Part shown: positions 1 through 64,000 of the stretch, in pieces
How positions within the stretch are numbered: position 1 is the stretch's first letter
Layout: each line of letters begins with the position of its first letter
Translations under genes and position numbers: made by a program
Assembly: GCA_045648605.1 (NCBI GenBank)
Contig: JAZROG010000056.1
Span: 2,392-66,391, forward strand
Source of the DNA: Eubacteriales bacterium
Lineage (GTDB): Bacteria > Bacillota > Clostridia > Oscillospirales > CAG-272
DNA: 64,000 nt
Reading direction: 5' to 3'
Notes under the pieces: generated by a model
Databases searched by the model: none
What the model was told of the DNA's origin: nothing
Seen by the model: the letters and a program-made list of their open reading frames with translations, nothing else

Positions 1-165
1 GCCTGCATCAAAAAGACTTTCGATACGAGAGCGAGCACAAAAACCGTTCTTTGACCCTGCCGCAGAAGAAGCGTCGATATCTCTGAGCATTTCCTTAAGC
101 TTTTCAGCTGTTGTAGCTCTGACATCCTTCTTCGTAAGGCTTGCGGAATTTAAATTTCCGTCCAT
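1..165 (-). CDS. 5' end of a gene that runs off the window. The N-terminus resembles acyl-CoA carboxyltransferase-domain proteins (partial).
   Basis: ATG at 165-163 follows SD GGAGGT (complement of 173-178). Translation is MDGNLNSASLTKKDVRATTAEKLKEMLRDIDASSAAGSKNGFCARSRIESLFDAG. The ARxRIxxLxD stretch is typical of carboxyltransferase N-termini. Only 55 codons are visible. Confidence 0.4.
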   Translation of the reverse strand, partial: MDGNLNSASLTKKDVRATTAEKLKEMLRDIDASSAAGSKNGFCARSRIESLFDAG

Positions 166-346
166 GTTTTTTACCTCCGTTTATATAACATTTTATTATT
201 TTTTTAATAAATAGTGGATGATAAACCATTCTTCCCCACTATACACAAATTTTATCACAATTCGAACATTTTGTCAAGCAAATTGCAAACTTATTTATCT
301 TTTTACATGTTATTAATTATTTATTAACATAATAAAGAAGAAGAAA

Positions 347-372
347 ATAGTGCCTGCAACAGGCACTATTTT
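347..372 (-). terminator. Rho-independent terminator after the oxidoreductase gene
   Basis: Stem atagtgcct (347-355) pairs with aggcactat (361-369) around a 5-nt loop. On the minus strand it is followed by TTTTCTTCTTC, and it lies 5 nt past the stop at 377. Confidence 0.6.
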
Positions 373-376
373 CATT

Positions 377-1376
377 TTAACATCCGCAAGCTTTGAGAAC
401 TGTTTTATAAAGCTCAAGCTCGTAATCATAGCTTCTCGGGTTTTCCATTTCACCTCTTACCATTTTTCCGAAGCCTCTCATCATGGCATCGTATCTGTTA
501 AAGGGCTCGCAGGTTTCTTCTGTTGCACTTCCGCACCAACCCGTACTCTTGTTTTCTGCCTTTACAGTAATTATTCCGCCTTCAGTGTACCATTCAAGGG
601 GCTTTATCTGAACGGTTTTCTTTGTTCCTGTAACAACAAGCTGGCGTCTCTCAAAGCCCCCGAGCTCAACCGATGCGGTTTTTGCAAAGGAAATACCGTT
701 TTTATATTCAAAAAACAGCCATTCCGAAGTCTTCGCCTTCCGCACCGTCAACGCCCGTAACACGATTAAGAGGAATAATTTTTTCGGGTCTTCCGGCAAT
801 GGTAAGTATCAGGTCAACAAGATGACAGCCAAGGAAGAACATCATACCACCCGGATATTGCTTCAGCCAATCTCGGACAGCCTTTGGATGATAGCAGTTC
901 ATCTGTGCTTCAACGCTTATAATATCCCCAAATTCGCCATTCTTTACCTGCTCAAAAAGTTCCATGATATATGGATTATAGCGGTACATATAACCGAGAT
1001 GAAAAACCTTTTGATTTTTCTTAACGATCTCGATAAGCCTTTCAAAATACGCAAGCTCAATACCACCCGGCTTCTCCATGTGTATATGCTTGCCGTGCTC
1101 TGCAGCCATAAGAGCATATTTAGTCAGATAAAGCTCCTCGGTCTCAATTGCTACTTCTTCAATTGTGTTGTCATTCATTATTTCATCGACGGAGAGCACC
1201 GGATATCCATCAAATTCCTTTGCTTTTTCAATTTTTTTCCTCTCATTTTCGGGAAAAGCGTATCCAACAAATTCAAAAATATCATTATTTTTCAACAAAG
1301 TCTTGAAAATATCATTTCCGTGACTGTTTACACTTGTTCCTATCTTCGCGATTTTGATTTTCTTCATATTTATCAC
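377..1376 (-). pseudogene. Gfo/Idh/MocA family oxidoreductase, split by a +1 frameshift in a T6 run
   Basis: ORF 708-1376 has an N-terminal Rossmann KIAKIGTS and EKP motif. ORF 377-799 supplies the C-terminal domain. The coding strand reads ATG GCT GTT TTT TGA at 722-708. Removing one T from the run (plus-strand A6 at 710-715) gives MAVFEYKNGISFAKT and fuses the two ORFs. Confidence 0.8.
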
Positions 1377-1379
1377 CCA

Positions 1380-2397
1380 TCAAAGCCTTTCCCAATCGAA
1401 CTGCACAAACTGCGGGAATTTTTTATCAAATGCAAGTCTGTCATAGACCTCGCCACACTCTTCGGGAGAATGAACCTCATCTATAAGACATTCAATATCA
1501 AGTCTTCCGAGCGTTATAAGGTCAAGAATAACTCTCATATCATCAAGAGTTGTGAAATATCCGGGATGAGATTCATTTTGGGGACGCGCCATTGTGTGAG
1601 CGCCCACAAGAGTAATGCCGGGACCGTGGACTTTTCTATAATAATCAACTGTAAAATCGCTGCTTCTGGTACAGCCCAAAAGCGCAACTCTTCCAAATCT
1701 CGCCATGCAATCAAGCGCTTGATTTAAGGCCTCGCCAACTCCCGTAACCTCGATAGCAACCTTTACACCTCCTGTAAGTGCCTTGATATCCGAAACAAAA
1801 TTGGGATCATAGGGGTCAAAGGCATAGTCCGCACCGAAGCTCAATGCTTTTTGGCGTCTTTCCTTTACGGGATCAACTGCAATAACGGGTGTTGCACCTG
1901 CCGCGCGGAGAAGTCCGATAGCTAAAATTCCGAGAGGACCGAGTCCCATTACCATTGCACTTTCGCCTATTTCCAGCCTTGTTTTTCTTATAGCGGCTAA
2001 AGGAAATGCTGCAATATGGGCAACAGATGCGGCAGAGGGGCTCACCTTTTCACTTTTTATTTTTACAGCACGGCTTGCGCTAACTACATTATGCAATCTG
2101 TGAGTAGTCCAGCACATTGCAACTCTGTCACCGATCTCAAAATCCTTAATCTCACTTCCCTTTTCAACAACAATACCGGAGGTGCTGTATCCGAGAGTTC
2201 TCGGGAATACCGCAGGTGCGCCGACCTTTACATCTGTGCCTATGGTTGGGTTACCTGTGAGATTTGCTCTTTCTGTGCCATTACTAATAGTGCTGAAAAG
2301 AGTTTTAACTCTTATCTTATCCGGCGCAAGAGCCTGTTCCTTTACATCAAGAAGCTCTGCCTTATTTGCTTCCGTAAAAAACTATCTGCTTATCCAT
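1380..2397 (-). pseudogene. MDR / zinc-type alcohol (polyol) dehydrogenase family, with an N-terminal frameshift in a T6 run
   Basis: ORF 1380-2117 carries GLGPLGILAIG NAD-binding and MDR C-terminal features. The true start is ATG 2397-2395 with SD AAGGAAAAAGGAG. As written the frame stops after 11 codons (MDKQIVFYGSK*). With T5 instead of T6 (plus-strand A6 at 2376-2381) it reads MDKQIVFTEANKAELLDVKEQ and continues in frame. Confidence 0.75.
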
Positions 2398-2503
2398 AGA
2401 AAAAATCTCCTTTTTCCTTATAAGATAATTATAACGTATTAAAATTTCAAAATAAATATGTTATACTGTAATAAAACACCACTATTCTGCACAGAGGACT
2501 ATT

Positions 2504-3261
2504 ATGAACCAAGCAAATTTAATTAAACACTTTGATTTGATTCTGTTAAAGCACCAAAACATTCATTCAAATGGAACCGAATTGTTTTTTTGAGGCCCTG
2601 CTTTGGGTATGTTACCAAGGGATACGGAAAATTTCTTCACAAGGGAAAAACCTATTTTGCTCGTGAGGGCGACCTTATATATATTGCCACAGGAACAAAA
2701 TATCAATCGGTTTGGTTCGGAGAGCCGGATATCGAATGGTATTCCATAACCTTTGATTTTTCATCAAAAAATGCTTTTTCTTCCTATCAGTTTCAAATTT
2801 TGAAAAATTACTCTACCGAGCTTTTTGAAAAAATGTACGAGGCTTATGAAAATGAGCCGCTGCTTTCCGTTTCATATTTTTATATGCTGCTTAATGATAT
2901 TTTTTCAAAGCTCAAGCAGGTAGAAAAAAATCCTTTACAAAACAAGATCGAAAAGGCCATTGATTATATTGAGCAGAACTGTTCGGAGCAAATTCACATT
3001 GAAAAGCTTGCCAATATGTGCTATATGAGCGAATCGGCTTTTTTCAAGACCTTCAAAAAGGCTACGGGGGTAACTCCTATTGCCTATAAACACAATATCA
3101 TGATCCAAAAGGCAATAGAAATGCTTTCGGGGACATCCGCCTCGATTGAAGAAGTCAGTACCCTTTGCGGCTTTGCTTGTTCAAACTATTTCAGAATAAT
3201 CTTTACCAAACTTACAGGTAAAACACCAAAGGAGATAAGAAAAACATTTATAAATGAATAA
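2504..3261 (+). pseudogene. AraC family transcriptional regulator (cupin plus HTH), with a frameshift in a T7 run
   Basis: The C-terminal AraC HTH is HIEKLANMCYMSESAFFKTFKKATGVTPIAYK. ATG 2504 with SD AGAGGA reads 29 codons and then hits TGA inside T7 (2585-2591). T8 would give ELFFLRPCFGYVTKG, continuous with ORF 2590-3261. Confidence 0.7.
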
Positions 3262-3290
3262 AAAAGTGGCTGAAATCAGCCACTTTTTTA
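3262..3290. terminator. Bidirectional terminator between the convergent araC-like and yebC genes
   Basis: AAAAAGTGGCTGA aa TCAGCCACTTTTTT: a 9-bp stem flanked by an A-run and a T-run. Confidence 0.7.
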
Positions 3291-3293
3291 TTA

Positions 3294-4019
3294 TCAATCG
3301 CAATTTTCGCAGTTGTGGAAAACCTCTTGAACGTCGTCGTTATCCTCAAGGTGCTCAAGGAGAAGATTCATCTTCTTGATATCATCCTCATTATCGAGAG
3401 TAACATAATTTGAGGGGATCATGCTCTCCTCTGCGCTCTCAATGGTATATCCTGCGCCCTCGAGAGCCTCACGAACAGCACCAAGGTCATCGGTCTCGGT
3501 GTAGATCTCGAAAACCTCTTCCTCTGCTACAAAGTCGGATGCGCCCGCTTCAAGTGCAGCTTCCATAAGAGCATCCTCGTCAACATCCTCACGCATGATA
3601 ATGATAACGCCCTTTTCCTCGAACATATAGCTAACACAGCCTGTCTGACCAAGATTTCCACCAAATTTATCAAAATAATGGCGAACCTCGGAGGCAGTTC
3701 TGTTTCTGTTATCGGTAGTTGTGTTTACAATAACTGCAACGCCTGCGGGGCCATAGCCCTCATAGCGAAGCTCCTCGTAATCAACATCTGTCTGACCTGC
3801 CGCCTTCTTGATCGTTCTCTCAATATTATCGTTGGGAACGTTATTTGCCTTTGCCTTTGCGATAAGGTCGCGGAGCTTTGAGTTAGAAGCCGGATCGGGA
3901 CCACCTGCCTTGATGGCGATTATCATTTCCTTACCGATCTTTGTAAAAATTTTCGCCTTTTGGGCATCGGTCTTTTCTTTTTTATGCTTGATATTATTCC
4001 ATTTACTATGTCCTGACAT
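3294..4019 (-). CDS. yebC: YebC/PmpR family DNA-binding transcriptional regulator
   Basis: 241 aa starting MSGHSKWNNIKHKKEKTDAQKAKIFTKIGKE, the canonical YebC N-terminus. The ORF is full length. Confidence 0.9.
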   Translation of the reverse strand: MSGHSKWNNIKHKKEKTDAQKAKIFTKIGKEMIIAIKAGGPDPASNSKLRDLIAKAKANNVPNDNIERTIKKAAGQTDVDYEELRYEGYGPAGVAVIVNTTTDNRNRTASEVRHYFDKFGGNLGQTGCVSYMFEEKGVIIIMREDVDEDALMEAALEAGASDFVAEEEVFEIYTETDDLGAVREALEGAGYTIESAEESMIPSNYVTLDNEDDIKKMNLLLEHLEDNDDVQEVFHNCENCD

Positions 4020-4031
4020 CTTTATTACCTC

Positions 4032-5735
4032 TTATATTTTTTCTGTTTTCTTAAGACAAATAAGCGAGAATGCGTTTCCGAGAACGGTGTTTGCCGCCTT
4101 TGTTATTCTTATTCTCGCCCGACGAACCTCATCATCCTCAGCGGATAGAATCTGACAATTATGATAGAACTGATTGAAGGCAACAGCAACATCGAGGATA
4201 TATCTTGTGATAATAGAAGGCTCATATGCTTCGATTGCTTCAATGACCTTTTCCTCGAATTTTGAAAGAACGGAAATAAGTGTTCTCTCCTCTGGAGCTG
4301 TTATCTTGTTTTCACCTGCGGAGATCTCACTCTTCTGAAGGATAGAACAGGTTCTTGCATATGTGTACTGAACATAAGGACCTGTATTTCCGTCAAAGCT
4401 CAGCGCATCCTCCATGATAAAGTTGATATCTCTCATTCTGTTATTGGAGAGATAATAAAAGATTATCGCACCGACGCCAACATCCTCTGCAACCTGCTTT
4501 TTATTTTCAAGATTCGGGTTCTTTTCATCGATTATGTCCGTTACCTTCTCGATAGCCTGTGCAAAAAGGTCGCGAAGAAGGATAACATTACCTGTTCTTG
4601 TTGCAAGCTTTGCTCCGTTGATGGAAACTGTGCCATAGGGAACATGAACAAGCTCGTTAAACCAATCATATCCCATAAGCTCGACCACCTTGAACCACTG
4701 TGCAAAATGGAGGCTCTGACCTGCAGATGTTACATATATCGCTTTATCAAATTTATATTCGTTCTTTCTATATACCGCCGCCGCAATATCACGGGTAGGA
4801 TAGAGAGTTGAGCCGTCGCGCTTAAGAATAAGGCAAGGAGGCATATTGTATTCCTCAAGGTCAACGATGGATGCACCGTCATCGATCTTAAGAAGTCCGC
4901 TGTCACGAAGCTTCTGCACCTGTGCGGGCATCTTATCTGTATAGAAGCTTTCGCCCTTATAGCTATCAAATTCTATGTCGAGAAGCTTATATGTCTGCTT
5001 ATATTCAGCAAGGCTGACGTCAACAAACCAGCGCCAAAGAGCGAGATTTTCCTCGTCTCCCTGCTCAAGCTTTGTAAATTCAGCTCTTGCTTCATCCTCA
5101 AGAGCCTTATCGTTCTCGGCTTCGTTATGGAATTTTACATAAAGCTCAACAAGCTTATCAACTCCGCCTTCTTCAACCTCTTCCTTGCTTCCCCATTTGC
5201 GGTAAGCAACGATGAGCTTTCCAAACTGTGTTCCCCAGTCACCGAGATAGTTGATTCCAACGCAGTCATAGCCTGCAAATTCATGAAGCTTTTTGAGAGA
5301 ATGACCAATAACGGTGGTTCCGAGATGGCCGATATGGAAGGGCTTTGCAACATTGGGTGAGGAATAGTCAAGAACGACCGTCTTTCCATTTCCAAATTCG
5401 GGCGCACCGTATTTTTCTCCCTTTTCAAGCGCAGTCATAACACAATCGGAATAGAATTCATCTCCGATATACATATTGAGATAGCCGTTTACAGCCTCTA
5501 CCTTTGAGAGAAGGTCACACGAGAGAGTTGAAGCAAGGGTCTCGGCAATCTGAACGGGTGAACGGCGCAGTGATTTGCTGAGCTTAAAGCAAGGAAGCGC
5601 AAGGTCTCCCATTGCCGCATCCGGAGGATATTCGAGCATATCCGCAACAGCATCAGCCAAAAGTCCCGATTCGGAATTTATCGCATTTATGCCGCACAGA
5701 AGCTTTTCTGCAAGTATCTTTTTAAGTTTAAGCAT
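4032..5735 (-). CDS. argS: Arginine--tRNA ligase
   Basis: 567 aa with the class I HIGH motif (PFHIGHLGTTVIGHSL) and ArgRS N-terminal and anticodon-binding architecture. Confidence 0.93.
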   Translation of the reverse strand: MLKLKKILAEKLLCGINAINSESGLLADAVADMLEYPPDAAMGDLALPCFKLSKSLRRSPVQIAETLASTLSCDLLSKVEAVNGYLNMYIGDEFYSDCVMTALEKGEKYGAPEFGNGKTVVLDYSSPNVAKPFHIGHLGTTVIGHSLKKLHEFAGYDCVGINYLGDWGTQFGKLIVAYRKWGSKEEVEEGGVDKLVELYVKFHNEAENDKALEDEARAEFTKLEQGDEENLALWRWFVDVSLAEYKQTYKLLDIEFDSYKGESFYTDKMPAQVQKLRDSGLLKIDDGASIVDLEEYNMPPCLILKRDGSTLYPTRDIAAAVYRKNEYKFDKAIYVTSAGQSLHFAQWFKVVELMGYDWFNELVHVPYGTVSINGAKLATRTGNVILLRDLFAQAIEKVTDIIDEKNPNLENKKQVAEDVGVGAIIFYYLSNNRMRDINFIMEDALSFDGNTGPYVQYTYARTCSILQKSEISAGENKITAPEERTLISVLSKFEEKVIEAIEAYEPSIITRYILDVAVAFNQFYHNCQILSAEDDEVRRARIRITKAANTVLGNAFSLICLKKTEKI

Positions 5736-5783
5736 ATTTGTCCTTTCAAAACGATTTATTACGCTATTTTTTCACAATTTATT

Positions 5784-5812
5784 ATTATACTACTTTATTT
5801 CGGATTTTTCAA
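5784..5812 (-). promoter_or_regulatory. Sigma-A type promoter of argS
   Basis: The minus strand reads TTGAAA (5812-5807), a 17-nt spacer, then TATAAT (5789-5784), about 50 nt upstream of the argS ATG. Confidence 0.6.
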
Positions 5813-5822
5813 GTGTTTTTTA

Positions 5823-5951
5823 TTATTTTCTCCTTCTTCCCGAAAAAACAAGGAAGATAACAACAACAAGACAAGCTACCCCGATCGCGCCAACAAGGAT
5901 CGGATTGAAGCCGTCACCGGTGGCAGGACTTTGAATTATCATATCAAGCAT
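5823..5951 (-). CDS. Unannotated 42-codon ORF encoding only a sortase-type sorting signal (SPATG, hydrophobic span, RRRK)
   Basis: Translation is MLDMIIQSPATGDGFNPILVGAIGVACLVVVIFLVFSGRRRK*. SD GAGGTG (5964-5959) sits 7 nt before ATG 5951. The ORF overlaps the ybaK stop by 8 nt. It is below the 60-aa cutoff of the ORF track. Confidence 0.4.
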   Translation of the reverse strand: MLDMIIQSPATGDGFNPILVGAIGVACLVVVIFLVFSGRRRK

Positions 5952-6426
5952 CTCTTGTCACCTCGCAAATTTTTGCATCCACAAAAGGAATAAGCTCCTC
6001 GGGTGACAGAAGAAGCTGCGCACCCTTCATACCGCCGCTGACAGTTATTTTTTCAAAATTTTTCGCACTTTTATCGATATATGTTGGGAATTTCTTTTTC
6101 ATTCCCACAGGCGAGCAAGCACCTCTCACATATCCCGTAAGTCCAAGCAGATCCTTAACATGCACCATTTCGATTTTCTTATTTCCTGTAACCGAAGCCG
6201 CTTTTTTCAGATCTATTTCGCAGCATGAGGGAATACAAAAAACAACATATCCTGTTTTATCCCCATGTGCCACAAGAGTTTTGAAAACCATTTCGGGTGC
6301 AAGACCTATCTGCGCGGCAATGTGGGTTCCCGTAAGATCATTTTCATCGGGGACATATTCCATTATCTCATATTTTATCTTTGCAGCATCAAGGATGCGC
6401 ATTGCATTGGTCTTATTCTTTATCAT
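5944..6426 (-). CDS. ybaK: Cys-tRNA(Pro)/Cys-tRNA(Cys) deacylase YbaK
   Basis: 160 aa with YbaK/EbsC-type sequence (NAMRILDAAKIKYE, GYVRGACSPVGMKK). ATGA overlap with the recN stop. Confidence 0.85.
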   Translation of the reverse strand: MIKNKTNAMRILDAAKIKYEIMEYVPDENDLTGTHIAAQIGLAPEMVFKTLVAHGDKTGYVVFCIPSCCEIDLKKAASVTGNKKIEMVHVKDLLGLTGYVRGACSPVGMKKKFPTYIDKSAKNFEKITVSGGMKGAQLLLSPEELIPFVDAKICEVTRDA

Positions 6427-8102
6427 AAAAGAGTTTCCCCTTCTTTTATCATTTCGAGAGCCGCTTTTCTTTGAGTATCAGTAACCTCGATACCTCCGAG
6501 AATTCTGGCGCTTTCTTCTATTCTTCCTGTGCTGTCAAGAGGAATAAGCTCGGTAAAGGCTCTGCCTTCGTTTTCGGTTTTGACGATCTTCAAATGATTA
6601 TCCGCAAGCGTTGCTATCTGTGCGCTATGGGTAACACAAATGACCTGGATTCCCTTTGAAATCGATTTAAGCTTAATTCCAACCTTTCGGGATGTACCGC
6701 CCGAGATTCCCGTATCTATCTCGTCGAAAATAAGAGTATCAACAGAATCCTTATCCGCAAGAACGCTCTTCATTGCAAGCATTATTCTTGAAAGCTCACC
6801 GCCCGAAGCAATTTTTATCATGCTCTTCAGTGGCTCGCCTGCGTTTGTTGCAACGAGAAATTCAACATCGTCAAAGCCGTTTGCTCTCGGCTCTGACGGC
6901 GCTATACTTACATCAAAGCGTACCTTTGGCATATCAAGGAACACAAGAACATCCATAATTCTGTCTCGCAAAACAGCTGCTGCTCTCTGCCTTGTTTTTC
7001 TCAAGTCCTCTGCTTTTTCGGTCATTTCCGCCTTTATTTTCGAAAGCTTTTCTTTATATTCGGCAATCTTGTCGTCCGACTGCTCAATCATATCAAGCTT
7101 TTCGGCAATTTCATTTCTGAAATCAAGAATTTCGGTTATAGTTGAGCCATATTTTCTTTTCAGCTTTGCAATGGCATCAAGTCTTCCTTCGATTTTATTG
7201 AGTCTTGCTGTTGGGTCGCCCTCAAAGCCGTCAGAAGAAAATCCCTCAACGGTAAGTGCGATATCCTCTATCTCATATCTGTAATTTTTCAGCTTTTCCG
7301 CAAGCTCCGACGCCTCCGGAATAACATCGGAAATCGACAGCACCGACTGCGCCGCCCTATCAAGAAGATATGTCACAGACGCGCTCTTTTCGCTTGAATG
7401 GAGAATACGGTATGCAAAGGCTGTCTGCTTTTGTATCTTTTCAAGATTACGAAGCCTTGCACATTCGGCTTCAAGAGCATCCTCCTCGCCCACTTTCAGA
7501 CGCAGGACGTCTATTTCGCCTATCTGAAAGCGGTATATCTCAATAAGTCGGTTCTTCTCCTTATCTCCGCTTTCAAGATTTTCCAGCTTTTCCTTTATGT
7601 CGGTATATTCACCATAGCATTTTTTATAAGCCTCAAGCGCGCCGCTGTTTTCGGCAAAGGAATCAAGCAGAGATATATGGCTCGATTTCGTAAGGAACAG
7701 CAAGCTGTCATTTTGTCCGTGAATATTGATAAGAGATGATGCTATCTCCTTTTGGATAGAGGCAGTTATAGCTCTTCCATTCAGCTTAACGGAGGATTTT
7801 CCATCATCAGTTATGCTCTTTTGGAGCATGATAGCCCCATCATCCGCATCAAAGCCAAGCTCCGTAAGCCTTTCAAGAGCAGAAGGTGAAAGGTCAGTAA
7901 ATACACCGCATACCGTTGCCTTTTTTTCGCCCGTTCTTATAAGCTCGCGCTGTATCTTGCCGCCCATCAGCATATTTATGCTGTCGATAATTATCGATTT
8001 TCCCGCGCCTGTTTCACCTGTTAGCGCAGTAAATCCCCCCGACAGATCAACATCGAGGCTTTTTATAACGGCAATATTCTCAATATGAAGTGAAGAAAGC
8101 AT
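6423..8102 (-). CDS. recN: DNA repair protein RecN
   Basis: 559 aa. N-terminal Walker A is LTGETGAGKSIIID, followed by a long coiled-coil middle and a C-terminal SMC signature (ASGGELSRIMLA, LIFDEIDTG). Confidence 0.93.
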   Translation of the reverse strand: MLSSLHIENIAVIKSLDVDLSGGFTALTGETGAGKSIIIDSINMLMGGKIQRELIRTGEKKATVCGVFTDLSPSALERLTELGFDADDGAIMLQKSITDDGKSSVKLNGRAITASIQKEIASSLINIHGQNDSLLFLTKSSHISLLDSFAENSGALEAYKKCYGEYTDIKEKLENLESGDKEKNRLIEIYRFQIGEIDVLRLKVGEEDALEAECARLRNLEKIQKQTAFAYRILHSSEKSASVTYLLDRAAQSVLSISDVIPEASELAEKLKNYRYEIEDIALTVEGFSSDGFEGDPTARLNKIEGRLDAIAKLKRKYGSTITEILDFRNEIAEKLDMIEQSDDKIAEYKEKLSKIKAEMTEKAEDLRKTRQRAAAVLRDRIMDVLVFLDMPKVRFDVSIAPSEPRANGFDDVEFLVATNAGEPLKSMIKIASGGELSRIMLAMKSVLADKDSVDTLIFDEIDTGISGGTSRKVGIKLKSISKGIQVICVTHSAQIATLADNHLKIVKTENEGRAFTELIPLDSTGRIEESARILGGIEVTDTQRKAALEMIKEGETLL

Positions 8103-8111
8103 TTTTGCTCC

Positions 8112-8570
8112 TTAGAAAACACGCATTATTGTTTTTACCTGGTCACATATACCGTTTGCTATCTCTTTTGCACGTGTTACGATAAGGATGGTATCATCTC
8201 CCGCAACGCTGCCGAGAATATCCGAATGTCTGATATTATCGATACCGATCGCAACTGCATTTGCCATTCCGGGATATGTTCTTACAACAACGATATTTTC
8301 GCCCACCTCAACACTGATGATCGAAGCGGCAAAAGCGGCATTGAAATCGGCACCGCTTACATTCTCACCGGAAATCGGGCGAATATAACGGTATTTACCC
8401 TTATTTGTCTGGGTCTTTGTAAGCTTCAACTCCTTGATATCTCTTGAAGCGGTTGCCTGTGTTACATCAAAGCCCTCTGTTTTCAGCTTTTCAATAAGCT
8501 CGTCCTGTGTTTCGATCTCATATCTTAAGATCAGCTCCAAAATTTTTTCCTGTCTTGCAGATTTCATCAT
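8112..8570 (-). CDS. argR: Arginine repressor
   Basis: 152 aa with winged-helix N-terminus RQEKILELI, QDELIEKLKTEGFDVTQATASRDIKEL and C-terminal GTVAGDDTILIV-type motif. Confidence 0.9.
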   Translation of the reverse strand: MMKSARQEKILELILRYEIETQDELIEKLKTEGFDVTQATASRDIKELKLTKTQTNKGKYRYIRPISGENVSGADFNAAFAASIISVEVGENIVVVRTYPGMANAVAIGIDNIRHSDILGSVAGDDTILIVTRAKEIANGICDQVKTIMRVF

Positions 8571-8593
8571 AATTTATATCCTTTCAATTATAG

Positions 8594-9469
8594 TCATATG
8601 TGCATTTTTGAATGAAGCGTATTATAAAAACCGCGTTCCTTCAATTTTATAAGCTTTGCAACCGATTCGGAGCGCTTTATCCTTACCGAATCGCCCTTAT
8701 ATATCTCAAAATTGACCTTTCCGTCAAGGGTGAGATAAAGGTTCTTTTCCCTCTCGCATATATTGCGCACGGAGAGCACCGCATCATCCGAAAAAATGAT
8801 AGGTCTCGCCGCAAGATTATGAGAGCAAATGGGTGTTACGCATATACACTTCATCTTGGGGTCAATGACGGGTCCACCCGCCGACATCGAATATGCGGTT
8901 GAGCCTGTTGGGGTTGAAAAAATGAGTCCGTCTGCCCTATAAGATGTAACGACGGTCTCCCCCTCCGAAAGCTCAAGATCAACCATTCTTGCTATAGAAC
9001 CGTTAGAGATAACGGCATCGTTGAGAGCCGAAGCGCGGTTTACAAGCTGCTTTCCTTTTCTGTAAACAGAAACATCAAGCATCGACCGCTCCTCAATTCT
9101 GTAATCATCCTCAAAGAGCTTTGACAGCATATCTATCTCGTCCGCTTCCATCTCTGCCATATAGCCAAGTCTGCCGAGATTTATTCCGAGTATCGGTATT
9201 CCCGAGGAAAGGCAATATCTCGCGGCAGAAAGTATTGAGCCATCACCGCCGAGAACGATTATAACATCCATTTCTCGGTACAAAGAAGAATTAGGTACAA
9301 ATTTAAGCTTTGATGAAAGTGCTTCATTACGCTTGATTTTGTCCATCATAAGCTCACTTACAAATATCTCCGAGGGATATTCCGAAAGAAATTCGCAGAC
9401 CCTTGCCGCGGCTTCCGACTTTTCTCTTATATTGAAATTAGTAACCAGTCCAATCTTTTTTATGTTCAT
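8594..9469 (-). CDS. nadK: NAD(+) kinase
   Basis: 291 aa with GGDGS and NxGxLGY motifs (VLGGDGSILSAAR, LGINLGRLGYMAE). Confidence 0.9.
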   Translation of the reverse strand: MNIKKIGLVTNFNIREKSEAAARVCEFLSEYPSEIFVSELMMDKIKRNEALSSKLKFVPNSSLYREMDVIIVLGGDGSILSAARYCLSSGIPILGINLGRLGYMAEMEADEIDMLSKLFEDDYRIEERSMLDVSVYRKGKQLVNRASALNDAVISNGSIARMVDLELSEGETVVTSYRADGLIFSTPTGSTAYSMSAGGPVIDPKMKCICVTPICSHNLAARPIIFSDDAVLSVRNICEREKNLYLTLDGKVNFEIYKGDSVRIKRSESVAKLIKLKERGFYNTLHSKMHI

Positions 9470-9470
9470 C

Positions 9471-10262
9471 CTATCCCCTCCCTTCGTTTTTTACAAGAGC
9501 ATGGATTTTGGCTCTGTCAATTATAATGTCATTTATATTTTTTGAAAAAATTGCAAGATACTCAATGTTTCCGTCACCGCCATCAATGGGTGAGCGCATA
9601 ATATCACGGCAGAAAAGACCGACATTTTCTGCATTTTGGGTAACTCTTATTATCGCCGCTTCTCTATCCTCTTTTTTCTTTACGATGCCACCCTTTCCAA
9701 CGGCTGCTCTCCCTGCTTCAAATTGAGGCTTTATAAGAGAGATAAGTATTCCACTCGGCGAAAGCACCTCTGAAATCCCCTTATGCATATATGTCTGAGA
9801 GATAAAGGAAACATCCATCACAGCCAAATCAAATGGATTCGGAAAATCATTTTTGTTTAAATTTCTTGCGTTGTATCCTTCAATATTTACGACTCTTTCA
9901 TCCGAGAGAAGCGAAGCATCAAGCTGTCCGTGGCCCGAATCTACTGCAAAGACCTTTTTTGCGCCTCTCTGAAGAAGTAAATCTGTAAATCCGCCCGTTG
10001 ATGCTCCGATGTCTATACAAACAAAGCCTGCGGGATCTATTCCGAATTTATCAAGAGCGCCTTCCAGCTTCAGCGCACCTCGGCAAACGTATTTTTCCTT
10101 TTCAACGCCGACAGAATGCTCTGTATTTTCGTCAAGCAGCTCTGATGGCTTTTGCAAAATTCTGCCATCGAGAGTGATCTTGCCGCTCTCGATAAGCTCC
10201 TTTGCGGCATTTCTGCTTTTTACATAGCCATTCTGCGCGAGATAAACATCAACTCTTATCAT
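9471..10262 (-). CDS. tlyA: TlyA family rRNA (cytidine-2'-O)-methyltransferase
   Basis: 263 aa with an S4 domain N-terminus (RVDVYLAQNGYVKSRNAAKELIESG) and FtsJ-like DIGASTGGFTD. Confidence 0.88.
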   Translation of the reverse strand: MIRVDVYLAQNGYVKSRNAAKELIESGKITLDGRILQKPSELLDENTEHSVGVEKEKYVCRGALKLEGALDKFGIDPAGFVCIDIGASTGGFTDLLLQRGAKKVFAVDSGHGQLDASLLSDERVVNIEGYNARNLNKNDFPNPFDLAVMDVSFISQTYMHKGISEVLSPSGILISLIKPQFEAGRAAVGKGGIVKKKEDREAAIIRVTQNAENVGLFCRDIMRSPIDGGDGNIEYLAIFSKNINDIIIDRAKIHALVKNEGRG

Positions 10263-11158
10263 GATTCTCTTATAAGCAGATAATCTGCAAGCGACAGAAG
10301 ATTTTCTGAGCCTTCATACCCCGAAATTGCATCTTTTGCTTCATTTGTAAGGGAAAAAGCATATTTTTCAGCTTCTTCGATGCTCATAAAGGTAAGAAAA
10401 GTGCTCTTGGAATTTTCCGCATCGCTTCCAATGGGCTTGCCGAGAAGCGCTTCATCACCTGTTACATCAAGGATATCGTCCTTTATCTGAAAGGCAAGAC
10501 CGATGCCTCTTGCATACTTAAGAGCATCATCCATTCTCTTATCGCCGTCAAAAATTCCCGCTGCATATGCGCCGAGCCTTGCCGAAACCTCGATAAGAGC
10601 ACCGGTTTTAAGCGCTTGAAGCTTTTTAAGCTCATCAAGGCTGAGGCTTGTTTTTTCGCCTCTCATATCGATTATCTGTCCTCCTACCATTCCCCGCTCT
10701 GCCGCGGCAGATGACAGCGCCCTCACAGCAAGGCAGGAAAACTCGGGAGAAGTATGGGGATTTGATGCCGCAACGCCAAATGCCTTGAGCGCAAGTGCAT
10801 CTCCTGCAAGAAGTGCGGTTGCCTCACCGAAAACCACATGATTTGTCGGTTTTCCGCGACGCAATTCATCATCATCCATCATGGGAAGATCATCATGAAT
10901 AAGGGAAAATGTATGGATCATTTCAAGCGCAGCCGCAAAAGGCAATGCGCTTTTTTCTTTTCCGCCGAAAAGCTTGCATATTTCAAGCGCAAGATAAGGT
11001 CTTATGCGCTTTCCGCCTGCAAAAAGGCTGTATTTCATCGAATCCTCGACGCTTTTCGTATCCTCATCTATCTCACCAAAGGTACTCATGAGATATTCCT
11101 CTGTAAGACGGGCCGACTCTTTCATCGAAGAAAAAAGCTCATCAAATCTATTATTCAT
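10259..11158 (-). CDS. ispA: Polyprenyl (farnesyl) diphosphate synthase
   Basis: First and second Asp-rich motifs are present (LIHDDLPMMDDDELRRGKPT, FQIKDDILD). The start is set at MNNRFDELF (ATG 11158), which overlaps the xseB stop by 8 nt. The track ORF extends to 11191. Confidence 0.88.
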   Translation of the reverse strand: MNNRFDELFSSMKESARLTEEYLMSTFGEIDEDTKSVEDSMKYSLFAGGKRIRPYLALEICKLFGGKEKSALPFAAALEMIHTFSLIHDDLPMMDDDELRRGKPTNHVVFGEATALLAGDALALKAFGVAASNPHTSPEFSCLAVRALSSAAAERGMVGGQIIDMRGEKTSLSLDELKKLQALKTGALIEVSARLGAYAAGIFDGDKRMDDALKYARGIGLAFQIKDDILDVTGDEALLGKPIGSDAENSKSTFLTFMSIEEAEKYAFSLTNEAKDAISGYEGSENLLSLADYLLIRES

Positions 11159-11387
11159 CTTCTGTATTAAAATCCCTCTCGGTGAGATCACCGTTCTCGT
11201 CCTTCTGCAATATCCTTATCTTCTTTTCAGCCTCGTCAAGCATTCCTCCGCAGGTACGAACGAGCTTGATCCCCTCTTCATAAAGAGCAAGTGCGCTATC
11301 GAGATCTGCACTTCCGTTTTCGAGACTTTTTACAATTTCCTCGAGACGAAGCATGGAATTTTCAAAATTTTGTTTATTTTCAGCCAT
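11151..11387 (-). CDS. xseB: Exodeoxyribonuclease VII small subunit
   Basis: 78 aa with FENSMLRLEEIVKSLENG, LDSALALYEEG typical of XseB. It directly follows xseA. Confidence 0.9.
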   Translation of the reverse strand: MAENKQNFENSMLRLEEIVKSLENGSADLDSALALYEEGIKLVRTCGGMLDEAEKKIRILQKDENGDLTERDFNTEDE

Positions 11388-12608
11388 TTATTTTTCCTCT
11401 TTTTTAATATCGGTAACCGTCGCTATTATCTCACCGTCACGGAGAACATTTTTGAATGTATCGCCGCACCTGACACTGTGAACGCTCTTTATGAGCTTAC
11501 CATCGGTGCTATAGCTGGCGCTATATCCTCTTGAAAGCACAGCCAATGGACTGAGAGCCTCAAGAGAAGCAACCTTTTCCTTATAAAGCGACTTTTTTCG
11601 CTCAAAAATTCTGATGAAATTACCATCAAGCCTGTCAAGAAGCCGGGTGACCTTCATTCTCTTGGTATCAACAAAGTTCATAGGCGAGCGCAAAAAAGGT
11701 GACGAAGAAAGTACCGTAAGCTTTTTTCTTCTGCTCTCCACAGAGGAGGAAGCAAGAAGGGAAAGCTTCTTTTTTGCGTTTTCAAGCCTCATATAAAGCT
11801 CTGACTGCTCCGGCACTGCAAGCTCTGCGGCAGCAGAGGGTGTTGATGCTCTGACATCGGCTACAAAATCGCAAATCGTAAAATCACTTTCGTGTCCTAC
11901 CGCTGAAATTACGGGAATTTCGGATGCAAATATCTCTCTTGCAAGAGCCTCATTATTAAATTCCCAAAGATCCTCTATTGAGCCGCCGCCTCTGCCGATG
12001 ATTATAACATCGACGTTTTTATTTTGATTAAAATATCTTATTCCCATGGCAAGCTGTGCTGCGGCACCGTTTCCTTGAACAAGAGACGGATAAAGAAGCA
12101 TTTCGGCAAGAGGGAATCTTCTGCCGAGAATTCTTGTCATATCCCTTATTGCCGCGCCTGTAGGGGAGGTTATTATACCTACGCGCTTCGGATATCTCGG
12201 AAGAGGCTTTTTATATCTTTCATCAAATAGACCTTCTTCGCTAAGCTTTTGCTTAAGCTGCTCATAGGCATAGTAAAGAGAGCCTATTCCATCGGGCTGG
12301 AGATCGTCCACTATTATCTGATATCTTCCCGAATCCTCATAAAGAGAAATTCTTCCGTGGGCAACGACCTTCAGACCGTCCTTTGGTACAAAGGGAAGCC
12401 TTGAGGCATAAGAACGCCACATAACACCTGCAATCGCTGCTGACTCGTCCTTTAGGGAAAAATATAGATGTCCCGATGAATATATTTTAAAATTTGACAG
12501 CTCGCCCCTAACGTATATATCCGAAATAAACTCGTCACTCTCAAGGAGTGTCTTTGCATATCCGTTAAGCTGTGCAACCGTCACTATAACCTTCTTATAT
12601 GGATCCAT
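11388..12608 (-). CDS. xseA: Exodeoxyribonuclease VII large subunit
   Basis: 406 aa with an OB-fold N-terminus (VRGELSNFKIYSSGHLYFSLKD) and catalytic core (IGRGGGSIEDLWEFN). Confidence 0.92.
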   Translation of the reverse strand: MDPYKKVIVTVAQLNGYAKTLLESDEFISDIYVRGELSNFKIYSSGHLYFSLKDESAAIAGVMWRSYASRLPFVPKDGLKVVAHGRISLYEDSGRYQIIVDDLQPDGIGSLYYAYEQLKQKLSEEGLFDERYKKPLPRYPKRVGIITSPTGAAIRDMTRILGRRFPLAEMLLYPSLVQGNGAAAQLAMGIRYFNQNKNVDVIIIGRGGGSIEDLWEFNNEALAREIFASEIPVISAVGHESDFTICDFVADVRASTPSAAAELAVPEQSELYMRLENAKKKLSLLASSSVESRRKKLTVLSSSPFLRSPMNFVDTKRMKVTRLLDRLDGNFIRIFERKKSLYKEKVASLEALSPLAVLSRGYSASYSTDGKLIKSVHSVRCGDTFKNVLRDGEIIATVTDIKKEEK

Positions 12609-13575
12609 TTTGATCTATCCTTTCGGAGAGATATTTTCTTCTGCAAAGCAGTGCAGTACCCGCCGCATTGTCGGATGAAAAAACAGGCTCGGCAAAGAAT
12701 GTATTTTTTCTCGAACGAAGCATATTCTTTATTATAGAGTTACTCATAACACCACCCGAATACACGATCGGCATTTCTCCGCATTCCTTGCCCAGGTTCT
12801 CGGTAAGAGAAACAAGAGTTCTACCAACAAAATCGAAAACCGCAGCACTGACAAGGCTTCTGTCACCGCACTCTCCATAAAGCTTCAGGGCTTGATTTTC
12901 CATTCCCGATGCATTGCAGCAAAGCCCCTTTACGGAAATTTTGAATTTTGGTATCTTCTTTTCATTTTCGAGGGCAAGAGCCTCCATTTCTCTTCCGCAA
13001 GGGAACATTAGACCCATGCTGACACCCGCGCGGTCTATTACCTGACCGAAATTCAGATCCTCGGTGCCCCCCGCAAGAGTTACGGAAAAGGAATCTTCAA
13101 AGGGCTTTACCAAAAGAATTTCTGTAGTTCCGCCCGAAACATGAAAAGCGGCAAAAGCCTCCTCCGAAAGCAAATGAAGACCGCCCGAGGAATAAAGCGC
13201 AGCCATAATATGACCGCTCTGATGAGAGAAAGCATATATCGGCGCACCGCTTGCGGCCTCCATGGAATATGCCACATTCTGTCCAACCAGAAAGCAAGGC
13301 ATATAGGAATCCTCTGCATCTCTCGGCTTTGCGGAATAACCTATGGCAGCTATTCTTTTTCCATAAAGCATCTCACCCGCCTCTTTTAGTAAGGGGGGAA
13401 GATTTTTAATATGTGCAAAGACGGCATCGCTCTGTCGAAGCCCTCTTTCACCTTGCTTTACAGGAAGAAGCTGCTTAAAATTTGCGATTATATTACCCTC
13501 AAGATCAGAAATGGCAACAGATGTTGTATAATTGCTTGTGTCGATCCCCACAAAGCAAGCATCCTTTTCTGTCAT
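12595..13575 (-). CDS. TsaD/Kae1-like ASKHA-fold protein (glycoprotease family paralogue)
   Basis: 326 aa with VGIDTSNYTTSVAI, an HxxxH metal motif (SHQSGH) and SGGVMSN. It overlaps nusB by 4 nt and xseA by 14 nt. Confidence 0.7.
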   Translation of the reverse strand: MTEKDACFVGIDTSNYTTSVAISDLEGNIIANFKQLLPVKQGERGLRQSDAVFAHIKNLPPLLKEAGEMLYGKRIAAIGYSAKPRDAEDSYMPCFLVGQNVAYSMEAASGAPIYAFSHQSGHIMAALYSSGGLHLLSEEAFAAFHVSGGTTEILLVKPFEDSFSVTLAGGTEDLNFGQVIDRAGVSMGLMFPCGREMEALALENEKKIPKFKISVKGLCCNASGMENQALKLYGECGDRSLVSAAVFDFVGRTLVSLTENLGKECGEMPIVYSGGVMSNSIIKNMLRSRKNTFFAEPVFSSDNAAGTALLCRRKYLSERIDQNGSI

Positions 13576-13997
13576 TCCTTTTCACCAACGTCATTTTTTA
13601 CAGCATTCAAAATACCGTTGATGAACGCCTTTGCCTTTTCATCATCGAATTTCTTTGAAAGCTCAACAGCCTCGTTTATTGAAACTCTTGAAGGAATATC
13701 ATCGGCAAAAGCAAGCTCATAAACAGCAAGACGCAGAATGGCTCTTGAAACTCTTGTGAGTCGCTCTGTTTTCCATCCCACGGAATGCTTTGCAATAAGA
13801 GCATCGATCTCTTCTCTCTTTTCACAAACCGAGAAGTATGCTTCCTTTATAAATTTGTCATTTGGTATCTCGCGTGACTCAGCGGAGCTTTCAAAAATTT
13901 TCTCCTTATCCTCATCTGCGCGAAATTCTGTTTCATATATAAGCCCAACTATATATTCACGGGCTTCTCTTCTTGAAATTCTTACTGCCATGTACAA
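13572..13997 (-). CDS. nusB: Transcription antitermination factor NusB
   Basis: 141 aa with RREAREYIVGLIYE and ILRLAVYEL motifs. Confidence 0.9.
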   Translation of the reverse strand: MYMAVRISRREAREYIVGLIYETEFRADEDKEKIFESSAESREIPNDKFIKEAYFSVCEKREEIDALIAKHSVGWKTERLTRVSRAILRLAVYELAFADDIPSRVSINEAVELSKKFDDEKAKAFINGILNAVKNDVGEKE

Positions 13998-14122
13998 TTT
14001 GTCCTTTCAAAATACTCTTATATATTATATATTATCTTAAACAAAAAGTCAATCACAAAATGAATATTTTTTCCGAATATTCGCATTTTTTCGTATATTT
14101 ATTTTTTTGGAGTACATTTTAA

Positions 14123-15112
14123 ATGAAAAAAACGATTTATTCACTGCTTGTTTTGTCGATTATTATAATATCTCTTTTTCTCGGAGATCACTTGATAGAA
14201 AATGCCGAGAAAATTGCCTTGCCTGCAAGCACGGAGCACATCAAATGGGTGGAATTTTCCGTACCGAAATCCGCGCTTGATGAGGCACTTGCCCTCGACA
14301 TTGCCACCCATGCAACAGAAGAGCACATCCCCATCCACCACTCACTTGCATATATTGCGGCAAAGAATTACGGCAGCTTTGATAAATACAAAAAAGGTAC
14401 ACTCACAAATATCGGTACCGATATTTATTCGCTTTCTAAAAAAATGAGCGAAAACAAGCTTTATAATTACTATTTTTCTTCTTACGGCGCTTTGCTCAGC
14501 GGATTCGTGGGAAATTACACAAAAATTTACGAAAACGGAGAAAAAGAAAGCGGATATGGGCTTCGTGTTTTTTCGCCCATTGCCGCTGGATATTATTATA
14601 ATGATTATGACGATTTCGGTGCATCGCGTTCGTACGGTTACAAGCGCTCACATCTGGGACACGATATGCTCGGAAGCGTTGGTACTCCAATAATTGCCAT
14701 AGAAAGCGGCAGAGTTGAAGCTGTGGGCTGGAATCAGTACGGAGGATGGCGAATCGGTATCCGCAGCTTTGATGGGCTTCGGTACTATTACTATGCACAT
14801 CTTCGAAAGGATCACCCCTATAATGACATCTATGAGGGGAAAATAGTGAACGCTGGAGAGGTAATCGGCTATCTCGGCATGACAGGCTACAGTGCAAAGG
14901 AAAATGTGAACAATATCGACACACCTCATCTGCACTATGGCATTGAGCTTATCTTTTCTCCCGAGCAAAAGGATGGATATAACCAAATTTGGATAGACGT
15001 TTATGCTATCTCGCAATTTTTATATAAGAACAGAAGCGAAGTTGCTTATGACAAAAATACAAAAGAGCACACAGCAAAATATTATTATGTTTATCCCGAA
15101 ACACCCGACTGA
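14123..15112 (+). CDS. M23 family metallopeptidase, membrane-anchored
   Basis: N-terminal TM segment (IYSLLVLSIIIISLFL). M23 motifs are HLGHDM, GTPIIAIESGRV and PHLHYGIE. Confidence 0.85.
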   Translation: MKKTIYSLLVLSIIIISLFLGDHLIENAEKIALPASTEHIKWVEFSVPKSALDEALALDIATHATEEHIPIHHSLAYIAAKNYGSFDKYKKGTLTNIGTDIYSLSKKMSENKLYNYYFSSYGALLSGFVGNYTKIYENGEKESGYGLRVFSPIAAGYYYNDYDDFGASRSYGYKRSHLGHDMLGSVGTPIIAIESGRVEAVGWNQYGGWRIGIRSFDGLRYYYYAHLRKDHPYNDIYEGKIVNAGEVIGYLGMTGYSAKENVNNIDTPHLHYGIELIFSPEQKDGYNQIWIDVYAISQFLYKNRSEVAYDKNTKEHTAKYYYVYPETPD

Positions 15113-15120
15113 ATTTTGGA

Positions 15121-15154
15121 AAAATGGCAGGCTCAAAAAAGAACCTGCCATTTT
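15121..15154. terminator. Bidirectional hairpin between the convergent M23 and PHP genes
   Basis: AAAATGGCAGG (15121-31) pairs with CCTGCCATTTT (15144-54). The loop is 12 nt, which is rather large. Confidence 0.5.
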
Positions 15155-15162
15155 ATCATGTA

Positions 15163-16170
15163 TCAGAAAGGAAGCTCGTCACGCATAAAGCCTCTTGTGT
15201 CAGCGTGTCTGCCCGCTTCGTCGGTGATAGAAACACGGAGGAATTTTGCTCTGTCATCAAGCTCAAAATCCGCGCTTGTAATAAATCCGTCGATTGGAGC
15301 ATGGGAACGTCTCGGTGTTTTGCTGCCGGTAAATGCAGCAATATGCTTTACAGGCGAGCACTCGATATGAATCTTATTCCCCTCGATGGAAACCTCTTTT
15401 ATAATGGGACCCATTGAGGAATACATTTCTCCCTTTTCGATGGCATCAACTATCGCTCCGTATTCAAAGCTTTCGGGCATAATCATGGCAAATCCGCCAA
15501 ATGAATCGCAGCCGGGTGTTCCCTCTTCTCTGCCGTTGTGATTATCGTCTGCGCTGTGGCATCCAATGCGCTTTCCTGCGCAGAGAAGCTTATCGTAAAT
15601 TCCTGCATTGTATTCCGCATGATTGCCACAAAAGCTGGAATAATTACACATTTCCATGCTGCAGAAGCCGTCATATGCAAGAATAGTTGCCTCATCCTCC
15701 ATTGACCAGAATGGATGGTTATATGTTGCAACAAAGCCATTTTCCTTTGCAAGGCGAAGCATATAATTGATATATTCGGGAGAATAAACCCTTGCGTTTT
15801 CTTCGCCAACTCGGTCGAATTTCTTGAAAACCTCCTCGGGCGCGTACCTTATATATCTTTCGTCATAACAGACTATTGCAGTATTATCGGGGTCTTTTGC
15901 AATGAAATTTATATGAATTTCACTGTTATAAGCATCATATTTGTGAGTCGGTCTTATGTAGCTTTCGTAGCCTGTAAGTAAAATGAAATCACTTTCGGCA
16001 AGATCTGTGTGCTTTTTCGGATATTCGTGATCGGAGATACAGAGAATCGAATATCCGTTTCTTTTATACATTTCTTTAAGCTGCTCGGGGGTCTTTTTTC
16101 CGTCCGAGAAGGTGCTGTGACAATGAAGATTTGCCTTATATTGCTTTTTGTCGGGTGATATGAGGTACAT
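15163..16170 (-). CDS. PHP domain-containing phosphoesterase
   Basis: 335 aa. N-terminal NLHCHSTFSDG and ISDHEY are PHP-family metal motifs. Confidence 0.75.
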   Translation of the reverse strand: MYLISPDKKQYKANLHCHSTFSDGKKTPEQLKEMYKRNGYSILCISDHEYPKKHTDLAESDFILLTGYESYIRPTHKYDAYNSEIHINFIAKDPDNTAIVCYDERYIRYAPEEVFKKFDRVGEENARVYSPEYINYMLRLAKENGFVATYNHPFWSMEDEATILAYDGFCSMEMCNYSSFCGNHAEYNAGIYDKLLCAGKRIGCHSADDNHNGREEGTPGCDSFGGFAMIMPESFEYGAIVDAIEKGEMYSSMGPIIKEVSIEGNKIHIECSPVKHIAAFTGSKTPRRSHAPIDGFITSADFELDDRAKFLRVSITDEAGRHADTRGFMRDELPF

Positions 16171-16184
16171 TTTTATTTCCTTTC

Positions 16185-16784
16185 TTATTCTTCTTTACCC
16201 TCGATGAAGTATGTTGCTTCCATATCAGCAGTGGAGAGGGCGAAAGCCAACGGAAACATTTCAAATGCGCTTCCAACATTCAGCTTTTCATCGGGGCCTG
16301 CGCCTGCAAAGCCCATATGATAGCGAATGGCAAATGCTTCATCGCGTGTAAGGCGCATATATCCCGAAATGATATACACCGATTTTTCACCGTGTCCGTA
16401 AGGAAGCCTGTCTTCAATGGAGTATGACGGTACGCTCTTCCAAACACCGTCTTCCTTTACATTTCTTGTTCCAAGCTTATAAAAATTGGTTTTGCAGATG
16501 TCATGAAGCAGTGCTGCGATTGCAATAGTCTCCTCGGAATAATTCATTCCGTAAAGTTCTTTCGCTCTTGGTCTTGACATATAATCAACAAGGCAATCAT
16601 AAACATTCAGCGAATGCACAAGAAGTCCTCCAGGGTATGAACCGTGATAACGTGTGCTTGCGGGCGCATCAAAGAAATCACAGGAGGTGGACATAAGATA
16701 ATCAAGAAGCTTTTCCGAGCCCTCTCTGGTTATCTTTGATTTATAAATTTCAATAAATTTTTCTTTAAGTAATTCTTTATCCAT
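16185..16784 (-). CDS. HD domain-containing hydrolase
   Basis: RYHG, LVHSL and AALLHDICK form an HD motif. The start is set at the second ATG (16784) because SD GGAG lies 6 nt upstream of it. The track ORF starts at 16802. Confidence 0.75.
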   Translation of the reverse strand: MDKELLKEKFIEIYKSKITREGSEKLLDYLMSTSCDFFDAPASTRYHGSYPGGLLVHSLNVYDCLVDYMSRPRAKELYGMNYSEETIAIAALLHDICKTNFYKLGTRNVKEDGVWKSVPSYSIEDRLPYGHGEKSVYIISGYMRLTRDEAFAIRYHMGFAGAGPDEKLNVGSAFEMFPLAFALSTADMEATYFIEGKEE

Positions 16785-16800
16785 AAAAAACTCCAAGCTC

Positions 16801-16864
16801 ATAACTTTCGCAATGTGAAATCAAAACTTATAACTTTTGCGAAGCAAAATCATAACCTATGCAA
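16801..16864 (-). repeat. Three direct copies of a 13-14 nt motif upstream of the HD-PHP operon
   Basis: Plus-strand copies are ataactttcgcaa (16801-13), ataacttttgcgaa (16830-43) and ataacctatgcaa (16852-64). The minus-strand consensus is TTGCrwArGTTAT. Confidence 0.5.
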
Positions 16865-16890
16865 TTAGGGCGCAGAAATGCGCCCTAATT
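16863..16890 (-). terminator. Terminator of the sugar-phosphate isomerase gene
   Basis: A perfect 12-bp stem, AATTAGGGCGCA gaaa TGCGCCCTAATT, 10 nt past the stop at 16900. Confidence 0.7.
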
Positions 16891-16899
16891 GTATAATCA

Positions 16900-17868
16900 T
16901 TATGCCCAGCTCATTGTTGTGGGCTTTTCCTCGTAAATTACGATATCACGGAGGAAGGAAACTGCCTTGCGGAGTCCTTCGTCGATAGACATTACGCTGT
17001 CCTCATGCTCGATGGAAAGAACTCTGTCATAGCCGCAGAGACGGAGATTGCTGACAAGGTCTCTCCAATATGTCTCGTTGTTACCATATCCAACTGTGCG
17101 GAATACCCATGATCTGTGAAGCTCGTCGCCATAGTGCTTTGTATCGAGAACACCATTCTTTGCGGTGTTGTACTTATCGATCTTTGTATCCTTTGCGTGA
17201 ACATGATAGATTGCGCCCGCAAGCTCACGAATAGCTGCAACGGGATCCATTCCCTGCCAGATAAGGTGAGAGGGGTCAAAGTTTGCACCGATAACATCTC
17301 CTACAGCTGCACGGAGCTTAAGAAGAGTTTCGGGGTTATAAACGCAGAAGCCGGGGTGCATCTCAAATGCGATATGAGGAACACCGTGTGCCACTGCAAA
17401 TGCGCCCATTTCCTTCCAATAAGGAATGAGCTTTTCATTCCACTGCCAATCGAGAATAGCAAGGAAATCCTCGGGCCAAGGGCAGGTTACCCAGTTGGGG
17501 TACTTGGAGCCTTCGCTGTCACCGGGACATCCTGAGAAGCCGATGATGGTATCAACACCGAGCTTTTCCGCAAGGAGGATAGCATTTCTGAAATCCTCAT
17601 CATACATCTTTGCGGTTGCCGCATCGGGATGTAGAGGGTTGCCATGGCAAGCAAGAGCACAGATCTCAACATCGTACTTCTTGAATGTGGCAACAAACTC
17701 GTCATATTTCTTTTCATCAGCAAGAAGCTCTGCGGGGTTGCAATGAGCCTTGCCGGGATATCCGCCCGCACCGATCTCAACGGTATGTACACCGAGACCC
17801 GAGAGGATGGAGAGAGTCTCATCAAGAGACTTTGTGCCATAAAGATTAGCTAAAACACTTAATTTCAT
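16900..17868 (-). CDS. Sugar phosphate isomerase/epimerase (xylose-isomerase-like TIM barrel)
   Basis: 322 aa with the AP-endonuclease-2/TIM-barrel pattern (HTVEIGAGGYPG, IAFEMHPG, LSIEHED). Confidence 0.8.
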   Translation of the reverse strand: MKLSVLANLYGTKSLDETLSILSGLGVHTVEIGAGGYPGKAHCNPAELLADEKKYDEFVATFKKYDVEICALACHGNPLHPDAATAKMYDEDFRNAILLAEKLGVDTIIGFSGCPGDSEGSKYPNWVTCPWPEDFLAILDWQWNEKLIPYWKEMGAFAVAHGVPHIAFEMHPGFCVYNPETLLKLRAAVGDVIGANFDPSHLIWQGMDPVAAIRELAGAIYHVHAKDTKIDKYNTAKNGVLDTKHYGDELHRSWVFRTVGYGNNETYWRDLVSNLRLCGYDRVLSIEHEDSVMSIDEGLRKAVSFLRDIVIYEEKPTTMSWA

Positions 17869-17912
17869 GATAAAATATTCCTTTCTAATTGATAGAATTT
17901 TAACTACCTAAT

Positions 17913-17941
17913 ATAATACACTTTTTTTCCGAATTTTTCAA
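17913..17941 (-). promoter_or_regulatory. Sigma-A type promoter of the isomerase gene
   Basis: The minus strand reads TTGAAA (17941-36), a 17-nt spacer, then TATTAT (17918-13). Confidence 0.5.
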
Positions 17942-18093
17942 GTGATTTTTGCTTTTATTTTTCGATATCGGCATACTGCACAAAAATTCAAGCTGCATTT
18001 TGTGCAAATGATAATATTATAAATATCTATTGCTAATATTAATTTTTTATGATATAATATATGATGATTATTTATGATTTTAGCGAGGCTTTT

Positions 18094-19002
18094 ATGAGGA
18101 TAGAAACCGATATCGAAAGAAACGGAAAAACGGTTCTTGAAATTTTAAAAAAAGAACTGCGTCTTTCCTCCAAAATGATAACCTCGCTAAAGAAAAGTCC
18201 GACGGGAATCACCGTTGACGGAGAGCACGTGACTGTCAGAAGAATTTTACGCACGGGTGAGATCCTTCAAATTGAGACAGAAGACAAGGTGCAAAACGAA
18301 AATCTTATTCCTACAGAGCTTCCCCTTGACATTTTATATGAGGATGATGAGATAATCGCTTTAAACAAGCCGCCTCATATGCCAACGCATCCCTCTCACG
18401 GTCATTTTTCCGACACACTTGCAAACGGACTTTGCTTTTATATGCAAAAATCGGACGAGCCGTTTGTTTTCCGCTCTGTAAACAGGCTTGACAGAAACAC
18501 AAGCGGTATTGTTCTCGTTGCGAAAAACAGGATAAGCGCAAACAGACTTTATGAATCTATGCAAAAGGGGCTTATTAAGAAAAAATATATCGCCCTTATC
18601 TGCGGAAATCCCGTCCCAAAAAAGGGAACGATCGACACATATATCAGGCGGCGCGAGGAAAGCATAATCACTCGCGAGGTATGCACATCCCTTCCCGATG
18701 CCTCAAGAGCCATAACCCATTATGAGGTTCTTTCAAGCAACGGTGCTCTGAGTGCAGTGATAGCAAGCCCGATAACAGGCAGAACACATCAATTAAGGCT
18801 TCATTTCGCTCATCTTGGCGCGCCCATTCTCGGGGATGACCTTTACGGCAGTGAATCCGATGAGATTCCAAGACAGGCGCTTCATGCTTATTATCTTTCC
18901 TTTCCTCATCCGATATGGGGAAATGAAACCGAGATTTTCGCACCGCTCCCCGATGACATGGAATCTGTTGCAAAAAAACACAATTTGAAGATTGAGGTAT
19001 AA
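18094..19002 (+). CDS. RluA family pseudouridine synthase (RluD-like, with S4 domain)
   Basis: The motif ALNKPPHMPTHP, RLDRNTSGIVLVAK, and GRTHQLRLH. The start is set at ATG 18094, which has SD GAGG 5 nt upstream. The track ORF starts at 18061. Confidence 0.88.
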   Translation: MRIETDIERNGKTVLEILKKELRLSSKMITSLKKSPTGITVDGEHVTVRRILRTGEILQIETEDKVQNENLIPTELPLDILYEDDEIIALNKPPHMPTHPSHGHFSDTLANGLCFYMQKSDEPFVFRSVNRLDRNTSGIVLVAKNRISANRLYESMQKGLIKKKYIALICGNPVPKKGTIDTYIRRREESIITREVCTSLPDASRAITHYEVLSSNGALSAVIASPITGRTHQLRLHFAHLGAPILGDDLYGSESDEIPRQALHAYYLSFPHPIWGNETEIFAPLPDDMESVAKKHNLKIEV

Positions 19003-19006
19003 AAAC

Positions 19007-20122
19007 GTGGATAATTATATCAGGACATACGGAATCGAAAAGAAAAGAAAAAGGCTGCCCCTTGCATCAAAGATCATCTTTGGTATCACGGCTCTCACGT
19101 CAGCTTTGCATATCATCTCGGCATTTTGTGCCGATTTTGCGGATTTTTTCAATCAGAATATCAGCTCTGCGGTTCGTTTTATAACGGCAAAAATAACTGA
19201 TCCCTTGCCTTTTTCCTTAGCAGAAGCTCTTATTTTGCTTATTCCCGTAATTGCATTCATTCTTATACGCTATGCCGCAAAAAATCATGCCGATTCCTGG
19301 GGATCTGTTTTCACATATATCGCTTCTCTTTTGTCTGTAGCCTGCCTTTTTTATGTTCTCTTTTTCTGGTCATTCGGTGTTGGATATAATACTGCCACAA
19401 TTGACAAAAAGCTTGGTCTTGATAGGAAAGAGGTCACAACGGAGGAGCTTTATAATACCGCAGTTATCCTCGCAGAAAAAGTAAACGAAGAATCAAAAAA
19501 TGTTGCATTCCGTTCAATGAATTTTTCCATCATGCCTTATGATATCAGTGAGCTTTCCGAAAAGCTGAATGCGGATTACAGGGCATTTTCAAATGACAAC
19601 AGATTTATCTCAAATTTCAAAAGCAATATAAAGCCTGTTATCCTGAGCCGCCCGATGTCTTATACTCACATCACGGGAATATATTCCTATTTTACGGGCG
19701 AGGCAAATCTGAACACCCATTTTCCCGATTATACTCTTCCCTTTACCGCCGCGCATGAGCTTGCTCATCAGAGAGGTATTGCACGGGAGGATGAGGCGAA
19801 TTTCATAGCCTTCCTTGTATGCAAGGACAGCGAAGACCCATATATAAGATACAGCGCGTATATCAATATGCTTGATTATATCTTCAATGCACTCTATATT
19901 GCAGACGTTGAGCTCTATACACAAGCTCTCAAAAAGCTAAACGGAAATATACTTTATGAGCTTATTGCGTATTCCGATTTCTTTGAGCAGTTCAGAGATT
20001 CCCTTGCAAGCTCGGTAAGCGGCACCATCAATGACACTTATCTTAAGATCAACGGTACCGAGGGCGAAAAAAGCTATGGTATGGTGGTCGATCTTGCTGT
20101 TGCATATTACAAGGTTCACTAA
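19007..20122 (+). CDS. DUF3810-type membrane protein with an HExxH metalloprotease-like motif
   Basis: AAHELAHQRGIAREDEANFIAFL plus N-terminal TM segments. The start is uncertain: GTG 19007 after GAGG, or TTG 18992. Confidence 0.7.
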   Translation: MDNYIRTYGIEKKRKRLPLASKIIFGITALTSALHIISAFCADFADFFNQNISSAVRFITAKITDPLPFSLAEALILLIPVIAFILIRYAAKNHADSWGSVFTYIASLLSVACLFYVLFFWSFGVGYNTATIDKKLGLDRKEVTTEELYNTAVILAEKVNEESKNVAFRSMNFSIMPYDISELSEKLNADYRAFSNDNRFISNFKSNIKPVILSRPMSYTHITGIYSYFTGEANLNTHFPDYTLPFTAAHELAHQRGIAREDEANFIAFLVCKDSEDPYIRYSAYINMLDYIFNALYIADVELYTQALKKLNGNILYELIAYSDFFEQFRDSLASSVSGTINDTYLKINGTEGEKSYGMVVDLAVAYYKVH

Positions 20123-20140
20123 ATAACGAAAGGAGCTTAA

Positions 20141-21199
20141 ATGATGAAAAAAAGAAGCCTTTGTCTTCTTCTGGCTCTTACGATGGCTGTTACACTCCTT
20201 TTTCTGCCGAGAGTCAATGCGGACGAAGAGGATATCCCAACGATATTTATAGGCAACGAGGCTTGGTATAAGCATTCTATTCTTCCGCTTATCTCGGCAG
20301 GCGATGAATATCTTGTTCCAATTTCCGTTTTCAGCTCCTTTGATTGCCTTACCACAAGCATAAGAGAGGAATATAACTGCTATCTGATAAAGAAAAATGA
20401 CGGCAAGTTTATTTCCATATCCGCAAAGAGCGGCAGATATCTTTCACATGACGGCGAACGAGGAGATATTGCTGTTTCGACCGACGAAAATGAGCTTTAT
20501 GTTTCTGCACTTACCGTTTCCGAAATACTCGAGATAGGATTTGAGCACGCGGTTTTCTATGACAAGAATATTGTCAGATTATATCTTGACGAATCACTTC
20601 AGCCACTTGAAATCCTTATTGACTATTATGTTACCCTTGTCGATAATTATGTCGGCAGTGCGGGAATAGGCGGAATCGCTGTGAGAAGAGAGGTATTTTC
20701 ATTCTTCTCGGATCTTTCGGGCATGATCAACGCAGAGATAAACGCACTTCTGAGTGCTTCGTCCGAGCAAGGAATTTCAATGACATTTGCAATATCGGAA
20801 AAATTCATTTCCCAAAGCAAAAATATACCTTTAATTCTTAACATGGCTGCCGCAGGTCACACATTTGCAATAAAGATCGAGCAAAGCAGCGATATTTCTC
20901 AAACAGAGCAAGCAATATCCGTAAATGAAAAGCTCTATGCCATGATAAAGAGAAAAACACTTCTCGTTCTTTCTCAAGGCAATAAAAACGAGCTTAAATC
21001 AATGGGCTATATCCCCATTAACGACAGCTATCGTCTGAGCAATATTGCAGGAGCTTCAACAGTAAATTTCAATATAAACGATACCATTTTCTTTGACAAG
21101 CTAAATGCTGACAGCATAACTAAATTCAGGGAGATCATTGCAGCGGCAAAGGACGGCGGCAAGACCGTCACCGCGATCAATGCTCTTGTTGGAAATTAA
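20141..21199 (+). CDS. Secreted hypothetical protein
   Basis: Signal peptide MMKKRSLCLLLALTMAVTLLFLPRVNA. The N-terminal stretch (LVPISVFSSFD) weakly resembles stalk / copper-amine-oxidase-N-like domains. No catalytic motif was recognised. Confidence 0.55.
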   Translation: MMKKRSLCLLLALTMAVTLLFLPRVNADEEDIPTIFIGNEAWYKHSILPLISAGDEYLVPISVFSSFDCLTTSIREEYNCYLIKKNDGKFISISAKSGRYLSHDGERGDIAVSTDENELYVSALTVSEILEIGFEHAVFYDKNIVRLYLDESLQPLEILIDYYVTLVDNYVGSAGIGGIAVRREVFSFFSDLSGMINAEINALLSASSEQGISMTFAISEKFISQSKNIPLILNMAAAGHTFAIKIEQSSDISQTEQAISVNEKLYAMIKRKTLLVLSQGNKNELKSMGYIPINDSYRLSNIAGASTVNFNINDTIFFDKLNADSITKFREIIAAAKDGGKTVTAINALVGN

Positions 21200-21211
21200 G
21201 AGGTGAAAAAC

Positions 21212-21922
21212 ATGAACGAAAAGAAAAAAATACTTATAGTTGAGGACGAAAGCAACATTGCCCAGCTCCTTGCAGTTAATCTCATGCTGGCGGGCTATGA
21301 ATATGATATTGCTTCGGATGGCGAGGAGGGTCTAAACAAAGCACTCACGGGAACCTTCGACCTTATTTTGCTTGACCTGATGCTCCCGAAAATGAACGGC
21401 TTTGAGGTCTGCGCAAGAGTAAGAAAAAAGCTTTCGACTCCTATCATCATGGTAACAGCAAGAGAAGAGGAAAAGGACAAGATACTTGGACTTGACACCG
21501 GCGCCGATGATTATGTTACGAAGCCTTTTTCCTTCAGTGAGCTTCTTTCGAGAATAAAGGCTAACATAAGACGTAGCGCAAACGAGCTGGTAAATCCCGA
21601 AAAGACGGTGAGCGACGAGCAAAAAAGCATTACGGTACGCGGACTTTCCATCGACACCGAAAAATATGATGTTACTCTCGATGGTGAGCCGATCTCTCTT
21701 TCGCGCCAGGAATATGATCTTCTTCTTTTCCTTGCAAAGAATCTTGGCAAGCCATTCACTCGCGAGCAGCTAATGGAAACTGTTTGGGGATATGAGGGAT
21801 ATCTTGGCGATATCAGAGCTGTTGACGTTACCGTTTCAAGACTCCGCGCAAAAATCGAAAAAGACCCCGGTGAGCCCGAATACCTGCTTACAAAGCGCGG
21901 CATCGGTTATTATCTCAAATAA
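21212..21922 (+). CDS. OmpR/PhoB-family response regulator (WalR-like)
   Basis: Receiver domain (ILIVEDE, DLILLDLMLP, KPF) plus winged-helix output (RLRAKIE, LLTKRGIGY). ATG 21212 lies 8 nt after AAGAGG. Confidence 0.88.
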   Translation: MNEKKKILIVEDESNIAQLLAVNLMLAGYEYDIASDGEEGLNKALTGTFDLILLDLMLPKMNGFEVCARVRKKLSTPIIMVTAREEEKDKILGLDTGADDYVTKPFSFSELLSRIKANIRRSANELVNPEKTVSDEQKSITVRGLSIDTEKYDVTLDGEPISLSRQEYDLLLFLAKNLGKPFTREQLMETVWGYEGYLGDIRAVDVTVSRLRAKIEKDPGEPEYLLTKRGIGYYLK

Positions 21923-21944
21923 ATAAAAACGAGGAATAGACATT

Positions 21945-23747
21945 ATGCAAAAGAGTCTGTATTCCAAAATAATACTTATTCTTGTGGTTTTTATAATCAC
22001 TGTTATGAGCGTTGTTGCCGTTGTTCTTCTCGGCAATATCTATAGCTACTACTCCGGTGCGTTTTCGGATATTATGGAAACCACCTTTTCAAAGGATTCT
22101 CCGCTTTATATGGAGCTTGAGGGCGCTCTTGACAGCAGCGACTATGTTCGCCGCCAAAAGGAGACCCTGCTCTCGTACAGCAGTATTCTGGGCATTGACA
22201 GCTATCGAAATTTCTATATTCTCGATATGAACGGAAACTATCTTGACAGCTCGGATTCTTCGAGTAAATCCTATCCCGAAAAAACTCCGAATCTTATCAG
22301 TGCGATGAATAAAAAGACCTCCGGCACACAAAGTCAGGCGGTCTCATATACCGATTTTGCCCTTTATCTTGAGGGCGATGAGCGCTCATGCATCATTTAT
22401 ATCAGAGACTCACAGGACGATATGAGACAGCTCAGCTGGATGCTCTTTACCATCATTCTTCAATCCATCCTTATCGGTCTCGTTATTGCGGTGGTACTCG
22501 CATTCTTTCTCTCAAAGGCAATAACCGCTCCTATTCAAACCCTTACAAAGAGCGCAAAGCTTGTTGCTGCGGGAGATTTTTCCCACAAGATAGAGGTCCA
22601 CTCAAAGGATGAGATAGGAATTCTCACAGACACCTTCAATCACATGAAAAAGAGACTCAAAACCACTCTTGACGAGGTTGCGGGTGAGCAAAAAAAGCTT
22701 GAAACCGTATTTTCTCATCTTCAGGCGGGTGTCATAACCTTCTCCGATGACGGCAAGGTTCTGAATATCAACCAATTTGCCATTGAGCTTTTCGGGGACA
22801 AATTCAGCGAACGCTTCAATCTCTCCACCATGCTCAACCTTTTCGATATCCAAAGTGCAACCGAAAACGGAAAAGATGACCTTCCGGATGAGAGCAACAT
22901 AATTTTTGACGAAGTGGTCTTTGCCTCGAAGGTTCTTGAGGTTAATTTCGGCGGTATCAGATATAACGAGGGCGGTGAGATGCGCGACGGTATAATCACC
23001 GTAATTCACGATGTAACCTCACGTTATGAGCTTGAAAAATCAAGACGAGAATTTGTTGCAAATGTTTCTCACGAGCTTCGTACCCCTCTCACCGCCATAA
23101 AGGGTGCCTGCGAAACTGTTCTTGAGCATCCTGAGCTTCCGGATGAAATAAGATCAAAGCTTCTTGAGATGACTGTAAGCGAAAGCAACAGAATGACAGG
23201 AATCGTAAGAGACCTGCTCACTCTTTCAAGACTCGATAACAAACGCACAAAATGGCAGATTGTTGAATATGACATCGGCGACAGCTTGCGCCATCTATGC
23301 GATGTAATGAATGTTGATGCCACCTCTCATGACCATAAGCTCATGCTCCAGACAGGTGAGAACATTCCAAAGATCACCGCAGATAAGGACAGAATAGATC
23401 AGGTAATCGTTAATCTTATTTCAAATGCAATAAAATATACCCCCGACGGCGGTACTATCGTCGTCAGCAGCTCCCTTGCAGACAAGGATAATATCCTCAT
23501 ACGCATAATGGATAACGGTTTGGGTATCCCCGAAAAGGATCTGCCCAGAATTTTTGAGCGCTTCTACAGGGTTGAAAAGGCGCGCACCAGCGACACGGGC
23601 GGCACAGGCCTTGGACTTGCTATTGCCAAGGAGCTTATTGAAGCGCACGGCGGAAATATCAGAATACAAAGTAAGCTGAATATCGGAACGATTGTCGATA
23701 TTCTTCTACCTATTAAAACCAAGCTTCAAAACGAGCCCGAGGAATAA
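21945..23747 (+). CDS. Sensor histidine kinase (WalK-like: TM, extracellular domain, TM, HAMP, PAS, HisKA, HATPase)
   Basis: H-box SHELRTPLTAIKG, N-box NLISNAIKYTPDGG, G-boxes DNGLGIP and GGTGLGLAIAKE. Confidence 0.88.
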   Translation: MQKSLYSKIILILVVFIITVMSVVAVVLLGNIYSYYSGAFSDIMETTFSKDSPLYMELEGALDSSDYVRRQKETLLSYSSILGIDSYRNFYILDMNGNYLDSSDSSSKSYPEKTPNLISAMNKKTSGTQSQAVSYTDFALYLEGDERSCIIYIRDSQDDMRQLSWMLFTIILQSILIGLVIAVVLAFFLSKAITAPIQTLTKSAKLVAAGDFSHKIEVHSKDEIGILTDTFNHMKKRLKTTLDEVAGEQKKLETVFSHLQAGVITFSDDGKVLNINQFAIELFGDKFSERFNLSTMLNLFDIQSATENGKDDLPDESNIIFDEVVFASKVLEVNFGGIRYNEGGEMRDGIITVIHDVTSRYELEKSRREFVANVSHELRTPLTAIKGACETVLEHPELPDEIRSKLLEMTVSESNRMTGIVRDLLTLSRLDNKRTKWQIVEYDIGDSLRHLCDVMNVDATSHDHKLMLQTGENIPKITADKDRIDQVIVNLISNAIKYTPDGGTIVVSSSLADKDNILIRIMDNGLGIPEKDLPRIFERFYRVEKARTSDTGGTGLGLAIAKELIEAHGGNIRIQSKLNIGTIVDILLPIKTKLQNEPEE

Positions 23748-23772
23748 AAGCTACAAAAAGGAGGAACAAAGA

Positions 23773-25176
23773 ATGAAGAGGTCCGAAAAAAAGACCGAAT
23801 TTATAAAAACAATTATCATCACATTTCTTTTTATCGTTGTTATGCTGATGGTTTTGCTTCATTTTGACGAGCTTCGCAAAAGAAATGAAAATTCTGCTGA
23901 CAATGATATCGGTAACAGCTTCACTCTTAAATCCACCTTCTCGGAAGAAATAGATTCAAATTCTGAGGATATGCTTCTTCCCTCTCAGATCGCATTCAAA
24001 AAGGCTACCGATAATGTCTTTGCCATTTGCTCCGGCAAGAATTATATGAAGGAAATATACTCACTCATAAATGACAGCATAGCCTTTATGCTCTCCTCAA
24101 AATGCCAAGTGCTTGAGGATGATCCAAGGGCATTTGATGATGCGATCGCCTCAAACGGATTTATTTATGTGCGATACCATACCCCTCTTCCCGCTGTTCT
24201 TCTATATTTTGATTCAATAGAAAAAAACAGCTCAGGCTCGGGAGAAATGGGCGATAAAATATCATCATCTGTAATCAGCGAAATTGTGATTTTTCCCGAT
24301 GAAAGTCAAAAAGGCTCGATTTTTGCATTGACAAAGGAGCCCGGCGGTAAGGTTTATAAATATCTGCCGGAGGAAGCACCTCCAAGCAGCATCAGCATTG
24401 CCGATCTTGAGATTTACAGAGAAGCGGGAGCCATGGTATCAGCAAGATTTGATTCCGATTCAAACGAAAATATCATTTCCTCGACTCTAATCTTTGATGA
24501 CATGCCCCCAAGGAATTCCCTCACATTTTCAGGCGGAATAGAAGACCTTTCCAAAAACGCCGAGCTTCAATCCCCCTTTGCCGAAATACTCAGCATTAAC
24601 CCGAACAAAACAGGAAGTTATTTTGATGATGAGCTTGGCGGCACCGTATATATGGCAACCCACGGCACACTCACCTTCACAGATGAAGAAATCGAGTATT
24701 CTACGCTGAACAATACCGATGGAATTTCCCTCTCTCTCTTTTCCGGCAAGGAGTCGGATTCATCACACTCAATGTATGAATGTCTTTCCGCAGCAAGAGC
24801 GATCGCTTCAATTTTTTCGGATATTAAAGGCGCGGAGATAGGGGACGGTCACCTGCTTCTTACCGATCTGTTCAGAAAAGACGAAACCCTTACTCTTAAA
24901 TTCGGATATTTCCATGACAATATCCCCATTTCTTCCGAAAACGATGCACTTGTTCTTGAGTTTACCTCAGAAAAGTTGACAGCAATGAGGTTTTACCCCT
25001 CAAAAATCTCCGCAGACCGCTCAAATGTCCTCAAATCCCTCCCTGCGAGCTGGATCATAAGCATTGCTGAAAATACAAGCACAGAAAATGAAAAATTCAC
25101 CTTTATCTATCGGTATGAAGCAGATAAGAGCGGTATTTTCTTCGCAGAATGGACCCCACTTAAAATAAAAGGCTGA
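23773..25176 (+). CDS. YycH-like two-component regulatory protein (single N-terminal TM, extracytoplasmic)
   Basis: ATG 23773 follows AAGGAGG. There is a TM anchor (IIITFLFIVVMLMVLL). The assignment rests on its position directly after the WalK-like kinase and on topology. Confidence 0.55.
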   Translation: MKRSEKKTEFIKTIIITFLFIVVMLMVLLHFDELRKRNENSADNDIGNSFTLKSTFSEEIDSNSEDMLLPSQIAFKKATDNVFAICSGKNYMKEIYSLINDSIAFMLSSKCQVLEDDPRAFDDAIASNGFIYVRYHTPLPAVLLYFDSIEKNSSGSGEMGDKISSSVISEIVIFPDESQKGSIFALTKEPGGKVYKYLPEEAPPSSISIADLEIYREAGAMVSARFDSDSNENIISSTLIFDDMPPRNSLTFSGGIEDLSKNAELQSPFAEILSINPNKTGSYFDDELGGTVYMATHGTLTFTDEEIEYSTLNNTDGISLSLFSGKESDSSHSMYECLSAARAIASIFSDIKGAEIGDGHLLLTDLFRKDETLTLKFGYFHDNIPISSENDALVLEFTSEKLTAMRFYPSKISADRSNVLKSLPASWIISIAENTSTENEKFTFIYRYEADKSGIFFAEWTPLKIKG

Positions 25177-25193
25177 AAGGAAGGATATCTGCT

Positions 25194-26078
25194 GTGAACT
25201 GGAGAAATATAAAAACCTTTCTTATGATCCTGCTTATTGCAGTGAACATTTTCCTTGCGGCTATGCTCATCGGAAGAACAAGGCTAAAGGTCTATGACAA
25301 AGAGGCTGTCAGCAATATTTCCGCACTCCTTAAGGAAGGCGGCATCATCGCAAGTGAAAAATTCTTAAATCTCAGAGATGATGACTCAAGGGTGTATGTT
25401 TGCAATATTGAAAACAATTACAGCGAAAATGTTGCCAAAAAGCTCATGTCGGAATATGATGAAGTATTTGCAACTCCTGACGGAGCAGAATTTTTCGGTA
25501 AAGATTCAAGTCTTAAGCTCAGTGATGATTTCGGTCTTACCTATTCTAAAATCGGCTTTGAGATTCCCTGCATAGAGCATGAAATGAATAAGGAGGAAAT
25601 CAAATCCTTCGAAGATAAAATCGCTTCTCTTCTCGGAACTGATTTTAAGATCATATCCGCAAAAAAACAGGATTCCATCGAATATGCCCTTATTATGCAG
25701 ACGTTTGATGAAAAAAATATACAGAATCATACATTAAAATGCTATTTTGAGGGAGATTCGCCTTTATATCTTGACGGAACATGGTGCTTTTTGTCGATTG
25801 ACGATAGTTTTTCTGCACACACTCTCGATAGCGTTAATATACTGTTTATTGAGAAGAGCGCGCTGGAGCTTGCAAGAGAAAAAAACGAAAGCATTTCCGA
25901 AAATCTCACCGTTGAAAATATGTCGATCTGCTATTGCTCCCATATTTCACTTGATGCTTCAAAGCTTTATCTTATGCCCTCTTGGCGCATCGAATGGAAG
26001 GAGAATGGAATTGATGATAGCTATTATAATGCAGTGAACGGTGAAAAAAATCCGATTGGAAGCAACATTATTAACTAA
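25194..26078 (+). CDS. YycI-like two-component regulatory protein
   Basis: GTG start. N-terminus MNWRNIKTFLMILLIAVNIFLAAML matches the characteristic YycH/YycI leader (MdWxrIKTiFii..LnIFL). Synteny supports the call. Confidence 0.6.
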   Translation: MNWRNIKTFLMILLIAVNIFLAAMLIGRTRLKVYDKEAVSNISALLKEGGIIASEKFLNLRDDDSRVYVCNIENNYSENVAKKLMSEYDEVFATPDGAEFFGKDSSLKLSDDFGLTYSKIGFEIPCIEHEMNKEEIKSFEDKIASLLGTDFKIISAKKQDSIEYALIMQTFDEKNIQNHTLKCYFEGDSPLYLDGTWCFLSIDDSFSAHTLDSVNILFIEKSALELAREKNESISENLTVENMSICYCSHISLDASKLYLMPSWRIEWKENGIDDSYYNAVNGEKNPIGSNIIN

Positions 26079-26261
26079 TTTTGTAGAGATTGTTATAAAT
26101 TTATCATATTATTAAAGATAATATAAAATTTGTTTAAATTTTTGTTTTCAATTTATCCGAATTTATGTTATAATATAAGGTAGTGCTTTAGAAAGCTATC
26201 AATATTGACTATTTACCTATTATATATTTTATATAACCCTGAAAAGAAGAGGTTTGACCTA

Positions 26262-27527
26262 ATGGAAAGATATATTGTAAGCGGCGGACATGAGCTTCGC
26301 GGCGACGTTGAGATAAGCGGTATGAAAAACGCCGCGCTTCCGATCGTTGTTGCAAGCATTCTCACCGGCGAAAAATGTACCATAGAAAATCTACCCGCCA
26401 TAAGCGATGTAAAGAAATCACTTGACATCCTTGAGGCAATGGGAGCGGAGATAACGTATCTCGAAAAAAACTGTGTTTCGATAGACTCAAAAAATGTGAA
26501 GGGCGGAATCTCCCCCTATGAGCTTGTCAGCAAAATGCGCGGCTCTACATACCTTATCGGCGCAGAGCTTGCAAGATTCAAATGTGCAAAGGTCGGTTGG
26601 CCCGGCGGATGCGACTTCGGTGTTCGTCCCATTGACCAGCATATAAAGGGATTTGAGGCGCTGGGTGCTAAGATCACGGTTGATACCGAAAGCGGATATA
26701 TATATGCGAATGCCGAAAACGGTCTTCATGGCAATTCTGTATATTTTGATGTCGTTTCGGTTGGTGCAACCATAAATGTTATGATTGCTGCAGTGCTTGC
26801 TAAGGGCAAGACCGTTATTGAAAATGCAGCAAGAGAGCCACACATTGTTGACCTTGCCAATTTCTTTAACACCTGCGGCGCAAAAATCACAGGTGCCGGA
26901 ACAAATATTATTAAAATTACAGGCGTTGAAAAGCTTCACGGCTGTACATATGCCATTATTCCCGATATGATCGAGGCAGGAACCTTTATGGCCGCTGTTT
27001 CGGCTGCGGGCGGTAAAATATGCGTTAAAAATGTCATTCCCAAGCACATGGAAAGCGTTTCGGCAAAGCTTGAGGAAATGGGAATGGCGATTGAGGAGCT
27101 TGACGATTCCATTATAATCGAAAAGGTTAAGCCACTGAAGCAGATCAATATTAAGACTCTTCCCTATCCGGGCTTCCCAACAGATATGCATCCCCAGCTT
27201 ACAGCTGTTCTTTGCTGTGCCGAGGGTGAAAGCACGGTTTCCGAGGGCGTTTGGGAAAATCGCTTCAGATATGTTGAGGAGCTTCAGCGTATGGGCGCAG
27301 ATATAACCGTTTCGGGTGTTTCCGCAAAGGTAAGGGGTGTTCCAAAGCTCAAGGGAGCTTCTGTCAAGGCTGTTGACCTGAGAGCGGGTGCCGCTATGAT
27401 AATTGCCGGACTTGCGGCAGAGGGAAATACCGAGATCACAAATATCATGTCAATCGAGCGCGGATATGACGATATCGTCGGCAAGCTCCGCAGACTCGGT
27501 GCGGATATCACTAAATTTGAAGAATAA
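26262..27527 (+). CDS. murA: UDP-N-acetylglucosamine 1-carboxyvinyltransferase
   Basis: MERYIVSGGHELRGDVEISGMKNAALPIVVASIL, WPGGCDFGVRPIDQH (catalytic Cys) and GFPTDMHPQ. Confidence 0.93.
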   Translation: MERYIVSGGHELRGDVEISGMKNAALPIVVASILTGEKCTIENLPAISDVKKSLDILEAMGAEITYLEKNCVSIDSKNVKGGISPYELVSKMRGSTYLIGAELARFKCAKVGWPGGCDFGVRPIDQHIKGFEALGAKITVDTESGYIYANAENGLHGNSVYFDVVSVGATINVMIAAVLAKGKTVIENAAREPHIVDLANFFNTCGAKITGAGTNIIKITGVEKLHGCTYAIIPDMIEAGTFMAAVSAAGGKICVKNVIPKHMESVSAKLEEMGMAIEELDDSIIIEKVKPLKQINIKTLPYPGFPTDMHPQLTAVLCCAEGESTVSEGVWENRFRYVEELQRMGADITVSGVSAKVRGVPKLKGASVKAVDLRAGAAMIIAGLAAEGNTEITNIMSIERGYDDIVGKLRRLGADITKFEE

Positions 27528-27537
27528 AGCATAAAAA

Positions 27538-27571
27538 AGTTCTGAACCAAGATCGGTTCAGAACTTTTTTC
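27538..27571. terminator. Bidirectional terminator after murA
   Basis: AGTTCTGAACC aagatc GGTTCAGAACT flanked by A6 and T6. Confidence 0.75.
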
Positions 27572-27623
27572 TTATGTTATCCTATTACATCTGTACCCAA
27601 GCGGCAGGTCGAGCGTTTTTTAT

Positions 27624-29311
27624 TCAATGCTCAGCAATGTCGCTAAAGGTAAATCTCTGCTGAATCTTCTTTGCATCGGGATAGGTATGTCCCAAATTCT
27701 GAACATAAACTATCTCTTTTTCGCACTTAAGCTCATTATACATTGCCGTAATTCCCGAGGGAACGCAAGTAACATCTCCAAGACCCACCATGATTTTTGT
27801 GGGACATTCTATTCTACGAGCAAAGAAGCAAGCATCATAATAAAGCATAGCGGGGGTTGATGGGCCATAGCTCTTTTTTCTGTCAATACCAACACCCTGC
27901 TTATCACACATTGCGGGAACGTCTGCTGTACACAGTGAAACGTTCGGCTCAAGAGCCGCTGTAAAGAGCGCCTGATAGCCGTCCTCGCTCATTACCGCAA
28001 CCTCAAGTGTCTCACCGTCCCAGAGATTTTCGCCTCTCTCGCCAAAATACTGCTTTACGAAATTTATCAAAGTCATCGGTTTCTTCTGCCGCAGGCTTTA
28101 TATCGGCAAATCCTGCGCAAGCACCTGCACTGCATTTATCGATTCCTTCGATAACATTTCCCTCGGCATCGCAAGCCTGAACAGTTATAAGAACAAATCC
28201 GGGCTCGTCCATAACAGCCTCAAGCTCAAGCTTGCCTGTTCCGCCTGCCGAAATTCCCGAAATATCTTCGCCACCCTCGGAGCTGATATTCCATTTAAAC
28301 ATTGGGCATGATCTGATCTCATCATCCGAAGAGAGCATGATCTCAAATTTCATTTTTTCACCAACCTTATAGTCAAGTGCGTCTCTATCGGTATTAACAA
28401 TAAAGTATTTGGTCGAAGAAGTTCCATTTTCGATATCATCAAGTATTGAAGGATCTATTATTCCCTGCTTTTCAATATTGAGAGAGACGACCTCACCCTC
28501 ATCGGCAGTGCTTGGAACAAGCTTTAAAAGCTCATAGAATGCGGTGGCAAGAGAAATGTTGTCTGCGCCTGTTATGTAAACCGTATCGTCCTCAACATAA
28601 TTCTTATAACATACCGCATCAAGCGAAGAATCAAGCTTTATGAGAAGATTTTTCTCCTTCTCGGTATCGGTAAGCGGCATCTCATAGCAAAAACATCCTT
28701 TATCCTGCTTCTGAGCAAAGAAACATAATCTGCGCCCAGGCGGTCTGCATTAACAATTGTATATCCGCTCATATCAAGACCGCCAATAAGGAGGTCGGGG
28801 TAATCGAAGGCATATTCATATTTTTCACCCGTTGCAAGCTTAATTGTGTCTTTACCCGAGCCGAGATAATTTTCTATAAAATAGTTGACAGCTTCGACAG
28901 TATCGGCATTTATGCCGCCAATAATAACGATCTTCGTATCAATATAATCGATAACGAAGCTCCTCGGAGTCATTTTAGAATATGTCTTACTTGCTTCTCG
29001 CTTTTTATGACCAACAAGTATCTCGAACTTTGTTTCCTTTGTAAAACCTGTATAGTCTGTGCCTATCTTAACATCCATTCCCGATGCTTGTTCAAGGGCA
29101 CCTTGGAGCTTTGTTGCGGCAGAAACAACCTCATTTGCGGCATTATCACCTCTTATTACGGTAAATTCAAAATAATCGGGAGCTTTTACCGCCTTGTCTG
29201 TTTCTTTTTCGTGACATTTTCACCGCTATCGCCGCATGATGCACAGAAAATAACTGCCATAATTGCTAATATCAGCAAAAAAATCTTGGTTTTTATATTT
29301 AGGTCCTCCAT
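27624..29311 (-). pseudogene. Decayed lipoprotein gene with a C-terminal alpha/beta-hydrolase (acetyl-xylan-esterase/CE7-like) remnant and three frameshifts
   Basis: Four frame segments join by eye: 29311-29186, 29078-28638, 28680-28012 and 28076-27624. The shifts fall at homopolymers 29205-09, 28689-93 and 28060-65. The signal peptide is KTKIFLLILAIMAVIFCASCGDSG. SD GGAGGA is followed at 7 nt by ATA rather than ATG. Confidence 0.7.
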
Positions 29312-29421
29312 TATCCGATTTATAATATTATACCTCAAAAAAATTATTGTCAAGCAGTAATAATGTTTCTCCCTATCACATAAAATTTACCAAGCAAAAA
29401 AACAAACGGAGGAGAAAATCA

Positions 29422-30393
29422 ATGTCTGCAAACAACTATTTTCCCGAGGGAATGAGGCTCGGAAGCGCCGAAAACAGAGAATATATTTCATCGCTTCAAG
29501 GTCTTGAAAAGGCTTATATGCAAGGAAAGATACTTGAATCCACCGCAATTATATGCGATAGGGACATGAATTTACACGTAGATCTTTACGGAATTGAGGG
29601 TATCATCGAAAAAAACGAGGCATTACTTACAAAAGACGGCGAGGTGATAAAGGACATTGCCATAATAACGAGAGTCGGAAAGCCTGTTTGCTTTAAAATT
29701 ATTTCAATCGACAAAAGCGGAATTCGTCCAAAAGCTTATCTTTCAAGACGCGCAGCGCAGCTTGAATGTGCCGAAAGCTATCTTTCCGATCTTATCTGCG
29801 GCGACATTATCAAGGCTAAGGTCACGCACCTTGAAAGCTTCGGAGCTTTCGTGGATATTGGATGCGGTATTCCTTCCCTTCTCTCGGTTGACTGCATTTC
29901 GGTTTCAAGGATATCACACCCATCCGACAGACTTTCATGCGGTGATATAATTGATGTTGTTGTCAAGATGATTGACGAGGAAAACAAGAGAATTTTTGTT
30001 TCAAGACGTGAGCTTCTTGGAACATGGGAGGAAAATGCGGCACTTTTCAGCCCCGGTCAGACGGTTGCAGGAATAGTCAGGAGCATAGAAAGCTATGGCA
30101 TTTTTGTTGAGCTTGCGCCTAATCTTGCGGGACTTGCTGAATTTCGTGATGAAAGGCTCGGTTGCTCTGTAACGGTTGGTCAAAGCGCGGCTGTCTATAT
30201 AAAGAGCATAATCCCCGAAAGAATGAAGGTCAAGCTTGTACTTATAGATTCCTGCAAGGGTGAACAAGCACCGCAAAGATGCGCTCCCGAAAGAGTTTTC
30301 ATCGACACCGAAAGGGTCAAGCACATTGATTACTGGAAATACTCTCCCGATGGTGCATCGAAGGTTATTGAAACCTTTTTTGAAAGCTGTTAA
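29422..30393 (+). CDS. S1 RNA-binding domain-containing protein
   Basis: ATG 29422 follows ACGGAGGAG. It has repeated S1 OB-fold units (GDIIKAKVTHLESFGAFVDIG, GQTVAGIVRSIESYGIFVELA). Confidence 0.8.
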   Translation: MSANNYFPEGMRLGSAENREYISSLQGLEKAYMQGKILESTAIICDRDMNLHVDLYGIEGIIEKNEALLTKDGEVIKDIAIITRVGKPVCFKIISIDKSGIRPKAYLSRRAAQLECAESYLSDLICGDIIKAKVTHLESFGAFVDIGCGIPSLLSVDCISVSRISHPSDRLSCGDIIDVVVKMIDEENKRIFVSRRELLGTWEENAALFSPGQTVAGIVRSIESYGIFVELAPNLAGLAEFRDERLGCSVTVGQSAAVYIKSIIPERMKVKLVLIDSCKGEQAPQRCAPERVFIDTERVKHIDYWKYSPDGASKVIETFFESC

Positions 30394-30397
30394 AATG

Positions 30398-30431
30398 AAA
30401 CGAGCCGATTCAATAAAATCGGCTCGTTTTT
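30398..30431 (+). terminator. Terminator of the S1-domain gene
   Basis: AAACGAGCCGATT caataa AATCGGCTCGTTT followed by TT. A 13-bp stem. Confidence 0.75.
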
Positions 30432-30447
30432 ATACTTATAAAGAACA

Positions 30448-30477
30448 AAAGCTCCGACCCTAAAGGATCGGAGCTTT
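30448..30477 (-). terminator. Terminator of tsf
   Basis: The minus strand reads AAAGCTCCGATCC ttta GGGTCGGAGCTTTTGTTCTTT, with one internal mismatch. Confidence 0.65.
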
Positions 30478-30489
30478 AATTAATTCAAA

Positions 30490-31425
30490 TTATTTCTTAC
30501 CTGTGAGCTGTGCGATCTCTTCTGCGAAGTTATCTTCTCTCTTTTCGATACCCTCGCCCTTTTCGAAGATGTAGAACGCCTTAACAGCGATGTCAGCACC
30601 GATAGACTTAGCGCAAGAAGCAACATACTTGCCAACGCTCATGCTATCGTCCTTAACATAGGGCTGCTCAAGGAGACAAACTCTCTCAAAGAAGAGCTTA
30701 CCAAGCTTACCTTCGATGATCTTTGCAAGAACTGCATCGGGCTTGTTTGCAAGCTTCTCATCGTTCTTTGCTGCTGCGATCTGGATAGCCATTTCCTCGT
30801 CGATTGCGCTCTGAGGAACATCAGCCTTTGCAACATATGCAGGGGGATTACCTGCAGCGATCTGAAGAGCAACGTTCTTTGCGCACTCAACGAATTCAGC
30901 CTTCTCAGCTACTGCATCGTCTGCATCGAATACAACTACAACGCCTGTGTTACCTGCGCCGTGAATATATGTGCTCATAATGCCCTCTGCGAGAACGAAG
31001 CGGCGGATGCTGATCTTCTCACCGATCATTGCGATCTTCTCAACAAGTGCATCTGCAACAGTTACATCGCTACCATCGAACTTGCAAGCATTGAAAGCCT
31101 CGAGATCTGCGGGCTTTGCAGCGAGAAGAGTTCTGAGAAGTCCCTTAACGAACTCCTGGAATGTTGCATTCTTTGCAACGAAGTCTGTCTCTGCATTAAC
31201 CTCGATCATAGCGGCATTCTTGCCCTCTACCATGATATCAACAACGCCCTCAGCGGCGATTCTGCTTTCCTTCTTTGCAGCGGTTGCGAGACCCTTTTCA
31301 CGAAGGATCTTTACAGCTGCCTCAACGTCACCGTCAGCCTCAACAAGTGCCTTCTTGCAGTCCATCATACCAAGACCGGTCTTTGCACGGAGAGCTGCAA
31401 CGTCTTTTGCTGTGATCTGTGCCAT
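30490..31425 (-). CDS. tsf: Translation elongation factor Ts
   Basis: MAQITAKDVAALRAKTGLGMMDCKKALVEADGDVEAAVKILREKG is the canonical EF-Ts UBA N-terminus. Confidence 0.95.
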   Translation of the reverse strand: MAQITAKDVAALRAKTGLGMMDCKKALVEADGDVEAAVKILREKGLATAAKKESRIAAEGVVDIMVEGKNAAMIEVNAETDFVAKNATFQEFVKGLLRTLLAAKPADLEAFNACKFDGSDVTVADALVEKIAMIGEKISIRRFVLAEGIMSTYIHGAGNTGVVVVFDADDAVAEKAEFVECAKNVALQIAAGNPPAYVAKADVPQSAIDEEMAIQIAAAKNDEKLANKPDAVLAKIIEGKLGKLFFERVCLLEQPYVKDDSMSVGKYVASCAKSIGADIAVKAFYIFEKGEGIEKREDNFAEEIAQLTGKK

Positions 31426-31474
31426 TTAATTTTCCTCCAATATTTATAATTGAGTAATTTTTACAGTTTAAAAA

Positions 31475-32230
31475 TTATTCAGCGTCCTCAGCTGCTTCCT
31501 TTTCTTCTACAGCAGCCTCAATGTCAGCCTCTTCTGTTGCCATTTCCTCGCCCTGCTTGCCTTCGATAACAGCATCTGCAAGTACAGAGGAGATAAGCTT
31601 GATAGCGCGGATAGCGTCATCATTACCGGGAATTACATAGTCAGCGTCGTCAGGATCGCAGTTTGTATCAACGATAGCAACAACGGGAATACCGAGCTTC
31701 TTTGCTTCGAGAATTGCATTCTTCTCTTTTCTGGGGTCAACTACGAAAATTGCGCTGGGGAGCTGCTCCATTGTCTTGATACCGCCGTAGCTCTTCTCAA
31801 GATCGAACATTTCCTTCTGCATTCCTGCAACTTCCTTCTTGGGAAGAAGATCGAATGTTCCGTCTTCCTGCATCTTTTCGAGGCTGTTAAGACGAGCGAT
31901 GGACTTCTTGATTGTCTTGAAGTTTGTCATCATACCGCCGGGCCAACGAACGTTTACATAGTACATACCGCATCTAACAGCCTCTTCCTTGATAGCTTCT
32001 GCGGCCTGCTTCTTTGTACCTACGAAGAGAACTGTGCCGTTCTGAGCGGCGATGTCTCTGATGAACATGTAAGCTTCTTCAAACTTCTTAACAGTTTTTT
32101 GAAGGTCGATGATGTAGATACCGTGTCTTTCTGTGAAGATGTATTCAGCCATCTTAGGGTTCCATCTTCTTGTGTGATGTCCAAAATGGACGCCAGCTTC
32201 GAGGAGCTGCTTAATTGAGATTACAGACAT
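31475..32230 (-). CDS. rpsB: 30S ribosomal protein S2
   Basis: [30 protein letters not shown] 32230 follows AAGGAGG. The track ORF extends 18 codons upstream into the leader. Confidence 0.95.
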
Positions 32231-32358
32231 TTTAATGTCCTCCTTCGGTTTTTTCCACCACAGAGGCACCTCGCCAAAAGCCATAGGGCACCGACAGCGG
32301 TCAAGCTCTCTGTGTGTGTATTATTTATTTTGCGTCACAAATGTGCGCAATACAAGAT

Positions 32359-32387
32359 ATTTTAACATTATCATGAACGTTTGTCAA
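32359..32387 (-). promoter_or_regulatory. Sigma-A type promoter of rpsB-tsf
   Basis: The minus strand reads TTGACA (32387-82), a 17-nt spacer, then TGT-TAAAAT (extended -10, 32364-59). It leaves a leader of about 120 nt. Confidence 0.6.
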
Positions 32388-32427
32388 CAGGAAAGAGAAA
32401 TATTTACATTTTTTTAACATTTTTTCT

Positions 32428-32721
32428 TTAAAAAAATCGTATTTTCTTTTTTTCGTGCTCCCCTGAGCATCCCTTACATTCATTTTCGTTTATTCTTACG
32501 AGCACGGCATCCTCTCCGATACATTCCACCTTTTCCCAAGGAATTATAAGTATTTCGCATTTACCAAACGAAAAAACACCGCAGCATTTCGGCACAACAA
32601 GTGCGCATATTCTTCCCTCCTCGGGCGAAAATCTGATATCGCACACATATCCAAGGTCTTTTCCGTCACACAAATTGATAACGCTCTTCTCACTGAGTGA
32701 CTCAAGATCGCATATTGCCAT
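32428..32721 (-). CDS. ylmC: YlmC/YmxH family sporulation protein (PRC-barrel)
   Basis: MAICDLESLSEKSVINLCDGKDLGYVCDIRF...GRICALVVP. ATG 32721 follows GGAGGTG. Confidence 0.8.
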   Translation of the reverse strand: MAICDLESLSEKSVINLCDGKDLGYVCDIRFSPEEGRICALVVPKCCGVFSFGKCEILIIPWEKVECIGEDAVLVRINENECKGCSGEHEKKKIRFF

Positions 32722-32761
32722 AAAAAAACACCTCCATACAAACATTATATGAAGGTATTTT

Positions 32762-35461
32762 TTATATGTACCTATCGGTAACAAGTAAAATTACATAACC
32801 GATAACCGAAATGAGCACCGAAGCCGAGCATATCTGCCAACCGGGATAGCTTACACCAAGGCATGTACCAATGGCGGGGAATAAAATTGCAAGAGCGATA
32901 AGCGAAGCCACCAGAAGGAACATCACTGAAATAAAGATCTTTTTGAAGCGCCCCTCCTCTTGTCTTGCGATTATGAAAAGCGCAAATATCTGTGAAAGAG
33001 CCGCAGAAGCGAAGGCAAATGTTGAAAGATGCTCGCCCAAAACAGTTCCCGTTGAGCCGAAAACCGCCGCAAGCATAAGCATAACAGCGCCGAGCGCGGC
33101 ACCGGATATAAGATATTTAATCAGTTTTTTGAAGGGAGAGGAAACAATGGTCTCAACATCCTCTATCCTGTCTCCAAGATGTCCCGTATGAGCCCCAAGC
33201 GCAAGGCATATCATTGCAGGAATATCAACAAGCGCAAAAAGGAACATTATCTGCACGGCACTTAAGATGATCTTACCCGCAAAGATAGGAAGAAGAGTCA
33301 ATGCAAGCCTCATGGAAGCCGAAAAGGCAAGATATCTTAAAAATCTGCCAAGTCCGACGCAGGCACTCTTCGACTGAATGATCGCCATGCAAAATGCTTC
33401 AAATCCACCGCTCACCTTTCTTGCAAACGGAACAAGAATATCCGCATTTTTTCGCATTATCTCCGAGCTTTCCCTTATGGTGTCGAGAGCCGTTCGTTTT
33501 TCATATGTATCCGAGGTGGCAACCGCAATATTTGCACGGTTAAGAAGAGAGAGATGATCTGTTTCGGATGCAATTACGGCAAGTGTTCCGTCCTCGCCTC
33601 TGATAAGCTTTACAAGCTCCTCAAGCTCTCGCTCGCCAAAGCCAAGATATGCCCTATACTGTCCGAAATCCGCAGATATCTTCTTGCCGCTTCTTCTGAA
33701 TGCGGAGGCATAAGCAATCTCACGCTTACTCTTGACAGCGCCGATATTAAAGGCATTAATGACCGACTCTGCACACTCCTCGGAAGCATAATAAAGGGTA
33801 ATATCAGACTCGCGCATCTCTTCTATTCTTTCTGCAACAGTTTCACCGTATGGGTCCGAATACACAACATATCCCTCGAGAATAAGCTGATTCTGGACAA
33901 GTCCCAGCCTTTCGAGCCTTGCAATGGGACTTATTCTTGAAGCCACAAGAGTGACGCTCTTTGATTTTTTTGAAAGCTGTGTACAAGCTCTGATAATATC
34001 TGATTTTTTATCCTCATCAAGCGCAATAGCGCCATCGGGAGTTCTTATATAATCGCAAAGCGCAAGCAGAGACGCATTATCCGAGGTACAGATAACTCTG
34101 TATTCCTCGCCGTCGCTTATAAGGGTGGTATCATATCCCGAAACGCCTGCGGGAGAAAACTCAACTCTCCTGTATCTTTCCTCCAGCACGCTTCTGCTGA
34201 TACCGCAACCTTCGGCAAATCTTGCAATGGCTGCGGCGCAAAGTATCTCATTATCCGATCCTGCAAAAATGCTTCCAAGACCGGAATCAAGATAATGGGA
34301 TGTTCCGAGAACTGCAAGATCCATAAAGCAATTCAGAACCTGATTTCCTTCGCCCGATAAGCTCTTTCCGTCATAAAAATTATTGGATGCAAAAATGCTT
34401 TCAACGCTTTTATTGCTGTCACAAAGAGCATCATTGCCCACTACAAGCACGGAATCAATATAATTAAGCTCCTGAACCGCAGATGGAAATTTTATCTGCG
34501 TGCCTCTTTCCCTCATCTCGCTTTTTTTCATTGCCGCGGCGGGGAAAATATATGTAAGAGCGCCGATGAGCTCGCTTCCGAGGCTCACGGTGAGTGCAAG
34601 CATCGTAAGTATAACATCAAAAAGTCCAAGCTCGCTTTTACCTGTCAACATCGCAATTATAACAAAAGGAACAGCAGCGATAAGAAGAGCGAGATTTACC
34701 CTGCCAAGCACCTTTGAAAGCGAATGAAGAAGCTTTATCTCTTTTTTTCTTTCGGGAACTATATCAAGCTCGCCCGCAAGAAGAGAAAGGAATGTTTTTC
34801 TTCCCGTTCTTACGGCAATCGCCCTGCCGCTTCCAGAAACGATAACAGCCGATGCCACAAGCATATTTTTCTGCTCCGAAACATTGGGCTTGTTTTCGGG
34901 ACGGCAAATAAACTCCGCATACTTTTCATTAAGTCCTCTTTTTTCTTTACCTGCTATCTTGCCGAGAAATTCCACGGCACGCATTTCAGAGGAGCTGACA
35001 AGTCTGCAATCACACGGAACGATATCTCCCTTACCGAGAAGAATAATATCCCCGCTTACAACGAGGTCATGGTCGATGACATATACTCTTCCGCCTCTTA
35101 TTACCTTTGTTCTTGGGTATGAAAGCTCCGCTCCCGATTCAAAATGTCTTTTTGAGAGAATGTAACCAACAGATGAAGCGGCAAAAGCCACAAGCGAAAG
35201 CACAAGTGCAACGCCTGCGCGCTTGCCATCGTCAAGAAAAGCACTGATAAGCGCGGCAACAACAAAGAGTATCACCGTTATATCCGTAGCTATCCTTGTT
35301 ATATGCTGAAGGAGAGAATCGCGTGCACTGCTATATACCGAGCCGCCCTCGCCCCTTCTTCTTCTCCGCTCTGCTTCCTTAAGGTCAAGACCCGAAGAAG
35401 CATTGGTCTTCAGAATTTTTTCTATTTCGGAAATTGATAATGAATACCATCTCTCATTCAT
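32762..35461 (-). CDS. P-type ATPase homologue lacking the catalytic signature motifs (probable pseudo-enzyme)
   Basis: 899 aa with a Cation_ATPase_N-like start (WYSLSISEIEKILKTNASSGLDLKEAERRRR) and TM bundles at both ends. By-eye alignment gives VVGNDAL for SDKTGTL, GSEL for PEGL, LGKIAGKE for LTGES and IASETDHLSLL for TGDGVNDAPAL. Confidence 0.7.
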   Translation of the reverse strand: MNERWYSLSISEIEKILKTNASSGLDLKEAERRRRRGEGGSVYSSARDSLLQHITRIATDITVILFVVAALISAFLDDGKRAGVALVLSLVAFAASSVGYILSKRHFESGAELSYPRTKVIRGGRVYVIDHDLVVSGDIILLGKGDIVPCDCRLVSSSEMRAVEFLGKIAGKEKRGLNEKYAEFICRPENKPNVSEQKNMLVASAVIVSGSGRAIAVRTGRKTFLSLLAGELDIVPERKKEIKLLHSLSKVLGRVNLALLIAAVPFVIIAMLTGKSELGLFDVILTMLALTVSLGSELIGALTYIFPAAAMKKSEMRERGTQIKFPSAVQELNYIDSVLVVGNDALCDSNKSVESIFASNNFYDGKSLSGEGNQVLNCFMDLAVLGTSHYLDSGLGSIFAGSDNEILCAAAIARFAEGCGISRSVLEERYRRVEFSPAGVSGYDTTLISDGEEYRVICTSDNASLLALCDYIRTPDGAIALDEDKKSDIIRACTQLSKKSKSVTLVASRISPIARLERLGLVQNQLILEGYVVYSDPYGETVAERIEEMRESDITLYYASEECAESVINAFNIGAVKSKREIAYASAFRRSGKKISADFGQYRAYLGFGERELEELVKLIRGEDGTLAVIASETDHLSLLNRANIAVATSDTYEKRTALDTIRESSEIMRKNADILVPFARKVSGGFEAFCMAIIQSKSACVGLGRFLRYLAFSASMRLALTLLPIFAGKIILSAVQIMFLFALVDIPAMICLALGAHTGHLGDRIEDVETIVSSPFKKLIKYLISGAALGAVMLMLAAVFGSTGTVLGEHLSTFAFASAALSQIFALFIIARQEEGRFKKIFISVMFLLVASLIALAILFPAIGTCLGVSYPGWQICSASVLISVIGYVILLVTDRYI

Positions 35462-35484
35462 GATCTCGACCTCCTTTCAAAAAG

Positions 35485-37770
35485 TCAGTTACCGCTTATT
35501 TTAAGCTCACCGTTCTCGGCAGAGATAACGAATTCTGCAAAGCTTCTGTTATAATCCGAGATTATAAGCTCTGCAAGCTTGTCTTCTATCTCCGTCTGTA
35601 TAAATCTTCTCATATTTCTCGCACCGAATTTTGCGGAATATGACTTCTCCGCAATAAGAGAAAGCGCAGCATCATCGCAAAGAAGCTTTATATCCTTTTC
35701 CGCAAGAACGGCTGAAAGCTCGCCTATCATTATCCTTGCAATGCTTGCAAAATCCTTTTTATCAAGAGAGCGGAATGTAATGATTTCATCAACTCTGTTG
35801 ATAAATTCGGGACGCAGGAAGCCCCCAAGCGCCTTTTCGGTCTTTGCCTCCGCAACCTCGGCGGAGCTTGCCGAAAATCCCGCTGATGAAGTGTTTCTGT
35901 CTGAGCCTGCATTGGTTGTCATAACTATGACAGTATTCTCAAAATTGACGGTCTTACCGTGTGCATCGGTAATTCTTCCGTCGTCAAGTATCTGAAGAAG
36001 AATATTCAGCACATCGGGATGAGCCTTTTCGAGTTCGTCAAAAAGGACAACGGAATAAGGCTTGCGCCTTATCTTTTCGGTAAGCTGTCCTGCCTCGTCA
36101 TAGCCAACATATCCGGGAGGCGCTCCGATTATTCTTGAAACGGAGTGCTTCTCCATAAATTCAGACATATCAAGCCTGATAAGAGTTTCGGGAGAATTGA
36201 AAAGATCGGAGGCAAGAGTTTTAACAAGTTCTGTCTTTCCAACACCCGTAGGCCCTGCAAAAATGAAGGACACAGGCTTCTTTTTATAGGAAATTCCCGC
36301 TCTTGAGCGCTTTATCGCCCTCGCAACGGCAGAAACCGCCTTATCCTGACCGATTATACGAGCCTTGAGGCGGTCTTCAAGCTTGTCTATCTTCTCAAAT
36401 TCGTTCTCGGTGATATTGGTTGCGGGAATTCCCGTCCATATCTCGATCACCTCCGCAAGATCCTCTGCGGTAAGAGTGACAGCCTTGCATTTAGGCTCGA
36501 TTTCGTGCAGTCTTTCGGAAAGTCGCATTTCCTCGGATTTATATTTTGCTATAAGCTCGTATTTCTTTGTTTCTGCCTCTGTGCCCTCGGCGTTTTCCGC
36601 CTCGCATTTTTCTCTTTGCTCCTTGACAGAAAGAAGCTTATCTCTTATCTCATAGCTTTCGTTTATCTCCGCAGTACCAAGGGAAAGATTTGCCGCCGCC
36701 TCATCAAGAAGGTCAATAGCTTTATCGGGAAGATATCTGTCGGTTATATATCTTTCGCTCATTCTAACAGCCTTATCAAGCACAGATGAGGGCACCTTTA
36801 TCATATGAAAATCCTCATAATAGTGCTTTATTCCCTCGAGCATTTTAATGCTCTCATCTATTGAAGGCTCATTTACATTTACAGGCTGGAAGCGCCTTTC
36901 GAGAGCAGAATCCTTTTCGATATATTTTCTGTATTCACGAAGGGTCGTTGCACCGATAACTCTGATCTCGCCTCTTGAAAGAGCAGGCTTCATAATATTG
37001 GCTGCATTCATGCTTCCCTCCGCATCACCTGAGCCGACAATGTTATGGACCTCGTCGATAACGAGAATGATATTTCCGGCTTCTCTGACCTCATTTAAAA
37101 GTCCCTGCATCCTCTGCTCAAACTGACCTCTGAACTGCGTTCCCGCAACAAGTGCTGTAAGGTCAACAAGATACACCTGATGATTTTTCAGCTTATAAGG
37201 AACGTCATTCGCGGCGATCTTCTGTGCAAGAGCCTCGGCGATTGCAGTTTTACCGACACCAGGCTCACCTATAAGACAGGGATTATTCTTCTGACGGCGG
37301 CAAAGGATCTGAATAACTCTGCTCAGCTCTCTTTCTCTGCCGATTATTCTGTCAAGCTCACCGCACTTTGCCTTTTCTGTTAGATTGCGGCAATAGGTAT
37401 CAAGAAATTTTCTCTTCTTTTCGCCCTGATTTTTAGCATTTTGCTGTTTTTTGGGAGGAACCTGACCGCTGACATTGCCTTGATTTCCCATGAGCTTGTG
37501 AAAATCAATGGCAGGTGCACCGCCATCGACATTTTCAAGGTCGAAATCCTCACTCTCCATGAGCTGAGTCATTCCCTCCTCCATCTCCTCAAGCTGCTCG
37601 GGGTCAAGTCCGAATTTACCAAGCACTCCGCCAAGCATATTGTCGATCGGAATACCGATCTCCTTGGCACATTTTATACAATATCCGCGGCTTTTGCTCT
37701 CACCGTTTTCATTCGTGGTGGCAAAAACCACAGCCATTCTCTTCTGACATCTGGAACAACGAGCTACCAT
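35485..37770 (-). CDS. clpE: ATP-dependent Clp protease ATP-binding subunit ClpE (N-terminal zinc ribbon, two AAA+ modules)
   Basis: CSRC-x22-CIKC (CX2CX22CX2C). Walker A motifs are [15 protein letters not shown] and [15 protein letters not shown]. The start is taken as ATG 37770. The TTG at 37803 lacks an SD. Confidence 0.85.
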
Positions 37771-37774
37771 TTTT

Positions 37775-38500
37775 TTAAGAAATTCCTCCTTTGGCAAAAC
37801 CAAACATATAATTTTCGCTGATATATTTTACAATAAAGGTGTTGTCGATTACATTCTGACCGAGGATACCGGGCTTTACTATCTCGATTGCTTCAACGGC
37901 ATAGGTCATAAGATTCGAATATACCCACACAAGAAGCAGACCCGAAATGATACCGAACAGAAATCCCAAGCCCTTATCTATGCTTGAAAGCACGGGAAGC
38001 TTAAGGATAAGTCCCATTATCCAGATAACAAGAGTAAGGATGATAAGCGCGCTGATAAACAGGGTTGCAAAGGCGAGTGTATCGGAAATTCCGTGCACAA
38101 CTCTTGATGTAATGCTGCTTGCAAGGTCATTTATGCTTTCCTGCGCCGCATCCTCGACAGCACCGAAACGCTCCGCAAGCTTTTCGCCATCAGCACCGTA
38201 TCTGCCGAGAATTTCGGAAAATTCCGATGGCATATCGGCAAACAGCTTACTTAGATTAAATCCGTCTGTCGTTTTCTGAGAGAGTGCATTTATTCTCTCG
38301 GCAACATTTTTAGATATCATTTTTTCAACAAATCCGGTTCTGTAAAAATATGCAACCGTCGGCATAAAGATATATGCAACAACAAGTGCAAGAATAACCT
38401 TTATAAGTCCGAAAAATGATTTAAAAAATCCTTTTCTTCGGCATGAAATAACGGTTATCAAAAAAATTATCAAGGCGATAACGTCAAGTACGAAATACAT
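37775..38500 (-). CDS. cvpA: CvpA family membrane protein
   Basis: MYFVLDVIALIIFLITVISCRRKGFFKSFFGLI. There are 4-5 TM segments. ATG 38500 follows GGAGGAG. Confidence 0.75.
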   Translation of the reverse strand: MYFVLDVIALIIFLITVISCRRKGFFKSFFGLIKVILALVVAYIFMPTVAYFYRTGFVEKMISKNVAERINALSQKTTDGFNLSKLFADMPSEFSEILGRYGADGEKLAERFGAVEDAAQESINDLASSITSRVVHGISDTLAFATLFISALIILTLVIWIMGLILKLPVLSSIDKGLGFLFGIISGLLLVWVYSNLMTYAVEAIEIVKPGILGQNVIDNTFIVKYISENYMFGFAKGGIS

Positions 38501-38507
38501 ATCTATC

Positions 38508-39761
38508 TCACTCCTCCGAGAAATCGAAATATTCGGCATATGAGCCTGAGCATATCATAACATCATTTTTTGAATAGACTATCATGCTCTTTCCGCCAGC
38601 AGAGGTCTTTTTACTTTTTTTCACGATACCTTCTCTGTCTGTGGCGGTAAGAATATTGCCTGCAAGGGTAAATATGGTTCCTTCCTTATAATCAAGAAGG
38701 GTAATTTTTCCTTCGAAATCATTTTCAAGGATCACATTTCCCTCTGTGTCAAGAAGAATAATTCTGCTTCCTGTAGTAACCGCATTCTTCGGTATAGCGA
38801 TAAGTGCGCCCTCGTCCGTAAGCCTTGCCGCTTCAATATTTCCATTTGGCGCATAGCTGCCGAGAAGATTACCGTTTTCATCATAAAAATATAAAGCCTT
38901 ATCGCAAAACACCGTAAGATTTCCATCTGCTGTATATTCACAGGAAAGCGGAAAAACATCAACAAGAGACAATGTCGTTATTGGCTTATCCTCACCCGGC
39001 TTTGAAATCTTTATCTTTGTGACAAACGATGAATTCTCGGCATCAAATGACAAAATACAGATTCTGCTTCCATCATTGCTTATAGATACATCAATAACTC
39101 TGTCCTCGGAAAGATAACGATTCTTAAGCTTACAGTTTTTAGTATAGAGCATAACCGCAGAATTATATTCCTTGGTCTTTGTTACAAGGGCAAACATTCC
39201 CGAATCGGAAATATCCGCACCACTTATTCCATAATCGGTCTTTTCGGTATAAATTCTTGCAAAGGAATTATAAAGAGCAAAGGAATTTGCACCGAAATCA
39301 TAGAGAAGCAGATATCTGCTTGAATTTTCTATGTGAGGATTCGAAAATTTATCCTTTCCCTCAAATATCAGCGAGCCATCTCCCTCATAAATACGCAGTC
39401 CACCCGATGTGGCAATGGCAAGATTTCGTCTGAATCCCGAAAATGACAGTGTTGTATCGGGATTATAGGTGATATTGGCAAAATCAACATTTGAAGCATC
39501 GTGGACGCTCCCAAGATCCTTCATAAGAAACATCAGATTGTCATATGAAATGCTCTCGGGATTTCTCAGCGCCGCAATGAGCATAAAAACAACAAGAAAA
39601 ATAAGCAAAGCATAGCGAATGATGCTGTAAGTCCTTGCAACTCCGTCATAATAGGGATTTCCCGCATAGGATGCCTCCGACATTTCATCATCACTTATTC
39701 TTATCTCGTCTGCATCGGAATTCTGCTTCTTCATCTTTTCCCTATGATTTCTTTCTGCCAT
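38508..39761 (-). CDS. Hypothetical membrane-anchored protein with repeated beta-strand-rich (propeller-like) ectodomain, possibly DUF5711-type
   Basis: 417 aa with a charged N-terminus and one TM (YALLIFLVVFMLIAAL). Repetitive G/D/S-rich beta segments follow. No catalytic motif was seen. Confidence 0.55.
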   Translation of the reverse strand: MAERNHREKMKKQNSDADEIRISDDEMSEASYAGNPYYDGVARTYSIIRYALLIFLVVFMLIAALRNPESISYDNLMFLMKDLGSVHDASNVDFANITYNPDTTLSFSGFRRNLAIATSGGLRIYEGDGSLIFEGKDKFSNPHIENSSRYLLLYDFGANSFALYNSFARIYTEKTDYGISGADISDSGMFALVTKTKEYNSAVMLYTKNCKLKNRYLSEDRVIDVSISNDGSRICILSFDAENSSFVTKIKISKPGEDKPITTLSLVDVFPLSCEYTADGNLTVFCDKALYFYDENGNLLGSYAPNGNIEAARLTDEGALIAIPKNAVTTGSRIILLDTEGNVILENDFEGKITLLDYKEGTIFTLAGNILTATDREGIVKKSKKTSAGGKSMIVYSKNDVMICSGSYAEYFDFSEE

Positions 39762-39774
39762 GCCTATTCTCCTT

Positions 39775-40536
39775 TCATTTGTATTTTACAAAATTGAGGT
39801 ACAAGCCCTCGGGCGGGGCTGTCATTCCCGCTCTCGTTCTGTCGCCGCTTTCGGTTATAGCGGGGATCTCATCGGGAGAAATCTTTCCTACAGCCACGGA
39901 AATGAGAGTTCCCGTCATTATCCTTACCATATTGTAGAGAAATCCGTCGCCTGCGACCTTGAAAATAATATTTTCTCCATCTCGGATCACATCTGTATAA
40001 AATACCGTCCTCACAGTGCTTTCCACAGGTGAGCCCTGCGCCATGTATGCTGAAAAATCGTGAGTGCCCTCAAAATGCTTTGCGGCTTTTTTCATTCCTT
40101 CAACGGCAGCATCGTCAATTTCTCTTGGGTAATGCCAGCATCTGTCGGAGAGAAAAGGATCTCTCTCGTGCGAGCATCTTATTTTGTAAATATATTCCTT
40201 ATATTCAACATCGTGTCTTGCGTGAAAATCCTCGCTTACCCATTTTGCCTCATATACCGCAATATCGGGCGGCAAAAAAGAATTTATCGCTCTCGGAAGT
40301 CTTTCCATTGGCAAGGTTGTATCTATGCTTTTCTCTCCGCGCTTGACTATTGTAGCGCAAAACATATTTGCGTGAACTCCGCTGTCTGTGCGGCTGCAGC
40401 CTGTGATATCACATTCAAATCCGAAGAGCTTTTCCGCAGCCTTTGTAAGCTCGCCCTGCACAGTTGGTGCATTTTTCTGCACCTGATATCCCGAATACGC
40501 GCTTCCGAGATATTTTATTTTAACAAATATCTTCAT
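39775..40536 (-). CDS. truA: tRNA pseudouridine(38-40) synthase
   Basis: MKIFVKIKYLGSAYSGYQVQ, GCSRTDSGVHA (catalytic Asp) and its position after ecfT. Confidence 0.92.
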   Translation of the reverse strand: MKIFVKIKYLGSAYSGYQVQKNAPTVQGELTKAAEKLFGFECDITGCSRTDSGVHANMFCATIVKRGEKSIDTTLPMERLPRAINSFLPPDIAVYEAKWVSEDFHARHDVEYKEYIYKIRCSHERDPFLSDRCWHYPREIDDAAVEGMKKAAKHFEGTHDFSAYMAQGSPVESTVRTVFYTDVIRDGENIIFKVAGDGFLYNMVRIMTGTLISVAVGKISPDEIPAITESGDRTRAGMTAPPEGLYLNFVKYK

Positions 40537-40537
40537 A

Positions 40538-41356
40538 TCACATCGAATATCCTATGCCCAAAATATTCAGCGCAACAAGAGAAGCACCAAACAAAGCCAT
40601 AAGGAATAGCCAAACAAAATCAGAAAATCTAAAGCGAAGAATACTCATTCTCGTTCTTCCCTCTCCTCCGTGGTAGCAACGACATTCCATTGCGGTTGCA
40701 AGCTCGTCTGCACGTCTGAATGAGGAAACAAACAGAGGAATAAGGATCGGTATAAGTGCCTTTGCGCGCTTCATAAGGCTTCCGCTTGTAAAATCCGCTC
40801 CTCTTGCCTTCTGCGCCGACATGATTTTATCCGTTTCATCGATCAGTGTCGGAATAAAGCGGAGAGCTATGGTCATCATCATTGCAAATTCATGAACAGG
40901 GATCTTTATCTTTTTGAGCGGTGCAAAAAGCTGCTCGATTGCATCGGTAAGCGCAATGGGGGTTGTTGTATAGGTGAGGAAAAGGCTTGCCCCAACTATC
41001 AGCACAAAAATGCGAAGCACCATAAACACCGCATTCATCACACCCTCAAGATAAATATGGATAAAACGCCATTCAAAAAGAACCGTTTCACCGCTTGTCC
41101 AGAAAATATTGATAACAACAGTAAAGGCAAGTATAAACAGTATCGGTTTTATTGACTTCATTATAAGTCCCATGGGTATTCTGCTGATAAGTATCAGCAC
41201 GATTGCCGATAGGAATAGCAATACAAAGCTTAAAATATTACTGCAAAGGAACGAGCAGATTATATAGAGAAACGAGAGAATGAGCTTCATTCTCGGGTCT
41301 GCTCTGTGAACTGCCGAATTCCCGGGGTAATACTGTCCAAGTGAAATGTTTTTCAT
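40538..41356 (-). CDS. ecfT: Energy-coupling factor transporter transmembrane component
   Basis: 272 aa with the CbiQ-type pattern (HRADPRMKL, ARGADF). It follows two ECF ATPases. Confidence 0.9.
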   Translation of the reverse strand: MKNISLGQYYPGNSAVHRADPRMKLILSFLYIICSFLCSNILSFVLLFLSAIVLILISRIPMGLIMKSIKPILFILAFTVVINIFWTSGETVLFEWRFIHIYLEGVMNAVFMVLRIFVLIVGASLFLTYTTTPIALTDAIEQLFAPLKKIKIPVHEFAMMMTIALRFIPTLIDETDKIMSAQKARGADFTSGSLMKRAKALIPILIPLFVSSFRRADELATAMECRCYHGGEGRTRMSILRFRFSDFVWLFLMALFGASLVALNILGIGYSM

Positions 41357-41368
41357 TTTTTTCCAATC

Positions 41369-42214
41369 TTAAAGAAGTTTATATATTTCATTCAGCGCAT
41401 CGTCAACGGTATATACCGAATCGGATACGGAAATGCCCATTTTCGAAAGTAGATTCATCATCTTCGTTATCTGCGGAACATCAAGACCAACCGCCGTAAG
41501 CTCATCGCTTCTGCAAAAGACCTCTTCCTTTTTACCCGACATAAGAAGCCTTCCCGAGGATAGCACGATAAGCTCATCGCAGTATTTTGCCATGTCCTCC
41601 ATGCTGTGGCTGACGATAACGATGGTAGCACCTGTTCTTTTTTTATAATTCATGATGCTTTTCATTATCATTTCCCTGCCCGCGGGGTCAAGTCCCGCCG
41701 CAGGCTCGTCAAGAACGAGTACCTCGGGGCGCATTGCGATGATGCCCGCAATGGCGGCTCTTCTTTTCTGACCGCCCGAAAGGTCAAATGGGGATTTTTC
41801 AAGAAGATCGTGAGGAAGTCCAACAAAATCAGCCGCCTCAATAACCCTTTCTTCTATCTCCCTTTCATCGATCCCCATATTTTTAGGGCCAAATGCTATA
41901 TCCGCTCTTATGGTTTCCTCAAAAAGCTGATATTCGGGATACTGCATAACAAGTCCGACTCTTGCTCTTATTTTTCCTATTTCCTTGGGCTTTTCCCAAA
42001 TGTCCTCTCCATCGAGAAGCACCTTGCCAAAAGAGGGCTTCACAAGTCCGTTGAGCATCTGCACAAGGGTTGATTTTCCCGAGCCCGTGTGACCGATTAT
42101 TCCCGTCACAGAGCCGCTTTTGATGCAAAGGTTTATATCGTCAAGAGCGCTTATTTCATATGGTGTTCCCTCGCTGTAAACATAGGAAACATTTTCGAGT
42201 TTAATTTCAGCCAT
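41369..42214 (-). CDS. ecfA2: Energy-coupling factor transporter ATPase (second)
   Basis: Walker A GHTGSGKST, signature LSGGQKRR and Walker B LVLDEP. Confidence 0.9.
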   Translation of the reverse strand: MAEIKLENVSYVYSEGTPYEISALDDINLCIKSGSVTGIIGHTGSGKSTLVQMLNGLVKPSFGKVLLDGEDIWEKPKEIGKIRARVGLVMQYPEYQLFEETIRADIAFGPKNMGIDEREIEERVIEAADFVGLPHDLLEKSPFDLSGGQKRRAAIAGIIAMRPEVLVLDEPAAGLDPAGREMIMKSIMNYKKRTGATIVIVSHSMEDMAKYCDELIVLSSGRLLMSGKKEEVFCRSDELTAVGLDVPQITKMMNLLSKMGISVSDSVYTVDDALNEIYKLL

Positions 42215-43088
42215 TTTTCTTGCCTCCTATAAAGTCAGCAATAAGAGATGCGCACTTTTCGGGAGTAGTGCACTCGCCATCAATCTTATATCCCTTGCGG
42301 CGAAGCTCCTGGATGAGTGCAGTACACTGAGGAACCTCAAGCCCCGCAAGCTCAAGCTTATAATGCTCACCGAAAATCTCCTCTGGAGTTCCGTCCATAT
42401 ATACTTTGCCGTCATTTAAAACTATAACCCTATCCGCTCTGACAGCCTCGTTCATATGATGGGTGATATTTATAACGGTTATTCCCTTTTCACGTCTGAG
42501 CATATCGATGGTGTCCATGACCTCGCGGCGACCGATTGGATCGAGCATTGCCGTGGATTCGTCAAAGATCATGCAAAGCGGCATCATTGCGATTATTCCC
42601 GCAATGGCAACCCTCTGCTTCTGACCGCCCGAAAGTCTGTGAGGCTCGTGCCTTGCATATTCGGTCATCCCAACGATCGAAAGAGCCTCATCAACTCTTT
42701 TTCTTATCTCATCCGAGGGGATTCCGAGATTTTCGGGGCCAAAGGCAACATCCTCCTCAACGATGGTCGCAACAAGCTGATTATCGGGATTCTGAAAGAC
42801 CATTCCGACCTTTCTTCTGATATCATAGATATCCTTTTCAGTCATATTATCGCTCGTTATATCAACTCCGTCAATATAAATCTTGCCCGAATCGGGGGTA
42901 AGGATCATATTGAGAAGCTTGGCAAGGGTGGATTTTCCCGAGCCGTTATGTCCGAGAACAGCAACATATTCACCTTTTTTTATTTCAAGAGAAACACCGC
43001 CGAGAACCTGCATTCTCTTGCCGTCTTCCTCCTCATAAGAAGCATAAAGCTCCTCGGTTTTTATAAAAATCTCATTCATTTCATCCAT
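42207..43088 (-). CDS. ecfA1: Energy-coupling factor transporter ATPase (first)
   Basis: Walker A GHNGSGKST, signature LSGGQKQR and Walker B MIFDES. Confidence 0.9.
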   Translation of the reverse strand: MDEMNEIFIKTEELYASYEEEDGKRMQVLGGVSLEIKKGEYVAVLGHNGSGKSTLAKLLNMILTPDSGKIYIDGVDITSDNMTEKDIYDIRRKVGMVFQNPDNQLVATIVEEDVAFGPENLGIPSDEIRKRVDEALSIVGMTEYARHEPHRLSGGQKQRVAIAGIIAMMPLCMIFDESTAMLDPIGRREVMDTIDMLRREKGITVINITHHMNEAVRADRVIVLNDGKVYMDGTPEEIFGEHYKLELAGLEVPQCTALIQELRRKGYKIDGECTTPEKCASLIADFIGGKKNG

Positions 43089-43966
43089 TATTTTTCATCT
43101 GCTCCGTAAGATTGCCAGCGAGCGCTTGCACCGCAGGGTAAAAATCCTCCCGTTTGTGTAACATGAAGGCCAAGCTCACCAACCTCTGTTCTGCCTCCGA
43201 AGCGCTCTGCAACACGCATATCTATTATGTATTTCATAGTCAAGGGTGAAAGTCCTGTGGTATATGAATTTATCAGGAAAAACAACGGCTTATCGGAAAG
43301 CACCTCTGAAACAAGAGAAACAAATTCATCAACACTGTCCTCTATCTTCCAAACCTCTCCTCCGGGGCCTCTTCCATATGACGGAGGGTCCATTATGATA
43401 CCGTCATACTTATTTCCTCGTCTTATTTCGCGCTCAACGAACTTTTTGCAATCGTCAACGATATATCTGATGGGCGCATCCTCAAGACCCGAAAGCTTAG
43501 CATTTTCTTTAGCCTGTGCCACCATTCCCTTTGCCGCATCAACATGGCAAACGGATGCTCCTGCCTTTGCAGCCGCAACCGTTGCACCGCCTGTATAAGC
43601 AAAAAGATTAAGCACCTTTATAGGTCTGCCGGCGTTCTTTATGAGAGAGGAAAACCAATCCCAATTTGCCGCCTGCTCGGGGAAAAGTCCCGTATGCTTA
43701 AAGCCCATGGGACGAAGAACAAAGCCAAGCTCGCCGTATTTTATATTCCACTGCTCGCTCATTGTGTTCTTTATCCAGCCACCGCCGCCGCTATTTGACC
43801 TGCGGTAAATTCCATCTGCCTTTTTCCATGCAGGATGCTTTTTTACACCCTTCCAAATTATCTGTGGGTCGGGTCTTATCAGTATATATTTTCCCCATCT
43901 TTCAAGTCTCTCACCATCCGAGGTGTCGAGAAGCTCATAATCCTTCCAATTTTCGGAAAACCACAT
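43088..43966 (-). CDS. Class I SAM-dependent (rRNA large-subunit type) methyltransferase
   Basis: 292 aa with the SAM motif VLNLFAYTGGATVAAA and DPPSYGRG, typical of the RlmI/RlmK/YwbD-like group. Confidence 0.75.
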   Translation of the reverse strand: MWFSENWKDYELLDTSDGERLERWGKYILIRPDPQIIWKGVKKHPAWKKADGIYRRSNSGGGGWIKNTMSEQWNIKYGELGFVLRPMGFKHTGLFPEQAANWDWFSSLIKNAGRPIKVLNLFAYTGGATVAAAKAGASVCHVDAAKGMVAQAKENAKLSGLEDAPIRYIVDDCKKFVEREIRRGNKYDGIIMDPPSYGRGPGGEVWKIEDSVDEFVSLVSEVLSDKPLFFLINSYTTGLSPLTMKYIIDMRVAERFGGRTEVGELGLHVTQTGGFLPCGASARWQSYGADEK

Positions 43967-43981
43967 ATATGCATCTGCTCC

Positions 43982-44479
43982 TTATTTGTTATAATATTCC
44001 GCAAGCCTTGAAGCACCGCTGTGACCATGGCAAATGGCAATGGCAAGCGCATCTGCCGTGTCATCGGGCTTTGGCGGCTCGGCAAGTCCCAAAAGCATCG
44101 TGACCATGGTTATGACCTGCTTTTTTTCTGCTCTTCCATAGCCGACAACTGCTTGCTTTACCTGCAGGGGTGTATATTCAAAGATTCCCATATGCGCTTG
44201 CTCGCATATGAGAAGTATCACCCCTCTCGCTTCACTTACCCTTATGCCCGTTGTGGTATTGGTATTGAAGAAAAGCTCCTCAATTGCCACCTGCTCGGGG
44301 CGGTATTTCTTGATTATCACAGCAAGGTCATCATATATCTTTTTGAGACGCTGCTGTGTGTTCATTTCCTTTGGAGTTGTAATTGCGCCGTAACCGAGGG
44401 TCTTGAATCTTGCGTTTTTATATTCAACCACTCCCCAGCCCACTATCGCAAGCCCGGGGTCGATTCCCAAAATTACCAT
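43982..44479 (-). CDS. ruvC: Crossover junction endodeoxyribonuclease RuvC
   Basis: MVILGIDPGLAIVGWGVV and C-terminal DTADALAIAICH. The start is set at the second ATG (44479). Confidence 0.9.
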   Translation of the reverse strand: MVILGIDPGLAIVGWGVVEYKNARFKTLGYGAITTPKEMNTQQRLKKIYDDLAVIIKKYRPEQVAIEELFFNTNTTTGIRVSEARGVILLICEQAHMGIFEYTPLQVKQAVVGYGRAEKKQVITMVTMLLGLAEPPKPDDTADALAIAICHGHSGASRLAEYYNK

Positions 44480-44600
44480 TTTACACCTCCAAAACAATTT
44501 GCCAATCTATATTATACCACAATTGTTATTCAAAGTCAATTGTTTCAAAAATTTATTATATTAAATTTATATTAATATTTCAAAAAATCTTTTTTTGCGG

Positions 44601-44629
44601 TTTACAAATTGTGCATTTTATGTTATAAT
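44601..44629 (+). promoter_or_regulatory. Sigma-A type promoter for DUF951-yfhO(-ruvAB)
   Basis: TTTACA (44601-06), a 17-nt spacer, then TGT-TATAAT (44624-29). Confidence 0.6.
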
Positions 44630-44659
44630 GAGTATATATTGTCATTTTCGGAGGACGAA

Positions 44660-44869
44660 ATGAAGCCAAATATTATGAAATTTTCAGTTGACGATACGGT
44701 GGAGCTGAAGAAAAATCACCCGTGCGGCGGAAAGCTTTTTAAAATTCTGCGCGTAGGCAGTGATATCCGCATCGTTTGCGAGGGCTGCGGCAGAGACATG
44801 GTGCTTGATCGCTTAAAGCTCGAAAAATCTGTAAAAAAGCTCATAAAAGGAGAAGAAGATAATGGATAA
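44660..44869 (+). CDS. DUF951 family small protein
   Basis: 69 aa with VELKKNHPCGGKLFKILRVGSDIRIVCEGCGRDMVLDR. ATG 44660 follows GGAGGA. Confidence 0.75.
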   Translation: MKPNIMKFSVDDTVELKKNHPCGGKLFKILRVGSDIRIVCEGCGRDMVLDRLKLEKSVKKLIKGEEDNG

Positions 44870-47852
44870 CGAAATCAAACAGCTTGAGGACGTGGGCGAT
44901 GAAATAACCGTCTCTTTTGAAGAGATCTCAAGCGAAGAAGTCTCATGCGAAGAGACCGAAGAAAATTCAGAAGCGGCAACAGAGGTAAAGGAAAAGAAAT
45001 CTGCGCCTTCTCGGCTCATGAAAATCCTTAAAAGCCCTTATTTATACCTTTCGCTTTGTTTTATACTTCCCGTGGTCATTATGTATCTTATCTATCTTTC
45101 GAGAGAGATACATCCCTTTGGTGACGGCTCTGTTCTGGTTCTTGACCTTAACGGTCAGTATGTCTATTTCTTTGAAGCACTGCGCAATTTTGTAAGAGGC
45201 GATGCAAGTCTGCTCTATTCCTTCTCCCGCGCTCTCGGCGGCGAATTTATGGGAATCTATGCATACTATATTGCAAGCCCTCTTTCATATCTTGTCTGTC
45301 TTTTCCCAAAGGAAAGAATGCTTGAAGCACTCCTTGTCCTTTTCCTTCTGAAAACAGGCGGATGCGGACTTACATTTGGCTATTATCTGCACAAAACAAG
45401 CGAAAAGCTGAATAGAATCTCCATAATTTGCTTCTCTATGCTCTATGCCCTTTCCGCTTATTGCATAGTTCAGCAGCATAACACCATGTGGATCGACTGC
45501 GTTATGTGGCTTCCTCTCGTTGCGCTCGGTCTTGAAGAGCTGATAAAGAACAAAAAATACAAGATGTTCACCATATTCCTCGCACTCTCGATATTCAGCA
45601 ATTTCTATATCGGATATATGGTTTGCATTTTTGTTGCAGTATATTTCTTCTACTACTATTTTGCCGCAAAAAACAACAATCCCTTGAAGGAAAAGGCACA
45701 TTTTATCGCTTCCCTTTCAAGAACAGTGCTTTATTCCGCCCTTGCCTGCGGAATGGCGATGATAATAATTCTCACCGCTTACTATTCTCTTCAGTTTGGA
45801 AAAAGCGACTTTTCAAACCCCGATTTCACACCCTCGGTTAAGCTTGATTTCTTTGACCTTCTCACCAAATTCTTCCCCGGCTCATATGACACGGTGCGCC
45901 CGGAGGGATGGCCCTTCCTCTATTGCGGAGTTATCACACTTTTCCTTGTCCCCGTTTTCTTTGTTTCAAAGAAATTCTCAGCAAAAGAAAAGATTCTTGC
46001 GGGATGCCTTATCCTCTTCTTCGTTCTCAGCTTCTGCATGAGCACAACAGACCTTGTATGGCACGGATTCCAGCGCCCCAACTGGCTCAATTACAGATAC
46101 AGCTTTATGCTCATCTTTTTCCTGCTCGTGCTTGCTCACAAGGGATTTGACGCCATTGGCAGCGTTACATCAAAATTCTTTGTCGGCATTGCCGCCGCCC
46201 TTTCATTCTTCCTCATTCTCGTTCAGAAAATGGAGCTTGAAAACATGAAGGATTTTGAGGGCATCTGGCTTTCGCTCTTCTTTGTGGGACTCACTCTTGT
46301 TCTTCTATGTCTCATGAAAAAGGAAAATCTCAAAGAAAACATTTCCCTTATCATGATAATCTTCATTTGCCTTGAAACCTTCTGCAACGGTCTTTCAAAC
46401 TGCCTCGATCTTCATGACGATGTTTACTATTCAAAATACAGCTCATATAACAATTTTGTATCGGGACTTCAGCCGATAGTCGATGAGATCAAAGAGAATG
46501 ACACCTCGTTCTACCGCTTTGAAAAGACAAAGCACAGAAAAACCAACGACAATATGGCACTCGGCATAAGAGGTCTTTCAAATTCAACCTCAACTCTCAA
46601 CAAGGAAACCATAAGATTTCTTAACAGAATGGGATATGCTTCAAAATCCCACTGGTCAAAGTACCTTGGCGGAAATCCCGTAAATGACTCACTTCTCGGT
46701 ATTAAATATATCATCTCACAGGACGGTTGGGATAGATATTACGAGGAATTTTACAAGGAGGAGGAGGGATACACTGCTTATCTCAATCCCTATGCCCTTT
46801 CCATTGCCTACGGAGTTGATGAAAAAACGCTTTCCGTTGATATGGAAAAGGAAAAAACACCGCCTCTTCAGCTCAATGCACTCCTCAGCGCAATGATAGG
46901 CGAGGATGTTACGGTCTTTGTTCCCGTTGAGCACAGTGATTACAACCTTTACAACATGGAAGAAACATATGTTTCGGGACATTACAAATATTCTCCCCAG
47001 AATACAGCAACCGATGCTATAATCAACTACTATTTTGATGTTCCGAAATCGGATGTTGAATATTATTTCTATCTCCCAAGCGACTACCCACGCGAGGTAA
47101 AGCTCAAGGTTGACGGAATACCCATGGACACATTCTACGGCAATGAAACATCGAGAATAGTTACCGTCGGAACCAACTTCACAGAGGGTGATTCCATGAG
47201 AATAGGTCTTACCGTTGCTCAAAATGAGATCTATGTTCTCACAGACGTACCGATGCTTTACTATCTGGATATGGAGGCCTTTAAATACGCTATCGGCAAG
47301 CTTGCAGAAACTCAATACGATATCAAGGAGCACACCGAAAGCCACTTTATCGGAACGATAACCACATCCAAAGCCGCACAGACCATTCTCACAACAATCC
47401 CCTATGACGAGGGCTGGAATATCTATCTTGACGGTGAAAGGATCGAATATACAAAGACACTTAATGCTCTTATAACTTTCAATATTGAGAATGAAGGCGA
47501 GCATACACTTGAAATGCGCTATATGCCAAAGGCATTTGTACTTGGCGCAGCATGCAGTGTTGCCTGCACTGCCATTTTCATACTGCTTTGTCTCATCGAC
47601 CTTATAAGAAGAAAGATGAAAAAATCAAAAGCACTTGCCGCGAAGCCTATCACATCGGAGGAAGAAGCAGAGCTTATTCCCGATTGTGAGGTCATAGAAA
47701 TACCCGAAACTCCCGAAAAAGAAAAGGAGGAGCAAGCGGAAAAGCAAACAGCGGAAGAAACAGAAGAAACAAAAAAAGAACAAAAAGAAGCACCCAAGAC
47801 AGAGCAAAAAAAGAAGAAGAATAATAATAAAAACAAAAAGAAAAAGAAATAG
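44862..47852 (+). CDS. yfhO: YfhO family polytopic membrane protein (glycosyltransferase-like) with a Lys/Glu-rich C-terminal tail
   Basis: 996 aa with more than 12 TM segments in the N-terminal 500 aa and a large extracytoplasmic C-domain. An 8-nt overlap with DUF951. The tail ends KKKKNNNKNKKKKK. Confidence 0.75.
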   Translation: MDNEIKQLEDVGDEITVSFEEISSEEVSCEETEENSEAATEVKEKKSAPSRLMKILKSPYLYLSLCFILPVVIMYLIYLSREIHPFGDGSVLVLDLNGQYVYFFEALRNFVRGDASLLYSFSRALGGEFMGIYAYYIASPLSYLVCLFPKERMLEALLVLFLLKTGGCGLTFGYYLHKTSEKLNRISIICFSMLYALSAYCIVQQHNTMWIDCVMWLPLVALGLEELIKNKKYKMFTIFLALSIFSNFYIGYMVCIFVAVYFFYYYFAAKNNNPLKEKAHFIASLSRTVLYSALACGMAMIIILTAYYSLQFGKSDFSNPDFTPSVKLDFFDLLTKFFPGSYDTVRPEGWPFLYCGVITLFLVPVFFVSKKFSAKEKILAGCLILFFVLSFCMSTTDLVWHGFQRPNWLNYRYSFMLIFFLLVLAHKGFDAIGSVTSKFFVGIAAALSFFLILVQKMELENMKDFEGIWLSLFFVGLTLVLLCLMKKENLKENISLIMIIFICLETFCNGLSNCLDLHDDVYYSKYSSYNNFVSGLQPIVDEIKENDTSFYRFEKTKHRKTNDNMALGIRGLSNSTSTLNKETIRFLNRMGYASKSHWSKYLGGNPVNDSLLGIKYIISQDGWDRYYEEFYKEEEGYTAYLNPYALSIAYGVDEKTLSVDMEKEKTPPLQLNALLSAMIGEDVTVFVPVEHSDYNLYNMEETYVSGHYKYSPQNTATDAIINYYFDVPKSDVEYYFYLPSDYPREVKLKVDGIPMDTFYGNETSRIVTVGTNFTEGDSMRIGLTVAQNEIYVLTDVPMLYYLDMEAFKYAIGKLAETQYDIKEHTESHFIGTITTSKAAQTILTTIPYDEGWNIYLDGERIEYTKTLNALITFNIENEGEHTLEMRYMPKAFVLGAACSVACTAIFILLCLIDLIRRKMKKSKALAAKPITSEEEAELIPDCEVIEIPETPEKEKEEQAEKQTAEETEETKKEQKEAPKTEQKKKKNNNKNKKKKK

Positions 47853-47863
47853 AGGAAAAATAA

Positions 47864-48496
47864 ATGTATTATTATATCAGCGGAAAGCTGACTATTCTTG
47901 AAAGCAATGTTGCTGTTATCGATGCGGGCGGTGTTGGATACAAGCTGACTGTCAGCGGAACGACCCACGATTCACTCCCCACCCCAAAATCCAACGCAGA
48001 TGAAGCACCAACCGTCAGACTTTATACCTATCTTGCGGTGCGCGAGGATGATATGGAGCTTTTTGGCTTCTATTCAAACGAGGAGCTTTCCGCATTCAAG
48101 CTGCTGATATCGGTTTCCGGTGTCGGCCCCAAAGCGGCAATGGCGATTCTCACATTGCTTACCCCCGAAAAATTCGCCCTCGCGGTCTGCTCCGAGGATA
48201 CAAAAACACTCTCAAAAGCAAGCGGTGTAGGAGCAAAGACCGCCGCAAGAGTTGTTCTTGAGCTTAAGGACAAGCTCTCAAAGGAAAATGCAAGCGCTGT
48301 TTCGGGCGGTGGCTCCCAGAGTCACATTTCCATATCAACCGAAGCACCGAAGAACCGTCTTTCCGAGGCACAGGATGCTCTTGTTGTACTTGGCTATTCA
48401 AGAAGCGAGGCAGTTTCTGTTCTTAAAACCATCGACACTGCGGGCCTTGAGCTTGAGGATATAATCAGACTTGCACTCAAAAAACTGATGAAATAA
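47864..48496 (+). CDS. ruvA: Holliday junction branch migration complex subunit RuvA
   Basis: MYYYISGKL, GGVGYKLTVS and the HhH motif LLISVSGVGPKAAMAIL. Confidence 0.92.
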   Translation: MYYYISGKLTILESNVAVIDAGGVGYKLTVSGTTHDSLPTPKSNADEAPTVRLYTYLAVREDDMELFGFYSNEELSAFKLLISVSGVGPKAAMAILTLLTPEKFALAVCSEDTKTLSKASGVGAKTAARVVLELKDKLSKENASAVSGGGSQSHISISTEAPKNRLSEAQDALVVLGYSRSEAVSVLKTIDTAGLELEDIIRLALKKLMK

Positions 48497-48515
48497 GAAA
48501 TAAAAGGAGACTTTT

Positions 48516-49598
48516 ATGTTCGATTCCGATAACGAATTTGATTTTGAAAACCGCCTTATGGCAACCTCTGCCTCCCCCGAGGACGGAGAAAACGCGCCCG
48601 ACAGCGAAAATTCTCTGCGTCCAAAGGAGCTTGGCGATTATATCGGTCAGGAAAAGGCAAAGGAAAATCTTAAAATATATATCGAAGCTGCAAAGGTGCG
48701 CGGAGATTCACTTGACCATGTTCTTCTCTATGGCCCTCCCGGTCTCGGTAAAACCACCCTTTCGGGAATTATAGCAAACGAAATGGGGGTAAATATGCGC
48801 GTTACAAGCGGCCCTGCCATCGAAAAGCAGGGGGACCTTGCCGCGCTCCTCACCAATCTGAATGAGGGTGATGTTCTCTTTATCGACGAGATCCACCGAC
48901 TTTCAAGAAACGTTGAGGAGATCCTTTACCCCGCAATGGAGGATTTTGCCCTTGATATCATCATCGGAAAGGGCCCTGCCGCCAGAAGCATTCGCATTGA
49001 CCTTCCCAAATTCACGCTTATTGGCGCAACAACAAGAGCAGGTCAGCTTTCAACCCCTCTCCGCGACCGTTTCGGTGTTGTGCTTAAGCTTGAGCTTTAT
49101 ACCCCCGAAGAGCTTGCGCTCATTGTAAAGAGAAGCGCATCTATTCTTGAAATGGAGATAACCGATGACGGTGCTTATGAGATAGCCTCCCGCTCAAGAG
49201 GTACTCCCCGTATTGCAAACAGACTTCTTAAAAGAGTACGCGACTTTGCGCAGGTAAAGGGCAGCGGAAAAATAGACTCAAAAATTTCAAATTACGCCCT
49301 CGGAAAGCTTGAAATCGACGAGCTTGGACTTGACAATACCGACAGAAAGATGCTTGAAACCATTATTAAATTCTATGACGGCGGTCCTGTGGGTCTTGAA
49401 ACGCTTGCTGCAACGGTGGGTGAGGAGGCAATAACTCTTGAAGATGTTTACGAGCCTTATCTTATGCAGATAGGCTATCTCAGCCGCACACCCCGCGGAA
49501 GAGTTGTTACACGAATGGCATATGAGCATCTTGGTATTCCCTTTCCCATCTCAAAGCAGCAAAACGCTCCGGCCGATCAGACAACATTTAATTTTTAA
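48516..49598 (+). CDS. ruvB: Holliday junction branch migration DNA helicase RuvB
   Basis: [19 protein letters not shown], Walker [11 protein letters not shown] and Walker [10 protein letters not shown]. Confidence 0.95.
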
Positions 49599-49609
49599 CG
49601 GGGAATTTT

Positions 49610-50575
49610 ATGGAAAAGCTTAATATAGTTATTCTCGATGCCGCTTCCATCGGAGATGACCTTGACTATGGCATTTTTGAGCCATTCGGAAAGGTCACAA
49701 TATATGATAACACCACAGAAGAGCAATTTGAAGAAAGAGCAGGAAATGCTCATATAATTCTGCAGAACAAATACAAGCTTTTTGAAAAAAGTCTTGTAAA
49801 AGCAAAAAATTTAAGACTTGTTTGCGAGGCGGCAACCGGATTTGACAATATCGACACAAAATATTGCCGCGAGCACGGAATTGCGGTTGCAAATGTTCCC
49901 GGATATTCAACAGAATGTGTTGCACAGCTTACGGTTGCAATGGCTCTGCAGATAATAATGCACCTTCCCGAATATACCTCTTATGTTTCAAGCGGCGCTT
50001 ATACCGCTTCGGGCATTGCAAACCGTCTTACACCGCAGTTTCATGAGCTTTGCGGCAAGACCTGGGGCATAGTCGGTCTTGGAAACATAGGCAAAAAGGT
50101 GGCAAAGATAGCTGATGCCTTCGGATGCAAGGTTATCGCATGCAAAAGAACTCCCACAAAGGATTTCGAATGTGTTGATATCGATTCTCTCTGCGAAAGA
50201 TCGGATATAATTTCGGTACATACTCCGCTGAATGACAGCACTCGCTCACTTATTGGTGAGAGGCAGATCTCACTTATGAAAAAGGATGCGATTCTCATAA
50301 ATGTTGCAAGAGGCGCGGTTCTTGACGAGGCTGCGGTTACAAAGGCGGTTCTCGAAGGGAAAATCGGCGGCTTCGGATGCGATGTTTATTCCGCAGAGCC
50401 TTTCCCTGCTTCCCACCCCTATAATGAAATCCTTGATCTTCCAAATGTTTGTATGACCCCTCATATTGCTTGGGGCGGATATGAAACAAGAATGAGACTT
50501 CTTTCCGAAATGGCAGAAAATATATCCGCTTTCCTTGCGGGAAACATCAGAAACAGAGTTGAAATCATAAGCTGA
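49610..50575 (+). CDS. D-isomer-specific 2-hydroxyacid dehydrogenase (glycerate dehydrogenase-like)
   Basis: NAD-binding GIVGLGNIGKKVA, and the catalytic region NVARG and TPHIAW. Confidence 0.85.
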   Translation: MEKLNIVILDAASIGDDLDYGIFEPFGKVTIYDNTTEEQFEERAGNAHIILQNKYKLFEKSLVKAKNLRLVCEAATGFDNIDTKYCREHGIAVANVPGYSTECVAQLTVAMALQIIMHLPEYTSYVSSGAYTASGIANRLTPQFHELCGKTWGIVGLGNIGKKVAKIADAFGCKVIACKRTPTKDFECVDIDSLCERSDIISVHTPLNDSTRSLIGERQISLMKKDAILINVARGAVLDEAAVTKAVLEGKIGGFGCDVYSAEPFPASHPYNEILDLPNVCMTPHIAWGGYETRMRLLSEMAENISAFLAGNIRNRVEIIS

Positions 50576-50576
50576 C

Positions 50577-50614
50577 ATAATAAGAGCTGTTTTTTGCAGC
50601 TCTTATTATTTTTT
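50577..50614 (+). terminator. Terminator after the 2-hydroxyacid dehydrogenase gene
   Basis: A 13-bp stem, ATAATAAGAGCTG (50577-89) with CAGCTCTTATTAT (50597-609), followed by TTTTT. Confidence 0.75.
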
Positions 50615-50616
50615 GA

Positions 50617-50675
50617 AAACTTGTTGACAAATCAACAAGTTTCTGATATAATAATCTTGTTGATAAATCAACAAG
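50617..50675 (+). promoter_or_regulatory. Consensus promoter embedded between two copies of a CTTGTTGA-N4-TCAACAAG palindrome (putative operators) upstream of degV
   Basis: Palindrome 1 is AAACTTGTTGA caaa TCAACAAGTTT (50617-42) and contains the -35 TTGACA (50624-29). After a 17-nt spacer comes TATAAT (50647-52). Palindrome 2 is CTTGTTGA taaa TCAACAAG (50656-75). Confidence 0.65.
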
Positions 50676-50697
50676 TCTATTATAAAGGAGTATTAGC

Positions 50698-51537
50698 ATG
50701 AAAACAAGAATTATTGTAGATTCTACCGCTGACCTTTTACCCGAATACAAAAGCCGCGTACATATTGTACCGCTGACACTTCGTTTCGGAGATGAAGAAT
50801 TTATTGACGGTGTTACTATCGATCACAAAACCTTTTATGAAAAGCTGATTGAAAGTGATATTTTACCTACCACAAGCCAAGCCACTCCCGAAGACTTCGC
50901 AAAAGAATTCGAAAAAGCAAAAAAAGATAACGAAGAAACCTTGGTTATTACCTTGGGATCAAATTTCTCGGGTACATATCAAAGCGCAAAAATTGCAGCG
51001 ACCGATTATGAGAACGTCTATATAGTTGACAGCACCAGCGCAGCAATGGGAAGCGGTATTCTCGTCGAGCTTGCTGTCAAGCTGCTTGACGAAGGCAAAA
51101 GCGCAGAAGAGATTGCCATTATCCTTGAAAAAGAAAAAGAGAAAATCGTTGTTGTGGCTTTGGTGGACACCCTTGAATATCTGAAAAAGGGCGGAAGGAT
51201 TTCAAAAACAGTGGCTTTTGCAGGAAGTGTTCTGAATATCAAGCCCGTGCTTTCCGTAACTTGCGGCGAAATCAAGATGCTCGGAAAAGCCCGCGGCTCC
51301 AAAATGGGTAATAATTTGCTTGTGCAGGAAATCGAAAAGGCAGGGGGTATTGATTTCGGTATGCCTATTTTGCTTGGATACAGCGGCATCTCCGATGCTC
51401 TGCTACTCAAGTACATCGAGGACAGCCGACACATCTGGGAAGGAAACCTTGATCAGGTCAGATACACCACTGTCGGAAGTGTTATAGGAACTCATGCAGG
51501 TCCGGGCGCTGTCGTTGTGGCATTTTTTAAAAAATAA
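50698..51537 (+). CDS. DegV family fatty-acid-binding protein
   Basis: 279 aa with IIVDSTADL, TSQATPEDF and the GTHAGPGAVVVAF C-terminus typical of DegV/FakB. Confidence 0.88.
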   Translation: MKTRIIVDSTADLLPEYKSRVHIVPLTLRFGDEEFIDGVTIDHKTFYEKLIESDILPTTSQATPEDFAKEFEKAKKDNEETLVITLGSNFSGTYQSAKIAATDYENVYIVDSTSAAMGSGILVELAVKLLDEGKSAEEIAIILEKEKEKIVVVALVDTLEYLKKGGRISKTVAFAGSVLNIKPVLSVTCGEIKMLGKARGSKMGNNLLVQEIEKAGGIDFGMPILLGYSGISDALLLKYIEDSRHIWEGNLDQVRYTTVGSVIGTHAGPGAVVVAFFKK

Positions 51538-51601
51538 TTCGAAAGATAGATCAATAATATCCGAAATAAAATAATTTCTTTCTCTAAATATGCAAAAAAA
51601 G

Positions 51602-51630
51602 TTGACTTAATAACAGGTTTGTGTTATAAT
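51602..51630 (+). promoter_or_regulatory. Sigma-A type promoter (extended -10) of the DUF1858 gene
   Basis: TTGACT (51602-07), a 17-nt spacer, then TGT-TATAAT (51622-30). Confidence 0.6.
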
Positions 51631-51660
51631 AATGGATGAGAACAGCTGTTCTCATCCATT
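51631..51660. promoter_or_regulatory. Perfect 30-bp palindrome directly after the -10 box
   Basis: AATGGATGAGAACAG/CTGTTCTCATCCATT with 15/15 complementary positions. The core is GAAC-AGCT-GTTC. Confidence 0.6.
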
Positions 51661-51684
51661 TCGTTTTATAAGGAGGTCAATAAA

Positions 51685-51885
51685 ATGACTGTTACAAAGC
51701 AATCTATCATCGGTGATATTCTCGATGCTTGCCCCGATACTGCTCAGTTCTTCTTTGAGATCGGCATGCACTGCCTCGGTTGCCCCGCTTCCAGAGGTGA
51801 AAGCGTTGAGGACGCTTGCAAGGTACACGGCACAGATGCCGACGCACTCGTTGCAAAGATAAATAAGTACCTTGAATCCAAATAA
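51685..51885 (+). CDS. DUF1858 domain protein (hybrid-cluster-protein-associated redox disulfide type)
   Basis: 66 aa with IGDILDACPDTAQFFFEIGMHCLGCPASRGESVEDACKVHG. AAGGAGG SD. Confidence 0.7.
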   Translation: MTVTKQSIIGDILDACPDTAQFFFEIGMHCLGCPASRGESVEDACKVHGTDADALVAKINKYLESK

Positions 51886-51899
51886 TAAAAAATGCACTG

Positions 51900-51916
51900 C
51901 CCCGCACTCTGCGGGG
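51900..51916 (+). terminator. Weak terminator-like hairpin after the DUF1858 gene
   Basis: CCCCGCA ctc TGCGGGG followed only by TATTGCTTT, a poor U-tract. Confidence 0.4.
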
Positions 51917-51942
51917 TATTGCTTTAAGGAGTTTTTAACATA

Positions 51943-52638
51943 ATGCAAAAGCTTGACAGCAGACTTCGTACTGCCCTGAAATATTTAAGAGAGGGCAAGA
52001 CCCTTGCCGATATAGGAACAGACCATGCCTATCTTCCAATTTATGCTGTAGAAAATGGATATTCCGCCCGAGCCATTGCCTCGGATATTAACGAAGGCCC
52101 CACAAAATGTGCCATGCAAAATGTCGCAGAAAGCGGTCTTTCGGATAAAATCACAGTAATTCGCACCGACGGGCTCTGCGGTCTTAATGAGCTTGCGCCC
52201 GATGATATCGCCATTTTCGGCATGGGCGGTGAGCTTATAGCACATATTCTGGATGAATCCCCTTGGGTAAAATCCAAGGACAAGCGCTTTATTCTTCAGC
52301 CAATGACAGCCGCTGATGATCTTCGTAAATATCTCTCAAAAAACGGATATTCCATAATCGAAGAGACTCTCTCGGAGCAGAGCGGAAAGCTTTATGTTAC
52401 CATCTGCTGTGAATATACAGGTATTTGCGAGGAGATAAGCGAAGCGGAAGCGCTTCTTGGAAAATACAACATTGAAAACAACAGCGATTCTCCGATTTTC
52501 GAAAAAATGCTGGCAAGAACAATGAAAGGTCTAAGAATACGCATAAGCGGACTTCAAAGCGCTGCAAAAGACGCGTCCCTTGAGCAAAATATTTTGAACG
52601 ATCTCAAAAAATATGAGGTAAAAAATGAAAACCATTGA
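51943..52638 (+). CDS. trmK: tRNA (adenine(22)-N(1))-methyltransferase
   Basis: LADIGTDHAYLPIYAV, ASDINEGP and IFGMGGELI. It is followed by nif3, as in the B. subtilis yqfN-yqfO pair. Confidence 0.85.
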   Translation: MQKLDSRLRTALKYLREGKTLADIGTDHAYLPIYAVENGYSARAIASDINEGPTKCAMQNVAESGLSDKITVIRTDGLCGLNELAPDDIAIFGMGGELIAHILDESPWVKSKDKRFILQPMTAADDLRKYLSKNGYSIIEETLSEQSGKLYVTICCEYTGICEEISEAEALLGKYNIENNSDSPIFEKMLARTMKGLRIRISGLQSAAKDASLEQNILNDLKKYEVKNENH

Positions 52639-53392
52639 GCTATACAATTATCTGAATGATGCCATCCCCGCTTCCCTTTCCTGCGATTGGGATAATGACG
52701 GACTTATGTGCTCGGGCGATACCGAAAAAGAGGTAAAAAAAGTGCTCATTGCCCTTGATATCACCGAAAAGGTCGTAGATAAGGCAGCAAACGAGGGTTT
52801 TGATGCTATAATTTCCCACCACCCTATGATATTCAAGAAGATAGGTGCTGTTGAGCCATCGGTTGCAAGCGCAAAAAAGGCAATTACTCTGATAAAAAAC
52901 GATATTTCCGCAATGTCCTTTCACACAAGACTCGATGCACTCACAGGCGGTGTAAACGATGTTCTCTGCAAGAAGATAGGACTTAATAATGCTTCTGCAT
53001 TTGGCTCAGACGGCGAGAAAATGGGCAGGATCGGCACACTCGATGCGCCAATAGAAATTGAAGCCTTTTGTGAAATTCTGAAAAATGTACTCGGTGCACC
53101 TTTTGTTCTTGCTTCCTCTTGCGGAAAAAAGGTACACAGGGTCGCGCTTCTTGGCGGTGACGGCAAGGATTTTGTCGGTGACGTAATAATGAGCGGAGCT
53201 GATACCTTCCTTAGCGGAAGAATAAGCTACAACATAATGGTTGATGCTCCCGAAATGGGAATAAATCTCATCGAAGCCGGTCATTATTTCACAGAAGCTC
53301 CCGTATGCGAATTTCTTGCGGAGCTTGTAAAAAAAGCAGACTGCAAAATAGAAACCGAAATGTTTAATTCAAACGAAATAAAGGTCATATAA
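52625..53392 (+). CDS. Nif3-like dinuclear metal centre protein
   Basis: DWDNDGL, ISHHPMIF, SFHTRLD and EAGHYFTE motifs. Confidence 0.88.
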   Translation: MKTIELYNYLNDAIPASLSCDWDNDGLMCSGDTEKEVKKVLIALDITEKVVDKAANEGFDAIISHHPMIFKKIGAVEPSVASAKKAITLIKNDISAMSFHTRLDALTGGVNDVLCKKIGLNNASAFGSDGEKMGRIGTLDAPIEIEAFCEILKNVLGAPFVLASSCGKKVHRVALLGGDGKDFVGDVIMSGADTFLSGRISYNIMVDAPEMGINLIEAGHYFTEAPVCEFLAELVKKADCKIETEMFNSNEIKVI

Positions 53393-54783
53393 TGAAAAAT
53401 CAAAATCTTAAGAAGGACGATATCCTTACCGTCCGAATAAATGAGATAAATAATCTTGGAAGCGGCGTTGGAAAGCTTGATGATGGGTGCGTTATATTCA
53501 TAAACGGCGCGGTGACGGGTGAGCTTGTACGTGCAAAGCTTATCAAGGTAAATAAAAGCTTTTGCGTAGGAAGACTTGAAGAAATAATCGAGCCTTCGCC
53601 GTATAGGGAAAATTCCTTCTGCAATGCCCCTCTCTCCTGTGGCGGATGCGTTTATCGCCATGTAAAAAGAGAGCACGAGCTTGAGCTGAAAAAGAGCTAT
53701 GTTGAGCATTCCTTCATAAAAGTGGGGCTTTCCGATGTCAAGGTAAATGACGTTCTTTGTCTCCCCGAAAGGTCGGGATACCGAAACAAGGCGCAGTATC
53801 CTATCGGAATGAGCAAAAACGGCGTTACCGCAGGCTTTTATGCCTCAAAAACTCACAAGATTATTCCCTCCCTTGATTGCGCGCTGCAGCCGAGGATCTT
53901 TTGCGAAATCCTTTCTTTTTTCTGTGATTTTGCAACAAAAAAAGGAATAAGCGTCTATGACGAGGAAAGCGGAAGAGGACTTCTCCGCCATCTTTATCTG
54001 CGGTATGGAAAAAACACCGATGAGGTAATGGTCTGTATCGTTATAAACGGCTCTTCCCTGCCTTTTTCGGATGAATTTTGCAAAGTGCTTTGCGAAAAAT
54101 TCCCATCTGTTAAAAGCATAATGCTTAATATAAACGAAAAAAACACCAATGTTGTGCTTGGAGAAAAATATATCACTCTTTTTGGCAAGTCTTATATAAC
54201 AGATGTGCTTTGCGGAAAGAAATTCAATATCTCTCCCGGCTCATTTTATCAGGTGAATCACGATTGCGCAGAGCTTCTTTATGAAACAGCCGCGTCTCTC
54301 GGTGGCTTTACAGGCAAAGAAACAGTCCTTGACCTCTACTGCGGAATAGGAACCATCGGTCTTTCCATTGCGGATAAGGTGGGCGAGGTGATTGGCATTG
54401 AGATCGTACCTGAAGCTGTGGAATGTGCAAAGGAAAACGCAAGAATAAACGGAATTGAAAATGCCAAGTTCTACTGCGGAGACACTTCCTCTGCCGAAAA
54501 GCTCCTTGAAAACGCTTCAAAAGTAAGAGGAACGCTTAAGCCCGATGCGGTCATAATCGATCCACCGAGAAAAGGAAGCACACCCGAGCTTATAAACTAT
54601 CTTGCAAAGCTCGATGTGCCGAAAATCATCTATATTTCCTGCGACCCCGATACACTTGCAAGAGATTGTGTGATTTTTAGAGAATTGGGCTATTCAATAG
54701 GCACTGTTACTCCCGTTGATATGTTCCCCGCCACAGGGCATTGCGAAGCTGTTGTACAGCTTCGCCGCGATATAAATCCCTAA
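53392..54783 (+). CDS. 23S rRNA (uracil-C5)-methyltransferase, RlmD/RumA type (TRAM, Fe-S Cys cluster, SAM MTase)
   Basis: TRAM N-terminus (LTVRINEINNLGSGVGKL), Cys cluster CNAPLSCGGCVYRH, and DLYCGIGTIGL, DPPRKG, YISCDP. Confidence 0.88.
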   Translation: MKNQNLKKDDILTVRINEINNLGSGVGKLDDGCVIFINGAVTGELVRAKLIKVNKSFCVGRLEEIIEPSPYRENSFCNAPLSCGGCVYRHVKREHELELKKSYVEHSFIKVGLSDVKVNDVLCLPERSGYRNKAQYPIGMSKNGVTAGFYASKTHKIIPSLDCALQPRIFCEILSFFCDFATKKGISVYDEESGRGLLRHLYLRYGKNTDEVMVCIVINGSSLPFSDEFCKVLCEKFPSVKSIMLNINEKNTNVVLGEKYITLFGKSYITDVLCGKKFNISPGSFYQVNHDCAELLYETAASLGGFTGKETVLDLYCGIGTIGLSIADKVGEVIGIEIVPEAVECAKENARINGIENAKFYCGDTSSAEKLLENASKVRGTLKPDAVIIDPPRKGSTPELINYLAKLDVPKIIYISCDPDTLARDCVIFRELGYSIGTVTPVDMFPATGHCEAVVQLRRDINP

Positions 54784-54788
54784 AGTGA

Positions 54789-54942
54789 TTTGCGATATAC
54801 GCCTTGCGGCGTGCGATATACCATGGTGCGATATGCACTGCGGTGCGCATAAAGGGATTTATATCATATCGCAACCGAGCAAAGTGAGGTTATATCGCAT
54901 TTGAATAAATATATCGCACGAGCAAAGCGAGTATATCGCAAA
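54789..54942. repeat. Nested inverted-repeat array built from the octamer TGCGATAT (3 forward, 4 reverse copies)
   Basis: Forward copies start at 54791, 54812 and 54827. Reverse copies (ATATCGCA) start at 54866, 54892, 54911 and 54933. Nested arms are 54789-800/54931-42 (12 bp), 54810-20/54910-20 (11 bp) and 54827-35/54865-73 (9 bp). Confidence 0.85.
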
Positions 54943-54954
54943 GGAGACATTAAA

Positions 54955-55302
54955 ATGAATGATAAAACAATAAAAGAATTGGCAGTTGAGTTAACGGTTG
55001 AAACAACAGCAATATGTGATAATATTAAAGGGAGAAATGTTTTTGTTAATCAATTATTACGCTCATGCTCTTCAATTGGAGCAAATACACATGAAGCTAA
55101 ATATGCACAAAGCAAAGCAGATTTTATCAGCAAAATGGAAATAGCTCTTAAAGAGTGTTATGAAACGGAATATTGGCTCGAAATACTTTTCAAAGTTAAT
55201 GCACTTTACGCGATAACATATAAATCCTTGACAAACAAATGCGGAACTATAAGAAGAAAACTTATTGCATCTATTACGACTGCAAAAAATAAAAATGAAT
55301 AG
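54955..55302 (+). CDS. Four-helix-bundle protein (23S rRNA-intervening-sequence protein / Avd-like family)
   Basis: 115 aa with VNQLLRSCSSIGANTHEAKYAQSKADFISKMEIALKECYETEYWLEIL, the family signature. AAGGAG SD lies 8 nt upstream of ATG 54955. Confidence 0.8.
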   Translation: MNDKTIKELAVELTVETTAICDNIKGRNVFVNQLLRSCSSIGANTHEAKYAQSKADFISKMEIALKECYETEYWLEILFKVNALYAITYKSLTNKCGTIRRKLIASITTAKNKNE

Positions 55303-55879
55303 TATCATAAAAAAAGAAAAAGGCGACATAATTTCAAACATTATTGAAATGCTTATTGATGATGATAAAAGTTCAGCAAAATCAATAATTATAAAAGAAT
55401 ATCCGCATATTACTTATGATGTAGAAAAACGTAGATATACTATAGCTCAAAAAATGGAACAATTTATAAGAGATGGATTTATTGACAGATATACAGGGCA
55501 AAAACTTTTAAATCCGGGCATTCTTAAAATATTATCAACATATTTTCCTAATGAATTTCCTTTCCACCATCATTGGAAGATGTCAGAAACACACATTGCA
55601 TATTGGGAATTGATTCCTACCATTGACCATATATATCCCATTGCCAGGGGTGGAAATGAAGATAAAAACAATTGGGTTACAACTTCTATGAAAAACAATT
55701 CTATTAAAAGCAACTATACAATAGAAGAAATACATTGGACACTATATCCTCAAGGCAATATAAAAGATTGGGATGGCTTGTCAAAATCTCTTATAAAATT
55801 GGTTGATAACAATAAAGACCTTTTAAAAGATAGCTACATAAAGGCTTGGTACACCATTTCGAAAAAACTACTAAAATAA
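55295..55879 (+). CDS. HNH endonuclease-domain protein (Cys-less variant)
   Basis: 194 aa with DRYTGQKL...IDHIYPIARGGNEDKNNWVTTSMKNNSIKSN. ATG 55295 overlaps the upstream stop by 8 nt (ATGAATAG). Confidence 0.7.
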   Translation: MNSIIKKEKGDIISNIIEMLIDDDKSSAKSIIIKEYPHITYDVEKRRYTIAQKMEQFIRDGFIDRYTGQKLLNPGILKILSTYFPNEFPFHHHWKMSETHIAYWELIPTIDHIYPIARGGNEDKNNWVTTSMKNNSIKSNYTIEEIHWTLYPQGNIKDWDGLSKSLIKLVDNNKDLLKDSYIKAWYTISKKLLK

Positions 55880-55941
55880 TATTATCACACATTCAACACA
55901 AAAATTTCGAAGCTATTATCTTAGGTATAAAGGAACACACT

Positions 55942-56616
55942 ATGAAAAAGAAAATATATATCATCCTCACCGTTATGATTTTTGCCATCGCGGTATGCTT
56001 TATTGATGCGGTGATACATCCGAACTATTTTGTAAAAATACCAATAAAGATACTTTTCTTCCTCGCACTTCCATTGCTTTTCTTCGTAAAAAACAAAGAA
56101 GATTTCGGGGACTTCAAGAAGCTTTTTGTTTTTAAGAAAAAAGGTGTTTTAACCGCGCTACTGCTTGGCATCGGTATTTATGCCGTTATAATCGGCGGGT
56201 ATTTCGTAACAAGAAGCATCATTGATTATTCAAATATAACCACTTCTCTTGGCGACAGCATGGGAATAAATGCCGGGAATTTTCTTTGGGTATCGCTTTA
56301 TATCTCACTTATGAATTCCTTTCTCGAAGAATTTTTCTTCCGCGGATACGGTTTCATGACACTAAAAAAGCACACCTCAAAAAAGGTGGCTTACGTCTTC
56401 AGTTCGGGGATTTTTGCCTTATATCATGTTGGTATGCTTATCGGTATGTTTGATTTCGGTGCCCTTGCCCTGCTCCTTTTCGGGCTTATTATCGGCGGCT
56501 GTATCTTCAATTATTTAAACGAAAAGCTCGATTGCATTTACCCATCATGGTTTGTACATATGTTCGCAAATTTTGCCATCAATACCGTCGGCTTCATCCT
56601 TTTTGGTATCATTTAA
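55942..56616 (+). CDS. CPBP family intramembrane glutamic endopeptidase (Abi/CAAX-like)
   Basis: Motifs LEEFFFRGYGF, FALYH and HMFANF, with 6-7 TM segments. ATG 55942. Confidence 0.85.
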   Translation: MKKKIYIILTVMIFAIAVCFIDAVIHPNYFVKIPIKILFFLALPLLFFVKNKEDFGDFKKLFVFKKKGVLTALLLGIGIYAVIIGGYFVTRSIIDYSNITTSLGDSMGINAGNFLWVSLYISLMNSFLEEFFFRGYGFMTLKKHTSKKVAYVFSSGIFALYHVGMLIGMFDFGALALLLFGLIIGGCIFNYLNEKLDCIYPSWFVHMFANFAINTVGFILFGII

Positions 56617-56637
56617 GAAGAAGTAAATATTTCGCCC

Positions 56638-56668
56638 AAAAAAGCACTTCTTGCGAAGTGCTTTTTTT
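56638..56668. terminator. Bidirectional terminator shared by the CPBP gene and tRNA-Arg
   Basis: AAAAAA GCACTTC ttgc GAAGTGC TTTTTTT. Confidence 0.75.
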
Positions 56669-56745
56669 GGCCCGCCCAGGGGGATTTGAACCCTCGACCC
56701 ACAGAATCGGAATCTGGTACTCTATCCGGGCTGAGCTATGGGCGG
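56668..56745 (-). tRNA. tRNA-Arg (anticodon CCG), with CCA encoded
   Basis: Hand-folded cloverleaf: acceptor CCGCCCA/TGGGCGG, D-arm GCTC/GAGT, anticodon arm CCAGA-TTCCGAT-TCTGT, T-arm GAGGG-TTCAAAT-CCCCC, discriminator G and CCA. There are two stem mismatches (27-43 and 50-64). Confidence 0.75.
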
Positions 56746-56753
56746 ATGGGTAT

Positions 56754-56782
56754 ATTTTACCATAAAATCATGTTTTTGTAAA
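56754..56782 (-). promoter_or_regulatory. Promoter of tRNA-Arg
   Basis: The minus strand reads TTTACA (56782-77), a 17-nt spacer, then TGG-TAAAAT (56759-54), 8 nt before the tRNA 5' end. Confidence 0.6.
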
Positions 56783-56885
56783 GTCCTTTTTGCGGAATAA
56801 ATACTTAAATTTATGATAATAATAGACAAAGAAAGAGTAAAAAAGCCAAATCAAAAAAATATTTTGAGAAATTTCAAAAAAACTA

Positions 56886-56914
56886 TTGACAAATCATTCC
56901 AAATCTGTTATAAT
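56886..56914 (+). promoter_or_regulatory. Promoter of tRNA-Gln
   Basis: TTGACA (56886-91), a 17-nt spacer, then TATAAT (56909-14), 14 nt before the tRNA 5' end. Confidence 0.7.
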
Positions 56915-56928
56915 ATCTTCCGTTGCGA

Positions 56929-57004
56929 TGGGGCATCGCCAAGCGGTAAGGCAACGGACTCTGACTCCGTCATTACCTAGGTTCGAATCCTAGTGCCCCA
57001 GCCA
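56929..57004 (+). tRNA. tRNA-Gln (anticodon CTG), with CCA encoded
   Basis: Acceptor TGGGGCA/TGCCCCA, anticodon arm ACGGA-CTCTGAC-TCCGT and T-arm CTAGG-TTCGAAT-CCTAG. The backbone is close to the well-known bacterial tRNA-Gln (TGGGGxATCGCCAAGCGGTAAGGCA...). Confidence 0.9.
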
Positions 57005-57010
57005 AAAAAA

Positions 57011-57036
57011 TCCAACTCGTAAGAGTTGGATTTTTT
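57011..57036 (+). terminator. Terminator of tRNA-Gln
   Basis: TCCAACTC gtaa GAGTTGGA followed by TTTTTT. Confidence 0.8.
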
Positions 57037-57040
57037 CATT

Positions 57041-57119
57041 TGTGCCGTCAGGCACAACATCATTTGCCAAAATGGCAACATCATTTTGAGCAAAGCGAAA
57101 ACATCATTTCCGCTCGCGG
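57041..57119 (+). repeat. Tandem array of the word AACATCATTT (3 copies) alternating with mini-hairpin spacers
   Basis: The order is hairpin TGTGCC-gtca-GGCACA (57041-56), word (57056-65), GCCA-aaa-TGGC, word (57077-86), TGAGCAAAGCGAA, word (57100-09), CCGCTCGCGG. The period is 21-23 nt. Confidence 0.8.
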
Positions 57120-57187
57120 CTGCATCCAATGAAGTTACACCACGCGCAAACGGAATCATAACCATAGATATATTTTTAAATTTGGGG

Positions 57188-57216
57188 TTGATTTTCTTCA
57201 CCTCTCTTGCTATAAT
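57188..57216 (+). promoter_or_regulatory. Promoter of the DMT transporter gene
   Basis: TTGATT (57188-93), a 17-nt spacer, then TATAAT (57211-16). Confidence 0.5.
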
Positions 57217-57255
57217 AATGTGCAGTTATTGATTTTATCAAAAAAGGATTTTTTC

Positions 57256-58143
57256 ATGTTAGGTTATCTTTTTATTTTCATTTCAGTTGCCTTTAACATT
57301 ACAAAGGGGTTTGGAACAAAGATGGTGAGCGAATCGGTAAAAACGCTCCGTGATAATCTTGATATCAGCCTTTACCGCAATGCGCTTTGCTGTGTTTTTT
57401 CATTCATAACGGCAATTCTTGTGGGCGGAGTAGGCTTTTCTTTCAACGTCACCGAGTTCATCATCAGCGCTATCGCCGGAATCACAATGGCAATATTCAT
57501 TTCAAGCTGGCTCTTTACAATAAAATCAGATTCTTTTATGCTTGTCAGCGCTTGCGCATCATCAAGCTTTATCGTTCCTGCTATCATCGGTATATTTTTT
57601 CTCGGTGAAAAGATAACTCTTAATAAGATAATTGCTTTTGTTATCATTGTTTTTGCTCTCTTTTTCTTGCTTAAATACAATACAAAGCTCAATGGTAAAA
57701 TCTCTCTGAAATCGCTGATTCTTCTTGCTGTGGTACTGCTTTCACAGGGGATAAATCAGGCAATGCAGAAGATATATACCTATAATTTTCCCGATAAGGA
57801 TGTCAGCCACTATACCTTTTATGCCTCGGTCTTTACAGTCCTTGCGATACTTATTATGATGCCATTCTCAAAAAGGGACAAGTCTGCAGAAAAGGCTACT
57901 GCTCTTCTTTATCCCAAGGTGTTTTTCTATGCAACCGTCATGGCACTTGCACTTTTCGGAAATACATATTTCCAAACACTTGCCTCAAGAAGCGTTGATG
58001 CGCTGATTCTCTATCCGCTTTCAAGCGTACTTTCTCTCGGAGGTGCTTCCGCAATGTCTGCTATCCTCTTTGGCGAAAAGATGAACAGGGACAGCATAAT
58101 CGGTGTTATTCTGGTTTTTGTTGCACTACTTTTTGCAAGATAA
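57256..58143 (+). CDS. DMT superfamily (EamA-like) transporter
   Basis: 295 aa with about 10 TM segments in two halves. ATG 57256 follows AAGGA. The track ORF begins at GTG 57220. Confidence 0.65.
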   Translation: MLGYLFIFISVAFNITKGFGTKMVSESVKTLRDNLDISLYRNALCCVFSFITAILVGGVGFSFNVTEFIISAIAGITMAIFISSWLFTIKSDSFMLVSACASSSFIVPAIIGIFFLGEKITLNKIIAFVIIVFALFFLLKYNTKLNGKISLKSLILLAVVLLSQGINQAMQKIYTYNFPDKDVSHYTFYASVFTVLAILIMMPFSKRDKSAEKATALLYPKVFFYATVMALALFGNTYFQTLASRSVDALILYPLSSVLSLGGASAMSAILFGEKMNRDSIIGVILVFVALLFAR

Positions 58144-58202
58144 TGTTTATAAGTTTGGTTCAAAATTGTAGAGACAGAGCGTTATAGCTCTGCCTCTTTC
58201 TT

Positions 58203-58970
58203 TTATGCAAGCTCATCACGGAGAAAAGCAAAAATTTTCTTTTCCTCTCTTGAAACCTTCACCTGAGAAAGTCCGAGAGCATCTGCGGTCTCCTGCTGGG
58301 TATAATCCCGATAGTACCGAAGAAGAACTATTCTGCGCCATAGAGGCTGCATTTTTGATATTGCTTGCGAAAGTGCGATATTTTCGCAAAGCCTTTCCAT
58401 CTCGGTGCTGCTGTCAACATCGGCAATAGTCCCCTCAAGGGTCATTCCATCCTCACCGTAAATAAAATCCGAGAGCGAGCTTACGGGAGTTATGGAATCG
58501 AGTGCCACCGCCGCCTCGGAAACACTGACGCCGCAAAGGGATGCAAGCTCATCGATATGCGGATCTCTTCCCTCGCTTGACATAATATCATTTTTAGCCT
58601 TCAGAAGCTGAACGCCAAGCTTTTTATAGCTTCGGCTGACCTTGATTATTCCATCGTCACGAAGATATCTTCTGATCTCTCCGATTATAAGCGGTACTGC
58701 ATAAGTTGAAAAAACAGTACCTCTTTCAAGATCAAAGCTCCTTATTGCCTTGAGCATTCCTATGGTGCCTATCTGAATTAGATCCTCATATTCAAGACCT
58801 CTGTCCCGAAATTTTGCGGCTATGCTTCGAACAAGCCCCATATTGCTCTTTATAAGCTCCTCGGTTGCCCTCTCGTCCCCCTCCTGCGCAAGTGCTATCA
58901 GCGATTTGTTTTTTGAATATCCGTTTTCAGCCAAATCCTCCACCTCACCAAATCGGTTATCGGTACTCAT
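58203..58970 (-). CDS. sigF: RNA polymerase sporulation sigma factor SigF
   Basis: Sigma-70 regions 2-4 (YEDLIQIGTIGMLKAIRSFD, FSTYAVPLIIGEIRRYLRD, QQETADALGLSQVKVSREEKK). It lies directly downstream of spoIIAA-spoIIAB. Confidence 0.9.
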   Translation of the reverse strand: MSTDNRFGEVEDLAENGYSKNKSLIALAQEGDERATEELIKSNMGLVRSIAAKFRDRGLEYEDLIQIGTIGMLKAIRSFDLERGTVFSTYAVPLIIGEIRRYLRDDGIIKVSRSYKKLGVQLLKAKNDIMSSEGRDPHIDELASLCGVSVSEAAVALDSITPVSSLSDFIYGEDGMTLEGTIADVDSSTEMERLCENIALSQAISKMQPLWRRIVLLRYYRDYTQQETADALGLSQVKVSREEKKIFAFLRDELA

Positions 58971-58972
58971 TC

Positions 58973-59419
58973 TTATCTCCTGCTTGAAAGCCTTTTCATG
59001 AGCTGAACCGTGGTGCCTTTGCCAATCCTTGAGCGTACCTTCATTTCATCCATAAAGCTTTCCATAACAGTGAAGCCCATTCCGCTTCGCTCATCCTGTG
59101 GCGCACCCGTATAAAGCGGAGTTTTTGCAAGCTCGATATCCTCTATCCCCTTGCCCTTGTCCTTTATTTCCACCAAAATTATGCGCCCTTCAAGAATTTT
59201 TACCGATATGTAGATCTCACCGATAGAATCGGGGTATGCGTGGACTATGCAGTTGGTAACCGCCTCGGAAACCGCACATTTTATATCCGCAAGCTCTGTG
59301 GTATTTGGGTCTGCCTGTGCCGCAAAAGCCGCCACCATCGACCTTGCCGCCGATTCGTTTACAGAAAGGGACGGAAAATTCATTTTTATTGAGTTTATCA
59401 CCTTATTTTTTGCCTTCAT
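58973..59419 (-). CDS. spoIIAB: Anti-sigma F factor (serine kinase) SpoIIAB
   Basis: 148 aa with an HATPase_c-type sequence (EAVTNCIVHAY, DKGKGIEDIELA, SGMGFTVM). Confidence 0.9.
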   Translation of the reverse strand: MKAKNKVINSIKMNFPSLSVNESAARSMVAAFAAQADPNTTELADIKCAVSEAVTNCIVHAYPDSIGEIYISVKILEGRIILVEIKDKGKGIEDIELAKTPLYTGAPQDERSGMGFTVMESFMDEMKVRSRIGKGTTVQLMKRLSSRR

Positions 59420-59756
59420 TTGCTTTCACCTCTCTTTTTTCAATTCTTATTATCTTCTCCATTCCCGCAAGGGAGAGAATTCTTTTCGCTCCCGGCGAAG
59501 GGTTTAGCACCACCGTTTCTCCTCCAAGCTTTGTCATAAGAGAAAACCGCCCCATTATAAGTCCAAGTCCCGAGCTGTCCATAAAATCAACCCTTGACAG
59601 ATCAATATACAGAGTCCTTGGCCTTTTCTTCATCAGAGCCTCGTCTATCTCGTGACGGAGCACTGCAGCGCTGTGGTGGTCGATCTCCCCCACAAGACTT
59701 AAGGTAAATCTTTCCTTCTCCTCATCATAGAGGGAAATATACAATTCCTTTTCCAT
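59403..59756 (-). CDS. spoIIAA: Anti-sigma F factor antagonist SpoIIAA (STAS domain)
   Basis: LVGEIDHHSAAVLRHEID and the phosphorylatable-Ser motif DFMDSSGLGLI. ATG 59756 follows AAGGAG. Confidence 0.88.
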   Translation of the reverse strand: MEKELYISLYDEEKERFTLSLVGEIDHHSAAVLRHEIDEALMKKRPRTLYIDLSRVDFMDSSGLGLIMGRFSLMTKLGGETVVLNPSPGAKRILSLAGMEKIIRIEKREVKANEGKK

Positions 59757-59909
59757 TTTACATCTCCTTTTGTTTTTCTTCTGTGCATATTTTATCACCT
59801 TTCATGGGAAAAATTTGTCACATTCTGCGTTTATGATAAATTTTCTGAAAAAACTTGCTTTTATATGAATTTTGTGCTATACTTATGGATATAAAAGAGA
59901 GGTATCGCA

Positions 59910-61142
59910 ATGAAAAAAATTAAAATTCTCCCAATTCTTCTTGCTTTTCTTCTGCTTCTTCCCTCTTGCACAGCAAGCGACAGAAAAAGAGCACAGACAA
60001 ATGAAATAATAAATAGGGATCAAATACTTAATATAGAGATGCCAAGCGAAAAGGATGTTTTCGGCGAAACGAGAATAAGCTTTGCAGCGGCAGGCGATAA
60101 CATCATTCACGAGGCAGTATTTACCGATGCAAAAAATAATGCGGCGGTCTATGCTTCAAGCACAGGCATTGCCACAAAATACCGCTTTACAGAGATGTAT
60201 GAGGGTATTGCGGACATAATTAAAAGCGCGGATATTTCATATGTAAATCATGAAACACCCGTTGCGGGCGAAAGCTTTGGAATCAGCGGTTATCCCGATT
60301 TCAATGCTCCCTCCGAGATAGGAAATGACCTTTCGGAGGTTGGCTTTGACATTATCAACATTGCCAATAACCATATGCTTGATATGAAGGAAAAGGGTCT
60401 GCGCAATTCAATAAGCTATTGGAATGAAAAATCCGCCACACACGGAATCACCATGATAGGGGGATACACAAAGGACGATTATGATTCCATCAGATTCATA
60501 GAAAAGGACGGAGTTAAGATCGCGCTCCTCTCCTATCTGACATTTGTTAACGACTCACATAAAAATTCTCTTTCATCATCAAGTGAGCTTATTATTCCCT
60601 ATGCAAATAAGAACACTATGACACGTCAAGTTGACATTGCAAAGGAAAACGGTGCCGATATCATTATCGTTTCCATGCACTGGGGAACGGAAAATGACCT
60701 GAAGCCAAGGCAATCCCAGAAGGATTACGCAAATCATCTTGCAGCTCTCGGAGTTGACGTTATATTGGGCACACACTCTCACACCCTACAGCCTGTGGAG
60801 TGGATAGAGGGCGAGAACGGACACAAAACGCTCTGCGCATATTCTCTCGGAAACCTCCTTTCAACAATGCACTATAATGAATATATGGTTGGTGGCATCC
60901 TGACATTTGACATTGTGGAGGATGATATGGGCGCAAGGATTGAAAACCCGATGCTTATCCCCACTATGTGCCATTACAGCATGACACGCGACAGTCTGAA
61001 GCTTTATACCCTTGAAAATTACACCGAAGCGCTTCTGAAATCCCATGGCTCACAGTTGCAAAGAGCTTTTACCATGAACACTTTACTTGATCGTTTGAAA
61101 AATACCGTTTCAAGTGAATTCTTGCCCGAAGCCTTCAAATAA
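59910..61142 (+). CDS. CapA family (PGA_cap metallophosphatase-like) lipoprotein
   Basis: Signal/lipobox LLLLPSCTAS, plus AAAGDNIIHE, NHETP, ANNHMLD and SMHWGTE motifs. Confidence 0.8.
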   Translation: MKKIKILPILLAFLLLLPSCTASDRKRAQTNEIINRDQILNIEMPSEKDVFGETRISFAAAGDNIIHEAVFTDAKNNAAVYASSTGIATKYRFTEMYEGIADIIKSADISYVNHETPVAGESFGISGYPDFNAPSEIGNDLSEVGFDIINIANNHMLDMKEKGLRNSISYWNEKSATHGITMIGGYTKDDYDSIRFIEKDGVKIALLSYLTFVNDSHKNSLSSSSELIIPYANKNTMTRQVDIAKENGADIIIVSMHWGTENDLKPRQSQKDYANHLAALGVDVILGTHSHTLQPVEWIEGENGHKTLCAYSLGNLLSTMHYNEYMVGGILTFDIVEDDMGARIENPMLIPTMCHYSMTRDSLKLYTLENYTEALLKSHGSQLQRAFTMNTLLDRLKNTVSSEFLPEAFK

Positions 61143-61146
61143 AAAA

Positions 61147-61176
61147 GGTGCTGAACAGCCGTTCAGCACCTTTTTT
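61147..61176 (+). terminator. Terminator after the capA-family gene
   Basis: GGTGCTGAAC agcc GTTCAGCACC followed by TTTTTT. Confidence 0.8.
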
Positions 61177-61277
61177 AACAATGCAACCGTCAGTTGCTAA
61201 ATTTCCAAGGAAAGTTTATAGACATTTGGGCGGTTTTGTGCTATAATTTATTCGGAAAAACAGTATTGGAGGACATT

Positions 61278-62144
61278 ATGGATTTAGGAAAAAGAATATA
61301 TGACCTGAGAAAAGAAAAGCATCTTTCCCAGGGTGAGCTTGCAGAGATGCTTGATGTTTCAAGACAATCAATTTCAAAATGGGAAACAAATACTTCAACT
61401 CCTGAACTTGACAAGCTCTTAAAAATGAGCGAGATTTTCGGAGTTTCTCTTGATTGCCTTATAAAAGGAACCGAGGGAACAGAACAACAAATCAAAAAAG
61501 CTCCCACAGATGCGGAAGTAATATATAGAGAAAAAAGTCAGACTCAAAAGATAGTCGGTGCAATACTTTTATCTGTGGGACTGCTGGCTTTCCTCATTTT
61601 AACCGCCCTTGGAGGACTGCTTGGCGGCCTGTTCTTCTCTTCTCCTTTTATCACCTGCGGTATAATCTGCCTTGTCTTTAAAAAAAGAGTTCTTTTATGG
61701 TGTGCTTGGGATGTTTTCTTACTCATTGATGCCTATATTTTTTATGCCACGGGAATAAGCCGTGGAAGCGTACTTATTACTATGAAGTGGACAAATGAAA
61801 TGAATTTTGCAAGACTCTATGTCGCTTGGGCATCACTCATATGCCTTTCCCTGCTCATAATCGCAACACTTATCAGCTTCAAAAAATATGTCTTCAAGCC
61901 AAGGGGCAAAAAGCTGATCATTATCGGTTCTTTCCTTCTCACAACGGTATTTTTGATGATATTTACAACTTTCTATGCAGAAGACATCAGCCGTGCACTT
62001 GAAAATCACGAATATCTTTCGATGAGAGCCACCATGGAGTTTTTCAGATTTATTTCCTTTATCAACGAATGGGCAAAAATATCTTCATTTGTGACAGTTC
62101 TGGTCACCGTAATGGGATATTTCAGATTCAAAAAGCAGGACTGA
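61278..62144 (+). CDS. XRE-family helix-turn-helix regulator fused to a multi-TM membrane domain
   Basis: MDLGKRIYDLRKEKHLSQGELAEMLDVSRQSISKWETNTSTPELDKL, then about 5 hydrophobic spans. ATG 61278 follows TTGGAGGA. Confidence 0.8.
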   Translation: MDLGKRIYDLRKEKHLSQGELAEMLDVSRQSISKWETNTSTPELDKLLKMSEIFGVSLDCLIKGTEGTEQQIKKAPTDAEVIYREKSQTQKIVGAILLSVGLLAFLILTALGGLLGGLFFSSPFITCGIICLVFKKRVLLWCAWDVFLLIDAYIFYATGISRGSVLITMKWTNEMNFARLYVAWASLICLSLLIIATLISFKKYVFKPRGKKLIIIGSFLLTTVFLMIFTTFYAEDISRALENHEYLSMRATMEFFRFISFINEWAKISSFVTVLVTVMGYFRFKKQD

Positions 62145-62160
62145 TCGCAGATCAGTCCTG
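62136..62160. terminator. Hairpin shared by the convergent XRE-TM and LysR genes
   Basis: CAGGACTGATC gca GATCAGTCCTG, an 11-bp stem that includes the XRE gene stop codon. Confidence 0.6.
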
Positions 62161-62164
62161 TACT

Positions 62165-63064
62165 TTATTTATAAGACCTCTTTACCTCTCGATAAAGCCT
62201 CATCAGCCTTGAAAGTATATCGGTATTATCAAAATCCTTATGATAAACGATGTTTGTTTCGCGAATCATACTTAGATTTTCGATGGGAAGGACTGTAATC
62301 TTTCCTTTCATTACCTCGTCCATACAAGCGCTTTTGGCAAGAATCGAGACACCGAGATTTTTTCTTATAAGATCCTTTATTGTAGCGATATTATCAACCT
62401 CAAGCATTATATCAAAATCGCTTATGCTCTCACCAAGTATCTCAAGTTGATTTTCAAACTGAATTCTGGTTGCGGAGCTTGGAAGACGAAGTATCATTTT
62501 CTCCCGCCTTAGTTCTCGCAAGGTTACCATCTCATTTTTGGCAAGCTGATTTTCATTGGCAAGAACGCAAACAAGATAGTCTGTATCAAGCATAAGTGAA
62601 CGAAGCTCCTTACCGCTGGGTTTTCCGTCAACTATTGCCAAATCAAGCTCATAATTTTCAAGCATATTATAAAGATTTGTTATAGGCTCAGTTATAATCG
62701 TTATGCTGGCGCCATCATATTTTGCTCCGTATTTTGCCAGCACCTCGGTTATAAGATTACTCTCTGCTGTGTGGGTGATTCCTATTCTTATATTGCTTAT
62801 TCGCTTCTCACTATCGTCAAGATCGCGTATAAGCTTGTCCCCGAGAACCTTCATTCTCCTTGCATATTTCACTACAAGCTCACCATCCGGGGTCAATTTC
62901 AACTCTCCCTTTCCCCTGACAAGCAGCTTTTTATCAAGCTCGGTTTCAAGTGCGTTTATATGGTGGCTGACAGCCGGCTGTGTAAGCGAAAGCTGCTTTG
63001 CAGCCTTTGTGAAGCTTCCATTCTCTGCCACAGCAAGCAATGTTTTCAGTTTTACATCTATCAT
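62165..63064 (-). CDS. LysR family transcriptional regulator
   Basis: An N-terminal HTH LKTLLAVAENGSFTKAAKQLSLTQPAVSHHINALE, plus a LysR substrate-binding domain. Confidence 0.9.
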   Translation of the reverse strand: MIDVKLKTLLAVAENGSFTKAAKQLSLTQPAVSHHINALETELDKKLLVRGKGELKLTPDGELVVKYARRMKVLGDKLIRDLDDSEKRISNIRIGITHTAESNLITEVLAKYGAKYDGASITIITEPITNLYNMLENYELDLAIVDGKPSGKELRSLMLDTDYLVCVLANENQLAKNEMVTLRELRREKMILRLPSSATRIQFENQLEILGESISDFDIMLEVDNIATIKDLIRKNLGVSILAKSACMDEVMKGKITVLPIENLSMIRETNIVYHKDFDNTDILSRLMRLYREVKRSYK

Positions 63065-63211
63065 AAGTTTACTCCTATAAATTTTTTTTATATACCGAAG
63101 AAAAATAATAATTTGACTTTATAATAAAAATAGTATATCATATATAGTGGAAAAAAGCAAGAGCCGATCGAAAAAAATTACTCGGCTCTGATTATTTTTT
63201 GGAGGTTTAAT

Positions 63212-64000
63212 GTGCTTGACACACTTTACGGTAAAATAAGCGCCGATTCCCCCGGTGCTATTATAATCATTTCTGTGGCGCTGATGATATTTTTCGGCTT
63301 TGCAATGACGAGAATTACAAAAAAATTACGTCTGCCAAATGTTACCGCCTATATCCTTGCGGGAGTTATTATAGGTCCCGCTTGCCTTGATATGATACCA
63401 AGCAATATAATTGCGGGGACAGATTTTCTCTCCGACATTGCACTTGCTTTTATAGCATTCAGCGTCGGTGAATTTTTCAAAATAAGCAAGCTGAAAAAGA
63501 ACGGTCTTAAAAGCATACTCATCACTCTTATCGAAGCAGCTCTCACATCGATCTTAGTCTTTTCGTTACTTCGATTCGGTCTGAAAATGAGTTTTTCCCT
63601 TGCCCTTGTCCTTGCGGCGCTTGCCTCCGCAACTGCCCCTGCATCTACAATTATGACCATAAGGCAGACACGCGCAAAGGGAGACCTTGTTGAAACGCTT
63701 CTGCAGGTCATTGCGCTTGATAATGTTGTCGGTCTTCTTGCTTACAGTATTGCGATCTCGGTTGCCATCTCATACAGCACAGAGGCTTCTTCTCTCGAGA
63801 TCGGCGTCATAATAATGCCAATAATCAAAAATATCTTCGCCATTGCGATCGGTGCTATCCTCGGTCTTGTTATGAAGCTTCTGATCTCCCACCGTTCAAA
63901 TGACAACAGACTGATAATTTCGGTTGGCATCATGTTCCTTTTCTGCGGAATATGCGCAGTTATGGATGTTTCGCCACTGCTTGGATGTATGATGATCGGA
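63212..64000 (+). CDS. Cation:proton antiporter (CPA2 / Na+-H+ exchanger family), 3'-truncated by the window edge
   Basis: GTG 63212 lies 6 nt after GGAGG. Translation LRLPNVTAYILAGVIIGPACLD...IALAFIAFSVGEFF...ASATAPASTIMTIRQ is typical of KefB/NapA-like exchangers. The frame is open to 64000. Confidence 0.8.
   Translation, partial: MLDTLYGKISADSPGAIIIISVALMIFFGFAMTRITKKLRLPNVTAYILAGVIIGPACLDMIPSNIIAGTDFLSDIALAFIAFSVGEFFKISKLKKNGLKSILITLIEAALTSILVFSLLRFGLKMSFSLALVLAALASATAPASTIMTIRQTRAKGDLVETLLQVIALDNVVGLLAYSIAISVAISYSTEASSLEIGVIIMPIIKNIFAIAIGAILGLVMKLLISHRSNDNRLIISVGIMFLFCGICAVMDVSPLLGCMMIG

Follow-up and report, generated by a model that had tools for sequence, protein, structure and literature searches.

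Why should a bacterium carry, between the last codons of an rRNA methyltransferase gene and the Shine-Dalgarno sequence of a small four-helix-bundle (4HB) gene, a dense array of identical short words in two opposed orientations? The array lies in a 64,000-nt stretch of DNA from an Eubacteriales bacterium, hereafter the window. An initial annotation of its letters offered three readings: a MITE-like element, an iteron-like array of protein-binding sites, or a long interrupted RNA hairpin controlling translation of the downstream gene. That interpretation is partly supported by the analysis presented here, and an array of protein-binding sites is now the best supported of its three readings.

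Layout of the array

About 200 nt long (54743-54939; Table 1), the element has the array as its core. From hairpin h0 it continues with four GCGATAT words, a hairpin after each, then a centre piece, and finally four ATATCGC words with hairpins between them. The initial annotation had reported the octamer TGCGATAT on the + strand at 54791, 54812 and 54827 and on the - strand at 54866, 54892, 54911 and 54933, with matches of 12, 11 and 9 bp nested within one another. On recount, all octamer coordinates and counts are confirmed, and the nested matches are present. Seven of the 11 window copies of TGCGATAT fall in the array; shuffles expect 3.1 copies, with a maximum of 7. The reverse copy at 54892 had been thought to lack a partner. 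However, a fourth forward core, GCGATAT at 54767-54773, lies inside the last rumA codons, so that the array is 4 + 4 and leaves no reverse copy unpartnered.

Table 1. Features of the element and its surroundings, in window coordinates
Feature	Position	Strand	Description
rlmD/rumA-like 23S rRNA (uracil-5) methyltransferase gene	53392..54783	+	Pfam PF05958 + TRAM; homologues named RlmD
Hairpin h0	54743..54765	+	Arms 54743-52 / 54756-65, 10/10 complementary; loop 54753-55
Inserted cassette	54756..55940	+	h0 3′ arm, array, 4HB, HNH, short tail
F-half	54767..54846	+	GCGATAT words at 54767, 54792, 54813, 54828, each then a hairpin
F-half hairpins	h1 54774-91, h2 54799-812, h3 54820-27, h4 54835-46	+	
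Linker and centre piece	54847..54865	+	AGGGATTTATATC at 54853-65
R-half	54866..54939	+	ATATCGC words at 54866, 54892, 54911, 54933
R-half hairpins	h5 54873-91, h6 54899-910, h7 54918-32	+	
Shine-Dalgarno AAGGAG of 4HB gene	54941..54946	+	Begins 2 nt past R4, the last word
4HB gene	54955..55302	+	PF05635 23S_rRNA_IVP, 73.8 bits; TIGR02436, 84 bits
HNH endonuclease-like gene	55295..55879	+	Overlaps 4HB stop

The conserved unit is the heptamer GCGATAT; what extends the match in the 12-bp arms is supplied by closing pairs of the adjacent hairpins. The spacers, previously described as unrelated mini-palindromes, are indeed palindromic; what had been overlooked is that every one of them is a hairpin starting at the base next to a word, with zero linker. 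The earlier reading also missed h0, the fourth forward word and a relation to the Rfam motif Gut-1. Hairpin h0 stands directly upstream of the first word, F1. Its 5′ arm consists of native rumA codons (C-E-A-V); the 3′ arm is non-native and reverse-complements it exactly. The 13-nt centre piece, AGGGATTTATATC, is complementary to 54769-81, comprising the tail of F1 and the 5′ arm of h1. Tandem G.A/A.G pairs are present in h5 and h7. The RNA fold z-score of the array is -5.0 for the + strand and -6.7 for the - strand, and the pairing register is ambiguous because all words are identical. The array is neither a CRISPR array nor a terminator, as the annotation had held, and a search of the window for further arrays or 4HB paralogues found none.

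Two further ideas about the parts of the array were tried and rejected. A promoter in the centre firing divergent transcripts is represented by a weak extended -10 on the - strand only, with no -35. A likeness between F1-h1 and the part of 23S rRNA targeted by RumA amounts to a shared 7-mer at chance level, and h1 differs in other word classes.

Related arrays and the Gut-1 motif

A scan for a three-word pattern recovers at least 120 related loci in metagenome-assembled genomes of gut and rumen Clostridia, several per genome, which answers the annotation's call for a search for more copies. Viral sequences, scanned for three direct copies, gave 36 loci; these were without exception ordinary single-orientation tandem repeats unrelated to the array. 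Across the family, h0 ends no more than 3 nt from F1 in 70 of 82 members. Every full copy shows co-variation of the centre with h1, as do other word classes. The commonest layout places both halves on the same side of the gene (55/83). Variants include F-ORF-R (L162), R-ORF-F (L168, L059 and L231) and, in L083, L092 and L087, FR-ORF-F, where the F-half recurs almost unchanged. Solo arrays also exist, many without a 4HB gene in the 8 kb fetched around them, and units of different word types are found stacked in tandem.

One sister class of these arrays already has a name. The window F-half aligns to the whole Gut-1 model (RF01706, positions 1-77) at 22.2 bits (E = 0.03), below the Rfam gathering threshold of 50 bits; a scan of the window at gathering thresholds returned tRNAs only. 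The Gut-1 design, three hairpins split and flanked by a heptamer, is found in the window as F1-h1-F2-h2-F3-h3-F4 (54767-54834). The Gut-1 heptamer, GUGAAAU, is not matched by the window, where the word is GCGAUAU; intermediate words such as GUGAUAU occur in Gut-1 seed members and in locus L094. Among relatives with the GTGAAAT word, 19 of 20 carry a true Gut-1 match (50-90 bits) that ends 126-170 nt upstream of the 4HB ATG on the same strand. The flanks of the Gut-1 seed alignment display the same F + centre + R layout. As judged from these alignments, what Rfam Gut-1 models is no more than the 5′ half of the element in a sister subfamily with the word GUGAAAU, and the window array is a new variant of this Gut-1-related motif, itself known but unexplained.

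Gut-1 was described in 2010 as an RNA, from the human gut only (Weinberg et al. 2010, PMC2864571). Literature searches on PF05635, TIGR02436 and Gut-1 returned nothing on a link between array and protein, and no function, gene association or mobility described for Gut-1. The two motifs share their three to four short hairpins parted by an invariant heptamer, and their equivalent position upstream of 4HB relatives. They differ in that the array stands upstream of the promoter in Gut-1 units, but within the leader in the window's class.

The cassette and its insertion site

In the window, the array belongs to a cassette of about 1.2 kb that is inserted in the last codons of rlmD/rumA, such that the last ~28 nt of this gene come from the inserted element. 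By blastn, homology to syntenic relatives ends at 54741-55 and resumes at 55941. The GC content of the cassette is 26-32%, against 42-48% around it. An empty site, proposed as a check by the initial annotation, is found at the rlmD/rumA 3′ end of relatives with a RumA 87-89% identical, and h0 is missing from relatives L237-L240. The same insertion site is occupied in genomes whose RumA is only 32-50% identical, each with a host-matched hairpin. In L241, homology to the cassette extends over 54856-55914 at 77%. This comparison of occupied and empty sites shows that the cassette is mobile and lands recurrently at the rumA 3′ end.

At the junction, 10 nt of the target recur in inverted orientation and no direct repeat is present, so that the target-site duplication suggested as a further check does not appear at the window junctions. 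The inverted target copy suggests a hairpin or fold-back intermediate. No conserved transposase, integrase or Rep gene accompanies the element, and the cassette genes have no transposase match; the one gene conserved alongside arrays is 4HB. Two further ideas were set aside. The HNH gene, considered as a general mobility enzyme, is absent from 120 genome loci and accompanies the cassette only in the window and L241, and an apparent target-site duplication in L154 is a 13-bp repeat belonging to a duplicated promoter module.

The array might represent the back-to-back ends of a MITE-like or foldback-like DNA transposon, with four subterminal sites per end for a mobility protein acting in trans or for the 4HB protein, and with the 4HB gene as cargo or as the element's own factor. 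Its multiple palindromic copies, a dyad symmetry that reaches loop orientation, the solo copies and variant layouts, recent insertion recurring at one site, the tandem stacking of word types and the inverted target copy all speak for it. We nevertheless consider it quite unlikely. Neither in the window nor elsewhere was a target-site duplication found, and the element lacks a conserved transposase, integrase or Rep gene. Moreover, homology is bounded by F1 and the 4HB stop instead of by the array's own ends, the gene most often has both halves to one side of it, and the halves differ in their hairpin sets, with tandem G.A pairs in one half only. The MITE with 12-bp terminal repeats in the initial annotation is supported only loosely, as a multi-copy, palindromic, mobile element. 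Its 12-bp termini appear to be internal words, since the inverted words are present but are also repeated internally, and the left end lies further upstream. MITEs, foldback elements and REP/BIMEs are likewise short, non-coding, multi-copy and palindromic, sit between genes or at gene ends, and can carry promoters. The present element differs from them in lacking a target-site duplication and a matching transposase or RAYT, in the invariant heptamers between its position-specific hairpins, and in its tight coupling to one small gene.

A closer parallel is the intervening sequence (IVS) of 23S rRNA with its S23p ORF in Coxiella and Leptospira (PMC4990558). It too carries a PF05635 ORF and is regarded as selfish, and it has inverted repeats with the ORF and heptamer repeats just upstream (GACAGAT in Coxiella; PMC4990558); our relative L162 has its ORF between the halves. 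On the other hand, the window element sits between rlmD and an HNH gene, with no rRNA match in the window, and both of its halves lie upstream of the ORF, flanking repeats occurring only in relatives L162, L168, L059 and L231. Eight words interleaved with hairpins here stand against a 28-bp stem there, and RNase III processing is not implied. An unlikely proposal goes further: array and 4HB gene together would form an unrecognised selfish mobile 'IVS-like cassette' without a canonical transposase or integrase. The pentameric 4HB protein would act on both inverted heptamer/hairpin sets through a fold-back (hairpin) intermediate, and the cassette would spread between distant Clostridia to specific gene ends, copying 10-15 nt of its target inverted at the junction. 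On this proposal, one class would target the 3′ end of rlmD, and the Gut-1 class would land at tRNA clusters. If it were true, solo arrays with outward promoters would rewire neighbouring genes. The host-matched hairpin left at the rlmD 3′ end is a type of junction without a textbook mechanism.

G-N-A triloops closed by C-G, together with tandem G.A pairs, are classic features of stable DNA hairpins. Their presence in the array raises the alternative of a recombination or priming site in single-stranded DNA (of the attC, HUH-end or ssi kind), serving replication or transfer, in which the hairpins are recognised and the 4HB gene is merely linked. The strand flip at the centre matches the strands left unpaired if the DNA opens there, where it is AT-rich, and then outward, and the junction resembles a fold-back product. 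This alternative is very unlikely, as neither an integron integrase nor an HUH or Rep gene was found nearby, and it would explain neither the change of word with 4HB clade nor the fixed position by the 4HB promoter or Shine-Dalgarno sequence. In particular, the array sequence contains no GTTRRRY core of an integron attC, and the cassette encodes no integrase.

The 4HB protein and the level of action

The PF05635/TIGR02436 proteins have been known since the 1990s as the 'S23p / 23S rRNA IVS protein / Avd-like' family. To our knowledge, their function is known only in diversity-generating retroelements (DGRs), and we know of none that is a sequence-specific DNA binder; the binding of nucleic acid by Avd is non-specific. 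Both points speak against sequence-specific binding of DNA. The 115-aa protein of the window matches PDB entry 2RLD (E = 7e-21), which contains five chains. S23p is a homopentameric toroid (PMC4990558), and the pentamer formed by Avd is positively charged and has an Avd-binding RNA element dedicated to it (PMC6182149; bioRxiv 10.1101/2023.10.23.563531). PADLOC gave no match for the 4HB, HNH and CPBP proteins, exact-sequence look-ups of the window 4HB, RumA and HNH proteins and of P0121 found none on record, and the 4HB family is not mentioned in a survey paper on HEPN proteins.

The likeness to DGRs thus extends to the four-helix-bundle, positively charged pentamer superfamily and to a dedicated structured nucleic-acid element beside the gene (PMC6182149; bioRxiv 10.1101/2023.10.23.563531). 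It ends there: neither a reverse transcriptase nor a template or variable repeat adjoins the window cassette, the genes found there being RumA, HNH, a CPBP protease, tRNAs and EamA, and the architecture of the array is unrelated to DGR spacer RNA.

The link to the 4HB gene drawn in the initial annotation is borne out by the coupling of array and gene across loci. The limits of cross-locus homology are exactly F1 and the 4HB stop codon, and five or more words lie near 83 of 92 4HB genes. The word also tracks the 4HB cluster: CGATAT in 28/28, ATGAAAT in 7/7, GCTAAAT in 4/4 and GTGAAAT in 17/21. In L241, whose 4HB protein is 68% identical, all eight words have jointly become TCGATAT/ATATCGA. Co-variation of word and protein could also arise from simple co-inheritance together with homogenisation of repeats.

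Identical short words in two inverted sets by a promoter, co-varying with a linked protein, are likewise found in operator and iteron arrays. The present array departs from these in its 7-bp words at irregular 15-26 bp spacing, in hairpin-forming spacers with strand-specific features, and in having neither a Rep gene nor an origin context. An iteron origin would have direct repeats of 17-22 bp, an AT-rich unwinding region and an adjacent Rep gene, whereas this array has 7-bp words in two inverted sets and no Rep gene. What is best supported in the iteron-like reading is the array of binding sites, given that the word co-varies with the adjacent 4HB clade. A plain double-stranded operator has points against it: it has no need of palindromic spacers with compensatory changes and leaves the strand-specific tandem G.A pairs unexplained.

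The reading that we prefer is held tentatively, at somewhat less than an even chance. The array would serve its own pentameric 4HB protein as a cis-acting platform for binding, probably on hairpin-prone DNA, gating 4HB-HNH expression within the mobile cassette. The eight identical heptamers would be recognition sites of the cassette's own 4HB protein, for which the positively charged pentameric rings of its relatives (S23p, Avd and PDB 2RLD) offer a precedent. Folding out of the zero-linker hairpins would gather the words as 7-bp segments parted by four-way junctions, either as cruciforms or hairpins in DNA or as F:R helices in a single strand. Between rlmD and the 4HB Shine-Dalgarno sequence, a bound array could gate read-through into the 4HB-HNH operon, and thereby provide autoregulation. 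Solo arrays with outward promoters would bring other genes under the same 4HB protein.

The main competitor places the same architecture in RNA. The array would then be a structured RNA: in the window it would form the 5′ leader of the 4HB-HNH mRNA, and solo and Gut-1 copies would each give a small RNA of their own. Stacked F:R helices of 7 bp with side hairpins would control stability or translation, or form a ribonucleoprotein with the 4HB pentamer. Comparable pairings are those of Avd with the DGR RNA and of TRAP with the trp leader. Structure prediction gives the nested fold as that of minimum energy (-70 to -100 kcal/mol, 30-35 kcal/mol better than hairpins only), which upholds that part of the long interrupted hairpin in the initial annotation. 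By RNAalifold, 13 pairs show compensatory changes, and such changes occur in hairpin stems. A conserved alternative helix of 12-15 bp between F1/h1 5′ arm and centre might work as a switch. On its sense strand, the R-half carries tandem G.A pairs as well as G-N-A / GNRA loops. Units of the GCGATAT and GCTAAAT classes have a promoter or another gene ahead of h0, with R4 right next to the Shine-Dalgarno sequence; the window-class array lies wholly inside the transcript and ends at the Shine-Dalgarno sequence, which fits an RNA leader. Further, Gut-1 was judged an RNA by its discoverers (PMC2864571) and by Rfam curators, and the Avd-binding RNA element is a precedent (bioRxiv 10.1101/2023.10.23.563531).

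Placement across classes weighs in the other direction. In the GCGATAT class, the array is in the leader, with a gap of 12-21 nt from R4 to ATG in 25 of 26 units. In the GTGAAAT class, it follows a terminator and lies upstream of a TTGAAA-N17-TATAAT promoter, abutting the -35 of this 4HB promoter. Because it stands between an intrinsic terminator and the 4HB promoter, the array of this sister class is not in the 4HB mRNA. In promoter-bearing units, h0 overlaps the -10 and the transcription start, and a transcript starting ~7 nt past the -10 would omit the 5′ arm of h0. The predicted folds also leave the Shine-Dalgarno sequence unsequestered, contrary to the control of translation first envisaged, and an ambiguous helix register from eight identical words would be odd for a defined fold.

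F-side spacer stems across the family are 94% Watson-Crick from the first base, and R-side stems are 78% Watson-Crick with 15% tandem G.A; all 269 G.A pairs in the family fall on the R side. On the sense strand, R-half loops are of the G/A-N-A type and F-half loops of the U-N-C type, so that the loop type switches strand at the centre in both classes, and the F-half loops look RNA-like only on the opposite strand. G.U pairs are as frequent as A.C pairs (52 vs 51), with no single-strand excess. We counted the class placement, the overlap of h0 with the promoter, the loop switch and the G.U/A.C balance for the DNA level, which is by a slight lean favoured over RNA as the level of action, and the structured-RNA reading as a whole is doubtful.

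Pairing between the halves was sought in two further ways, both rejected. Mutated words (GTGATAT and ACGATAT vs ATATCAC and ATATCGT) show no consistent compensating change in their partners. Kissing loops have types that are complementary as classes, but loops unmatched within one element; those of the window are TTGC and TGCG vs AAA, GAAT and AAA.

The association joins two old orphan families, the Gut-1 motif and the PF05635/TIGR02436 four-helix-bundle proteins. If the array is the cognate site of the protein, both gain a bench-testable hypothesis, a 115-aa protein on a 200-nt element; the Rfam model would then cover only half of the real element, and the Gut-1 motif may act as DNA rather than RNA. 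Natural orthogonal pairs of word and protein are ready controls, and 4HB paralogues within one contig each have a separate word.

Array architecture and distribution

The octamer cluster described in the initial annotation was borne out, with seven copies of TGCGATAT, three forward and four reverse, lying within 154 bp (the whole window holds 11, against 3.1 expected). A complementarity check likewise recovered its nested 12-, 11- and 9-bp matches. What is conserved is a heptamer word, GCGATAT, of which a fourth forward copy falls within the final codons of the upstream rlmD/rumA-type methyltransferase gene. Therefore, the array comprises four forward (F1-F4) and four reverse (R1-R4) words. 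All spacers are hairpins whose first base adjoins a word. 3′ of the array lie a gene for a four-helix-bundle protein (4HB; PF05635/TIGR02436) and an overlapping HNH gene, then genes for a CPBP protease and two tRNAs; GC content is 26-32% across the 4HB-HNH stretch versus 42-48% nearby. On folding, the array region is more stable than shuffled sequences (z = -5.0 for the + strand, -6.7 for the - strand).

Positions of array features in the window and, where a locus of a relative (L number) is named, in that locus
Feature	Position	Strand	Description
Forward words F1-F4	54767, 54792, 54813, 54828	+	GCGATAT
Reverse words R1-R4	54866, 54892, 54911, 54933	+	ATATCGC
Hairpin h0	54743-52 / 54756-65		perfect 10-bp hairpin, immediately 5′ of array
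Hairpin h1	54774-91		
Hairpin h2	54799-812		
Hairpin h3	54820-27		
Hairpin h4	54835-46		
Centre piece	54853-65		complementary to F1 tail and h1 5′ arm (54769-81)
Hairpin h5	54873-91		tandem G.A/A.G pairs
Hairpin h6	54899-910		
Hairpin h7	54918-32		tandem G.A/A.G pairs
AAGGAG	54941-46		1 nt past R4 end; next-gene ATG at 54955
Tandem arrays, L154	1800-2230		different words
Tandem arrays, L128	4100-4340		different words
Tandem arrays, L067	4308-4625		different words

The genome search that the initial annotation had proposed showed the array to be a family and not a one-off. Requiring two forward words and then a reverse word, a scan that took a single genome from each species returned at least 120 loci, almost all in MAGs of gut or rumen Clostridia (Acutalibacteraceae, Oscillospiraceae, Christensenellaceae and 'Eubacteriales'), with as many as 4-5 per MAG among the matches listed. 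Among 98 elements oriented by their centre motif, 28 have exactly four plus four exact words. The words are almost invariant (exact copies: 325/384 forward, 333/376 reverse). The spacers differ in sequence but keep their pairing from the first base, with 94% Watson-Crick pairs on the F side and 78% Watson-Crick plus 15% G.A pairs on the R side. For 22 full copies, RNAalifold predicted nested helices (F1:R4, F2:R3, F4:R2) plus local hairpins, with changes on both sides of 13 pairs and zero variation in the word helices within the GCGATAT class. Energy is lowest for this nested fold: keeping the words single-stranded costs 30-35 kcal/mol, and an alternative helix of F1/h1 with the centre is 8-26 kcal/mol worse. 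At L231 (2390-3010), 4HB has four reverse-type words on its 5′ side and, on its 3′ side, nine of forward type with alternating spacers, a layout that suggests array expansion through unequal exchange between words.

The coupled 4HB gene and the Gut-1 motif

4HB is the sole gene conserved with the arrays. In blastn comparisons of the window with related loci, homology begins exactly at F1 and stops at the 4HB stop codon (~535 bp, 70-78% identity), leaving HNH outside. Among the matches listed, an orthologue of the window 4HB (72-85% identity) lies 12-21 nt 3′ of about a quarter of GCGATAT arrays. Paralogues in the same contigs (44-53% identity) share the architecture and carry different words: GCTAAAT (L099, L048), GTGATAT-like (L087) and CATGATT (L059).

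A metagenome scan with the 4HB alignment added 80 further loci, and at least five copies of one heptamer occur near 83 of the 92 4HB genes with sufficient flank. The word tracks the 4HB protein cluster: CGATAT in cluster 3 (28/28), ATGAAAT in cluster 13 (7/7), GCTAAAT in cluster 8 (4/4) and GTGAAAT in cluster 15 (17/21). Within one array all eight words are identical, yet between 4HB clades they differ, as a repeat would if a co-evolving factor recognised it. The layout is FR-ORF in 55 of the 83 genes, has extra arrays upstream in 12, and is FR-ORF-F in six, FR-ORF-R in four and R-ORF-F in three; at L162, the ORF sits between the array halves. A 4HB copy at L168 (~1095-1442), with the R-half 5′ and the F-half 3′, has an in-frame stop within the conserved GAN.HE motif and is likely a pseudogene.

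Relatives of the 4HB protein form pentameric rings: S23p of Xanthomonas is a toroidal homopentamer (PMC4990558), Avd forms a pentamer with positive charge and binds an RNA element dedicated to it (PMC6182149; bioRxiv 10.1101/2023.10.23.563531), and PDB entry 2RLD has five chains. In the Coxiella IVS, whose sequence includes an S23p ORF, tandem heptamers likewise lie immediately 5′ of that ORF (PMC4990558). We infer that 4HB binds the words; such binding would gate 4HB-HNH expression in the window, and promoters adjoining other array copies. No link between the array or Gut-1 and the S23p/Avd-like family was found in the searchable literature.

At a relaxed threshold, the F-half aligned with the full 77-nt Rfam model of Gut-1 (RF01706; 22.2 bits, cut-off 50), whose consensus follows this design with GUGAAAU as its word. 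A locus with the word GTGATAT (L094) matches at 63 bits. With flanks included, some members of the published Gut-1 seed alignment show the complete layout, with a forward half (GUGAUAU), a centre and a reverse half (AUAUCAC); the element is therefore larger than the Rfam model, which represents its 5′ half. True matches (50-90 bits) occur on the 4HB strand in 19 of 20 GTGAAAT loci, ending 126-170 nt 5′ of the 4HB ATG; the reverse half matches the model on the opposite strand in two loci. The element is a variant of a known but unexplained motif, which its discoverers found in human-gut sequences and considered probably a non-coding RNA, reporting nothing further (PMC2864571).

Action as RNA or as DNA

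For either nucleic acid the geometry is the same, with perfect four-way junctions between word segments of 7 bp. That the array acts as RNA is quite possible. In the GCGATAT class it lies inside the transcript, via a promoter 5′ of h0 or rumA read-through, and R4 abuts the Shine-Dalgarno; array stems co-vary and tandem G.A pairs are strand-specific. GTGAAAT-class array-4HB units lie just 3′ of tRNA gene clusters (L174, L185, L192, L183, L221, L218 and others), from which they are separated by a terminator-like hairpin, flanked by A and T runs, in the role of h0. In favour of DNA, the array in this class, preceded by this hairpin and T-run, is followed by TTGAAA/TTGGCA-N17-TATAAT with the -35 abutting R4, and is therefore not part of the 4HB mRNA. 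In 14 of 19 loci, 50-53 nt separate R4 from the ATG, and 11 of the 19 have a promoter-like site in this gap. Solo GCGATAT arrays also have a conserved promoter-like motif 3′, which again favours DNA, as does the tandem stacking of different-word units. In the latter (GCTAAAT then GCGATAT; AATCATG then GCGATAT), each array is followed by the conserved promoter-like motif TTGGCATC(TAAAT/CAGAT)...TATAAT.

Further points for DNA come from the hairpins. Loop type flips at the array centre: the loops of the F-half, read on the sense strand, are of T-N-C type in 30/48 (GCGATAT class) and 27/29 (GTGAAAT class), and those of the R-half are of G/A-N-A type in 39/50 and 34/44, such that both halves look alike when read outward. 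G.T and A.C mismatches on one strand are equal (52 vs 51); with strands assigned per half they become 63 vs 40, the same lean as the loops, in related copies that are not independent. In 13 units, the -10 of a canonical promoter ends one base into the h0 5′ arm, so the predicted RNA would be without that arm. Together, the GTGAAAT-class position, promoter-like motifs, loop flip, mismatch parity and -10/h0 overlap therefore lead us to lean, without great confidence, towards a hairpin- or cruciform-prone DNA site. Of the readings first offered, the protein-binding array and the RNA hairpin both survive, the MITE only loosely.

Insertion behind rumA and other genes

The cassette is mobile, and the rumA 3′ end is a recurrent landing site. 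The empty-site comparison suggested earlier revealed close relatives without it: array, 4HB, HNH and h0 are all absent from syntenic relatives (DUF1858-TrmK-NIF3-RumA ... EamA-sigma) with RumA 87-89% identical. Homology to these ends at 54741-55 and restarts at 55941. As rumA identity is even (~80-90%) as far as the h0 loop, the h0 5′ arm consists of native codons, of which the 3′ arm, although foreign, is the exact reverse complement.

A rumA homologue (only 32-50% identity) lies directly 5′ in at least 9 of 21 array-4HB loci of the genome set, and likewise in several metagenome loci. Each such h0 is formed from the host's own H-x-E-x-V-V codons, its loop beginning 14-21 nt past the His codon. 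At L241 (RumA 39% identity), the R-half, 4HB and HNH DNA is 77% identical to the window, every word has become TCGATAT, and h0 fits that host's own sequence; at L122 and L135, a coding change from AA to VV is compensated in the h0 3′ arm. Candidate origins of such an inverted target copy are fold-back priming after a break and template switching at a quasi-palindrome. The GCGATAT and CATGATT classes are also inserted behind the same upstream gene end (...PETYEM*; L112 and L059), which makes this a second recurrent insertion site.

Among close relatives, the region 3′ of rumA (54784-56650 compared with L237, L239 and L240) is a variable hotspot, holding a GDSL-lipase-like gene and CPBP remnants in L237, genes for a DNA methylase and an RHH protein, on the opposite strand, in L239, and a 96-aa ORF, CPBP gene and GDSL gene in L240. 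The tRNA-Arg(ccg) and tRNA-Gln(ctg) segment (56662-57009) is inverted in L237 (6695-6348, 91% identity). HNH (55295-55879) is a member of a large family, with 947 homologues at 66-83% identity. It recurs behind rumA-array-4HB in L241 (3001-3615) and stands alone beside a tyrosine-integrase gene in L243-L246; a protein 100% identical to it (P0121) is encoded on an NCBI contig of 92.6 kb.
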